A DNA stretch of 39,157 nucleotides from a virus (lineage: Duplodnaviria; Caudoviricetes): the IMG/VR virus record IMGVR_UViG_3300033153_006964, positions 1 to 39,157 of that record; one strand, given 5' to 3'. The notes under the pieces were generated by a model. The model made no database searches, had not been told where the DNA came from, and saw only the letters and a program-made list of their open reading frames with translations. Made by a program: the position numbers and the translations under genes. How positions within the stretch are numbered: the stretch's first letter is position 1; each line of letters starts with the position of its first letter. Of this stretch, positions 1 through 39,157 are shown piece after piece.

Positions 1-9
1 AATACTTGT
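1..9. repeat. Terminal direct repeat / circular overlap AATACTTGT (copy at 39149..39157)
   Basis: First and last 9 nt are identical, and an ORF continues across the join. Confidence 0.8.
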
Positions 10-187
10 TTAGCTTGTTAATTTCCTCTCTGTAGGCCCTCATTTTCAATTGAAATAATTCCTGGAATAATTCATATTCTTTTGTCTTCTTAGGAAATCT
101 CTTTTTAGTCCTCTTATTGATCCCAATTTTATGCGTATTGTTAGTGCTAATTGGCTTCAGCCCAGTAATTTCAAGTGATATTTTCAT
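1..187 (-). CDS. rusA: RusA-like Holliday junction resolvase, N-terminal part (continues across the circular junction into 39148..38904)
   Basis: ATG at 187 opens MKISLEITGLKPISTNN...EEINKLNKY with no stop to position 1. It joins in frame to the other end once the 9-nt overlap is collapsed, giving 143 aa. Confidence 0.75.
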   Translation of the reverse strand, partial: MKISLEITGLKPISTNNTHKIGINKRTKKRFPKKTKEYELFQELFQLKMRAYREEINKLNKY

Positions 188-193
188 TTAAAT

Positions 194-221
194 ATTATAG
201 AAAAATTTTAGAATAATTCAA
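194..221 (-). promoter_or_regulatory. Putative sigma70 promoter for rusA, probably giving a leaderless mRNA
   Basis: Minus strand TTGAAT(221-216)-16 nt-TATAAT(199-194)-6 nt-ATG(187). No Shine-Dalgarno sequence. Confidence 0.45.
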
Positions 222-861
222 GTTGATTTTTTTGTTTAATACTTATTCCTGTATCGAGCAATTCATTGACTGCTTTGTAAATTCTAATCATTGCAACCAC
301 ATCGTCTTTTGCCTTATGAGAATCATAATACTCTCCAAACAGAGAATAATAAACAATCGTTTGGCGATAAGACACCCTATTAGTACCAATATATTTTTTA
401 TCTGTGAGAAGACATAATTCATAAGCTTCGCCGTTTGTAATAATATCAAATAAGCCATTTTTATGGGCCTCCTTAACTACGGAATGAACAGAGAATCCTT
501 TTATTTTAACTGGCAAATGCTCAATTTTATTAATATTTAAATAATCCATTAAGTTTAATTGCAAGAGAGCGACATCATAAAGCATATAACCAAGCTGAGT
601 TCGGGGATTGGCGTAGCAAATTAGTTCAAATTCGTCAGGGAGCCAATTTAATAACTTTCCAAATGCATCTTCTTTTGTATCGAAGAAGTTTGCTTCAAAT
701 TCAGTTATCCCATGAATCTTGGCGGCTTCATCAGACCACTTATCCACCCTGCAATTAAACTCATAAGACTCTCCAGACTCCTTTTCAAAGAAGCCTGTGA
801 GAATTTCTGCTGCATATGGGTTTTTATCTGTAGCCTCAAAGTCTACGAAGATGCGAATCAA
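208..861 (-). CDS. DEDDh (DnaQ-like) 3'-5' exonuclease with C-terminal QLELF clamp-binding-like motif
   Basis: ExoI-like VDFEAT, ExoIII-like HKAKDD, ends KNQLELF. The TTG start overlaps the SSB stop. Confidence 0.75.
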
Positions 862-1292
862 AATGGGATCGAATCGCTTGCAAAATCTGCGTTTACTTGT
901 GGTTGTGGAGAGTTCTGCGGTGCTTGTTGTTGAGGTTTTGCCTGTTGAGGTTTCGAGTTCTCATTCTGGCCACCAATAAACTGAGCAGTATGCGCAATTA
1001 TTTCAGTCGCATATCTCTTGTTTCCATCTTTATCGTCCCAGGATCTTGTTTGAAGTTTTCCTTCAATATAAACTTCCCTACCCTTTGATAAATACTGGCC
1101 ACACAGCTCTGCAAGCTTATCCCAAACAACAATTCTATTCCACTCGGTTCTTTCTTGTTTGTTACCTGATTTATCATTCCAAGACTCACTTGTTGCCACT
1201 GACAAATTACAAACAGCATTCCCATTTGGCGTATACTTCAATTCCGGATCTTGTCCAATTCGTCCTAATAAAATTACCTTATTCACGCTCAT
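858..1292 (-). CDS. ssb: Single-stranded DNA-binding protein
   Basis: [38 protein letters not shown]-rich linker and acidic tail ending IPF. Confidence 0.97.
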
Positions 1293-1891
1293 TATTTATC
1301 TCCTGTGTTTCTTGCTATTGCATCGCGCAAAGCTTTAATGTCTAAACTTTTCATATACTCAATTGCTTTTCCATCTAATTTATTTTTTGTTCTTAATATT
1401 GAACTTAATTCATTTTCGAGATCAACTCTTTCTTTATTTATTGCATTTGCAACCTCAACTCTTTCCTCTTCATCGTCGCCTGATGCAATCATAAAAGTTT
1501 TTAGATAGCAATATTTTACGGCCATAGAATAAGCCTTTCCTGGCGATTTGTCCTGAGAATCAAACCCGTGAGCAGTTGCTTGAACTTCAAAAAAATCCTC
1601 TGGAGAGTCGATATTTACAACCTTAATTCTAGCGGTGGCCTGTGTTTCGTATCGATCTACAGTGTCACCTTTTCGTGTTGTAACCTGATATCTCTCAAGG
1701 TTTGAGTCAACCATTGATGCCTGAATAACAACTCCGTTCTTAACACAAAGCGGGCTAAGTGATTGGGTTACGTGGTCGTGTGTAATTGCCGTGTATGAAT
1801 TATTTCCATAACCCACATTTGCAGTTTTTTTAAGATATGAGAGCTCACTCATAATTTTGTTTACGCGCTGATGCACATTTAATTTTGTCAT
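1292..1891 (-). CDS. ERF-family ssDNA annealing recombinase
   Basis: [34 protein letters not shown] matches the ERF signature. Adjacent to ssb. Confidence 0.85.
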
Positions 1892-1987
1892 AATTATCTC
1901 CTTTTTTGTTTGACTCTTCTATCACGATGTTTTAGTAATGCAAGTACAAAAACCAACATAATGTAAAAAAAACAACAAAGGACTAGT
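1892..1987. promoter_or_regulatory. Divergent early control region
   Basis: 96-nt gap between divergent ERF and HTH genes. Candidate -35 elements on both strands (TTGACT on +, TTGCAT on -), weak -10 matches. Confidence 0.5.
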
Positions 1988-2170
1988 ATGGAGCAGCACG
2001 GAATAGTACCAAAAATTTACACATCACAAGAGGTAGCCGAGATTCTAAGGGTGCACGAAATGACAATTAGGAGATACATAAAGATGGGAAAAATCAGGCC
2101 AATTAATACAGATGGGGCAATTAGAATATCAGAAACGGAACTAAAAAGATTTATAAATGGTGAAGAATAA
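1988..2170 (+). CDS. Small helix-turn-helix DNA-binding protein (excisionase/MerR-like HTH_17 type)
   Basis: YTSQEVAEILRVHEMTIRRYIKMGKI...IRISETELKRFI. Confidence 0.85.
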   Translation: MEQHGIVPKIYTSQEVAEILRVHEMTIRRYIKMGKIRPINTDGAIRISETELKRFINGEE

Positions 2171-2865
2171 TGAAATGGTTCAAGCATCATAGCGATGCAT
2201 CTTTAGATGATAAAATATGTAGATTAGAAGATGAATTTGGATATGTTGGCTACGGCGTTTACTGGAAAATAGTTGAGCTTTGCGCGATGCAATGGGATGG
2301 AAAATCCAATCCGATTTTTGAATTTAATCGAAAGAAAATGAAGTCTTTACTGAGTATAAACTACATGAAGATTGAATCTATATTGAGTTTTGGTTCAGTC
2401 TTGAATTTATTTAGTGCAGAAATTTTTGAAAAAAGCTACACAATTGAACTGCCTAAGTTATTAGAAGTAAAGGATAATCACACGAGAAACTTGCAGGTGG
2501 CTTGCAAGAAAGTTTCCAGAGACTTGCCCCTAGAACAGAACAGAACAGAACAGATAATAAAAAAGAAAACTGTTAAATTAAAATTTGATATTGAGGATAT
2601 ATATAATAACTATCCAAAAAAGACCGGCAAAGCTTCAGGTATAAAAAAATTACAATCCATTATAAAAACCCAGGCTATGTATGATAATATACTGCAAGGC
2701 GCTAAAAGATATTCAATTGAAACTTCTGACACGGAGAAAAGATTTATTAAAAACTTCTCTACGTGGGTTAACCAGGAATGCTGGCAGGATGAGCCGGAAA
2801 AGACGATAGACGAACAAAGAGATGAATACGATAAGCAATTAATAGAATTGATGGGTGGTGAGTAG
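2170..2865 (+). CDS. Phage replication initiator / replisome organizer
   Basis: N-terminal MKWFKH...GYGVYWKIVE and C-terminal YPKK...FSTWVNQECWQDE patterns, internal iteron repeats, followed by a helicase. Confidence 0.75.
   Translation: MKWFKHHSDASLDDKICRLEDEFGYVGYGVYWKIVELCAMQWDGKSNPIFEFNRKKMKSLLSINYMKIESILSFGSVLNLFSAEIFEKSYTIELPKLLEVKDNHTRNLQVACKKVSRDLPLEQNRTEQIIKKKTVKLKFDIEDIYNNYPKKTGKASGIKKLQSIIKTQAMYDNILQGAKRYSIETSDTEKRFIKNFSTWVNQECWQDEPEKTIDEQRDEYDKQLIELMGGE
2487..2556 (+). repeat. Iteron-like repeats, putative replication origin inside the initiator gene
   Basis: Four degenerate 11-nt units (AAACTTGCAGG, TGGCTTGCAAG, AAAGTTTCCAG, AGACTTGCCCC), then (AGAAC)x4 AGATA and an A-rich tract. 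Confidence 0.6.
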
Positions 2866-3674
2866 TGTATTTGGAGAGTTTAAAATATACCAAAGAAGAG
2901 GCTGATATGCTCACACAGAGAAATCAGACCGTTGAGTACGCCACAAAATTAGGCTTTCTGAGATCCCACAAGGGTCTTAGAAGCCATAAGATGCATTTAT
3001 TGATTGCACCTACGCATGGTGGCAAGTCAACGGCTGTAAGGTCAATTCTGTTTGATTTACTGATAAACAATAAAAATAAAAAAATACTCATATGGTTAAC
3101 AGAAGAAACCATAGATGAATTCAAAGAAGAATTCTGCAAGACGTTCCCATCTCATGATATATTAGACAACGCAGCAATATTAAGTGAGCAGGATGGCGAA
3201 CCAACGCCTGATGAGGTCAAAAAAAACATACGTGAGGCCATAGAAATGACTGGATGCGATCTGATATTTATAGATAATATTACAACGTCCAAAATCTATC
3301 CTAATGGAAATTTTTCAAAACAAAGCGAAACGGCCTTGTGGTTAAAAAAATTAAGCAAGAGGACGACTCTCTTTACTGTGGCACATACAAACACAGCAGA
3401 ATTCAGCAATAGATTTCTAAATGATCAAGATATAAGAGGCGGTAAGGATATTGTAAACTTAACAGAATTTTTATACATATTACAACCCATAAGGGTGGGA
3501 GAAAGTCTTTACCAATTTATAAACATAGGTAAGCATCGAGGGCAGCACGTTAAAAATAAATATTTCAGACTTTACTATAACGATGCTCTCAGTATCTTTG
3601 ACAGAGATATGGCCGTTGATTTTAATCAAATTAAAGAAGTTTTCAAACAAAGGAACAAACTTGCTGATCGATAA
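2865..3674 (+). CDS. DnaB-like (SF4) helicase ATPase domain
   Basis: Walker A APTHGGKS, Walker B IFIDN, VAHT, DIRGG and KHR motifs. Directly after the initiator. Confidence 0.7.
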   Translation: MYLESLKYTKEEADMLTQRNQTVEYATKLGFLRSHKGLRSHKMHLLIAPTHGGKSTAVRSILFDLLINNKNKKILIWLTEETIDEFKEEFCKTFPSHDILDNAAILSEQDGEPTPDEVKKNIREAIEMTGCDLIFIDNITTSKIYPNGNFSKQSETALWLKKLSKRTTLFTVAHTNTAEFSNRFLNDQDIRGGKDIVNLTEFLYILQPIRVGESLYQFINIGKHRGQHVKNKYFRLYYNDALSIFDRDMAVDFNQIKEVFKQRNKLADR

Positions 3675-4014
3675 AAGAAAGAATAAAAATAATACCTATA
3701 CCTTTAGGCAACTGCCAGAATGGATGCAGCTAGTGTGTAAGTGGCACCAATGGATCATGTACGATATGCGTACTACGGGGAACCTGGAAGAATATGGCAA
3801 AACACAAAACATGAGGCTATGGCTTGTCGAGACGCTAAACTCGCTGTGCATAACTCAAGAGATGTTACCAGTCATAGATGAAGAAAATTTTTATTCTATT
3901 TGGTTCGAGGTCGACAGAGAGATAGACAAGATAAGCTTCAAAGACATGAAACATGAGTTTTATGAGGTTAAAAAGAGATATTGGGGCTACGAGGCCGTGG
4001 AGATAAAGAAATGA
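3583..4014 (+). CDS. Hypothetical protein (true start probably near 3661)
   Basis: ORF fills the gap after the helicase, and its stop overlaps the next ATG. Confidence 0.6.
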   Translation: MLSVSLTEIWPLILIKLKKFSNKGTNLLIDKRKNKNNTYTFRQLPEWMQLVCKWHQWIMYDMRTTGNLEEYGKTQNMRLWLVETLNSLCITQEMLPVIDEENFYSIWFEVDREIDKISFKDMKHEFYEVKKRYWGYEAVEIKK

Positions 4015-4214
4015 ACCATAACACTACTAGGGTTTTTACATTTATTGCGTGTGATGGAAATCTCATGGAGATGGCAAGGAAACACGAATCATATAAAAGT
4101 TTCACAGACGAATTAATTGATTTGCAAATTGTAAATACCGATGATAACGTTTCTTTATCTGATAGGAATTTAGATTTTGATTTTTTAGATAAATTTATCG
4201 AGTGCTTAAGGTAG
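4011..4214 (+). CDS. Hypothetical protein
   Basis: ATGA overlap with the previous stop. Confidence 0.6.
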   Translation: MNHNTTRVFTFIACDGNLMEMARKHESYKSFTDELIDLQIVNTDDNVSLSDRNLDFDFLDKFIECLR

Positions 4215-4307
4215 TTATGGAATATTTAGTAATATATATTTTTTTCTTAATAGCTATTTGTGTGTTTTTTAAAGGTGCAAAATCGTAATTGAAAGGAGTA
4301 ATACCAT

Positions 4308-4490
4308 ATGTTAGCAAAAGAAATTATATTAGCAGCGATTGAACTCAAAAGAATTGATGATGAGTACGATATGATTTTGCGGCAACACGCAAGATCAATT
4401 GCAAATGGTCAATATAACCTTTGCCACTATGTGAAGATAATTAAAGACCAACTAAACAAACTTAATAGTACAGGTGATTCTGATGGATAA
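4308..4490 (+). CDS. Hypothetical protein
   Basis: AAGGAG RBS upstream. Confidence 0.6.
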   Translation: MLAKEIILAAIELKRIDDEYDMILRQHARSIANGQYNLCHYVKIIKDQLNKLNSTGDSDG

Positions 4491-4659
4491 AGTAAGAGTT
4501 GAAACAATATCAGATAAAACAACTACAGGATGTGGTGAAAAACTGCAAAGCTTTTTAAGGGGAGACAATGTTAGCCTGATAATATCAATAACTCAATCCG
4601 AGCTATATGACGAGAGCAGCGATTGGTATCAAATTACATACACCGTAGTTTATAGGTGA
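4483..4659 (+). CDS. Hypothetical protein
   Basis: AGGTGA RBS, overlaps the previous stop. Confidence 0.55.
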   Translation: MDKVRVETISDKTTTGCGEKLQSFLRGDNVSLIISITQSELYDESSDWYQITYTVVYR

Positions 4660-4794
4660 AAATAAATAGAACTAGGAAAACTATATGAGATTAATAATTT
4701 ATTCATTATTTCAGTTTTTTTGCGGTAGCATTTTTGGATTTACACTGCATGGGCTTATTAACTAGAAACAATAGAATTAGGAGTACTAATTAAA

Positions 4795-5097
4795 ATGGAT
4801 AATTATAACGAAAAGCACATTGATGTGGGTATTCAAGTTTGGCAACTAAACGATGTTGAAGTATGGGTTGGGTGGTCAATAGCTGAAATATCGAAAGAAG
4901 CAGTAAGGCAATCTGGTTTGCCATGGGAAGATGTCGTTGATTCGCCAAGGATCATTCCCAGGTCAGAGTGGGATAGATTGATGGTTATGGATACAGATGC
5001 AAAATATAGACCTAGATATACATATAGTAATATGATTATGAAGGACGTTTTGGAGAATGTTGAAATGCCGTATATGTTGGCATCAACTGAATATTAA
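4795..5097 (+). CDS. Hypothetical protein
   Basis: AGGAG RBS, 100-aa ORF. Confidence 0.7.
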   Translation: MDNYNEKHIDVGIQVWQLNDVEVWVGWSIAEISKEAVRQSGLPWEDVVDSPRIIPRSEWDRLMVMDTDAKYRPRYTYSNMIMKDVLENVEMPYMLASTEY

Positions 5098-5116
5098 TTG
5101 GAAGAGGAAATACTAC

Positions 5117-5356
5117 ATGAAAATAATTAAACTAATTAAAGAAAATGACAAAATTAACGCTCAGTTTGATTGCCATTTAAATTTTATTGAAGGTGAAAAC
5201 TCTGCAGGATACCCAACAATAATAGCTGTCCTACCTTGGATGGCATTTTCACCCAAAGGATATGACGAAGAAATTAATAAAATATTCAGTGAAATGGTTG
5301 AACTGTGGAATGAAAAACAACAGAAGGGACAATTTCACAACGTCACAAGGCGTTAA
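5117..5356 (+). CDS. Hypothetical protein
   Basis: GAGG RBS before ATG 5117. Confidence 0.65.
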   Translation: MKIIKLIKENDKINAQFDCHLNFIEGENSAGYPTIIAVLPWMAFSPKGYDEEINKIFSEMVELWNEKQQKGQFHNVTRR

Positions 5357-5372
5357 TAAAAAGGAATAGAAA

Positions 5373-5588
5373 ATGAGCTTGGAATTAAAAAATGTAAACG
5401 GAAATTATGCTGAGATATACGAAAAAGACACGGGAGCCATGATTGCGTCTTGGAATTTCTCAAATCCGCCAAAATTAGAAATTGAAAGCCACGCAAAAGT
5501 TTCCACGCAAAAGATTATAAAACTCAAGGAGGCTGGATTTGAAAGTGCTGAGATTATTAAAATATTAAAAGAATTGGATGTAGAATAA
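5373..5588 (+). CDS. Hypothetical protein
   Basis: AAGGA RBS, 71 aa. Confidence 0.65.
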   Translation: MSLELKNVNGNYAEIYEKDTGAMIASWNFSNPPKLEIESHAKVSTQKIIKLKEAGFESAEIIKILKELDVE

Positions 5589-5614
5589 GCAGAATTAAAT
5601 ATTCTGATTAATGT

Positions 5615-5731
5615 GGGGGTATCAGATAAAAAGTTCATGGAGTAGTACTCGAAGTGAACAATAATCTCTGACAAACGGTGGAAAGCTCTTCAAAAAAGCT
5701 CGGGGAAGTTCGAATCTTTCTGCCCCTGCCA
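5615..5731 (+). ncRNA. tRNA-like structured RNA (acceptor stem, T-arm and encoded CCA; non-canonical middle)
   Basis: GGGGGTA pairs with TGCCCCT, followed by G-CCA. T-arm GGAAG-TTCGAAT-CTTTC. 50-nt hairpin at 5622-5671 and AGCT-CTTCAAAAA-AGCT hairpin. Intergenic. Confidence 0.6.
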
Positions 5732-5769
5732 AATATTATGGAACAAGTAGTTCCAATTAAAAGGAAAAT

Positions 5770-6084
5770 ATGAATGACAGCGATGTAAATCAAATAATTT
5801 CAAAGTTTATGGGTGCATTCGATGGAACAGATCATGAGCTAAACACAATACAATACACAGAATCCCTCGACGTATTGGTACCTATCTGGGAGAAACTAGA
5901 AGTTTCCCCAGATTTTGAGTGGACTGATAATGTTGATTGGTGGGTATGTTGGATATATCGTAAATCAAACTCCATTGCGAGTGCCACAGAAAAACCAGTG
6001 CAGCGAGCAGCCGCGCACGCAACAGCGAAAGCAATAATAGTAATCAATGGTTGTCAGCATTCTGATGGAGAAAATAATGAGTAA
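5770..6084 (+). CDS. Phage ABA-sandwich / NinX-like protein
   Basis: YTESLDVLVPIWEKL...WWVCWI...AAAHATAKAI pattern. Confidence 0.55.
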   Translation: MNDSDVNQIISKFMGAFDGTDHELNTIQYTESLDVLVPIWEKLEVSPDFEWTDNVDWWVCWIYRKSNSIASATEKPVQRAAAHATAKAIIVINGCQHSDGENNE

Positions 6085-6268
6085 AAATATAATTGTTACA
6101 ACTGATGAGTGGAATGCTCTTGCAAGGGAAAACATTAATCTCAAGCAAGAAAACGAGAAGCTTAAAGAGTTGCTATATAAACTTTACCACGAAACAGATA
6201 TGACTAGAGAAACACCGCAAATTTTGTTAGATATGGTGGAAAGGGTTTGGGAAGATTTTAAAAATTGA
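6077..6268 (+). CDS. Hypothetical coiled-coil protein
   Basis: GGAG RBS, heptad-rich LKQENEKLKELL. Confidence 0.6.
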   Translation: MSKNIIVTTDEWNALARENINLKQENEKLKELLYKLYHETDMTRETPQILLDMVERVWEDFKN

Positions 6269-6296
6269 AAAATCGAACGCCCTAATGGAGAAAACA

Positions 6297-6569
6297 ATGA
6301 AATATGATTATGAAATGAAGTGCTGTGAGCTTGAGCAGGAAAATGAGAAGCTTAGGAAAGATTCTGATTTTGATTTTTCTGAATATAAACGTTTAAGAGA
6401 TGAATTGAAGAAAGAAAACGATGATCTTAGAAAAGCACTTAGGCACATTAAAGACCATCAAGAAGCCAACATGGGTGATGATATTAGGTTATATAAATTA
6501 AGTACTATATGGAGACTCGCAACTAGCGCAATAATTGGAAGCAAGTATTCTGATGGCAAGGGCAAGTGA
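6297..6569 (+). CDS. Hypothetical coiled-coil protein
   Basis: GGAG RBS before ATG 6297, LEQENEKLRK heptads. Confidence 0.6.
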   Translation: MKYDYEMKCCELEQENEKLRKDSDFDFSEYKRLRDELKKENDDLRKALRHIKDHQEANMGDDIRLYKLSTIWRLATSAIIGSKYSDGKGK

Positions 6570-6735
6570 GACACATAATTATGGTTTGGTATCACATACC
6601 CACGGACAAAGTAATTACGAGCTACGAAATAGATAGTTATTTTTATTCGCTAAGACCGCTTAGGTGGAAAGAATTAATACTTTTAGGTGAACTATAAGAT
6701 CAACAGTTGTTTAAATACTGATAGAAAGGATAAAA

Positions 6736-6897
6736 ATGGAATGGTACGAAATGTTAACAATTATTAATTTCGCAGGAATAGTGTTTGCGTTCTTTTCAAT
6801 GAGGTGTAACACCTCGGCGATTGGTCACATTTTAGATTCGCTTAAAATAATAGGCGATAGAGTGTATCCAGATAGTACACAGGAAACGATTGATTAA
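6736..6897 (+). CDS. Small membrane protein (53 aa, not in ORF track)
   Basis: AAGGA RBS, hydrophobic segment MLTIINFAGIVFAFFSM. Confidence 0.5.
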   Translation: MEWYEMLTIINFAGIVFAFFSMRCNTSAIGHILDSLKIIGDRVYPDSTQETID

Positions 6898-6899
6898 TT

Positions 6900-6922
6900 A
6901 TGGGTTGTAAGCGCCCGTTTTT
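6900..6922 (+). terminator. Putative intrinsic terminator
   Basis: ATGGGT-loop-GCCCGT stem followed by a T run. Confidence 0.45.
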
Positions 6923-6973
6923 GTTGGTATTTAGCAATTAAATAAACTATTTTATAAGTCGTTGAAATCTCTA

Positions 6974-7013
6974 TTGTTGTATATACAAAACCGTGCTACA
7001 GTGTATATATACA
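6974..7013 (+). promoter_or_regulatory. Sigma70-like promoter overlapped by two palindromic operator candidates
   Basis: TTGTTG-17 nt-TACAGT with extended TG. Palindromes TTGTATATACAA (6977-6988) and TGTATATATACA (7002-7013). Confidence 0.55.
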
Positions 7014-7029
7014 AACCAAAGGGGTTAAC

Positions 7030-7173
7030 ATGAAAAAAGAAATGACTTATAGATGTATGAATTGTGATAAACCAAAAAATGACAAAGGAGCTTGGGTTGT
7101 TTTTAATGATAATAAAAAAACAACAGTGAAAGTTTGTCAATGCTGCAAGAAACATTTTAAAAAGGCAAAATAA
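7030..7173 (+). CDS. Small CxxC...CxxC zinc-finger protein (47 aa, not in ORF track)
   Basis: MKKEMTYRCMNCDKP...KVCQCCKKHFKKAK, with AGGGG RBS. Confidence 0.6.
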   Translation: MKKEMTYRCMNCDKPKNDKGAWVVFNDNKKTTVKVCQCCKKHFKKAK

Positions 7174-7319
7174 TGAAAGTTAAAGATTTAAAAAAAGACT
7201 TAGCAAAATCGGTAAGAATTAATTCAGAAATCGAAAGGATTTTAAGAGATAAGGGTTATTCTTTGCAATCTTTTCTTGATGAACAACTAGATAAAATGAT
7301 TAGTATTAAAATAAAATAA
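7173..7319 (+). CDS. Putative ribbon-helix-helix DNA-binding protein (48 aa, not in ORF track)
   Basis: KSVRINSEIERILRDKGYSLQSFLDEQLDKM strand-helix-G-helix pattern, TAATG coupling. Confidence 0.5.
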   Translation: MKVKDLKKDLAKSVRINSEIERILRDKGYSLQSFLDEQLDKMISIKIK

Positions 7320-7351
7320 TTAGAAGTACACAAACCATAAGCGAGGAATAG

Positions 7352-7594
7352 ATGAAAATTAAAGAAATAGATGTATTTATTTATGAAGATGACATCAAGA
7401 AAGATCAAAAGATTGTTTATGGTACAAGATTGCCGCCGGGGAATGGATCGTTAAAGGCAAAATTGATAATTGAGATGCCAGAAAAGGAGATTACAATTAC
7501 TGAGAGTCAATTTGACAAAGCCTGGACGGGTTCACAGCCTTCTTCAGTTCATTTTGAGTATCTTACAGACATCAAAAAAGAACTAGGATTTTAA
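7352..7594 (+). CDS. Hypothetical protein
   Basis: GAGGA RBS, 80 aa. Confidence 0.65.
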   Translation: MKIKEIDVFIYEDDIKKDQKIVYGTRLPPGNGSLKAKLIIEMPEKEITITESQFDKAWTGSQPSSVHFEYLTDIKKELGF

Positions 7595-7642
7595 AAACAA
7601 TCAGAATGTAGAGTTTTAATTAAAAATAAAGGAGAATCAATA

Positions 7643-7858
7643 GTGAGACAAAATGAAATGACCGAAAACATGAAAATATTACTTACTGGATACCTACCAA
7701 GGGGCCATAAATTAATAAGTATGAGATACACAAATGAAGAAAGAGAGAACTATGCCATTAGAAATAGAAAGAAAAATGTTGAAATGATTTACAGGTATAA
7801 CAATGAAACATTTAGGACTGTGGTCGGGTCTTGCGGGACTAGATATGGCCATAAGTAA
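7643..7858 (+). CDS. Hypothetical protein
   Basis: AAGGAG RBS before the GTG start. Confidence 0.55.
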   Translation: MRQNEMTENMKILLTGYLPRGHKLISMRYTNEERENYAIRNRKKNVEMIYRYNNETFRTVVGSCGTRYGHK

Positions 7859-8081
7859 GAAGAAAAAGATAAGTAAGAAGAAAAAAAGGGATCTCGTTAT
7901 AGTTTCACTCCTTGCAAGGATAACAGATTTTCAGCTTCAAAGCAGCGACAAGGACATGTTTGGCTGGATTGAAGACCTAAGAGAGGATATTGTTAATTTT
8001 AGCGAAGGCAATACAAATATTGATACATGTGAAAAGTGTGGTTGCACAGAGTTTTTATGTGGGCATAATGCAAGAAAATAG
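7845..8081 (+). CDS. Hypothetical basic protein with C-terminal Cys cluster
   Basis: MAISKKKKISKKKK...CEKCGCTEFLCGH. Confidence 0.55.
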   Translation: MAISKKKKISKKKKRDLVIVSLLARITDFQLQSSDKDMFGWIEDLREDIVNFSEGNTNIDTCEKCGCTEFLCGHNARK

Positions 8082-8107
8082 AAGTGTAGATACTATAGGA
8101 AATTAAA

Positions 8108-8335
8108 ATGAACAAAATTATAGCTGAAATAGAGAAAGAAACTGGTGTCAATGTCAAAAACGTTAGCTTAGATTACGAATATCAAGAAGACGCTTTAAAT
8201 GGGAAAGGTATGGCCTGGACAGATGAAATACATACCGGATATGTCACTGTATCCGTAGAATGTTTCGTTAAAAAAGGTGATAGTCCAATTGTCAATGCGA
8301 TTAAGGTTTTGGAATATATTAAAAAACAACGGTAG
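8108..8335 (+). CDS. Hypothetical protein
   Basis: AGGA RBS. Confidence 0.6.
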   Translation: MNKIIAEIEKETGVNVKNVSLDYEYQEDALNGKGMAWTDEIHTGYVTVSVECFVKKGDSPIVNAIKVLEYIKKQR

Positions 8336-8356
8336 AACTTATACTATAGGAGAGAT

Positions 8357-8473
8357 ATGAATAAATTAATTAAATTTTTAGAAAATGTTGATGATTTTAT
8401 TTGTGGTATTAAGCAAATTTGGACAGAAGCTTGTGAAGATAACAAAGCAGAAAAAGAGGGAAATGAGAAATGA
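8357..8473 (+). CDS. Small hypothetical protein (38 aa, not in ORF track)
   Basis: AGGAG RBS, stop overlaps the next ATG. Confidence 0.5.
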   Translation: MNKLIKFLENVDDFICGIKQIWTEACEDNKAEKEGNEK

Positions 8474-8673
8474 ACATTCACGCAGTATCTGTAGTATTTG
8501 AGCGAATTGATTGCCTTGAAATAATAATAAAGCACGAAGAGAGAAAACTCTCCGATCCAGAAATTATGGAAAACCGGAGACATTATCAGAAAGTTAATGG
8601 CCAGATAAAACAACTCATAAAGCTCAGGCGGCTAAATAGAGACATATACGATTTTTTAAAAGGAAATCATTAA
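8470..8673 (+). CDS. Hypothetical protein
   Basis: ATGA-coupled ORF, 67 aa. Confidence 0.55.
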   Translation: MNIHAVSVVFERIDCLEIIIKHEERKLSDPEIMENRRHYQKVNGQIKQLIKLRRLNRDIYDFLKGNH

Positions 8674-8718
8674 AAGCGCACTTTAACGTTTTTTATCGTG
8701 CAGGGAGGAGGTAGGTGA

Positions 8719-9600
8719 GTGAATGTATTGAGTTTATTTGACGGTATAAGTTGTGGGCAAATTGCTCTAGCTAGGCTTGGAGTAGATGTTAATAATTATT
8801 TTGCAAGCGAAATAGATAAACACGCTATTTCTATTACCCAAAAGAACTTCCCTAGCACTATTCAGCTGGGTGATGTAAGGGAAATTGACGGAACATCACT
8901 TCCAAAAATAGACCTATTAATGGGTGGTTCGCCCTGCCAAGGGTTCTCTCTTGCAGGTAAACAGCTAAATTTCGACGATGCTAGGTCAGGGCTATTCTTT
9001 GAGTTTGTTAGATTGTTGAAGGAGTGTAAACCTAAGTATTTTTTATTAGAGAACGTGAACATGAAAAAAGAATCATTGGACATTATAAGTAAATATTTAA
9101 ACGTAGAGCCCGTAAGAATAAATTCCAACCTAGTGTCTGCTCAAAACAGGGACAGATACTACTGGACAAACATCCAGAAGGATAAGGATTTAGCTGATAG
9201 AGGTGTGGTCTTGGGCGATATTCTTGAGGTGCTAGACGCCCCATCGATTAGGTTTGTGCGCAATCATTTTCGGGTAAGGTTTATCACGGAAAACGACAGG
9301 GGATACAGACCGCACAGGGGTGATAGTAAAAGTTCTGGTATTGGTGAGTTGGGCAGAATATTAAAAAAAACAGCAAAGAAAACTAACACACTGACAGCAA
9401 CCCACGCCCCAAAACTTGCCCTGAATTCAAACATTAAAGACCTTGCATATAGAACCTTGACACCCATTGAGTGCGAGCGGCTACAAACTTTACCTGATAA
9501 TTATACTGAGGGGGCGGGCAACGCTCAGAGGTATAAAATGATTGGCAACGGGTGGACTATTGATGTAATAGCACACATATTTAAAAATATTGCACGATAA
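8719..9600 (+). CDS. DNA (cytosine-5)-methyltransferase
   Basis: Motif I LSLFDGISCG, motif IV GGSPCQ, motif VI LLENV, motif VIII QNRDRYYW, motifs IX/X ECERLQ...GNGW. Confidence 0.95.
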   Translation: MNVLSLFDGISCGQIALARLGVDVNNYFASEIDKHAISITQKNFPSTIQLGDVREIDGTSLPKIDLLMGGSPCQGFSLAGKQLNFDDARSGLFFEFVRLLKECKPKYFLLENVNMKKESLDIISKYLNVEPVRINSNLVSAQNRDRYYWTNIQKDKDLADRGVVLGDILEVLDAPSIRFVRNHFRVRFITENDRGYRPHRGDSKSSGIGELGRILKKTAKKTNTLTATHAPKLALNSNIKDLAYRTLTPIECERLQTLPDNYTEGAGNAQRYKMIGNGWTIDVIAHIFKNIAR

Positions 9601-9725
9601 TCTTTCTTATCGCGCTTCGCCAACTATCCGGGGCACTTTTCAGGCAAGGTCTCACTTATTTTAGCCGTAACTAATTGAATTTTTATACAGAAATTTTTCC
9701 TCTTATAATCGGGTAAGGAGAAATT

Positions 9726-10184
9726 ATGAAACTTTTATTTATTCTATTGTTTTTTATCTCATGTGAAAAAAAAGACGCATCAAATGCAGTTGAAAAATCT
9801 ACCAAAACAAATACCCCCGAAATAAACTCATTCTTAGGTGATACAAGAGAAAACGAGAGCGACAGTTTAATTTATGATGAACTAATTTTGTTTGGAGCGT
9901 TTAGAACTGAGTGCATTATTGAAGGAGATGAAAGTATTAAAATTGATATGTACATGCCCAATAATGTGCTGGAAATAACAGGCACATTTTTTCAAAACAA
10001 TAGTTGCCTAGAGGACGGCTCAGAATCGTTCATTACAAATGTATATGATATTAGTGATTTTAGCTTTATAAGCTCTACCAAGCACGACGACAATCTAATC
10101 GTTAAGTGGGAAAATATTGCGCTTAATTTTAATAGCATCGACAATGGATACAAGATAAACGGGATTGAATTTAATAAGATTTAA
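9726..10184 (+). CDS. Lipoprotein of unknown function (moron-like)
   Basis: MKLLFILLFFISC lipobox-type signal, TATAAT at 9704-9709 and AAGGAG RBS upstream. Confidence 0.65.
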   Translation: MKLLFILLFFISCEKKDASNAVEKSTKTNTPEINSFLGDTRENESDSLIYDELILFGAFRTECIIEGDESIKIDMYMPNNVLEITGTFFQNNSCLEDGSESFITNVYDISDFSFISSTKHDDNLIVKWENIALNFNSIDNGYKINGIEFNKI

Positions 10185-10202
10185 CATTTTACAAGGAGAT
10201 AT

Positions 10203-10448
10203 ATGGTTAAATTAAAAGAATGTTTTGAATGTGGATCAAGTGAATTTGCGCGGAATGAAACGGCAGAAGCCTGCATTGATCTTGAAAAGATTTGTTACAA
10301 AATTAAGGACTTAGGTAAAAACGATAGGCATGAGAGCGAGATTGACGATCTACTTGAACTGATAAGCATAATTAAAAAAGTCGTCAATTCTGGCCATGTC
10401 ACAGCAAGCCCCAGAGATGATGTGGAGAATTTTAGAGGATTAATATAA
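10203..10448 (+). CDS. Hypothetical protein with N-terminal CxxC
   Basis: AAGGAG RBS, CFECGS. Confidence 0.6.
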   Translation: MVKLKECFECGSSEFARNETAEACIDLEKICYKIKDLGKNDRHESEIDDLLELISIIKKVVNSGHVTASPRDDVENFRGLI

Positions 10449-10529
10449 ATTCTACAAAACTATTTACTTTCCTGTTTTCATGGTTTAATTTTTAATAATT
10501 AAACAAACATTTAAGCAGGAAAGGTTTTT

Positions 10530-10790
10530 ATGTATCTAGGTAAAGAAGTAGAAATAAAAGAGCAAGAGTCCCATTTCAAGGCCATAATTAACGGCCTGTG
10601 CGAAAAAGCAATTGAAATTCACGAGCTAAGAATCCAGGTAAAGGACATGCAAGAAACCATTGAGATGGAGCGAGAAGATCATGACGGTAATGTTGATGAT
10701 TTCAATGCTGCGTTTGAAGCAATCAAAGAAGAGAACCTAAGGCTTAATAATATACTTAAAACCTATAAGGATGAGGCGGCTCAGAAATGA
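10530..10790 (+). CDS. Hypothetical coiled-coil protein
   Basis: RBS-like AGGAAAGG upstream, stop overlaps the next ATG. Confidence 0.6.
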   Translation: MYLGKEVEIKEQESHFKAIINGLCEKAIEIHELRIQVKDMQETIEMEREDHDGNVDDFNAAFEAIKEENLRLNNILKTYKDEAAQK

Positions 10791-11341
10791 TAAATCTAGA
10801 CAATAAAAAGTTAGAGCAGGGCATTAATGCATTTAATTTACTGCTATCATCGAAGTTCTTGGAAAATATCATAGAGAATAAAGTAGATGAATTTGAATCA
10901 AAACATACAAATGTTTCAAAATATCTTTTATCAACCCTCCTTTCCGAGCTTAAGAACAATTTTCAACCTGTTGTTAAAACCTATAGGCCGTGGAATCGAT
11001 GGTCAAAAGCTTATGCCACTACATACACAGGAAATTATAATTTAATCAAAATCAATTCGAGGCGCTTTAATAGGCCGTGGTATTCTCTAGCGGGAACTGT
11101 TGCTCATGAATGGGGCCACTGCTTTGAATATTTCACAAGAAAGATGTATAAAACATATAAATTTAATCATGGAAACAATTCATCAATAGGAAAAGATAAT
11201 ACTTTTCAATATTGGCTTGGCAGGCAGGTTAAACTAGAGCTGATGAAATATGAATCTTATGACGATTTCTTTAAAGCTTTTTATTCTGGCGAATATAATG
11301 GGTTGAACTTCAATAAACCGATGAGTAGAAGTTGGCTATAA
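10787..11341 (+). CDS. Putative zincin-like metallopeptidase
   Basis: HExxH motif (TVAHEWGH) with a downstream His (FNHG). Confidence 0.6.
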   Translation: MINLDNKKLEQGINAFNLLLSSKFLENIIENKVDEFESKHTNVSKYLLSTLLSELKNNFQPVVKTYRPWNRWSKAYATTYTGNYNLIKINSRRFNRPWYSLAGTVAHEWGHCFEYFTRKMYKTYKFNHGNNSSIGKDNTFQYWLGRQVKLELMKYESYDDFFKAFYSGEYNGLNFNKPMSRSWL

Positions 11342-11507
11342 GGTGCTTATTTATTATTTCCGTAACAGCATTATATTTGATCTATTATGCTAACGACTTC
11401 ATAAAAGCCTTCGATATTTGACTAATCATATTTTCTATTTGAAACTATAGTTAATTCAAGGATGAATTGAGTGCGCGCACATTTTTTAACTATTAGGACT
11501 GATAGAA

Positions 11508-12077
11508 ATGACTTCAAAGAAAAATTCTTTAATTAAGCCTAAATTGACTCCTAAGCAAGAGACCTTCTGTCTAGAATATCTAAAAGATTTAAATGCAACT
11601 CAAGCAGCAATTCGAGCTGGATACTCAGAAAAAACAGCCAGACATATAGCATCTCAAAACTTGGCGAAACTTAACATCCAGCATCAAATCCAAAAACTAA
11701 ATAACACAAGAATTAAAGAAGTCAAAGTAGACGCTAACTTCGTACTTGATGAGCTGCACAAACTCGCTAATTCAAATGTTGCAGAAATGTTTGACGACAA
11801 GGGCGTACTTATGCACATCAAACAAATGCCTGAGCATATCCAGAAATCTATACAATCTTTTGACATAGAAGAAGAGCATAAGGTTGATGGAGCAGGCGAA
11901 ATAGTTGTCACAACAAAAATGATAAGAGTAAAGCTTTGGAGTAAGGATAGAGCAATCGAAAACTTAGGAAAACACCTTAGGTTATTCATCGAGAAGGTTG
12001 AGCACAGCAACCCTGATGGAACTCTCCAGCCACAAATAACGGTATACTTGCCAGCAAATAATCGAGAGAAGAAATGA
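11508..12077 (+). CDS. terS: Terminase small subunit
   Basis: LTPKQETFCLEYLKDLNATQAAIRAGYSEKTA signature and KDRAIENLGKHL. Confidence 0.95.
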   Translation: MTSKKNSLIKPKLTPKQETFCLEYLKDLNATQAAIRAGYSEKTARHIASQNLAKLNIQHQIQKLNNTRIKEVKVDANFVLDELHKLANSNVAEMFDDKGVLMHIKQMPEHIQKSIQSFDIEEEHKVDGAGEIVVTTKMIRVKLWSKDRAIENLGKHLRLFIEKVEHSNPDGTLQPQITVYLPANNREKK

Positions 12078-12169
12078 GTGAATATGTCCTTGTGTGTTAT
12101 TTTTTAGGAATATTGTGCGGGTTTATATTGGGTAAGCTGTGGTATGGGAGTTGGGACGATAATGAGTGA
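12074..12169 (+). CDS. Small single-pass membrane peptide (31 aa, not in ORF track)
   Basis: MSEYVLVCYFLGILCGFILGKLWYGSWDDNE, ATGA-coupled to terS. Confidence 0.45.
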   Translation: MSEYVLVCYFLGILCGFILGKLWYGSWDDNE

Positions 12170-12383
12170 TAAAATATGCAGATTAGTAAAGACAATCAAG
12201 AAAGACTATCAGTGGGTTAAGTTTATCTTACCTGATGCTAGAGAGATAAGGTTTTTAGTAAGGGATGATAAGTGTGGCGATAAAAAGAAAAGCAAACTCA
12301 TAATCGATTGTCCGATTGAAACTAAAATAGAATTTGAAGATAACGATAGGTTTGAACTTCCTGACAATATAGGGAACTGTTAA
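12162..12383 (+). CDS. Hypothetical protein, faint CsrA-like pattern
   Basis: GGGAG RBS, beta-rich, KLIIDCPIETKIEFED. Confidence 0.5.
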   Translation: MSDKICRLVKTIKKDYQWVKFILPDAREIRFLVRDDKCGDKKKSKLIIDCPIETKIEFEDNDRFELPDNIGNC

Positions 12384-12385
12384 GT

Positions 12386-12898
12386 ATGGAGAATAATATG
12401 GAAGAGATATGGAGGGATATAGCAGGATATGAGGGAATTTATCAAGTGAGCAATCTTGGGAGTGTGAGAAATAGCGATAAACTTATTCTTAAGCAACAGA
12501 TTTTTAATGGTTATATGAACATAGGATTATCAAAAAATTGTTACAAGAAAAGATTCTTTACTCATAGGCTAGTAGCAAGTGCCTTTGTTGCGAAAATAAA
12601 GGGCAAAAATATTGTAAACCACAAAGATTTTAATAAGACCAACAATAATCATGAGAATCTTGAATTTTGCACTCAAAAAGAAAATATTAATCATGCAATT
12701 AGTGCGGGAAGGTTTTATTTTAATCACAAGGACAAGATTATAGATATCCCTGATGAAATTATCAACAGGCTTGGTTCGTGTTGCGACAGAGAGCTTGCAG
12801 AGATAGCCGGGGTAGATAGGAAGACAATTGGAAACAGAAGGGCAGCTCTAGGAATAAAATCATATGCTGAAAAAAGAAAAGAAAGGAAGCAATTGTGA
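12386..12898 (+). CDS. Free-standing NUMOD4-HNH homing endonuclease (start possibly 12398)
   Basis: NUMOD4 EIWRDIAGYEGIYQVSNLGSVR, HNH HRLVA...VNHKDFNKTNNNHENLEFCTQKENINHA, and a C-terminal HTH-like DRELAEIAGVDRKTI. Confidence 0.92.
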   Translation: MENNMEEIWRDIAGYEGIYQVSNLGSVRNSDKLILKQQIFNGYMNIGLSKNCYKKRFFTHRLVASAFVAKIKGKNIVNHKDFNKTNNNHENLEFCTQKENINHAISAGRFYFNHKDKIIDIPDEIINRLGSCCDRELAEIAGVDRKTIGNRRAALGIKSYAEKRKERKQL

Positions 12899-12918
12899 AA
12901 AACAATAAAGGGGGTAAT

Positions 12919-14383
12919 ATGGAATCACAGGAAAATGCTTTGCGCATAGCTCCTCAAGATGGGCCGCAAACAGAATTCTTAAGTAGTGTCGCTGATATAG
13001 CGATTTACGGTGGTTCCGCATAAAGAGGGTGGAGGCAAGACCTATGGGATGCTATTAGATCCCCTTAGGCATGTAAATACTACCCCAGGTGGCGGAGCTG
13101 TATATTTTAGAAAAACAACAACACAAATACGTAATGAAGGTGGGTTATTTCAGGAAGCGTGTGATCTTTACATGAAGCTTGGCGGAGTGCCAAGGCAAAG
13201 TCCTAGTATGGACATAACATTTCCGCACCCGACAAACGCAAATAAAAATGGCTTTAAAGTCACATTCTCTCATCTTCAGCATGAGAAAGATAAATATAAT
13301 TGGCAAGGCGCGCAAATTCCAATTATTTACATGGATGAATTGACTCATTTCTCGCGTAGCCAATTTTTTTATTTAGTAGGTAGAAATAGATCTACATGCG
13401 GAATTGATCCGTACGTTAGAGCGACGTGCAATCCAGACAAAACCTCGTGGGTTCGAGACTTTATTGACTATTGGATAGACTCTGATGGCTGGGCCATACC
13501 AGAGAGGTCTGGGAAATTAAGATGGCTTTGCGTATTTGACGACAAAGACCATTGGTTTGACTCAAAAGAAGAAGCGCTTGAATCTTTTCCTAACATCCCG
13601 CCAATGTCGATTACCTTTATATTGTCACGTCTAAAGGACAATAAAATACTTATGGATAGAGATCCTGGATATTTGGCAAAATTAAAATCGCTTTCAAAGG
13701 TAGAGAGAGAGCGCTTATTGGGCGATGAGGAGCGTGGAGGCAATTGGCAGATCGTACCTGCTGCAGGAATGTACTTTAAGCGGCATTATTTTGAAGAAGT
13801 TGATCATCTTCCAAACTTTATTGAAGTTGTCAGATGTTGGGACAGAGCAGCAACAGAGCATAACCCTGGTGATGCAGGCGATCCCGATTGGACTGTTGGC
13901 GTTAAGATGGGGCGAACATATGACAATGAGTTTGTCGTATTGGACGTAGAGCGTCAGAGATTGTCAGCAGGTAAAGTCTCGAGACTGATACTAAACACAG
14001 CACGGCAAGATGGCGTAAACGTCAAAATCAAAGGCTTTCAGGATCCGGGGAGTGCAGGAAAAGGCGAGGCAGAGGCATTTGTCAAGATGCTGTCTGGGTT
14101 TAACGTAACAACCGAAAGAATATCAATCAATAAAGAGACTGCTGCACTGCCTTTGTCAGCTCAGGCCGAGAATAATAACGTCAAGGTGTTGACTTCCTGT
14201 AGAAATAAAGAATACTTCTATGATGAGCTTGAAAATTTTCCTGATGATTCTCATGATGATATTGTTGACGGAGCTAGTGGAGCTTTCAATGAATTAAACT
14301 CTGGTAATGTTGGAGAGTTTACAGATAAATTTAATCAAAGTAGCATTAGACAAGATAATCAAACTTTAAAAGATGTGTGGTAA
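12919..14383 (+). CDS. terL: Terminase large subunit, interrupted by a 7-nt insert at 13021..13027 (485 aa if skipped)
   Basis: GGGGG RBS and ATG 12919 give MESQENALRIAPQDGPQTEFLSSVADIAIYGGSA-stop. The +1 frame continues GGGKTYGMLLD, Walker B IYMDE, ATCNP, nuclease CWDRA and HDDIVD. Confidence 0.9.
13021..13027 (+). other. 7-nt coding gap TAAAGAG in the terL Walker A motif (candidate recoding site or artefact)
   Basis: GGT GGT TCC GCA [TAAAGAG] GGT GGA GGC AAG ACC. Removing the insert restores GGSAGGGKT. Confidence 0.85.
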
Positions 14384-14385
14384 AG

Positions 14386-15798
14386 ATGGGCATATTAGAT
14401 TTTTTCTCAAGAGACCAAAAGAAAGACGAAAGTGAAGCTGAAACAAAAGTTATAAATGAAATAGTAATTCAAGAAAGATCAAGAGGTACATCGGGAACTG
14501 AGGTTTTTGCTGGTTACTATGACGAAGAATATCTTGAGTTAATGAAAAGCACTGACAGGGCCAAAGAATTCGACAGAATGAGAAGGTCTGACTCTCAGGT
14601 CAAAATGCTTATCTCTTCGGCTGTTAATCCGATTAGGACTGCCTCAAGAGAGATCGTTTCAGCGTCAGATGATGCGGAGCATGAGAAGCATGCAGCCCTT
14701 TGTAGGCAAGTACTATTTAAAGACATAAGATTTACCAAGTTCCTTGGCGAGGCAGCTAACGGCCTTGTAATACATGGGCACGTACTGCACGAAAAGGTTC
14801 ACAGGGTAAATGTTGACAAGCCAATCACTGATGATGATGGCAACTTAGTCTTAAACTCATACATAGGGCTAAAGAAGCTTGGATGGCGAAGTCAGAAGAC
14901 CATTGAAACCTGGAATTTTAATGAAGAGAAAGAATTTGAATCAATTACTCAGCAAGCAGATGGAGACTTAGATTCTTACGTTGATATCCCACAAAAGCAT
15001 TTGATGGTTATGACACTAGACTATGAGGGTGACAACCTGGAAGGCATCTCAATGCTTAGGCCGTGCTACGGTAACTACTATAGAAAGAATGTTTATCTAA
15101 AATTAAATGCAATTGGTATCGAGAAATCAATGCCAATACCAACAGCTGAAGTGCCTGCGGGCCAAGAGCATTCAGCTCAATTTGATCAGCTAATTAATGC
15201 ATTATCGGCCTTCACAACACACCAAAAGAATTATTTAATATATCCAGCGGGGTGGAATGTTCAACTTAATAGCGGAACAAACTATGATCCTGCAAAGGTT
15301 GAGCAATCAATAGACAATGAAGACAAACGAATGGCCAAGGCTTTTCTTGCTAACTTCCTAGAACTTGGGATGTCAGGCGGTGGCGGTAGTGGATCGTATG
15401 CAATGTCTAACGATCTATCGGACTTCTTTTTGGCTGGAATAATGATTTTTGCTGAAATAATTAAAGAAGAAATTGATGAGCTATTGAAAGAAATTGTAAT
15501 ACTTAACTTTGGTGAGCAAGATAAGTACCCAGAGTTTAAATTCTCAGGAATTAAAGACAAAGCTGGTGCAGAATTTGCTAAAGTAATGGATCTAATGATT
15601 AAAAGTAAAGTTATTATTCCAGATGATAATCTTGAAAAACATGTAAGAAAAAGAATCGGTGTTACCGAGAAATCAGACGAGGGCCAGCGTGATATTGAGC
15701 CAGAAAAAGAAGTGCCGATAGACGCTGCCCCCTTGTCTTTATCTGAAAAGATAGGGTTTGCAATTAAAGAGAAGAGAAAATTGCTAGGGGATGAATAG
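14386..15798 (+). CDS. Portal protein (Mu gp29 / DUF935-like)
   Basis: Follows terL, ~470 aa. FDRMRRSDSQV, GISMLRPCY, GSYAMS and FGEQDKYPEFKF patterns. Confidence 0.85.
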   Translation: MGILDFFSRDQKKDESEAETKVINEIVIQERSRGTSGTEVFAGYYDEEYLELMKSTDRAKEFDRMRRSDSQVKMLISSAVNPIRTASREIVSASDDAEHEKHAALCRQVLFKDIRFTKFLGEAANGLVIHGHVLHEKVHRVNVDKPITDDDGNLVLNSYIGLKKLGWRSQKTIETWNFNEEKEFESITQQADGDLDSYVDIPQKHLMVMTLDYEGDNLEGISMLRPCYGNYYRKNVYLKLNAIGIEKSMPIPTAEVPAGQEHSAQFDQLINALSAFTTHQKNYLIYPAGWNVQLNSGTNYDPAKVEQSIDNEDKRMAKAFLANFLELGMSGGGGSGSYAMSNDLSDFFLAGIMIFAEIIKEEIDELLKEIVILNFGEQDKYPEFKFSGIKDKAGAEFAKVMDLMIKSKVIIPDDNLEKHVRKRIGVTEKSDEGQRDIEPEKEVPIDAAPLSLSEKIGFAIKEKRKLLGDE

Positions 15799-16043
15799 TG
15801 GGAGAGTTCCACAAATCACCAGGGCAGATAATCAGGAGGGTTTTTAATGCCGTCCTTAATGCAATAAGAGTGAGCGATGTCAGCACAATAATTGACTTTG
15901 AGTGGGATGAATTTACTGTTGATGATTCTGATCCTGTAAAAGATGTTTATAATTACACACTTGATTCTGTCGCAGCAGGGTCAATAGAGATTACTTACGA
16001 AGATACATGCAAAGACAAGGTTGTTGGAGCAAGTCGTTTATAG
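15798..16043 (+). CDS. Hypothetical (virion-associated?) protein
   Basis: Coupled to the portal stop, GGGGA RBS. Confidence 0.6.
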   Translation: MGEFHKSPGQIIRRVFNAVLNAIRVSDVSTIIDFEWDEFTVDDSDPVKDVYNYTLDSVAAGSIEITYEDTCKDKVVGASRL

Positions 16044-16058
16044 TTAAAGGGAATTAAC

Positions 16059-16241
16059 ATGCCTTATTCATTTAATCCGTTTACTGGGAACTTAGATTTT
16101 CACAAACCAAGAAATTATTCTTATAATTATATAAAAGCTGATGCCATTGTGTGCATCCCACAATATGAGCAAATGGCCATAAGGGGTCGCTTAACTATTG
16201 TTGGCAGAATTAAGATAGATGGAAGATTATCTTTAATTTAA
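16059..16241 (+). CDS. Small hypothetical structural protein
   Basis: AAGGGA RBS. N-terminal FNPFTGNLD motif reminiscent of phage fibre-associated proteins. Confidence 0.6.
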   Translation: MPYSFNPFTGNLDFHKPRNYSYNYIKADAIVCIPQYEQMAIRGRLTIVGRIKIDGRLSLI

Positions 16242-16253
16242 CAAGGAAGTAAT

Positions 16254-19200
16254 ATGTCAGACATTGACTTAACCAAGAAAGCAGAGCCCGCAGATGGTGA
16301 TTGTCCAGCAGGATCATTAATCGTTTGGGCCGATGATACCGACGATACATTAAAATCTAAAGATGGTGATACTAAAGAAGTATTATCTTATGGTGATACC
16401 AAGAAGCTTCTTGTAAGCAGCGACGACACCACTGAGAACTATCTCGAAAATAAAATCTCGGCAGGAACCAACATATCCATTGCAACAACGAGCCCCGGGG
16501 GTGATGAGACAGTTGAAATAAGCACAAACATTACTGACGTTGACTATGCCATTGTAAACATAACAAATAAGATTGGTGATCCGTCTCACATTGACACGCT
16601 TGATGAAGTACTAAACCACCACTGGAGTGCGGGGGTTGTCCATGATTGTGATATAAGCGATAACTCAGATGGCTCCGTCGCTACAGGTAGTGGTTACGCG
16701 ATGCTAAGACCAGCAGCAAGTCCACACGCGACATTAACCTCCGTCGAGGTAAGCGCACAAACACCAATAAGTTTAACGAATAATTCCACAAACTATATAT
16801 ACCTTGACTACAACTCAGGATCACCACAGTTCGTAGCTTCAACATCACAAGCAAGTTTTAATTGCCTTGATAAATGTTTAACTTATATTGTTCATAGAGA
16901 AGATAACGACTTAGATATTATTAATGTTTCAGAACAGACCGTTGATGGGAATAGAAAAACAAGAGTAAGGTGGCTCAATACTCTAAGGTTCGCTCACTCA
17001 GAGGGTGGATCAATTTTAGGAGAATCAGGAACGAGGAATGTCACGCTAACGGCAGGGGCTTTCTGGTTTATGCTGACAGAAATAGACCACACTGCATTTG
17101 ATACGAGCGCTGCAGATACGTTCACGTATTACTATCATGTATCTGGTGTAATGACGGCAACCGCAAGTCAAACACAAATAAATAATACCCAATATGATTC
17201 TGGTACGGACATGATTACAATGACTAACAATCGTTATAGGGTGGATGATGTATACATAATTAACAATGAGCCGAGTTCCCTTGCAATCATAGCGGGACAA
17301 GCAGAGTATGCTTCACTATCAGGAGCGCAGGCAGCAGATCTTGCGCCGATAACTCACCCTAGAATTACCGGGATGGGCTCTTTAGTTGGGAGGATAATTA
17401 TTCTGAGAGACGCAGCATCATTTGCTGATGTATTAAGCGCCTTCGAGCAAGTATTCTCAGGATCAACACCATCGAATCATGAAAACTTAGCAGGGCTACT
17501 GGGTGGGGCTGCTGCAGATCACTTTCATTTAACAACAGCACAACATACAATCGCAACGCAACCTGCAACCGGGTCTGTTGATGGATACACAACAACATCT
17601 GCACAGACATTTGCTGGTAACAAAACATTTAACGACTCTCTTGGTATTGGTGTAACTCCTACTCACCAATTTCATACACTACTTACAAGCGAAGACAATT
17701 TCTTTATAGATGGTAGAAGTAGTTTGCGCAACATCACACTGGGAGCTATAAGGCAATCTCATTCTCCACAAATACCAGGAACAAGAGCATATCATTTTGA
17801 CATTAGAAGCAACGGTCAAGATGATACAAGAGCGATTGTCATTAGGCATGACCTAGAGGGTGGGACTGAAACCATTAGACCTAAGTGTATGTCATTATCT
17901 GCAGAGGTGACTGGCGCAACGAATTACCACTTCAATATGATTGAATTTGATAAGTCAGGAGATGTTGACGCATCGGCGGCTATAGATGCCATAGAAATAA
18001 GAGGTGGGATAAACCCAATACATCATCTTTCAGGAACACCAGATAATATAGAGAGTGCATTTAAAGAAGATAGTGGCTTCACAGACGTCACAGGTGCTTT
18101 TGCGTCCAGCGGCTCCAACGTCGCCTTGTTCGAAAACGATAATTCGTATATTTACATCGGGCAAGCAGTACAATACGAGGCTATAGAAATCAATCTCGGA
18201 ACCGTTGCGTCCGGCGCGGGAATAGTTCCAGTGTTTGAATACAGTCAAGGATCATCTGTATGGGAAACAGTGGCCATGTCAGATGGAACAAATGGCCTGA
18301 GAGAGTCAGGCGATCTGGTTTTTGAACCACCAACTCTATGGGCCGTTGACACAGTAAACTCTGTTAGCAACAAGTACTGGATTCGGATTCAACGAACAGC
18401 CGATACATTAGCAACTGCACCGATTGAGAGTACAATCAAGGTAATTTCCCCAGATACTTATGGGTGGGATTTAGACGGCGAGGTTGTCGTTAGAAATGTT
18501 ATATCGAATGGGACTGAATCAAGTTCATTTGGTGGTGATGTTACAATTTCAGGATCAACCGGAATGGGCGTGACTCCTACTCATCATGTACATGTAGAGT
18601 TGCCGGGTGATGACAATGTCTATATTGATGGAACTACACCGAGAACAATAACTAGCGGAGCTATAAAGCAAGATCAAATAGCTGGAACCGATGGAACCAG
18701 AGCTTACTTTATAGACGTTGACTCTAACGGTTTTGACAATGCAAGAGGAATACAAATCAATCACGCCCTTAATGAGAGCACAGCAGATATAAGCCCAACA
18801 AATCTATTGTTGACAGCAGAGGTAAATAACACAGAAAACGCACATGTTCACATGATAGCCTGTACCAAGACTGGTGCAGTTGGGAGTGGAACAGAGATTG
18901 AAGCAATTGAGGTTGGGCTAGGGATTAACCCATTACTGCAAGAGTCAGGATCAATTAGCTCTGCTGATAAAGCTTGGGTGTATGATGGATCATACACAGA
19001 TCGAACAACTGAATTTGGCACATCAGTAAGTAACGTAGAGATCCTAAGTAATGATTTAGATTATATATATGTCTCAAGCTCTTCGGGTACATTTAATTTA
19101 ATTGAGGTAATCCTAGATGTCGTAGCCAGTGAAAACATTTTACCAGTTTTCCAATACTCCCAAGGATCATCTAGCTGGAACACGGTTTCTGTTGCAGATC

Positions 19201-20177
19201 AAACTTCTGGATTTACTTCCAGTGGAATTATCGACATAAGCGATGTGCCGGGTGACTGGGATACTGACACAGTAAACGGCACAGCAGGTTATTGGATACG
19301 TATACAGCGAACCGCTGACACAGTAACAACACCGCCAACAGAACTTACAATTCGCATATCATCGCCAACAGAATTTTTCTGGAATAGCGATGGCGACGTC
19401 TATGTAAACACGCTCACAACTGAATCAACTGTGAACGTAGGTGATCCTGGATTTGAAACATCCGGTGTTAATATAAACGGCACATCTAAGGCAGCAGCAT
19501 TTCGGGTGAACGATTTCGCAGCAGTGTCCCCGTTGATGGCGGTTATTCACAGACACTCAACCACAGAAGAAGCCTCTATCATGTGCATAAGGTCGAAAAG
19601 TGATACAGCATCCCACGGAGCAGTTACAAACGACGATTGCATAATGTCGATAACAGGTGCTGGGTGGACTGGATCGCACTACGATGAATGTGCTAAAATA
19701 GAATTTTGCATAGATTCAACAGGAACCGTTTCAAGCACGAGCTCTCCCGGCAAAATTAGTCTGAAAACAACGCCTGATTCATCAAATACACCAGTAGAAA
19801 GAATGGCAATAGATAGCGTGGGTGATGCTACTTTTGAAAAAAGTGTCGCTGTAAATGGCCAGGCATATTCACTGACAAACACCTTATCAGATGCCGCAAC
19901 AATAGCAACTGACTGCAGCCTTGGAAATGTTCACGAGGTTACAATAACAGCAAATCGAACACTCGGAGCACCGACAAATCTAGTCGATGGCTCAACTTAT
20001 ATTTGGAGAATAATACAAGATGGATCGGGTGGGCATACACTTGCGTTTAACGCCGTGTTTGACTTTGGGGATGCCGGAGCACCAACTATATCATCTGGCA
20101 TAGATAAAATAAGCTATATAACTGGAATATCAGATGGAACAAACATTCATGTCGCTGCGGCACTGGGGTTTAATTAA
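16254..20177 (+). CDS. Large fibre/adhesin-like structural protein with internal ~306-aa duplication
   Basis: 1307 aa, S/T/G/D-rich. QTFAGNKTF fibre motif, two repeats GxGVTPTH...YWIRIQRTADT, C-terminal adaptor-like ANRTLGAPTNL...IIQDGSGGHTL. Confidence 0.7.
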   Translation: MSDIDLTKKAEPADGDCPAGSLIVWADDTDDTLKSKDGDTKEVLSYGDTKKLLVSSDDTTENYLENKISAGTNISIATTSPGGDETVEISTNITDVDYAIVNITNKIGDPSHIDTLDEVLNHHWSAGVVHDCDISDNSDGSVATGSGYAMLRPAASPHATLTSVEVSAQTPISLTNNSTNYIYLDYNSGSPQFVASTSQASFNCLDKCLTYIVHREDNDLDIINVSEQTVDGNRKTRVRWLNTLRFAHSEGGSILGESGTRNVTLTAGAFWFMLTEIDHTAFDTSAADTFTYYYHVSGVMTATASQTQINNTQYDSGTDMITMTNNRYRVDDVYIINNEPSSLAIIAGQAEYASLSGAQAADLAPITHPRITGMGSLVGRIIILRDAASFADVLSAFEQVFSGSTPSNHENLAGLLGGAAADHFHLTTAQHTIATQPATGSVDGYTTTSAQTFAGNKTFNDSLGIGVTPTHQFHTLLTSEDNFFIDGRSSLRNITLGAIRQSHSPQIPGTRAYHFDIRSNGQDDTRAIVIRHDLEGGTETIRPKCMSLSAEVTGATNYHFNMIEFDKSGDVDASAAIDAIEIRGGINPIHHLSGTPDNIESAFKEDSGFTDVTGAFASSGSNVALFENDNSYIYIGQAVQYEAIEINLGTVASGAGIVPVFEYSQGSSVWETVAMSDGTNGLRESGDLVFEPPTLWAVDTVNSVSNKYWIRIQRTADTLATAPIESTIKVISPDTYGWDLDGEVVVRNVISNGTESSSFGGDVTISGSTGMGVTPTHHVHVELPGDDNVYIDGTTPRTITSGAIKQDQIAGTDGTRAYFIDVDSNGFDNARGIQINHALNESTADISPTNLLLTAEVNNTENAHVHMIACTKTGAVGSGTEIEAIEVGLGINPLLQESGSISSADKAWVYDGSYTDRTTEFGTSVSNVEILSNDLDYIYVSSSSGTFNLIEVILDVVASENILPVFQYSQGSSSWNTVSVADQTSGFTSSGIIDISDVPGDWDTDTVNGTAGYWIRIQRTADTVTTPPTELTIRISSPTEFFWNSDGDVYVNTLTTESTVNVGDPGFETSGVNINGTSKAAAFRVNDFAAVSPLMAVIHRHSTTEEASIMCIRSKSDTASHGAVTNDDCIMSITGAGWTGSHYDECAKIEFCIDSTGTVSSTSSPGKISLKTTPDSSNTPVERMAIDSVGDATFEKSVAVNGQAYSLTNTLSDAATIATDCSLGNVHEVTITANRTLGAPTNLVDGSTYIWRIIQDGSGGHTLAFNAVFDFGDAGAPTISSGIDKISYITGISDGTNIHVAAALGFN

Positions 20178-20905
20178 TGTTTACTTTTCCTTTTGCCCTG
20201 CAGAGTGGGGTTGCCTTTATTAATGAGTTCAGTATGGATTTTGACGGTTCAGATGAATACGTTGATTGTGGAAGCATTGCTGATTTTGATTATCAAGATC
20301 CGTTCTCCCTTGCTGCGTGGGTTAAACTAACAGCAAATAGCTTCCATGCGATACTGTCAAAACAGTCAGTAAAGGTTGGATCAACCTCTAGGGGGTGGGT
20401 GTTTTATTTTGATGGAGGTAAGTTGAAATTAATTCACAGAAACGCAATAGGCAACGAGGCGTGGATTGAATCTCAATCGACCTACAATGATGGAGATTGG
20501 CATTTTGTTGTTGCCACATATGATGGAAGCGAAAGCGCTGCAACGGGCATGAAGATATATGTTGACGGAAGCTCTGTTGTAACAACAACAATAGAAGATA
20601 CTTTATCAGCAACAACTCAAATTGGAATAAACTGCAAAATAGGGGTAAGGGACACAAATTTGTACTTTGATGGGAAGATTGACGAGCCCGCAATTTATGA
20701 CAGAGAGTTGTCGTCAGGAGACGTCACAGCACTATATAGCGACACCGTGCCCAAAGATATTAGCACGACAAGCCCTTATGCGTGGTGGAGATTTACACAA
20801 GCAGACAAAGACGGATTTGCAACAATACTAGACCATTCTGGAAATGCAAGAAATGGAACGGCAGTGAATATGGAAAGTTCCGATATAAATGTGGATGTTC
20901 CTTAA
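20177..20905 (+). CDS. LamG / concanavalin A-like lectin domain protein
   Basis: FDGSDEYV, FSLAAWVK, DGDWHFVVATYDG, KIYVDG, FDGKIDEPAIYDRELS. Confidence 0.9.
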   Translation: MFTFPFALQSGVAFINEFSMDFDGSDEYVDCGSIADFDYQDPFSLAAWVKLTANSFHAILSKQSVKVGSTSRGWVFYFDGGKLKLIHRNAIGNEAWIESQSTYNDGDWHFVVATYDGSESAATGMKIYVDGSSVVTTTIEDTLSATTQIGINCKIGVRDTNLYFDGKIDEPAIYDRELSSGDVTALYSDTVPKDISTTSPYAWWRFTQADKDGFATILDHSGNARNGTAVNMESSDINVDVP

Positions 20906-20933
20906 AATAAATACAACAACAAGGATGTAAAAT

Positions 20934-22136
20934 ATGTCAATTTCAGAACCAACAGCAATAGCAATGACTACAGTTTTTGGATATGTATTCGACGATGATG
21001 GTGTCACGCCAATTGAAAATGCTTCAGTTAGGTTTTTATCTAAGTCTTTCATGATTGACGATAATTTAATAAGAATCAATGAAACAGTATTGTCAGATGT
21101 GGACGGTTTATATCAAGCAAGCTTACCCCAAACATCTCCGATAGGTGCTATTGTGAATGTTGAAATTTCCTGGACGGATTCAGACGGTGGCGTTCATGGC
21201 AGAAAAGAAACAATTGCAGTTGGGACAAGCTCGCCTGTTAGTGTTCAAGAATCAAGGGTAGTAACTGTCGGTTCCGCTGTTGTTGGTGCCTCTGGCGGCG
21301 ACGTTGTGGGCCCGGTAGGCGCAACAAATAATGCGTTAGCAAGATTTGACCTGGGCACTGGAAAGCTAATCAAAAACACTGGTGCGATACTGGATAATTC
21401 CAATAATTTATCTGGAATTGGGGACATCGCACTATCAGGAACAGTAGATGGAAGAAATGTCTCTGCCGATGGTACCGCCATAGATTTAAATACAGCAAAA
21501 GATACAAACGCAACGCATACTGGAGAAATAACAGGTGAAACGGCTTTAACGCTAGATAAAACCGCAATTTCAAATAAAGACGTTGTTACGGTTGATGATG
21601 CTGATTATATTTTAATAGAAGACAGCTCTGATGATAGTAATTTGAAAAAAGTACTGGCCTCAGATTTTGGTGGAGGCGGTGGTGGCACTGCCGTAGAGAT
21701 TGCGTACCTCAAAGACGTCCAAGCGAGCGGGGTTGATGGCGGCGATTTTACACAAAATGCATGGCAAACCAGAGTCCTGGGTGTAACATCTGGAGATACT
21801 GGCATCGTGAGTTTATCAACTAATCAATTTACACTACAAGCTGGCACTTATCACATTGAAGCAAGCGCCCCTGCTTATGGTGTAAACCAGCACAAATGTA
21901 AATTGCGAAATATTACCGATTCCACTGATGACATAATTGGATCATCAGAGCAACCAAGTTCCGGGGGTATATCCACTTGCAGTTTCTTGTCCGGGGCGAT
22001 AGTGTTAGCTGGAGAGAAAATTTTTGAACTTCAACACAGGTGCTTAAGCACTAGAAACGGTAATGGGTTTGGTAAAAAATCAACCTTTGGCGTTGATGAG
22101 GTTTATTCGCAGGTAAAAATAACAAAATTATCATAA
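20934..22136 (+). CDS. Fibre-like structural protein with C-terminal beta-sandwich (C1q/TNF-like) head
   Basis: GDVVGPVGATNNALARFDLGTGKLIK fibre motif, Gly hinge, NQFTLQAGTYHIEA. Confidence 0.6.
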   Translation: MSISEPTAIAMTTVFGYVFDDDGVTPIENASVRFLSKSFMIDDNLIRINETVLSDVDGLYQASLPQTSPIGAIVNVEISWTDSDGGVHGRKETIAVGTSSPVSVQESRVVTVGSAVVGASGGDVVGPVGATNNALARFDLGTGKLIKNTGAILDNSNNLSGIGDIALSGTVDGRNVSADGTAIDLNTAKDTNATHTGEITGETALTLDKTAISNKDVVTVDDADYILIEDSSDDSNLKKVLASDFGGGGGGTAVEIAYLKDVQASGVDGGDFTQNAWQTRVLGVTSGDTGIVSLSTNQFTLQAGTYHIEASAPAYGVNQHKCKLRNITDSTDDIIGSSEQPSSGGISTCSFLSGAIVLAGEKIFELQHRCLSTRNGNGFGKKSTFGVDEVYSQVKITKLS

Positions 22137-22154
22137 AGTACAAGGGCAGCAATA

Positions 22155-23000
22155 ATGGCCAATATTAAGAAGCAAATTACTAAATCGAAAGAGGCAATTC
22201 AAGACGTGATGCAAATGAATCTGGCATTAATTGCTGAGTCGATAATTGCGAAAGTTATTGGTAAGGCCAAGAGATTAACACCATCTCAAATGGGTAATGC
22301 AATAAAAGACATTTCTCCAAGCGGGATTAATGCCTATAAATCAGACTTAAAAGCAGCACTGGCCGTAGTTTCATCAGACGCATTGGATCAAGCAAGAACT
22401 GAAGTACCGGCCGCAAAATCTGTTAAGCTTATGGAGAATGAAGAGCGTCTTTTGTTTGGGGAATTTGAAAATCTACCACCCAAGGTTAGGAAGAGAATAA
22501 ACGACGCAAATCAATTATTAATAGGTACTCAAATTGCTGACTTAGAAAAAACATTATTCTTTCAGTTTAACTCAAGTTCATCGGCCGAAAAGCCAATCAA
22601 AGAAATTGAATCAGACATGAATGAAAAGGCTGAAAAATACATTACAGGCAGTTCAATTCAAGCTGGATCTGGCGTTATCGCCGCAACGACAGTAAATGAT
22701 GCTAGGAATGCTTTCTTTTTTGAGCCGGAAGTTCTTGAAGAAATAGCGGCTTTTCAGTTTATGAATGAAGCTCCTGTGTCAGCAATATGCAAAGACCTGG
22801 CAGGGGCAATATTCCCAACAAGCGATCCGAACGCATTCAGATTCACCCCTCCATTGCACTATAATTGCAAATCATGGATTAGACCGATATTAAAACTTAG
22901 TAAAAATATGAATGTTGAAAGGCTAAAACCATCAACCAGAGAGATTGAAGACACCATTCAATTTACCGAATCTATGGTTAGTTGCTCTTGCTGTTCTTAA
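22155..23000 (+). CDS. Head morphogenesis protein (Mu gpF / SPP1 gp7 family)
   Basis: C-terminal SAICKDLAG...PPLHYNCKS motif. Confidence 0.85.
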   Translation: MANIKKQITKSKEAIQDVMQMNLALIAESIIAKVIGKAKRLTPSQMGNAIKDISPSGINAYKSDLKAALAVVSSDALDQARTEVPAAKSVKLMENEERLLFGEFENLPPKVRKRINDANQLLIGTQIADLEKTLFFQFNSSSSAEKPIKEIESDMNEKAEKYITGSSIQAGSGVIAATTVNDARNAFFFEPEVLEEIAAFQFMNEAPVSAICKDLAGAIFPTSDPNAFRFTPPLHYNCKSWIRPILKLSKNMNVERLKPSTREIEDTIQFTESMVSCSCCS

Positions 23001-23207
23001 TCAAGAATAAAGTTCTCTATATCTGCGCTCTAATTCGCTAATTAAATAACAAAGTTCAAGCTCATTTATGTTTTCTGATATGTATGTGGCCAATTTCTCT
23101 TGTCCATCATCTAAATAGCAAGCAATAACAAACTTACTAGAGCAATAATCTCTGTTAAATATTCTTTCCAATGATCCGATTGAGTCTAAGTCAATTATTT
23201 CTGCCAT
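23001..23207 (-). CDS. Hypothetical protein (antisense to late genes)
   Basis: Fills the gap between gpF and the protease. AGGA RBS within the upstream ORF. Confidence 0.6.
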   Translation of the reverse strand: MAEIIDLDSIGSLERIFNRDYCSSKFVIACYLDDGQEKLATYISENINELELCYLISELERRYRELYS

Positions 23208-23343
23208 TTTTTCTATCCTGAATACACTTAATTACTTTCTGTAAATTCTTAGCTAAAACCCTGTCATTATTTTCTATGGCATTCTTTAATTGATCTTCTA
23301 AATTTTTTAATGATGCAACGTGTTCTTTTGTTTGCTTTGCCAT
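23191..23343 (-). CDS. Small helical hypothetical protein (50 aa, antisense to late genes)
   Basis: ATG 23343, MAKQTKEHVASLKNLEDQLKNAIENNDRVLAKNLQ. Confidence 0.55.
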   Translation of the reverse strand: MAKQTKEHVASLKNLEDQLKNAIENNDRVLAKNLQKVIKCIQDRKNGRNN

Positions 23344-23370
23344 AATTAAAAATATCATTAAAAATATGGT

Positions 23371-23398
23371 TTGACATAACATTTTAATAAACTACCAT
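23371..23398 (+). promoter_or_regulatory. Putative sigma70 promoter for the protease/capsid operon, probably leaderless
   Basis: TTGACA-16 nt-TACCAT, ATG 7 nt downstream, no SD. Confidence 0.5.
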
Positions 23399-23405
23399 TT
23401 AAGTA

Positions 23406-24422
23406 ATGAAGAACTTTAGGGCAACCCCAATTAAATTAAGTGAAAACATCTTTATCAATGCTGAGGATGGCGTTTCTAATGATATTCAAATACTAAGAGT
23501 TGGGACTTTTTTTCATGAGGGCCAAATTGTAGAGGTCAAGAAAAAAGATCTAGTCAGCATGATTAGAAACTTTTCAGAAGGAATTAGAGGCATTGATTTA
23601 ATGCTTGACTATTCTCATGAGTCAGAAAAAGAAGCTGCAGCATGGTTTGAAGAATTATACCTATCAGAAGATGAAAAAGAGCTGTGGGCCAAGGTTGATT
23701 GGACTGATGATGGTGCAGATTCCGTTAGAAAGAAAAAATACAGATATATTTCGGCAGATTTTAACTTTGCATATAAAGACAATGAAACCTTAAAAGATCA
23801 CGGGCCGACTCTCCTAGGTGCAGGTTTGACAAATCGCCCAGTAATTAAGAAAATGAATCCAACGATACTATCTGAGAACAACTTAAACAAGGATAACGAA
23901 ATGAATCTTGAAGAAATGAAAAAAGAAATGGAAGAGCTTAAGAAGAAAAATAAAGAGCTTTCTGAGCAACTTGCTGACAAGAACGAAGATGATAAGTCTA
24001 AAGAATTATCAGAAAAAGAAGATGCTCTTGTTAAGCGCGAAGAAGCCGTAAAGCTTTCTGAAGAAAAGATTGAGCAAGATAAAAAAGATGTTGAAAAGAA
24101 AACTGAGTTTGACACAATGTTATCTGAAGGTAAGGCCGTTGAAGCTCAGCGTGATGCTTTTATGAAAAGCGATATGTCAGAATTCATTAAAAACGCTGTA
24201 AAAGCCTCTGATATTAACCTTTCTGAAAAAGGTAACGGAAATCCTGGAAACGATGACAAGAAAAATACTTTTGAAGATTCTGAAACTCCAGCTCAAGACG
24301 AAGTTATCGATTTGGCTGAGAAAAAAGTTGAAACTGATAAGATTGAAATTAAAGAAGCAATCGATATCGTTTTATCAGAAAACTCTGAGTTAAAAGTAAA
24401 ATATGAAAAAGAAGTTGAATAA
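23406..24422 (+). CDS. Mu gpI-like prohead protease / scaffold
   Basis: LDYSHE...AAAWF, LWAKVDWT, KYRYISADF, GAGLTNRP, and a C-terminal charged coiled coil. Confidence 0.9.
   Translation: MKNFRATPIKLSENIFINAEDGVSNDIQILRVGTFFHEGQIVEVKKKDLVSMIRNFSEGIRGIDLMLDYSHESEKEAAAWFEELYLSEDEKELWAKVDWTDDGADSVRKKKYRYISADFNFAYKDNETLKDHGPTLLGAGLTNRPVIKKMNPTILSENNLNKDNEMNLEEMKKEMEELKKKNKELSEQLADKNEDDKSKELSEKEDALVKREEAVKLSEEKIEQDKKDVEKKTEFDTMLSEGKAVEAQRDAFMKSDMSEFIKNAVKASDINLSEKGNGNPGNDDKKNTFEDSETPAQDEVIDLAEKKVETDKIEIKEAIDIVLSENSELKVKYEKEVE
23901..24422 (+). CDS. Putative internally initiated scaffold protein (Mu gpZ-like)
   Basis: In-frame ATG 23901 with AAGGA 7 nt upstream, at the start of the coiled-coil region. 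Confidence 0.5.
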   Translation: MNLEEMKKEMEELKKKNKELSEQLADKNEDDKSKELSEKEDALVKREEAVKLSEEKIEQDKKDVEKKTEFDTMLSEGKAVEAQRDAFMKSDMSEFIKNAVKASDINLSEKGNGNPGNDDKKNTFEDSETPAQDEVIDLAEKKVETDKIEIKEAIDIVLSENSELKVKYEKEVE

Positions 24423-24488
24423 TATTTGATTTATTAGAAAATATTATTAATAATTAATTGAAGTAAAAAAATAACAAAGGACAATAAA

Positions 24489-24875
24489 ATGGCAGTAAAT
24501 TCGAAATCAAGATCAAGAACTTTTAAGGCCGAGGGAACTATTAGACCTTACAGATGCGTTAAATGGGGAACTGATAATGATCAAATGTTAGAATGCGATG
24601 CTAACGAGAAAGGCATGGGGATATATCAAGGCGAAGACACACTTTCAGCAGGTGATTTTGGTGATGTTGCTATCCAAGGTGGTGGTGCTTTACTTGAAAT
24701 TTCAGAAACTGTTGCTAAGGGTAAGTTTTTAACCCCAACTGCAGACGGTATCGGTGAAGTTGTTGATGCGGCTGGAGAGTATTACAATGCAATCGCTCAA
24801 GAGAACGGCGTATCAGGTGACATTATAGGTGTTGAAGTAATTGGTGTGACAGAAGCACATTCTTCAGACGCATAA
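24489..24875 (+). CDS. Capsid cement/decoration protein (DUF2190-like)
   Basis: 128-aa Gly-rich protein between protease and capsid, VAKGKFLTPTADG...GDIIGV. Confidence 0.7.
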   Translation: MAVNSKSRSRTFKAEGTIRPYRCVKWGTDNDQMLECDANEKGMGIYQGEDTLSAGDFGDVAIQGGGALLEISETVAKGKFLTPTADGIGEVVDAAGEYYNAIAQENGVSGDIIGVEVIGVTEAHSSDA

Positions 24876-24913
24876 TAAATAATAATAAGTAAACTTTTTC
24901 AAGGATGAGTTAA

Positions 24914-25849
24914 ATGAGCCAACAAAAAGCAATTATCGATAAACTTTTAACGAATGTATCAAGTGCATATATTCCTGAAGGTTTTATTTCAGAATCAATT
25001 TTCCCAGAAGTTATGTCAATGCAAAAAACTGGTAAACTTGCAAAATACGGAACTGACCACCTAAGACTAGAGCAAACCGTTATTGGTGGTGAGGGTGAGT
25101 ATAGCAGGATTAGAACAATAGTTAGAAGCAATACAAGTTACTCAATCGAGGGACATGGGTTGCAATCTATTGTCACCGAGGACGATTATCAAAATTCTGA
25201 AAAACCGTACGATGCAGAAGCTGATGAGACAATGGGAATCACTTCAACTTTAATGGTTGGAAAAGAGAAGGGACTTGCAGATGTTTTAGCCGACACAGCG
25301 ATCTTAACTCAAAACACAACTTTAAGTGGAACTTCTCAGTGGAATGATTACGGAAATTCAGATCCAGTAGATGATTTTATCACTGCTAGACAAGCTGTAA
25401 AAGATGGTTGTGGATTCGCTCCAGATCTAGCTATTATGGGTTGGGATGTTGCCGAGAGACTTAGATATCATCCAGGTCTTTTAGATGCATTAGGATTTAA
25501 AGACAATCGTCCAGGTGGATTAAACGATAAAGAACTCGCAAGTGTTCTTCAGGTTAAAAGAGTTTTAATCGGATCAGCTTCTTACGAATCTGCAAAGAAA
25601 GGTCAATCAAGCTCACTAGCTTCAATCTGGGGAAAACATTTAATTTTCGCTAAGATGCCAGCTAAAGCTATGAAGTACCAAGTATCTTTAGGATACTGCT
25701 TTAAATTAAAAAATAGAAAGCCTAGAAGAGTATTTAAGTGGGCAGTTAATAATCCACCAAATGCAAAGGCAATCCTAGTTGATGATCACTATGACTTTGT
25801 TATTACAAATGTCGGCGCAGGTTATTTAATTAAAGACGCAATAGCATAA
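24914..25849 (+). CDS. Major capsid protein
   Basis: 311 aa at the expected position. DKLLTNVSSAY, FISESIFPEV, QWNDYGNSDP and C-terminal GYLIKDAIA. Terminator follows. Confidence 0.88.
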   Translation: MSQQKAIIDKLLTNVSSAYIPEGFISESIFPEVMSMQKTGKLAKYGTDHLRLEQTVIGGEGEYSRIRTIVRSNTSYSIEGHGLQSIVTEDDYQNSEKPYDAEADETMGITSTLMVGKEKGLADVLADTAILTQNTTLSGTSQWNDYGNSDPVDDFITARQAVKDGCGFAPDLAIMGWDVAERLRYHPGLLDALGFKDNRPGGLNDKELASVLQVKRVLIGSASYESAKKGQSSSLASIWGKHLIFAKMPAKAMKYQVSLGYCFKLKNRKPRRVFKWAVNNPPNAKAILVDDHYDFVITNVGAGYLIKDAIA

Positions 25850-25850
25850 T

Positions 25851-25876
25851 AAAGGGGCCATGAGCCCTTTTTCTTT
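25851..25876 (+). terminator. Intrinsic terminator after the capsid gene
   Basis: AAAGGGGC-CATGA-GCCCTTTT followed by a T-rich tract. Confidence 0.75.
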
Positions 25877-25890
25877 ATAAAGGAAGTAAA

Positions 25891-26565
25891 ATGAAAAAAA
25901 TGATTTGTTTTTTTATTCTTTTAACATTCTCTGTGGCGAGCTTTGCCATTCCTGTTAAGAGACAATTTAGAGATATGAAATTAGTCACTCAACAATTAAT
26001 TGAGAGACAATTTATTGAAAACCCTGCGGTTGCTGCTGCTGATGACATCCTAAGCGATGATGCTGGCAATACAAGTGCAGCCGCTGCATCACAATCAACC
26101 TTTGATGCTCAACCGGATGTAACTAGAAATGTTAGCATTACTCCAACTGGAACGACTGCCGATGTTGCCGCTTGTACGGTTACTGTAACGGGTACAGACT
26201 TCCATGGACAAGCAATTACTGAAGATCTTGTGTTTGCTGAAAATGCATCAACAGCGACTGTTGGAGTAAAAGCATTTAAAAGCGTTTCTCTAGTAAGCTA
26301 CCCTGCCGACTGTGAAGACACTCCCTTTGGAGCAACTTGGGATGTTGGTTATGGTGAAAAACTTGGACTTAAAAGATGTTTAGCTCAGGCCGGACATGTT
26401 GTTTTCAGTACAATCGATGGAGCATACGAAGCAACTAGAGCGACAATGGCAAATGATGCTGCAAATATCGAAGGTAATACAGCAGATTTTAATGGAACAA
26501 TGGACGGAGCTGCAGATTTTGAAATCTTTTTCTTTCAAAACTATGCTCAATCTTGTTACCCTTAA
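25891..26565 (+). CDS. Putative head-associated protein carrying an N-terminal Sec signal peptide
   Basis: MKKMICFFILLTFSVASFA|IP. Core PDVTRNVSIT...TVTGTD..GQAITE...KAFKSV resembles phage structural proteins. Confidence 0.6.
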   Translation: MKKMICFFILLTFSVASFAIPVKRQFRDMKLVTQQLIERQFIENPAVAAADDILSDDAGNTSAAAASQSTFDAQPDVTRNVSITPTGTTADVAACTVTVTGTDFHGQAITEDLVFAENASTATVGVKAFKSVSLVSYPADCEDTPFGATWDVGYGEKLGLKRCLAQAGHVVFSTIDGAYEATRATMANDAANIEGNTADFNGTMDGAADFEIFFFQNYAQSCYP

Positions 26566-26583
26566 TAAATAAAGGATTAAACA

Positions 26584-26811
26584 ATGAAAGTATTAAAGAA
26601 TTTTGGATGTAATGGCATCAAGAAAAAAGCTGGCCAGATGCTATCCGATGAAGACAAAAAGATAATTGGCAAAGAATTTGGTGAGCAACTTTTAAAAGAT
26701 GACTTTATTATGATGTCTGGAAAAGAAGCACCAAAAGCTGAGTTAAAAAAACCAGCAAAAAAAGAGTTAAAGAAATACAAAGAAGAGAAACTTAAAAAAG
26801 AAGAAAAATAA
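26584..26811 (+). CDS. Small Lys-rich hypothetical protein
   Basis: AAGGA RBS, at the position typical of small head-module proteins. Confidence 0.65.
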   Translation: MKVLKNFGCNGIKKKAGQMLSDEDKKIIGKEFGEQLLKDDFIMMSGKEAPKAELKKPAKKELKKYKEEKLKKEEK

Positions 26812-26817
26812 TAAATT

Positions 26818-27246
26818 ATGGCCTATTCAACGAACTCGGATGTTGTTGATGAGTTTAAAAACTTGGATACAACCGGGAAAATTACACTAGAAAAAATCAA
26901 CTCCTGGATTCTCCAGGCAGATGCTTATATAAATGGAAGAATAGGTCTAATTTATCAAACACCGGTTACTGGTGAGGAATCCCTTGAAGTATTAAAAGAA
27001 ATATCTATTGGCTTCGTAGCTCAAAGGATTGCCTACGTTTTAGAGACAAAATCTATCACCCCAAAGGGCGATCAGTACATCCCTAAGAATCTAATTAAAC
27101 AAGCTGAAGATAGACTGTCAATGATTGTCAATCGAAAGCTATTGTTGTCAGACGCAACCGAGGTTTCAACTGATGCAGGTGTAAGTAGTTATTCAGGCGA
27201 AAACACAGTTACCCGGGCCTTTGATCAGTCCAAGCAGCAGTGGTGA
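26818..27246 (+). CDS. Head-tail adaptor (Mu gp36-like)
   Basis: MAYSTNSDV...ADAYINGRIGLIYQTPV pattern and position. Confidence 0.75.
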   Translation: MAYSTNSDVVDEFKNLDTTGKITLEKINSWILQADAYINGRIGLIYQTPVTGEESLEVLKEISIGFVAQRIAYVLETKSITPKGDQYIPKNLIKQAEDRLSMIVNRKLLLSDATEVSTDAGVSSYSGENTVTRAFDQSKQQW

Positions 27247-27250
27247 TCTT

Positions 27251-27802
27251 ATGTTAAAGTTTGAAATTGACGAAGATGGAGAATTTGGCAGAGCAATAAA
27301 TATCGCAATAAAAGAAGTTGGAGATTTAAGGGCCCCCTTTGGGCTGATAAAGGAATCTTGGTTTAAAGGAAATATGTCTATATTCCCTGAGAAAAGGGGT
27401 GGGCCCGGTAAGTATGCAGATCTATCCGAAAAATATAAGAGAAGAAAAGAAAAAGCTATTGGCAGCGCATATCCAATCCTAAGGGGTTTTGTAAAACCAA
27501 AGGGTGGAGCAGCAAGAAAAAGTGGAAGACTTGCTAGGTCGATGACGGTTCCAAACTCTAAGGGTGCAATAAGTACGGTTACAAACAAAAGAACTCTTAC
27601 CCTTGGAACTCAAGTAAAAAATAAAAAAGGTGTTCTGTATCCAGAATATTTACATTTTGGGACAAGTAAAATGCCAGCAAGACCACTTTTATTATTAGGA
27701 GCTGAGCAAGTTGCTCCAAGCCAAATTAATAAAAGAGTTGAAAACTGGGTTAAAATGATAAGCGATTACGTCATTCAAAAATCACCAGGAAAGGCAACGT
27801 AA
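27251..27802 (+). CDS. Virion morphogenesis / tail completion protein (Mu gpG-like)
   Basis: SGRLARSM...YPEYLHFGTSKMPARPLL. Confidence 0.75.
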   Translation: MLKFEIDEDGEFGRAINIAIKEVGDLRAPFGLIKESWFKGNMSIFPEKRGGPGKYADLSEKYKRRKEKAIGSAYPILRGFVKPKGGAARKSGRLARSMTVPNSKGAISTVTNKRTLTLGTQVKNKKGVLYPEYLHFGTSKMPARPLLLLGAEQVAPSQINKRVENWVKMISDYVIQKSPGKAT

Positions 27803-28275
27803 TGGCCAGACATGATTTTGAAGAGATTTTGGAGAGTGTAAAACAGATAATGGTTAATAACTTTAATGCGAAGTTAACCAGTATTACAACTGAAAAAGGC
27901 GACTCCATAGTTCTGCCTTCTGTCGATGCTAATGCGTACTTTTTACAGTCCATGGACGAGCGAGAGGCGAGTTTTGATCCAATCATTGTATATGGAATCG
28001 AGAACATTGAGACGGATAGCAAGGGGCCATTTAGTTCTGAAAAAATCTTCATATCTGCTGTTATTTTGCTCAGTGACAACGGGCGTAATGATATAAATTT
28101 AATAATGTTTAGATACTCAAGAGCTTTTAAAGAAATTTTTGAAGAAAAGTGGCAAATCCATAATTCTTCGTCTAAAATAAACGTAAGTAGATCAACTGTG
28201 GTGCCATTTGAGGCTTTAGATTCAAGTGCAACTTATAAGGCGATCGGAATTGAAATTGAAATCAATTTAGCATAA
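27802..28275 (+). CDS. Putative tail terminator
   Basis: 157 aa immediately before the tail tube gene (positional). Confidence 0.5.
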   Translation: MARHDFEEILESVKQIMVNNFNAKLTSITTEKGDSIVLPSVDANAYFLQSMDEREASFDPIIVYGIENIETDSKGPFSSEKIFISAVILLSDNGRNDINLIMFRYSRAFKEIFEEKWQIHNSSSKINVSRSTVVPFEALDSSATYKAIGIEIEINLA

Positions 28276-28293
28276 CCAACAAGGATGTAAAAC

Positions 28294-29199
28294 ATGGCAT
28301 TATCAGAACCTAGATCAATTTTTGGCGTTCATTCAGTTTCTCCATATTCGAGAATCGATGGACTTTTTTATGGAACACTCAGAGTTTTAGAAAACTCTTC
28401 ACTAGCAGTTACTGCTGAAACAATAGGCTTGCAAGGAGGGACAAACCGTTTCGACTGGGCCGTTGAAGTGGGAAGCATGACCTCTGAGCTCTCATTAAGC
28501 TTCAGTGAGTACCCGAACTTCGTGTTTGAATTGTTTGCTGGAAATGCTCCAACGTCAAACTCTGCAGAAGCACTGGGAAGTGCAACGGCACTGACAGATA
28601 AACTTGGAACTGTTGTTGATGCAACAACTGGTATTGCATCAGTTGATATTATCGCGGCATCTGAGGGGGATTTGAAATTTGGAAAATATGTAATAAAAAC
28701 CGTCTCAGAAACCACAGTAGATGTGTATTTTTCTTCTGATGCAGATATTGGAAGAGGAACAAATGGTGAATTCCAAAACGATGCTCTTAAAATTACAGAG
28801 ACACCGCTAACCATTGCTGATACAGGCGCAACAGTAACCATCCCCAGCTTTGGAATCGAAATCACATCAGGTTCCGGAACAATTGCATTAGTTGCACTTG
28901 GTGCAGCTGGAGATACGGCGACATTTGAAGTTAGACCGCAAAATAGTGGTTCAATGGAAGTCACAATCGGGCAAATGTCTGATCAAAATTTCCCAGAATT
29001 CGGCGCCATTATTATGGCTGCCAAGCAATCTTCAGGCCAGATGTTTGAGATAGATGCTCTGAAATGTAAATCGGGCGGGTTACCCGTGGGATTTGCAAGA
29101 AATGCTTATTCTCCTGCTGAAGTTACTGTTAAGCTTATGTATGACAGTGTTCAAGATGGTGTTTATAAAATTAGACATGTGTCTCCTACGAATCCATAG
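28294..29199 (+). CDS. Major tail tube protein
   Basis: 301 aa, beta-rich, followed by a strong terminator, chaperones and tape measure. No sheath gene seen. Confidence 0.75.
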   Translation: MALSEPRSIFGVHSVSPYSRIDGLFYGTLRVLENSSLAVTAETIGLQGGTNRFDWAVEVGSMTSELSLSFSEYPNFVFELFAGNAPTSNSAEALGSATALTDKLGTVVDATTGIASVDIIAASEGDLKFGKYVIKTVSETTVDVYFSSDADIGRGTNGEFQNDALKITETPLTIADTGATVTIPSFGIEITSGSGTIALVALGAAGDTATFEVRPQNSGSMEVTIGQMSDQNFPEFGAIIMAAKQSSGQMFEIDALKCKSGGLPVGFARNAYSPAEVTVKLMYDSVQDGVYKIRHVSPTNP

Positions 29200-29221
29200 G
29201 ATATTCATTTTAATCTCCGAG

Positions 29222-29249
29222 AAGGGCCTTGAATTAGGCCCTTTTTTTT
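29222..29249 (+). terminator. Intrinsic terminator after the tail tube gene
   Basis: AAGGGCCT-TGAATT-AGGCCCTT followed by a T run. Confidence 0.8.
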
Positions 29250-29443
29250 CGCCTTCTCTTTGAGTAGTCAGCCAAATCCTTCTCATCAATTTCTTTTCTC
29301 GGTGCGTTTATCGCGTGATACACCATAAATAAAGAAACATTTCCATTTGCATATTTATCAGCAAGGAATTGAATTCGATTCTTTTCAAACTCTGAAACTC
29401 TAGTTTCTATCTTTTCTGTGAGTTCTTTTCTTCGTGTTGTCAT
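29234..29443 (-). CDS. Ribbon-helix-helix (MobC/Arc-like) DNA-binding protein, antisense in the tail module
   Basis: TEKIETRVSEFEKNRIQFLADKYANGNVSLFM pattern and basic tail. Confidence 0.6.
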   Translation of the reverse strand: MTTRRKELTEKIETRVSEFEKNRIQFLADKYANGNVSLFMVYHAINAPRKEIDEKDLADYSKRRRKKRA

Positions 29444-29524
29444 GACATACTTTCTAGCAAAAACGGATTGATAATGCAATACTTTTTGGTTAAATTAAAT
29501 TAAACTATAAACAAGGACTGTAAA

Positions 29525-30010
29525 ATGAAAGATAGCAAAATAAATCTTGAAAATCTAATGCCAACCCCATCATGCTTTTCACTAAAGCAGTTTGGTGAGT
29601 TTGAATTCAAACTTAAGCCTTGTACGGGTGGGCTATTAATGGATATTTCAAGAAAAATAGGTAATGTTGAAAAGCTTCTAGGCAATCCAAGTGCTGAGAA
29701 CATTTCAAAAATGGCAATGATGCTAATGGAATATGATTCAGCAGTAAAATTTAAAAAACAAACAGTAAAAACAATTGATGTATTAACAGGCAACGAAGAA
29801 GATGTTGATCTTGGCGGGTATGTCCTTTTCGCGCATTCTATACAAGGGATTGGTGAGCAATTTAATATTTACGGTGCCATTCTTAGGTCGCTTGGATATA
29901 AAAAAGAACAAACTGACGATATAATTAAGAAATTAAAAGACAGTGCGAATGATATTGTTAATAATGAGATAGATAAAAGCGTAAAAAAAAAGAGTCTGAA
30001 AAAGAAGTAA
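29525..30010 (+). CDS. Tail assembly chaperone (gpG-like)
   Basis: Position before the tape measure, with a slippery site near the 3' end. Confidence 0.75.
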   Translation: MKDSKINLENLMPTPSCFSLKQFGEFEFKLKPCTGGLLMDISRKIGNVEKLLGNPSAENISKMAMMLMEYDSAVKFKKQTVKTIDVLTGNEEDVDLGGYVLFAHSIQGIGEQFNIYGAILRSLGYKKEQTDDIIKKLKDSANDIVNNEIDKSVKKKSLKKK

Positions 30011-30300
30011 TCACGTGGCCGGAAATATTTGATTTTTTCTCAAAAGAATATGGATGGACGACAGAGTATATTTTAGAAAGAACATTGCACGAAATAAACT
30101 GGAGATTAGAGACCGCAATGAAAAGAATAAATGGCAATAGAAGATTTGAAATGTCAATACATGGAGTTCAACCAGCTGTGAGTGAGTCTGACGAGCCAGT
30201 GAGAGCAATAGAGCTGTGCGAAGACAAGCAAAGAGATGTCGATGCAGCACTTAAGCAGGCAAGAGAAAGAAAGAAAATGGAATTTTCGAACAAGGGATAG
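29986..30300 (+). CDS. gpGT-like extension via programmed -1 frameshift at A AAA AAG (29986..29992)
   Basis: The -1 frame is open from the A9G run: KESEKEVITWPEIFDFFSKEYGWTTEYILERTLHEINWRL...SNKG. Confidence 0.8.
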   Translation, partial: KKESEKEVITWPEIFDFFSKEYGWTTEYILERTLHEINWRLETAMKRINGNRRFEMSIHGVQPAVSESDEPVRAIELCEDKQRDVDAALKQARERKKMEFSNKG

Positions 30301-30302
30301 GG

Positions 30303-32852
30303 ATGGCCGAATCATTAGTAATTAAAATTAATGGGGATATTAGCAACTATAAAAAGGCCCTGAAAGACGCTGGAAAAGAAACCAAAGAATTAGAAAATCT
30401 TTTATCTGACATAGCAAAACCAGCAGCAATTGCCTTTGCAGCCCTGGCAACCGTTATAGGCGTATCTACCGTTGCTTTCGCTAAATATGAAAAAGCACTT
30501 ATTGGCGTTGGGAAAACGACGGATATTAACGGGGTTGCATTGGAGAATTTTGGTAAGAGCATCCAAGATCTCTCAAAGAGAATTCCAGTTGCCACAAATG
30601 AACTCCTTGGAATCGCTCAAGCCGCTGGGCAGCTCGGCGTGAGAGGCGAAAAAGACTTATTAAAATTTACAGAAACAGTAGCAAAACTAGGCGTCGCAAC
30701 AGATCTTTCCGGAGAAAAGGCCGCACTAGCATTAACAAGAATTTTAACTGTAACCGGGGAAGGTGTTGGAGAGATTGATACTTTCGGCTCGGTTATTGTT
30801 GCTCTTGGAAATAATTTCGCAGCAACGGAGAGTGAAATAGTACGAATGGCCACAGAAGTAAGTAGGTCAACCGCAATATTCGGTGTCTCATCAGCTCAGG
30901 CCGCTGGATTATCAACTGCACTAAAAGCAGTTGGAGTTCAAGCTCAACTAGGTGGATCGGCTGTGGGCAGGGCCTTTAGGGCAATTGATGCAGCAGTTAG
31001 GTCGGGAGGAAAAGAGCTTAAGAATTTAACGGAAATAACAGGAACTACCGGGGAAGAAATAACAAAAGTATTTAAAGAAGACTCGACAAAAGGTTTCCAA
31101 GTATTCATACAAGGACTAGGTAGAATAGCAAAAGAAGGCGGCGACACCACTGCCGCACTAGACAAAATGGGATTAAAGGGTGAGGAAATATTAAAAGTCT
31201 TGCCGGTCCTAGCACAAAGATCAGAACTAGTTGGCGCGGCATTAAAAACCGCTGCTGATGAGGCAGAAAATGCAACAGCATTAAACGAAGAGGCTGCAAA
31301 AGCATTTAGCACCCTAGATAGTAAGGTTGAAAAATTAAAAAATTCCATTACCGTACTAACTGTCAATATGGGCAAGCTTTTTTCAAAGCAAATAATTCCA
31401 CTTATAGATGGAGTAGGTACATTGGTTGAGGGCTTTTCAAACTTAGACGACGAAACAAAAGAAAACATAGCATCGATGGTGAAATGGGCCGCGATAATTG
31501 CAGGAGGGATCGCCGCAATCGCAACCTTTGGAGCTATAGTTTTAAAATTATCAGCATTTATAGGGATTCTTAGCGCAGCATTTTTACCAGGCGCTGTTGC
31601 AGCATCAGCATTTTGGGTTGCAGTTACAGGGCCGATAGGCATAGCAATAGCAGGCATTGTAGCGTTGACTGCTGCTTCAGTTGCACTCTTTGCAGCACTC
31701 GATCAAAAGGAAGCTCCAAAAACGCTAGAAGATGTCAATGATCAACTAGACGAGCTGAAAGCGAAGAGAGATTTTCTAAATAGAACGAGCGTCAGGCTTG
31801 GCGGCGGCCCAGCAGAAGTAGCTCAAGTAGATGAAGAGATTAAGAAATTAGAAGAACTCAGGATGGCAAAAATAAGAGCAGGGAGTGATTTTGGTACTGG
31901 AGAGCTATTGGTGAGACCGGTTGCCGACAAGGGTGCCAACCTGGGGCCTGAAGCGTTTGGGCTCGAAGCACAACAAGCAATACCATTCAAAACTGACACC
32001 CAGGGGATAGAAGAAGCCAACGAGGAAAAACTAAGACTCGAAAAAGAAAGAATAGAAAAGGAAAAACAACTTAGATTTGATGAGGAAAGGGCGAAAGATG
32101 AAGAATTCCAAACAGCCCTAGCCAGCGCAAGGGAAAAGTCGGAAATAAAAACCGAAGAAGAACTTCTTCTTTTCCAAGAGGCCATGGAGCTTAAAAGGGA
32201 AGAAAAAGAAATTGCAAAAATTCAAGAGCTAGAAGATGAGGGTAGACATGACGAAGCCATTGTTGCGCTTGAAGAATTAAAAAATGAAAAGATAATTGAA
32301 GCAAGTAAAAAGAAAATAGAAGCTGACAAGAAAATGCTAAAAGAAAAAGAAGCCATTGATAAAATGAACCTTCAAGCTACGCAGAATTTCATTTCCGCAG
32401 GAGCAATGCTTGCCAAGGATGGATCTGCAGCACAAAAGATTCTCCTATCTGCAAATGCATTAATTTCAACATATACAGCAGTTAATCAAGCGCTCGCTCA
32501 GCCCCCAGGCCCACCGCACACAATACCACTAGCCTCTTCGATTGGAGTGCTTGGACTTGCAAACGTTGCGAAGATAAATAGTGTTGGGTTTGCAGATGGC
32601 GGTATGTTTATGGGTGGGATTCCTGGGATTGATTCAATACCGGCAACTGTGCAGCAGGGTGAAATTATTGCGCCAACAAAAAGTTTCGACGAAGTTGTTG
32701 AGGGCACAGCGAGGCAAAGGGGCTTCACAAGAGAAGATGAAGGTGGGGGCTCCGGTGGGATGATTACAGTTGTCATAGAGCCAAAAGACGAAATGATTAA
32801 TTTTATACAGCAACAAATAGTTGAAGTCGAACTTCAAAATACAGGGGTTTAA
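30303..32852 (+). CDS. Tail tape measure protein (TP901-like core)
   Basis: IAQAAGQLGV, ALGNNFAATESEIV, hydrophobic mid segment, coiled coil, C-terminal FADGG...GIDSIPA...GEII. Confidence 0.93.
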   Translation: MAESLVIKINGDISNYKKALKDAGKETKELENLLSDIAKPAAIAFAALATVIGVSTVAFAKYEKALIGVGKTTDINGVALENFGKSIQDLSKRIPVATNELLGIAQAAGQLGVRGEKDLLKFTETVAKLGVATDLSGEKAALALTRILTVTGEGVGEIDTFGSVIVALGNNFAATESEIVRMATEVSRSTAIFGVSSAQAAGLSTALKAVGVQAQLGGSAVGRAFRAIDAAVRSGGKELKNLTEITGTTGEEITKVFKEDSTKGFQVFIQGLGRIAKEGGDTTAALDKMGLKGEEILKVLPVLAQRSELVGAALKTAADEAENATALNEEAAKAFSTLDSKVEKLKNSITVLTVNMGKLFSKQIIPLIDGVGTLVEGFSNLDDETKENIASMVKWAAIIAGGIAAIATFGAIVLKLSAFIGILSAAFLPGAVAASAFWVAVTGPIGIAIAGIVALTAASVALFAALDQKEAPKTLEDVNDQLDELKAKRDFLNRTSVRLGGGPAEVAQVDEEIKKLEELRMAKIRAGSDFGTGELLVRPVADKGANLGPEAFGLEAQQAIPFKTDTQGIEEANEEKLRLEKERIEKEKQLRFDEERAKDEEFQTALASAREKSEIKTEEELLLFQEAMELKREEKEIAKIQELEDEGRHDEAIVALEELKNEKIIEASKKKIEADKKMLKEKEAIDKMNLQATQNFISAGAMLAKDGSAAQKILLSANALISTYTAVNQALAQPPGPPHTIPLASSIGVLGLANVAKINSVGFADGGMFMGGIPGIDSIPATVQQGEIIAPTKSFDEVVEGTARQRGFTREDEGGGSGGMITVVIEPKDEMINFIQQQIVEVELQNTGV

Positions 32853-32855
32853 TAT

Positions 32856-33668
32856 ATGGCCAGCCAAATACAATTTTTAAGAAAAAACCATCTTGATTTA
32901 GATCGAACAAACCCTGCCATAACAATCACTGATGCTGTTGCAACAAATACCGGACAGGATTCAGTTGACTTAATGAGGAACAGAAACAATATATCTGGAT
33001 GGGTGACAACAGACTCAACCGACGCAGCCAATACAGAAATCCTTACTACGTTTGGCGATCTTCTCGATATAGATTTTATTGAACTAATCAAGCACAACTT
33101 TAAAGATTATTTAATTGAATGGCAGGACTCGGTTGATGCATGGGCAACGTATGCGACTGAGACATCCAACACAGATTCAACTTCTATTTATGAACTAGAC
33201 AGCCCAGTCAATGCCAAGGCAATCAGAATTACAATTACAGCAATGCAGGTGACTGATTCAGACAAAGAGCTAAGACAATTAATTATGACAGAAAAAAGAT
33301 ATCAGTTTGTTGGGTGGCCCGTAGTTAAAAAACCCGTTCACTCTAAAAATAGAAAAATTAACAAGATGTTATCTGGAAAGGTAAATGTCATTGACACTAG
33401 AGGGGCTTTTTCCTGCGAACTAGAAATTAAATTAAGCGGAGAAGAAAACGACCTGAATATGCATGAAGAAATTTACGAGCAACGAGAAGGGCTTTTGATG
33501 CTTGTTTCTGGGACTGATGAAGATCAATTCAGAACCAAAAGAAAGGGCTACAGGAACGAAGATATCGTCCTTGTAAAGGCCGTCGATGAATACACAAACC
33601 CATACTACAAGGGGCAATATCCAAACGGTATTAAAATTAAAATGAAGCTAGCGGAGACTGTTTTTTAA
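32856..33668 (+). CDS. Tail tip protein (distal-tail-like, possible carbohydrate-binding insert)
   Basis: First gene after the tape measure, AKAIRITIT discoidin-like strand pattern. Confidence 0.55.
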   Translation: MASQIQFLRKNHLDLDRTNPAITITDAVATNTGQDSVDLMRNRNNISGWVTTDSTDAANTEILTTFGDLLDIDFIELIKHNFKDYLIEWQDSVDAWATYATETSNTDSTSIYELDSPVNAKAIRITITAMQVTDSDKELRQLIMTEKRYQFVGWPVVKKPVHSKNRKINKMLSGKVNVIDTRGAFSCELEIKLSGEENDLNMHEEIYEQREGLLMLVSGTDEDQFRTKRKGYRNEDIVLVKAVDEYTNPYYKGQYPNGIKIKMKLAETVF

Positions 33669-34894
33669 TGAGTGCTTTTAGGTTTTATATTCAATACCCG
33701 ACAAACGCATCTGAGTACAGTGATTTCATTGAAATAACTGAGGATGTAAATGAATCTAGCGTCGGGAATCTAAACCAAAAACTTGATAGTAATGAATATG
33801 ATATTGGAACAATTAAATTTAATAAAATATCAGTTAAATTAAGAAACGAAACTGGTAAATTCTCAGAAGCAAACAACCCACTATCAATCTTTACATTCAG
33901 AAGAGATAAATCAATATTAAAAATCGAGTGGGACATGAATAGCGATCCTGCTTATTGTGGTAGCGCCCCTTGCGGATATGCATTTCTATCACAACCGATT
34001 GAAGTATATAAAGGCCTGCTTGAGGATAACTCATCTAAGTTCGACATAAAATCGCAAACGATTACGTTTAATTTTCTTGGGACAGAATCAATTATAGGTA
34101 AAACTCAAGTCCCATTTTCAGCTCTGTCGGTATCTGATGACATGGAGACAACTATTTATAATATTCTAAATCAAACAAGCATAACCAACTTATTAACAGT
34201 GACGGTTGGAAATATAAATGTAAATTATAATTTCACACCAGATTCAATTGCAGACTTAGAAGATAAAACCTGCCTAGAGGCCCTTAACGAAATACTTCTC
34301 TTAACTAGCTCTGTCTTATATGTAAGAAATGATTCCATAATTGTAAGTGATAGAGGTGCCAGCGCATCATCTGTTTTTACTTTCTATGGGGCATCAAGCG
34401 ATGTCGGAATTGAAAGCTTGCATGAGATTTCTAGCTATACATTGGGTCTGAATAGAACTTTTAATTTTTGGAAATGGAAGGACACATCAGTTAAGCAGTC
34501 TTTTGCAGATTCAATTGACAAATTTGGGCTAAGAAATAAGGAATTAGACTCGACACTTGTCACTAATTCAACGAAGCAAACAAATATTTTAAATGCGCTT
34601 CTAACTGAGTTTGGATTTCCAAAAGTTGAGCTAGACATTGAAGTCCCAATGTACCCCCAAATAGTTGAGGATATATTCTTACTAGACAAGATAAATATTG
34701 ATTATCCGGCTGACTACAGGGGGAATGAAGATGATTCTCTGCCGGCAAGATACGGATCTGCAAGATATGGAACATCAAAATATATTCAAGCAGTATCAAG
34801 CTTAATAATTAACGTGGCAACAGATTGGAAAATCTTGAACAGAAGCATTTCAATTAAAAATCACAAAATAACTTTTAAAATTAGGGAGGTGTAG
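33668..34894 (+). CDS. Tail tip / hub protein
   Basis: 408 aa in the hub position, DSIDKFGLRNKE pattern. Confidence 0.55.
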   Translation: MSAFRFYIQYPTNASEYSDFIEITEDVNESSVGNLNQKLDSNEYDIGTIKFNKISVKLRNETGKFSEANNPLSIFTFRRDKSILKIEWDMNSDPAYCGSAPCGYAFLSQPIEVYKGLLEDNSSKFDIKSQTITFNFLGTESIIGKTQVPFSALSVSDDMETTIYNILNQTSITNLLTVTVGNINVNYNFTPDSIADLEDKTCLEALNEILLLTSSVLYVRNDSIIVSDRGASASSVFTFYGASSDVGIESLHEISSYTLGLNRTFNFWKWKDTSVKQSFADSIDKFGLRNKELDSTLVTNSTKQTNILNALLTEFGFPKVELDIEVPMYPQIVEDIFLLDKINIDYPADYRGNEDDSLPARYGSARYGTSKYIQAVSSLIINVATDWKILNRSISIKNHKITFKIREV

Positions 34895-34895
34895 G

Positions 34896-35624
34896 TTGGG
34901 CGATAATACTTTGACGACCAGATCTGACGGGAACACAATACCAGCAACAGACCACAATGAAGTACTCCAAGCATTAAGCATTGATCTTGTGCCGAGAAAT
35001 AACTCGAACGCGGCAGAGGATGTAGCGGGAGCACTTGGAACATCGCTATATAGATGGCTGAGGGCTTATATTGGAGAGATTTACATAGGTGATGCTGCAA
35101 ATAACTTAAAAATAACAGAGCCTGGCGCTGGAATTTTGAGAATTTCCATACCAAACAACGACTATATAGAGCTCACCCAGGGTGCCATCTCTATATATAC
35201 AAATGGTAATAAAAAGTTTTCCGTGGATGACAACGGAATCTCTTGGACATCGCAGGATGACAACACAATTCCAGCCTTAAAATTGCAAGCAAAAGAAGTA
35301 GACACGGGGACAGCTACGGGCTCAGTTGGTGGATCGCTTGTTGTTGTTACCAGTGCAAGATGTTCCATAACTTGCGTTGCTGGGAAAACTTATATTTTTG
35401 GCGCAACATGGGAGAATTTAACTGGGGCTTCTGCAGTCGTTGCTATGGCCGTTGTCGGTGTCTCTCAGACTCTTTTAGAATTTACCAGATCCACAGGGCC
35501 CACAGCCGCGATGGGGTTAACTGTTGCTTATACTGCCGCTGGTTCCGGTGCCTATGATTTTGAGATATATGGACAAAGTTGGGGCGCAATGACTAATATG
35601 AGAACATGGGCCAAGGAGGCGTAA
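34896..35624 (+). CDS. Tail fibre-like protein
   Basis: GGAGG RBS and TTG start, LGTSLYRW fibre motif. Confidence 0.55.
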   Translation: MGDNTLTTRSDGNTIPATDHNEVLQALSIDLVPRNNSNAAEDVAGALGTSLYRWLRAYIGEIYIGDAANNLKITEPGAGILRISIPNNDYIELTQGAISIYTNGNKKFSVDDNGISWTSQDDNTIPALKLQAKEVDTGTATGSVGGSLVVVTSARCSITCVAGKTYIFGATWENLTGASAVVAMAVVGVSQTLLEFTRSTGPTAAMGLTVAYTAAGSGAYDFEIYGQSWGAMTNMRTWAKEA

Positions 35625-36058
35625 TGGCATTTTCAGACATACCAGTGAGGGTAAACAATAGATTACAATTTATATCGGCTGAGTATTTTAATTCAATTAG
35701 ATCTCAGTTAATTGCTGCCTTTGGGTCTAATTATTTTATAAATGTAGCATCAAACCAAACAATAAGTGCAGCAGGAGAGTTCACCGTTGATGCTGATTCA
35801 TTCAAGCCTCTACTGCCTTGTTCTGGAGACAGTGGAGCGGTCACGACATCAAGCACTCCATTCGGAACTTCTCACGGATTCTTAACGGGAAAAGAGATCG
35901 TTCTACTGGGTCTTGACAATACAAATACAGTAACATTGGAAGTAAATGACATCGCGGGTGGCTTTATTTCTAGCAGGGGTGAATTGGTCTTGTCCAAATA
36001 CAAACAAGCAATTATTATTTACAACTTAGCTTTAGATAGATTTATTTTACAGGAGTAA
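35624..36058 (+). CDS. Tail-associated structural protein
   Basis: AAGGAGG RBS before ATG 35624, positional. Confidence 0.55.
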   Translation: MAFSDIPVRVNNRLQFISAEYFNSIRSQLIAAFGSNYFINVASNQTISAAGEFTVDADSFKPLLPCSGDSGAVTTSSTPFGTSHGFLTGKEIVLLGLDNTNTVTLEVNDIAGGFISSRGELVLSKYKQAIIIYNLALDRFILQE

Positions 36059-36061
36059 TAT

Positions 36062-37021
36062 ATGAAATTTTTACTATTATTTTTATTATCATTTAGTGCA
36101 TTCGCGATAACGATAACAAATGATTCTATAATTGACGCTGACCAGTTGAGGGTTTTAAATAGTGCATCTATTACTCTTAATAATAATATGGATGCGAATT
36201 CCAAAAACATTACTGGAGTCGCTAACTTGACTGCAACAGGAACAACGACATTAAATACTGGACTGACTGGATTTTTAAAAGCGGCGTCTGGTGTTGTTTC
36301 GTCAACCACAGCACTATCAACAACAGTCACAAAGACCACAGCAACACTTGCTGTAACTGGAGAGGAAAATATTTTATGCGATTCATCTTCTGGAAACGTG
36401 ACATTAACTCTTCCAGCAGTTTCAGGCAATAATGGCCTAACTTATAGAATACACAATTTATCTGACTCAAATACATGTACCATAGACGGCAACGCTTCTG
36501 AGACAATAAACGGAGTGCTTTCGCTAGACCTCGAATCTGCCAAAGACAGTCTAACTATAACTACAGACGGGACTAGTTGGTATTCATTATCACAAAACAT
36601 AGATTACATAGCAGAAGCCGGGGGTAATGACAGTAATACGATAACAGCAAATACAGAAGATATACTCTTCGATACAGCATCGAATGATACTCACGGGTCG
36701 TGGACTAATGCTGGCAATACTGGAGGATCTGCTCCCGGGGCCGGAGCTACAGATGCGTTTACCGCAGAGGTCGCAGGATGCTTTTCTGTAACTGGAAGCA
36801 TGCGAACTAGTTCAGCAACAACAGCAGAAATGGCCGTTTACGTTGATGGAAGTAAAGCCAAGGTCGTTGGATACTTTGCCACAAGGTCTAATGACATATT
36901 TAACGGAACGATATGCTTGGCTGTTAATGAAGTGTTGACCATGAGGACAGATATAGGTTTTGTGCTGGCAGGCGGTGCTGGTGACCATTGGATAAAAATT
37001 ATAAGGATAAGCCATGATTAA
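36062..37021 (+). CDS. Fibre-like protein with C1q/TNF-like C-terminus and an N-terminal Sec signal peptide
   Basis: MKFLLLFLLSFSAFA|IT, TLTLPAVSGNNGLTYRI...TIDGNASETING fibre module, ILFDT...FTAEVAGCFSV. Confidence 0.6.
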   Translation: MKFLLLFLLSFSAFAITITNDSIIDADQLRVLNSASITLNNNMDANSKNITGVANLTATGTTTLNTGLTGFLKAASGVVSSTTALSTTVTKTTATLAVTGEENILCDSSSGNVTLTLPAVSGNNGLTYRIHNLSDSNTCTIDGNASETINGVLSLDLESAKDSLTITTDGTSWYSLSQNIDYIAEAGGNDSNTITANTEDILFDTASNDTHGSWTNAGNTGGSAPGAGATDAFTAEVAGCFSVTGSMRTSSATTAEMAVYVDGSKAKVVGYFATRSNDIFNGTICLAVNEVLTMRTDIGFVLAGGAGDHWIKIIRISHD

Positions 37022-37280
37022 AACTAGATTAATAAGCGAAACAAAAGCAATTGATGAGCATGGGTTTTTTGATGACCAAGAAGGTTCAGACAAATACATA
37101 ATAAAACTGGTTTCTAAATATGGCCTACTGGAGGGTGAATATACAATAGAAAGCGGTGACATAACCGCAGAGGTCGAGGCTAAAAAAGCAAAGAATGATG
37201 CAAAAAAAGCCTTAAAAAATAAGCTCGACGGCGGCGAAGATTTAAGCCTAAAAGAGATTAATGATTATCTAAGAGAGTAA
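37014..37280 (+). CDS. Hypothetical protein (possible fibre chaperone)
   Basis: AAGGA RBS, follows the fibre gene. Confidence 0.55.
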   Translation: MIKTRLISETKAIDEHGFFDDQEGSDKYIIKLVSKYGLLEGEYTIESGDITAEVEAKKAKNDAKKALKNKLDGGEDLSLKEINDYLRE

Positions 37281-37346
37281 AAACTTTTACTAACATGAAT
37301 TTTTATGAAACAATATTTGGTATTAATCTATAAGGAATATTGAATT

Positions 37347-37622
37347 ATGATCTTAACTAGCAGAACAAAGCAATTGATGCATCAAGCAATGGACGGCAAC
37401 GTTCAACTTGTACCAATTATGCACCAATTATCACACTACACATCTATAAACGGGATATTAACCTGGCTAATCAGAAATAGAATTACAGGTTATAACTTAG
37501 TAGATTGGTTAAAAATTAATCATAACAATTCCTTAATGGGAATGGTAAAATTTATCATCAAGCATCACAACAAAGATCTTGAGGAAAGGGCAATTATTTT
37601 AGGAAGGGACTGGGTGAAGTAA
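37347..37622 (+). CDS. Hypothetical protein
   Basis: AAGGA RBS, 91 aa. Confidence 0.65.
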   Translation: MILTSRTKQLMHQAMDGNVQLVPIMHQLSHYTSINGILTWLIRNRITGYNLVDWLKINHNNSLMGMVKFIIKHHNKDLEERAIILGRDWVK

Positions 37623-37829
37623 GTGACGAACCAAGAACTGTATCAAGAAATAAAAGAGCTAAGGCAAGAAGGCAGAAAAGATAGAGAAGTCTTGCTTAAG
37701 CACATTCACAGCCTTGAAAAAGAATTAACGCTTTTTAAGGGAAAATCTTTTGGATTTATGGTGGCTTTAAGTTTAGTATTTACAGTAATTACAAATGTGG
37801 GCATCGCCCTAATAACTAAAGGAGATTAA
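37623..37829 (+). CDS. Membrane protein, possible holin/antiholin
   Basis: Coiled coil plus C-terminal TM segment FGFMVALSLVFTVITNVGIALI, in the lysis region. Confidence 0.5.
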   Translation: MTNQELYQEIKELRQEGRKDREVLLKHIHSLEKELTLFKGKSFGFMVALSLVFTVITNVGIALITKGD

Positions 37830-37830
37830 A

Positions 37831-38049
37831 ATGTTAGAAAAAAAAGATTTATTAGAGATGGCAAAAAACAGAGGCGTTGATCTCGGTGAAGAATTAGCAG
37901 AAAAAGGAATGAAAGAGATGGCGCATCTTGTTTTAGACATCCTTGGCAAGGCTATTGATGAATCAGAAAACAAGTGGGATGACATGATCAAGGTTGCTCT
38001 TATGGGAAAACTTAGAGACATGGCCGATAAAATTGAAGTGAGTCTATAA
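37831..38049 (+). CDS. Hypothetical protein
   Basis: AAGGAG RBS, 72 aa. Confidence 0.65.
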   Translation: MLEKKDLLEMAKNRGVDLGEELAEKGMKEMAHLVLDILGKAIDESENKWDDMIKVALMGKLRDMADKIEVSL

Positions 38050-38052
38050 TAA

Positions 38053-38253
38053 ATGCAAGCAAAGCTAATTGAATGGCTTTCAAAATACCTACTAATCCCC
38101 CTCATTATGAAGGGGATCCAGTGGATTAAAGACTGGACATCTGAGTTTTTCAGAAAAAGAAAGCTCAAAAAAGAAAATGATAAAAAGGTTGAAAATTATG
38201 AAGAGTCTACTACGATTGATGAGTCTCGTGATACTTTCAGGGACTTGCCTTAG
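38053..38253 (+). CDS. Putative inner-membrane spanin-like protein
   Basis: Hydrophobic N-terminus, charged C-terminus, 3' end overlaps a lipoprotein gene. Confidence 0.4.
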   Translation: MQAKLIEWLSKYLLIPLIMKGIQWIKDWTSEFFRKRKLKKENDKKVENYEESTTIDESRDTFRDLP

Positions 38254-38536
38254 CGGCTGCTTAAATCCAAATTCATACCCAAGAATATCAGATCAAGAAC
38301 AACTCTCCCCGAATTTTGTATATGTGAAAATTGATGGAAAAGAATATATTGACGTTGAAAAATCTGTATGTTTCTCCAGGGTTTACCGCATTGCAAAAGG
38401 ATATATAGGATCAGTAGGCAACGAAATGGATCTTAATATAAAGGAGTGCAACAAGGTGATCGGATATGCACCCTCTGAGTATGGAGTTTTTGCTACTTGG
38501 ATGGAGAATTTTCGACATTGGCTACTGGGCTTCTAG
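38198..38536 (+). CDS. Lipoprotein, putative outer-membrane spanin-like
   Basis: MKSLLRLMSLVILSGTCLSG|C lipobox LSGC, overlaps the previous gene. Confidence 0.5.
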   Translation: MKSLLRLMSLVILSGTCLSGCLNPNSYPRISDQEQLSPNFVYVKIDGKEYIDVEKSVCFSRVYRIAKGYIGSVGNEMDLNIKECNKVIGYAPSEYGVFATWMENFRHWLLGF

Positions 38537-38537
38537 A

Positions 38538-38924
38538 ATGGATGCAATAGAATATGCACTTCTATTTGTTGGTGTAAAATACGCGTGGGCCGGAGAGTCG
38601 GTTGAAGAGGGTTATGATTGCTCAGGGTTCATCCAGGAGGTCTTAGCTGGCCAGGGAATTGATCCTAAGGGGGATCAGACGGCTCAGCAGCTTTATGATA
38701 TCTTCAGGAAAAACACCCCATATAACATAAGATCGCCTCGAAGAAATTATTTACTGTTTTTTGGCAAATCAAAAACTCAAATTTCTCACATTGCTATGGC
38801 CATAGACGAAAAGCAAATGATCGAAGCTGGTGGTGAGGGGAGAACTCCCACATCGAATGGGATGATTAGAATTAGACCTATCAACAATAGAAGTGATTTA
38901 GTTTCAATTATCCAGGTATTGTAA
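38538..38924 (+). CDS. NlpC/P60 (C40) peptidoglycan peptidase, probable endolysin
   Basis: GVKYAWAGE...GYDCSGF catalytic Cys, LLFFG...SHIAM catalytic His, MIEAGG. Confidence 0.88.
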   Translation: MDAIEYALLFVGVKYAWAGESVEEGYDCSGFIQEVLAGQGIDPKGDQTAQQLYDIFRKNTPYNIRSPRRNYLLFFGKSKTQISHIAMAIDEKQMIEAGGEGRTPTSNGMIRIRPINNRSDLVSIIQVL

Positions 38925-39157
38925 AACTTCAATATCTATTTCTATTTTATATTTTTCTGAATGAATTTTTTCAAAGCTACCTTTTTTCACAAAAGCATCG
39001 TCAAATGATAATCCCAGGAATAGCGTGTCCTGTGTTGGTTTTAATGGATTGTCAGCATCTCCAGAGGCCTTGCTTATTCGCCCATCTTTTCTATTAACCG
39101 GGAAGTAAAATTTGTACTCGACAAATAAATAGTGTGATTTTTCATCAAAATACTTGT
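38904..39157 (-). CDS. rusA: RusA-like resolvase, C-terminal part (joined to 187..1)
   Basis: FDEKSHYLFVEYKFYFP...SGDADNPLKPTQDTLFLGLSFDDAFV: DxDN..K...D and DD catalytic pattern. TGA at 38904-38906. Confidence 0.78.
   Translation of the reverse strand, partial: KYFDEKSHYLFVEYKFYFPVNRKDGRISKASGDADNPLKPTQDTLFLGLSFDDAFVKKGSFEKIHSEKYKIEIDIEVLQYLDN

Follow-up and report, generated by a model that had tools for sequence, protein, structure and literature searches.

Why would the large terminase gene (terL) of a tailed phage be broken by seven nucleotides in the middle of its Walker A loop, directly behind the gene of a free-standing HNH endonuclease? This question arises from the stretch of DNA analysed here at its full length, a 39,157-nt tailed-phage contig (in the following "the window") with a G+C content of 38%, in which Pfam and PHROG profiles identify terS, terL, portal, protease, head and tape-measure genes. 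Comparison with other terL loci leads us to regard it as fairly probable that the endonuclease gene, the short 5' piece of terL and the 7-nt gap constitute a single mobile cassette of the T4 MobA type, with homing by the endonuclease and hopping of the gap by the ribosome both included.

The interval between terS and terL holds, besides the NUMOD4-HNH gene, two small unknown ORFs (see Table 1 for the main features). One of them (12144-12383, 79 aa), of no known family, ends in ELPDNIGNC, similar to the LPDNxR with which the small terminases of these loci finish, and may be what some earlier event between terS and terL has left behind. Further downstream, three large genes occupy an unusual position between the portal and head genes (16254-22136), coding for a protein of 1307 aa that belongs to no family, a laminin-G protein and a tail-fibre-like protein.

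Table 1. Features of the terS-terL region of the window and the evidence for each
Feature	Position	Strand	Evidence
terS, small terminase; upstream limit of the candidate cassette	11508..12077	+	Pfam Terminase_2, E 9e-38
Free-standing NUMOD4-HNH endonuclease gene, I-HmuI-like	12386..12898	+	Pfam NUMOD4 and HNH_3; 1u3e, E 1e-18
C-terminal HTH module of the HNH protein	12752..12871	+	43% over 40 aa to L002, E 5e-9; alignment
terL 5' piece, 34 codons, with PQxGPQ motif and first half of Walker A	12919..13020	+	ORF reading; match to the L001 N-terminus
Predicted hairpin (7 bp) ahead of the take-off codon	12988..13004	+	RNA fold; z -0.1 relative to synonymous recodings
7-nt coding gap TAAAGAG, stop (TAA) first	13021..13027	+	Sequence; comparison with other gaps
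terL 3' frame, GGGKT to nuclease domain, free of internal stops	13028..14383	+	Terminase_6N, E 8e-24; Terminase_6C, E 3e-9; phrog_979, E 2e-134

The reading frame of the endonuclease comprises 170 aa, with a probable start at ATG 12398, which is preceded by GGAG. Pfam places NUMOD4 at residues 7-48 (E 7e-12) and HNH_3 at residues 58-100 (E 1e-9), and over residues 9-121 the protein is homologous to I-HmuI, the HNH nickase of SPO1 (PDB 1u3e). The family residues HR, NH, N and NLE..N, including the active-site His and Asn, are all present, and two full-length homologs (P0209, P0210) share 41% identity with it (E 1e-40). Unlike I-HmuI, which is intron-encoded, the window gene is free-standing, and its C-terminal domain did not align with that of the SPO1 enzyme. 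A first-pass annotation of this DNA had described an intact-looking HNH gene that ends 122 nt upstream of the gap, and coordinates, domains and retained residues confirm this to the nucleotide. Likewise, its statement that neither a group I intron core nor an intein surrounds the gene holds: no Rfam family reached its gathering score in the whole window, none appeared at E<=1 in 11000-15000, and no intein domain was found in the window with Pfam.

The 5' piece of terL ends in GGSA, with GCA as take-off codon, and may start as early as an in-frame GTG at 12895, which overlaps the HNH stop. Behind the gap the gene resumes with GGGKT in the +1 frame. The last triplet of the gap, GAG, is the predicted landing codon; it is unmatched to GCA and lies one base from an Ala codon. 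The nearest relative of the window (L001, 71% aa identity) carries an uninterrupted terL and a methylase gene in place of the HNH gene. As 17 of 23 residues match L001 before the gap and 71% are identical after it, the break is not a matter of chance. Two trivial ways around it were rejected: re-initiation finds its first in-frame ATG only behind GKT, and the stops of 6- and 9-nt gaps elsewhere in the family stand in frame right before the remaining loop, while read-through of the stop fails in the window as the gap shifts the frame. The hairpin predicted 5' of the take-off codon is unremarkable against synonymous recodings of the same stretch.

Gaps of this kind recur in the family. Stop-initiated gaps of 5-10 nt in Walker A were found at 45 loci (including the window and one duplicate) representing 28 lineages of this terL family, i.e. 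about 1.3% of alleles if the 28 are set against an estimated 2200 or so intact viral matches. Pattern scans for a lengthened Walker A returned gapped terL in 14/17 and 14/16 matches from viral contigs and in 12/17 from metagenomes; the same scan of GTDB gave 23 matches, namely three gapped and two intact terL and 18 unrelated genes, which were dropped. The gaps occupy all three frames, with 11 of the 28 lineages having in-frame gaps of 6 or 9 nt, and always have the stop first (TAG 12, TGA 9, TAA 7). They follow the Ala codon in five lineages and the first, second or third Gly codon of the loop in two, eight and 13, respectively. In 26 of the 28 the gap ends with an extra codon for the amino acid that precedes the stop (17 identical codons), a proportion inflated by the scan pattern, which demanded a Gly codon before Lys and so missed unmatched gaps such as that of L366; this last gap, found through the HTH search described below, has an unmatched landing and an open 3' frame. 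The two unmatched landings among the 28, in the window and in L004 (GCT to GTT), are each one base away from an Ala codon, and three of the five lineages that take off at Ala land on Ala codons. Among the 60 of 1061 records listed for an intact terL bait in the annotated phage collection, all had terL in one piece as annotated.

The 3' frames of the gapped lineages contain no early stop, and in L009/L028/L170 dN/dS is about 0.02 in both terL pieces at a pS of 0.4-0.6, with the gap kept; take-off and landing codons differ at the third base yet stay Gly. Open frames and the purifying selection seen in the low dN/dS together indicate that the gapped genes are alive. A FastTree tree of 126 rows has 19 changes of gap state. 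Four loci whose Walker A contains one additional base (L007, L025, L182, L188; with an HNH gene upstream in L025) were not scored as gaps, L025 and L182 being coded as ungapped in the tree and L007 and L188 excluded; the extra bases could be sequencing errors or +1 frameshift alleles. Sequences resembling the start of an intein (CFGKDTLV; ALDTQIPTPSGW-like) stand in or right after Walker A in L266 (1016-1180), L007 (79-200) and L188, putatively a third kind of insert at this site.

From these features we infer that the two pieces of a gapped terL must be joined by a frame-independent event in codon register, for which a short ribosome hop is the best fit. RNA structure in the 60 nt ahead of the gap is stronger than in intact genes (median z -1.0 vs -0.1, p 3e-4), and z falls below -2 in 8 of 28 gapped and 0 of 75 intact lineages; shuffles gave the same result, but the window itself stands at -0.1. 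A downstream control stretch revealed no difference in structure between gapped and intact genes (p 0.62), nor did 3' structure or the strength of SD-like sequences (p 0.88), and Rfam had no match in nine gapped loci. The window gap, being 7 nt long, could alternatively be read by a +1 frameshift at the stop, with the P-loop gaining two residues: GAG does not match GCA, no stop interrupts the +1 frame within the gap, and a GGTGGT hexamer ends 6 nt upstream of the stop, at the same distance as in the RF2 signal (PMC10732093). This we hold to be improbable, as tRNA-Ala on GCA would be unable to re-pair at CAT and the gaps of the family are spread over all three frames, as a single kind of hop would allow and a single kind of frameshift would not. 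The equal SD-like strength of gapped and intact genes also speaks against it, as does the P-loop, which has extra residues in none of the intact sample, where its length was fixed by the search pattern.

It is more conceivable, albeit still unlikely, that the cassette is real in the family while the copy in the window is decayed or misread, a single substitution at the landing triplet (or an error of assembly) having killed or nearly killed terL and left a defective phage. GAG is a single base from an Ala codon, on which most of the Ala class lands; the seven gap bases are known from one assembly, the window has no terminal repeat, which would mark a whole genome, and no integrase was seen among the 27 + 17 window proteins scanned. 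Unmatched landings that are one base off are, however, also present ahead of open 3' frames in L004 and L366, latitude in P-site re-pairing has been reported (Manning and Atkins, 10.1101/2022.08.31.505936), and both the 3' frame and the active-site residues of the HNH are intact in the window. A working hop remains our preferred reading of the window gap.

If gap and endonuclease belong together, they should co-occur, and the first-pass annotation had suggested examining related phages for this. A nuclease or its remnant lies upstream of terL in 10 of 28 gapped but only 2 of 74 intact lineages (Fisher p 2.7e-5). These are NUMOD4-HNH genes in the window, L004, L008, L012 and L193, HNH_3 genes of another type in L022 and L026, a GIY-YIG-like enzyme in L024, and two remnants, namely a cut-off gene end in L010 and, as in decaying MobA, an internally deleted nuclease in L002. 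In the window's own class, with take-off at Ala, all five lineages have an HNH gene upstream. The intact sample consisted of 83 loci with at least 550 nt of upstream sequence; our own profiles detected no upstream nuclease in any of them, and Pfam found two nuclease-like genes among their 108 ORFs (L061, L071), both in a distant clade, so that none of the intact lineages within the gap-holding clade has one. When corrected for the tree, the link keeps its direction without being significant: of 12 independent pairs, 4.1 had the nuclease with the gap, 0.0 showed the opposite and 7.9 no difference (median p 0.125). The expected co-occurrence thus stands as an enrichment at gapped genes and not as a one-to-one pairing, with 18 of the 28 gapped lineages having no upstream nuclease according to our profiles and ORF reading, complemented by Pfam on the ORFs of nine. 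The same pairing of nuclease and gap in many unrelated phages makes it likely that they move together as a single selfish element. Between the previous gene and the HNH start, three gapped loci (L193:560-690, L004:990-1090 and just 5' of the HNH gene in L012) have short, structured-looking elements that resemble one another, with a GAAAAG purine run followed by CCTGC; they have no Rfam match.

That the HNH protein is a packaging cofactor like gp74 of HK97, unrelated to the gap, we consider the remotest of the explanations weighed here. The gene does belong to the packaging operon, and a possible start of terL overlaps its stop codon; yet it is not conserved in the packaging module of relatives, being absent from L001 and from 72/74 intact lineages, it is I-HmuI-like, and in related cassettes the catalytic domain is swapped or deleted.

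The marker of the candidate cassettes is another part of the enzyme. The last 50 residues of the window protein match a domain encoded upstream of gapped terL, an HTH that is common to the HNH_3 and GIY-YIG nucleases preceding broken Walker A loops, while only one weak match (L105) was found before intact terL in the sample. The first-pass annotation had pointed to the upstream HNH as the partner of the insert. The NUMOD4-HNH part has to be replaced in this role by the C-terminal HTH: 72 NUMOD4-HNH relatives lack the HTH and none of them (0/72) stands at this terL, and among 79 HNH_3 relatives only the seed has it. The HTH was then used alone as bait, i.e. irrespective of any terL information. 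A first search returned 12 loci, eight of them seeds, with three distinct new ones, in which GIY-YIG-like enzymes directly precede terL genes only 24-28% like L001; their Walker A loops are broken by a matched 6-nt gap and by stop-containing inserts of 21 and 66 nt. A second search gave nine loci, of which four were new and three distinct, namely one gapped terL (L366) and two lineages with no terL match within 2 kb (L370/371, L372). In total, the bait led to six new lineages, four before a broken Walker A, none before an intact one and two elsewhere. The longer in-frame inserts at L349 (66 nt) and L351 (21 nt), whose stop comes only after other codons, are possible intermediates between long and micro gaps. 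In L366 (44-1060) the GIY-YIG and HTH gene continues, before the gapped terL, into a segment that looks like a fragment of an IS5-type transposase.

The domain also has a wider distribution. Of 120 proteins from an HTH protein search 74 have the HTH, 54 of these together with HNH and 18 with GIY-YIG. It forms a broad repeat family of 4233 clusters and, being found in thousands of repeat proteins, is not exclusive to cassettes. The HTH region of the window matched only itself in a set of 5.8 billion, an Atlas search with the HTH gave no match at 0.9, and the HTH of L026 had no match in the annotated phage collection.

Two sets of loci show the footprint of a cassette that supplies its own terL 5' end. 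In L022 an old terL start has been left upstream, fused in frame to the HNH gene at the GG codons of Walker A, and a second, different terL start with a gap comes after the HNH gene. In the comparison of L010 (gap, HTH) with L038 (intact), 58/84 nt of the 5' piece are identical (69%; third positions 9/28), as against 71-86 of 90 nt after the gap (about 90%; third positions 81/100). Both fit the homR pattern described for MobA (10.1101/2022.08.31.505936). No leftover upstream copy of the terL 5' end was found in the window, nor is there a close intact relative (nearest 71% aa) that would delimit its cassette.

The same HTH leads to cultured phages. Vibrio phage 1.170.O encodes a GIY-YIG enzyme with three copies of the domain, weakly matched by the HTH of the window, and this gene precedes a terL with a group I intron in Walker A (Rfam E 6e-15). 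Vibrio phage 1.187.O is arranged alike, with GIY-YIG and HTH and a Walker A intron; its terL (L363, MG592553.1 61949-64223) is annotated as four pieces, the first break being this intron. In ICP1 an intron lies at the same place of Walker A behind a T5orf172 enzyme; it is spliced in the RNA and has been described as a case of collaborative homing (Barth 2023, PMC10448857). ICP1 thus resembles the window in that a free-standing endonuclease is encoded right ahead of a short 5' exon of terL and an insert lies in the Walker A loop; it differs in that its insert, about 250 nt long and located one codon earlier, is a group I intron removed by splicing, and the enzyme is of T5orf172 type, while it is the ICP1-related Vibrio phages whose GIY-YIG enzymes have the window's HTH. 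These introns behind nucleases with the same HTH raise the idea of the gap as a micro-intron, or as what is left of a group I intron, excised from the RNA by a trans-acting factor. We think this very improbable, given that Rfam finds no intron core in the window and the known introns insert one codon earlier; codon register, a stop as first codon and an end coding for the same amino acid would be unneeded for splicing, and the gap ends lack a splice consensus.

Two further homologs occur in the cultured phages eugene 12A10 and 424E50-1. In Vibrio phage helene 12B3 a GIY-YIG gene with this HTH stands directly before an intact GGAAGSGKS loop, and L319 has an HNH gene lacking the HTH before an intact, distant terL. 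The co-mobile cassette proposed in the first-pass annotation is therefore upheld in part: the HTH finds broken loops and L022 and L010/L038 bear footprints, as opposed to the nucleases beside intact loops in helene 12B3 and L319. The latter cases, along with L061 and L071, also favour the view that homing endonucleases generally use the terS-terL junction as a landing pad, where the HNH enzyme would cut nearby (at the end of terS or the start of terL) and the gap would hitch-hike or be independent. Endonuclease genes are often found near terminases (Barth 2023, PMC10448857), and the many gaps that have no nuclease agree with this as well. It is nevertheless rather unlikely, since intact lineages of the gap-holding clade have no nuclease and the two positives of the sample belong to a distant clade, the fusion point in L022 lies exactly at the Walker A GG codons, and among metagenomic lineages the HTH-only bait hit four broken and no intact loops, compared with a share of about 1.3% for gapped alleles.

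The closest known counterpart of a cassette such as we propose is MobA with gene 60 of T4, where, as in the terL family, the nuclease decays, is lost or is replaced by a GIY-YIG enzyme while the gap stays (10.1101/2022.08.31.505936). Common to T4 and the terL elements are an HNH gene, a target copy borne by the element (seen in L022 and L010/L038), a stop-initiated gap at a codon for Gly or a small residue of an invariant motif, and, across the family, matched or wobble pairs of take-off and landing codons (26/28, biased by the pattern); the window shares with the MobA type a free-standing endonuclease directly 5' of the gapped frame and a stop right after the take-off codon. In T4 the target is a topoisomerase and the gap measures 50 nt, unlike the 5-10 nt in terL; the terL element replaces the whole short 5' end and hence creates no split protein with added tails, and inside the terL gaps there is neither a long stem-loop nor a mini-SD. 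Moreover, the landing codon in the window is unmatched (GCA vs GAG). With another target, a 7-nt gap, no tails and an unmatched landing, the window would work like MobA/gene 60 and yet not be a member of that system.

Short gaps in terL have been described before. In Streptomyces phage Hau3 and a prophage, gaps of 7 and 10 nt are bypassed according to mass spectrometry (PMC10732093); one of them lies just before the Lys of GWGK, which looks P-loop-like to us. That terL belongs to another family, and its bypass is triggered by the rare codon UUA and interpreted as a sensor of host stage, a feature the window lacks, given that its gap begins with TAA in a genome of 38% G+C; the passages on Hau3 in that paper draw no link to an endonuclease. 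In laboratory constructs of E. coli, matching codons on both sides of a stop lead to low-level skipping that requires no other signals (PMC5009743, 10.1101/2024.12.09.627546), and a 2016 review states that natural in-frame stop hops were not known (PMC5009743). Unlike these synthetic constructs, the 6- and 9-nt gaps of the 11 terL lineages are natural. We found no paper in the open-access literature on an endonuclease combined with a short bypass in terL, and supplements could list further cases. The earlier remark that no terminase case had been described accordingly holds for this combination, and has to be amended for its parts by the Hau3 bypass (PMC10732093) and the ICP1 terL intron with its endonuclease (PMC10448857). 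New here are the shared HTH, the reverse search from the HTH to broken loops, and the bridge to intron-bearing Vibrio phages.

The cut site, immunity and hop of the window cassette are predicted from sequence, and we envisage them as follows. The endonuclease would cut or nick the Walker A codons of a gap-free terL in a co-infecting phage, and repair would copy in the nuclease together with the new terL start, whose gap would spoil the cut site and block re-cutting. Ribosomes would hop the gap at low efficiency to yield whole TerL: peptidyl-tRNA-Ala would leave GCA at the slow stop and re-pair at GAG, so that translation resumes at GGT. After decay or loss of the nuclease the gap would persist, because only a precise deletion could remove it and little TerL, a low-copy motor subunit, may be needed. 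A wider generalisation is more doubtful. It holds that a family of homing endonucleases has one swappable HTH in common, by which Gly-rich Walker A codons are recognised even in terL families far apart, and that the smallest protective inserts known are natural stop-hops of 5-10 nt, skipped even if the landing codon does not match. Longer gaps or a group I intron could take their place at the same loop, and after loss of the nuclease they would be retained to restrain terminase output.

Very few genes are known in which ribosomes bypass productively, and gene 60 of T4 is the only one tied to a homing endonuclease. If our reading is true, terL would add another, independent target, in dozens of lineages and with gaps a tenth as long, and the terL of about 1% of this phage family would be mis-annotated as truncated or dead. 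The enzymes would be nickases or nucleases with a predicted and conserved target, and the matched, wobble and unmatched landings would form a natural series for the requirements of a minimal hop. Immunity to endonucleases would then be a recurring origin of ribosomal bypassing.

Follow-up and report, generated by a model that had tools for sequence, protein, structure and literature searches.

A stop-led 7-nt gap in the Walker A motif of a phage large terminase gene, probably the end of a miniature endonuclease cassette crossed by ribosomal hopping

Natural bypassing has been established in few genes: gene 60 of T4 and its homologues, the byps of Magnusiomyces and, probably, the terminase gene of Hau3. 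The 50-nt bypass of T4 gene 60 occurs together with the homing-endonuclease element MobA; the gap is reported to block nicking, and the nuclease is reported to be lost stepwise (bioRxiv 10.1101/2022.08.31.505936, citing Bonocora 2011). The mitochondrial byps are inserts of 27–55 nt in essential genes, which are triggered by unused codons and skipped by the ribosome (bioRxiv 10.1101/2022.08.31.505936). The initial annotation of the locus described here mentioned a short bypass proposed in a Streptomyces phage terminase, and such a report exists: gaps of 10 and 7 nt, led by the rare sense codon UUA, are described in the large terminase genes of Hau3, StrepC.1 and S. catenulae (3 of 100 genes), and UUA is read there as a host-stage sensor (PMC10732093). 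Mass spectrometry supports the hop in Hau3 g6/g7 when UUA is changed to UAA in E. coli, and a word search of the main text of that report found no homing endonuclease (PMC10732093). In regards to stop codons, the synthetic hops described are low-level, unprogrammed events in reporters, and a 2016 review knew of no natural in-frame stop hop (PMC5009743, bioRxiv 10.1101/2024.12.09.627546). Finally, inteins occupy the Walker A codons of terL; they are mobile and endonuclease-driven, hundreds of bases long and in frame, and are removed post-translationally by protein splicing (PMC5050341).

We analysed a whole virus record of 39,157 nt, rated 100% complete (hereafter, the window). The window has the gene order of a tailed phage, with replication genes followed by terS, terL, portal, head, neck and tail genes, and it holds a single terL. 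The features around terL are as follows.

11508..12077, plus strand: terS, terminase small subunit (phrog_51, E 5e-39)
12144..12383, plus strand: 79-aa ORF between terS and the endonuclease gene, which may or may not be part of the cassette (from the ORF list; no match in PHROG and Pfam scans)
12386..12898, plus strand: free-standing NUMOD4-HNH endonuclease of 170 aa with a C-terminal repeat domain (PF07463, PF13392)
12909..12914, plus strand: SD-like AGGGGG, 4 nt ahead of the terL start
12919..13020, plus strand: 5' part of terL, from ATG 12919 through 34 codons ending in YGGSA (matches residues 1-27 of intact relatives)
13018-13020, plus strand: inferred take-off codon GCA, the last codon of the 5' part
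13021..13027, plus strand: 7-nt coding gap TAAAGAG, led by an in-frame TAA
13025-13027, plus strand: inferred, imperfect landing triplet GAG, the last triplet of the gap
13028..14383, plus strand: 3' part of terL, from GGGKT to the C-terminus, with the ATPase and RNase H-like nuclease domains (phrog_979, E 2e-134; PF03237, PF17289)
14377..15798, plus strand: intact portal gene (phrog_113; one-piece alignment to relatives)

The initial annotation, made from the letters alone, had described terL as cut inside the Walker A motif by a 7-nt insert containing a stop, and this description was reproduced: the codons TAC GGT GGT TCC GCA are directly followed by TAA at 13021, and the motif resumes 7 nt later with GGT GGA GGC AAG ACC. 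The well-placed RBS and start that it had noted at ATG 12919 correspond to the SD-like element listed above. The 3' part is open for 451 codons up to the stop at 14381-14383, and with the 34 codons of the 5' part it gives the repaired protein of 485 aa that had been proposed. Skipping TAAAGAG yields YGGSAGGGKT and thus restores the invariant motif exactly. There is no homopolymer run at the insert, as had been stated, and the 12-mer formed by the gap and its flank occurs only once in the window.

The 7 nt are probably, in our judgement, the protective end of a mobile cassette, with full-length terminase produced by a hop from the stop codon; the locus would then be a miniature of the MobA/gene 60 arrangement of T4. 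This reading builds on the anatomy of the locus, the recurrence of gaps in the same loop, and their association with upstream endonuclease genes. The cassette would comprise the gene for the HNH endonuclease, a copied terL start and the short non-coding gap. The endonuclease would nick gap-free terL alleles of co-infecting phages near the conserved P-loop codons, repair would copy the cassette into the nicked allele, and the gap, by likeness to T4 MobA, would make the carrier's own allele resistant. During translation, the ribosome would pause when GCA occupies the P site and UAA the A site; the peptidyl-tRNA-Ala would release, slide 7 nt and re-pair, with a synonymous codon in most relatives and only with GAG in the window, and decoding would resume at GGU to give YGGSAGGGKT.

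To describe the state of the gene, we took the 120 top protein matches, among them the gene call of the window itself, and aligned the 113 full-length ones. The length of the P-loop motif was identical in 112 of the 112 motifs counted among these 113 homologues, and no insertion at the break site was found in the top 25 rows of the alignment. Three of the protein matches (P0015, P0026 and P0053) start right at or after the P-loop, and P0053 has a full-length sister within its 90% cluster. The remaining motifs of the protein, which had been called intact, were so: over the read-through protein, all 93 of the columns conserved in 95% of the homologues are kept (93/93). In the AlphaFold model of P0004, the closest intact homologue, the site of the break falls in the loop between the strand 33-38 and the helix 44-55. 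The best fold matches of this model are solved large terminases; a sequence search of the PDB gave no match. Since the break lies in the strand-loop-helix of the P-loop and the homologues lack an insertion there, the position of the gap is not due to chance.

The rest of the genome was compared with related records. The head, neck and tail genes common to the window and two related records gave one-piece, stop-free alignments. The closest relative at the DNA level (L001; 70% identity) has an intact P-loop and carries a methyltransferase gene at the place of the endonuclease gene. The dS values between the window and its DNA-level relatives are saturated. The divergence of the 5' part of terL from close relatives is ordinary (0.70, compared with 0.68 among those relatives), and the window terL forms an ordinary terminal branch in the tree. 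Judged from its sequence, the window therefore appears to contain a real 7-nt stop-led gap in an otherwise intact essential gene, seen in one contig.

That the gap comes from a single contig is the point in favour of an assembly or sequencing artefact, which we consider very improbable. An error would not be expected to place an in-frame stop exactly after the Ala codon at which at least nine other natural gaps start; moreover, the gap adjoins the only HNH gene of the genome, and no other frame break was found among the shared genes. Still more improbable, to the point of being hardly credible, is a permanently split gene, in which the 34-aa peptide would assemble with a separately initiated 3' protein starting at GTG 13010 or ATG 13049. 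MobA-type insertions do include split genes (bioRxiv 10.1101/2022.08.31.505936), and a GGAGG is present at 13031-13035. However, the cut falls inside the phosphate-binding loop in the model of P0004, GTG 13010 has no SD, and a start at ATG 13049 would lose Gly-Lys-Thr; ATG 13044, which is the best spaced from GGAGG, opens another frame, which closes after 4 codons.

The NUMOD4-HNH gene, which the initial annotation had missed, lies directly upstream of terL, ends 20 nt before its ATG and is the sole HNH_3 match in the record. It likely explains why the gap exists. Its C-terminal repeat domain has the pattern LG..xD..LA...GV....I...R...GIxSYA, and alignments indicated that this domain is shared with the HNH and GIY-YIG genes that lie upstream of gapped terL genes elsewhere. 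A viral search with the C-terminal domain alone retrieved 12 loci, 6 of them from the query lineages; all 12 encode the domain directly 5' of terL, and 11 of the 12 terL genes are interrupted. Among the five lineages outside the query, four are interrupted, one of them by merely 1 nt. An endonuclease or its remnant was present upstream in 3 of 4 gapped lineages and at 1 of 74 intact loci in an unbiased set (Fisher P 2e-4), where L268 was counted as positive by eye from a short tail and two of the intact loci had too little upstream DNA for judging.

Several loci appear to preserve stages of such a cassette. L010 and L014 have the old terL start joined to the endonuclease, with a new start placed behind it, as in the HomR of MobA. 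The truncated nucleases of L002, L005 and L161 and the sister pair L145 and L180, with and without a nuclease, match the stepwise loss of MobA. No upstream endonuclease was detectable at 10 of the 19 loci with stop-led gaps described below, and later loss must therefore be assumed in addition. Conversely, L144 bears the endonuclease and has an intact loop. Because the divergence of the window's 5' terL part is ordinary, no foreign HomR is visible in the window. None of 376 candidates was a relative of the window's HNH protein at E<=1e-30. The C-terminal unit itself is a widespread repeat of about 40 aa, found in 4,787 protein representatives with up to 19 copies per protein (P0123-P0272), and scans assigned it to no specific Pfam family; the repeat is therefore informative only in its terL-adjacent form. 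In addition, a near-consensus sigma-70-type promoter (11/12 matches) lies inside the HNH gene at 12737-12765 on the minus strand, in antisense orientation. Such a promoter, predicted from the sequence, could dampen nuclease expression; the promoter scan returned 3 sites compared with 6.5 in shuffles, which is fewer than in shuffles.

The search for relatives with inserts at the same site, as the initial annotation had proposed, found 25 other terL gaps in the same loop. Nineteen of them (17 and 2 more) are stop-led gaps of 4-10 nt in diverse terL genes, and six are longer gaps of 18-66 nt, each led by a sense codon; identical copies were merged, and the 1-nt insertions L150 and L214 did not enter the landing counts, as single-base insertions may be sequencing errors. 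Six examples of the stop-led gaps are given below.

L010: take-off GCT, gap TAGTGCA, resuming at GGC
L014: take-off GCC, gap TAGCG, resuming at GGT
L005: take-off GCC, gap TGAATAAGCT, resuming at GGA
L002: take-off GGC, gap TAATGGC, resuming at GGT
L268: take-off GGT, gap TGAAGGA, resuming at GGC
L145: take-off GGT, gap TAGGGT, resuming at GGG

Skipping each stop-led gap yields the canonical motif, in part by construction, as the pattern scans sought P-loop codons parted by extra bases. The first viral scan gave 7 gapped terL loci among 15 matches, the second gave 17 among 56 (3 of them known already), and a further scan gave 2 new ones among 7. The other matches of the first two scans (8/15 and 39/56) were mostly chance or unrelated genes and were dropped. 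A metagenome scan, which covered 5 of 64 parts with a pattern that was too loose, retrieved 120 loci, of which only L064 was a gapped terL. L002, one of only three loci in the first protein search, was gapped too. In an unbiased sample, made up of the top 80 among 576 terL loci that were selected through motifs far downstream, 79 P-loops were readable: 74 were intact and 5, from 4 lineages, were gapped. In a 96-row FastTree tree, for which support values were not shown and in which row L302 was mis-extracted, seven gapped genes of the window's terL family were scattered, each nearest to an intact gene; this apparent scatter fits repeated gain.

Among bacterial genomes, a search with the endonuclease domain gave seven loci, two of which have a gapped terL (L160 and L161, on Calothrix and Pelatocladus contigs); the remaining five are unrelated repeat proteins. 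No further gapped terL was found in 300 genomes of the order of Calothrix and Pelatocladus. The cassette was not found in cultured phages, the terL side being covered by the best 60 of 1,500 matches. Escherichia phage EC6 gave a two-piece terL match that is split far from the P-loop and was rejected. Single-base insertions occur in the same P-loop in L150, behind a GIY-YIG gene, and in L214; these could be +1 frameshift sites or sequencing errors.

The codons at the ends of the gaps were compared. In 16 of the 19 stop-led gaps, the last triplet encodes the same amino acid as the codon ahead of the stop, although the match was forced by the search pattern in L064, L177, L179 and L180. When one gap per lineage was counted and only where the pattern did not force the match, 9 of 12 were matched (binomial P 1.7e-7 at a chance rate of 0.1). 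In L205, L309 and L315, the third bases differ while the amino acid is kept (GCT/GCC, GCG/GCT and GCT/GCC), and the 5-nt gap with Ala on both sides is retained even though 67-78% of synonymous sites differ among these three genes. Over 3,070 nt, L010 and L016 differ only by five third-position changes, all of them in a stretch of 20 nt around the gap (locus positions 2012-2031), and one of the five turns the landing triplet from GCA to GCG; this cluster likely reflects local re-copying or hypervariation at what would be the nuclease target. Gapped sister genes gave dN/dS values of 0.125 and 0.145, which indicate purifying selection. Because many unrelated phages carry tiny gaps at the same spot, ribosomes likely hop them. 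The initial proposal of a real gap that is eliminated in the course of expression, probably through a short bypass, is thus strengthened by the 25 gaps in the same loop with mostly matched codons; it is weakened at one point, the unmatched landing of the window itself.

The six sense-led gaps are not explained by a stop-triggered take-off, because a sense codon follows the motif, and two of the six are unmatched. L148 (around 2800-2845) and L151 (around 2947-2983) have in-frame gaps of 42 and 36 nt, respectively, with hairpins of 11-14 bp and GNAA loops, and both gaps contain CCCTCTAG; the ends are matched in L151 (GCT/GCA) and unmatched in L148. L011, L018, L161 and L160 have gaps of 18-66 nt that open with TTT or GTT after a Gly codon, and three of these four share CCCCTACT near the 3' end. 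In these four genes, take-off would have to precede arrival at the stop. Another trigger may be used by the six sense-led gaps, some of which form strong hairpins.

Removal of the gap from the mRNA by a splicing-like reaction before translation would require no matched landing codon and would also cover the long hairpin gaps (L148, L151) and the sense-led gaps. However, gaps of 4-10 nt are too short to fold into a ribozyme, the gaps have no common end sequence, and the synonymy of the take-off and landing triplets would matter to a tRNA but not to a nuclease. Rfam gave no match at E<=1 in 11000-16500, and neither splicing nor DNA-level repair, both of which the initial annotation had listed as ways of removing the gap, gained support. 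We therefore rate splicing as highly improbable, and the window gap, with its 7 nt, does not correspond to a group I/II intron or a structured RNA.

A +1 frameshift at GCA-UAA-A, with AAA GAG read as Lys-Glu, would reach the right frame without an unmatched landing and would give YGGSAKEGGGKT, provided that the two extra residues are tolerated. P-loops follow the general pattern [AG]-x4-G-K-[ST], and this product still fits it. Six nt separate the end of an SD-like GGUGGU from the stop, which is the spacing given for the RF2 shift site (PMC10732093); these bases are, however, simply the two Gly codons. The tRNA-Ala is unable to re-pair at +1 (CAU), extra loop residues occur in none of the 112 motifs counted, and relatives with gaps of 5, 6, 8 and 9 nt would require different shifts, whereas a single hop rule accounts for most gaps. 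On these grounds, a frameshift is improbable.

The hop itself meets its main difficulty in the window. The absence of a matched landing codon for GCA, pointed out at the outset, was confirmed: when GAG is compared with GCA, the first base is paired, the third is a wobble and the middle base is mismatched. Of the triplets that follow the stop, GAG is the earliest with a paired first base. A perfect GCA is present downstream at 13035-13037, out of frame, and could capture the tRNA unproductively. The stop context, UAA-A, is not weak. Local hairpins are predicted around the gap, and RNA folding was no stronger there than in shuffles (z +0.1 to -1.6). A search of the window for tRNA and suppressor genes found none.

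These features raise the alternative that the cassette and its gap are real and the window copy is damaged, with the landing GCG changed to GAG by one substitution or miscall and little or no terminase made. GAG is one change away from GCG, on which L014 and L016 land, and a recent mutation or miscall is therefore a real alternative. Other Ala take-offs land on GCN in all cases but one, the out-of-frame GCA competes, and the window's gap is known from one record, no second record with the exact gap having appeared in the viral pattern scans, whose collection may have lacked very near genomes. On the other hand, no decay was found elsewhere: the conserved columns and structural genes are intact, and the terminal branch is ordinary, although no decay would be expected from a very recent mutation. 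Imperfect landing triplets also occur in three other phages (L184, L211 and L269, with the pairs GCC/GTT, GGA/CGA and GGT/AGC), which suggests some tolerance, and latitude in P-site re-pairing has been reported (bioRxiv 10.1101/2022.08.31.505936). We regard a damaged copy as unlikely, though less so than the other alternatives. If the window copy hops, its efficiency is probably low. Terminase is required in small amounts only, and a low efficiency may therefore suffice.

The stop-hop reading can now be set beside the known systems. As in T4 gene 60 and MobA, a free-standing endonuclease gene lies directly 5' of a copied gene start, which closes with a non-coding gap, led by a stop, at a conserved motif; endonucleases of the HNH and GIY-YIG types are interchangeable and may decay or vanish while the gap stays, and the take-off codon matches the landing codon in most members. 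In contrast to MobA, whose target is a topoisomerase gene (Topo2L, with the tails CTE and NTE), the window cassette has the terL P-loop as its target, and there is no split into two proteins with such tails. The gap of 7 nt is one seventh as long as that of gene 60 (4-10 nt in the short class) and leaves no room for a take-off stem-loop, a mini-SD or an AU-rich tract. The window nuclease is compared with MobA by its arrangement and not as a demonstrated homologue. The window cassette would thus work like MobA/gene 60 and is not a member, on account of its target, gap length and unmatched landing.

The Streptomyces gaps are likewise short and lie in large terminase genes, although the window gap starts with UAA and not with UUA and belongs to a different TerL family. 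The Hau3 g6/g7 junction, GWG/K, looks like a P-loop, which we presume from the P-loop motif. Unlike the reporter stop hops, the window gap shifts the frame and its landing is unmatched. The TerL inteins share with the window's proposed cassette the mobility, the endonuclease and the Walker A codons, and differ in being in frame and removed from the protein. The Magnusiomyces byps share short inserts in essential genes and are closer to the long hairpin gaps (L148, L151) than to the window gap. In full-text literature, mostly non-subscription, no endonuclease-linked stop-led gaps in the terL P-loop were found, only the UUA-led terminase gaps of Streptomyces.

A broader proposal, which we hold only tentatively, is that homing endonucleases repeatedly plant stop-led gaps of 4-10 nt in the terminase P-loop that are hopped without a dedicated RNA structure, and that the hop in the window succeeds despite the mismatched middle base, landing being set by distance and not by codon match. 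If true, a few per cent of one large terL family would contain a minimal natural bypass element that gene callers have missed; about 6% of the loci in one terL sample (5/79) would be annotated as truncated genes or pseudogenes. More than 20 natural gaps of 4-66 nt in one invariant motif, with matched and unmatched landings, make the minimum hop signal and the tolerated degree of P-site mismatch testable. They also suggest that a homing endonuclease may protect a conserved target in an essential gene by yet another route than introns, inteins or split genes.

Other features of the record were observed. The same 9 bases occur at 1-9 and 39149-39157, which suggests that the record, classed as linear, may be a circular assembly. 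Between the portal and head-morphogenesis genes, a stretch of about 6 kb (15798-22136), which is not at that place in two relatives, encodes a 1,307-aa protein without a Pfam or PHROG match, a laminin G protein and a tail-fibre-like protein. Between the head-morphogenesis and protease genes, 400 nt (23001-23405) contain no plus-strand ORF; relatives have about 50 nt there, and small minus-strand genes are possible in this stretch.
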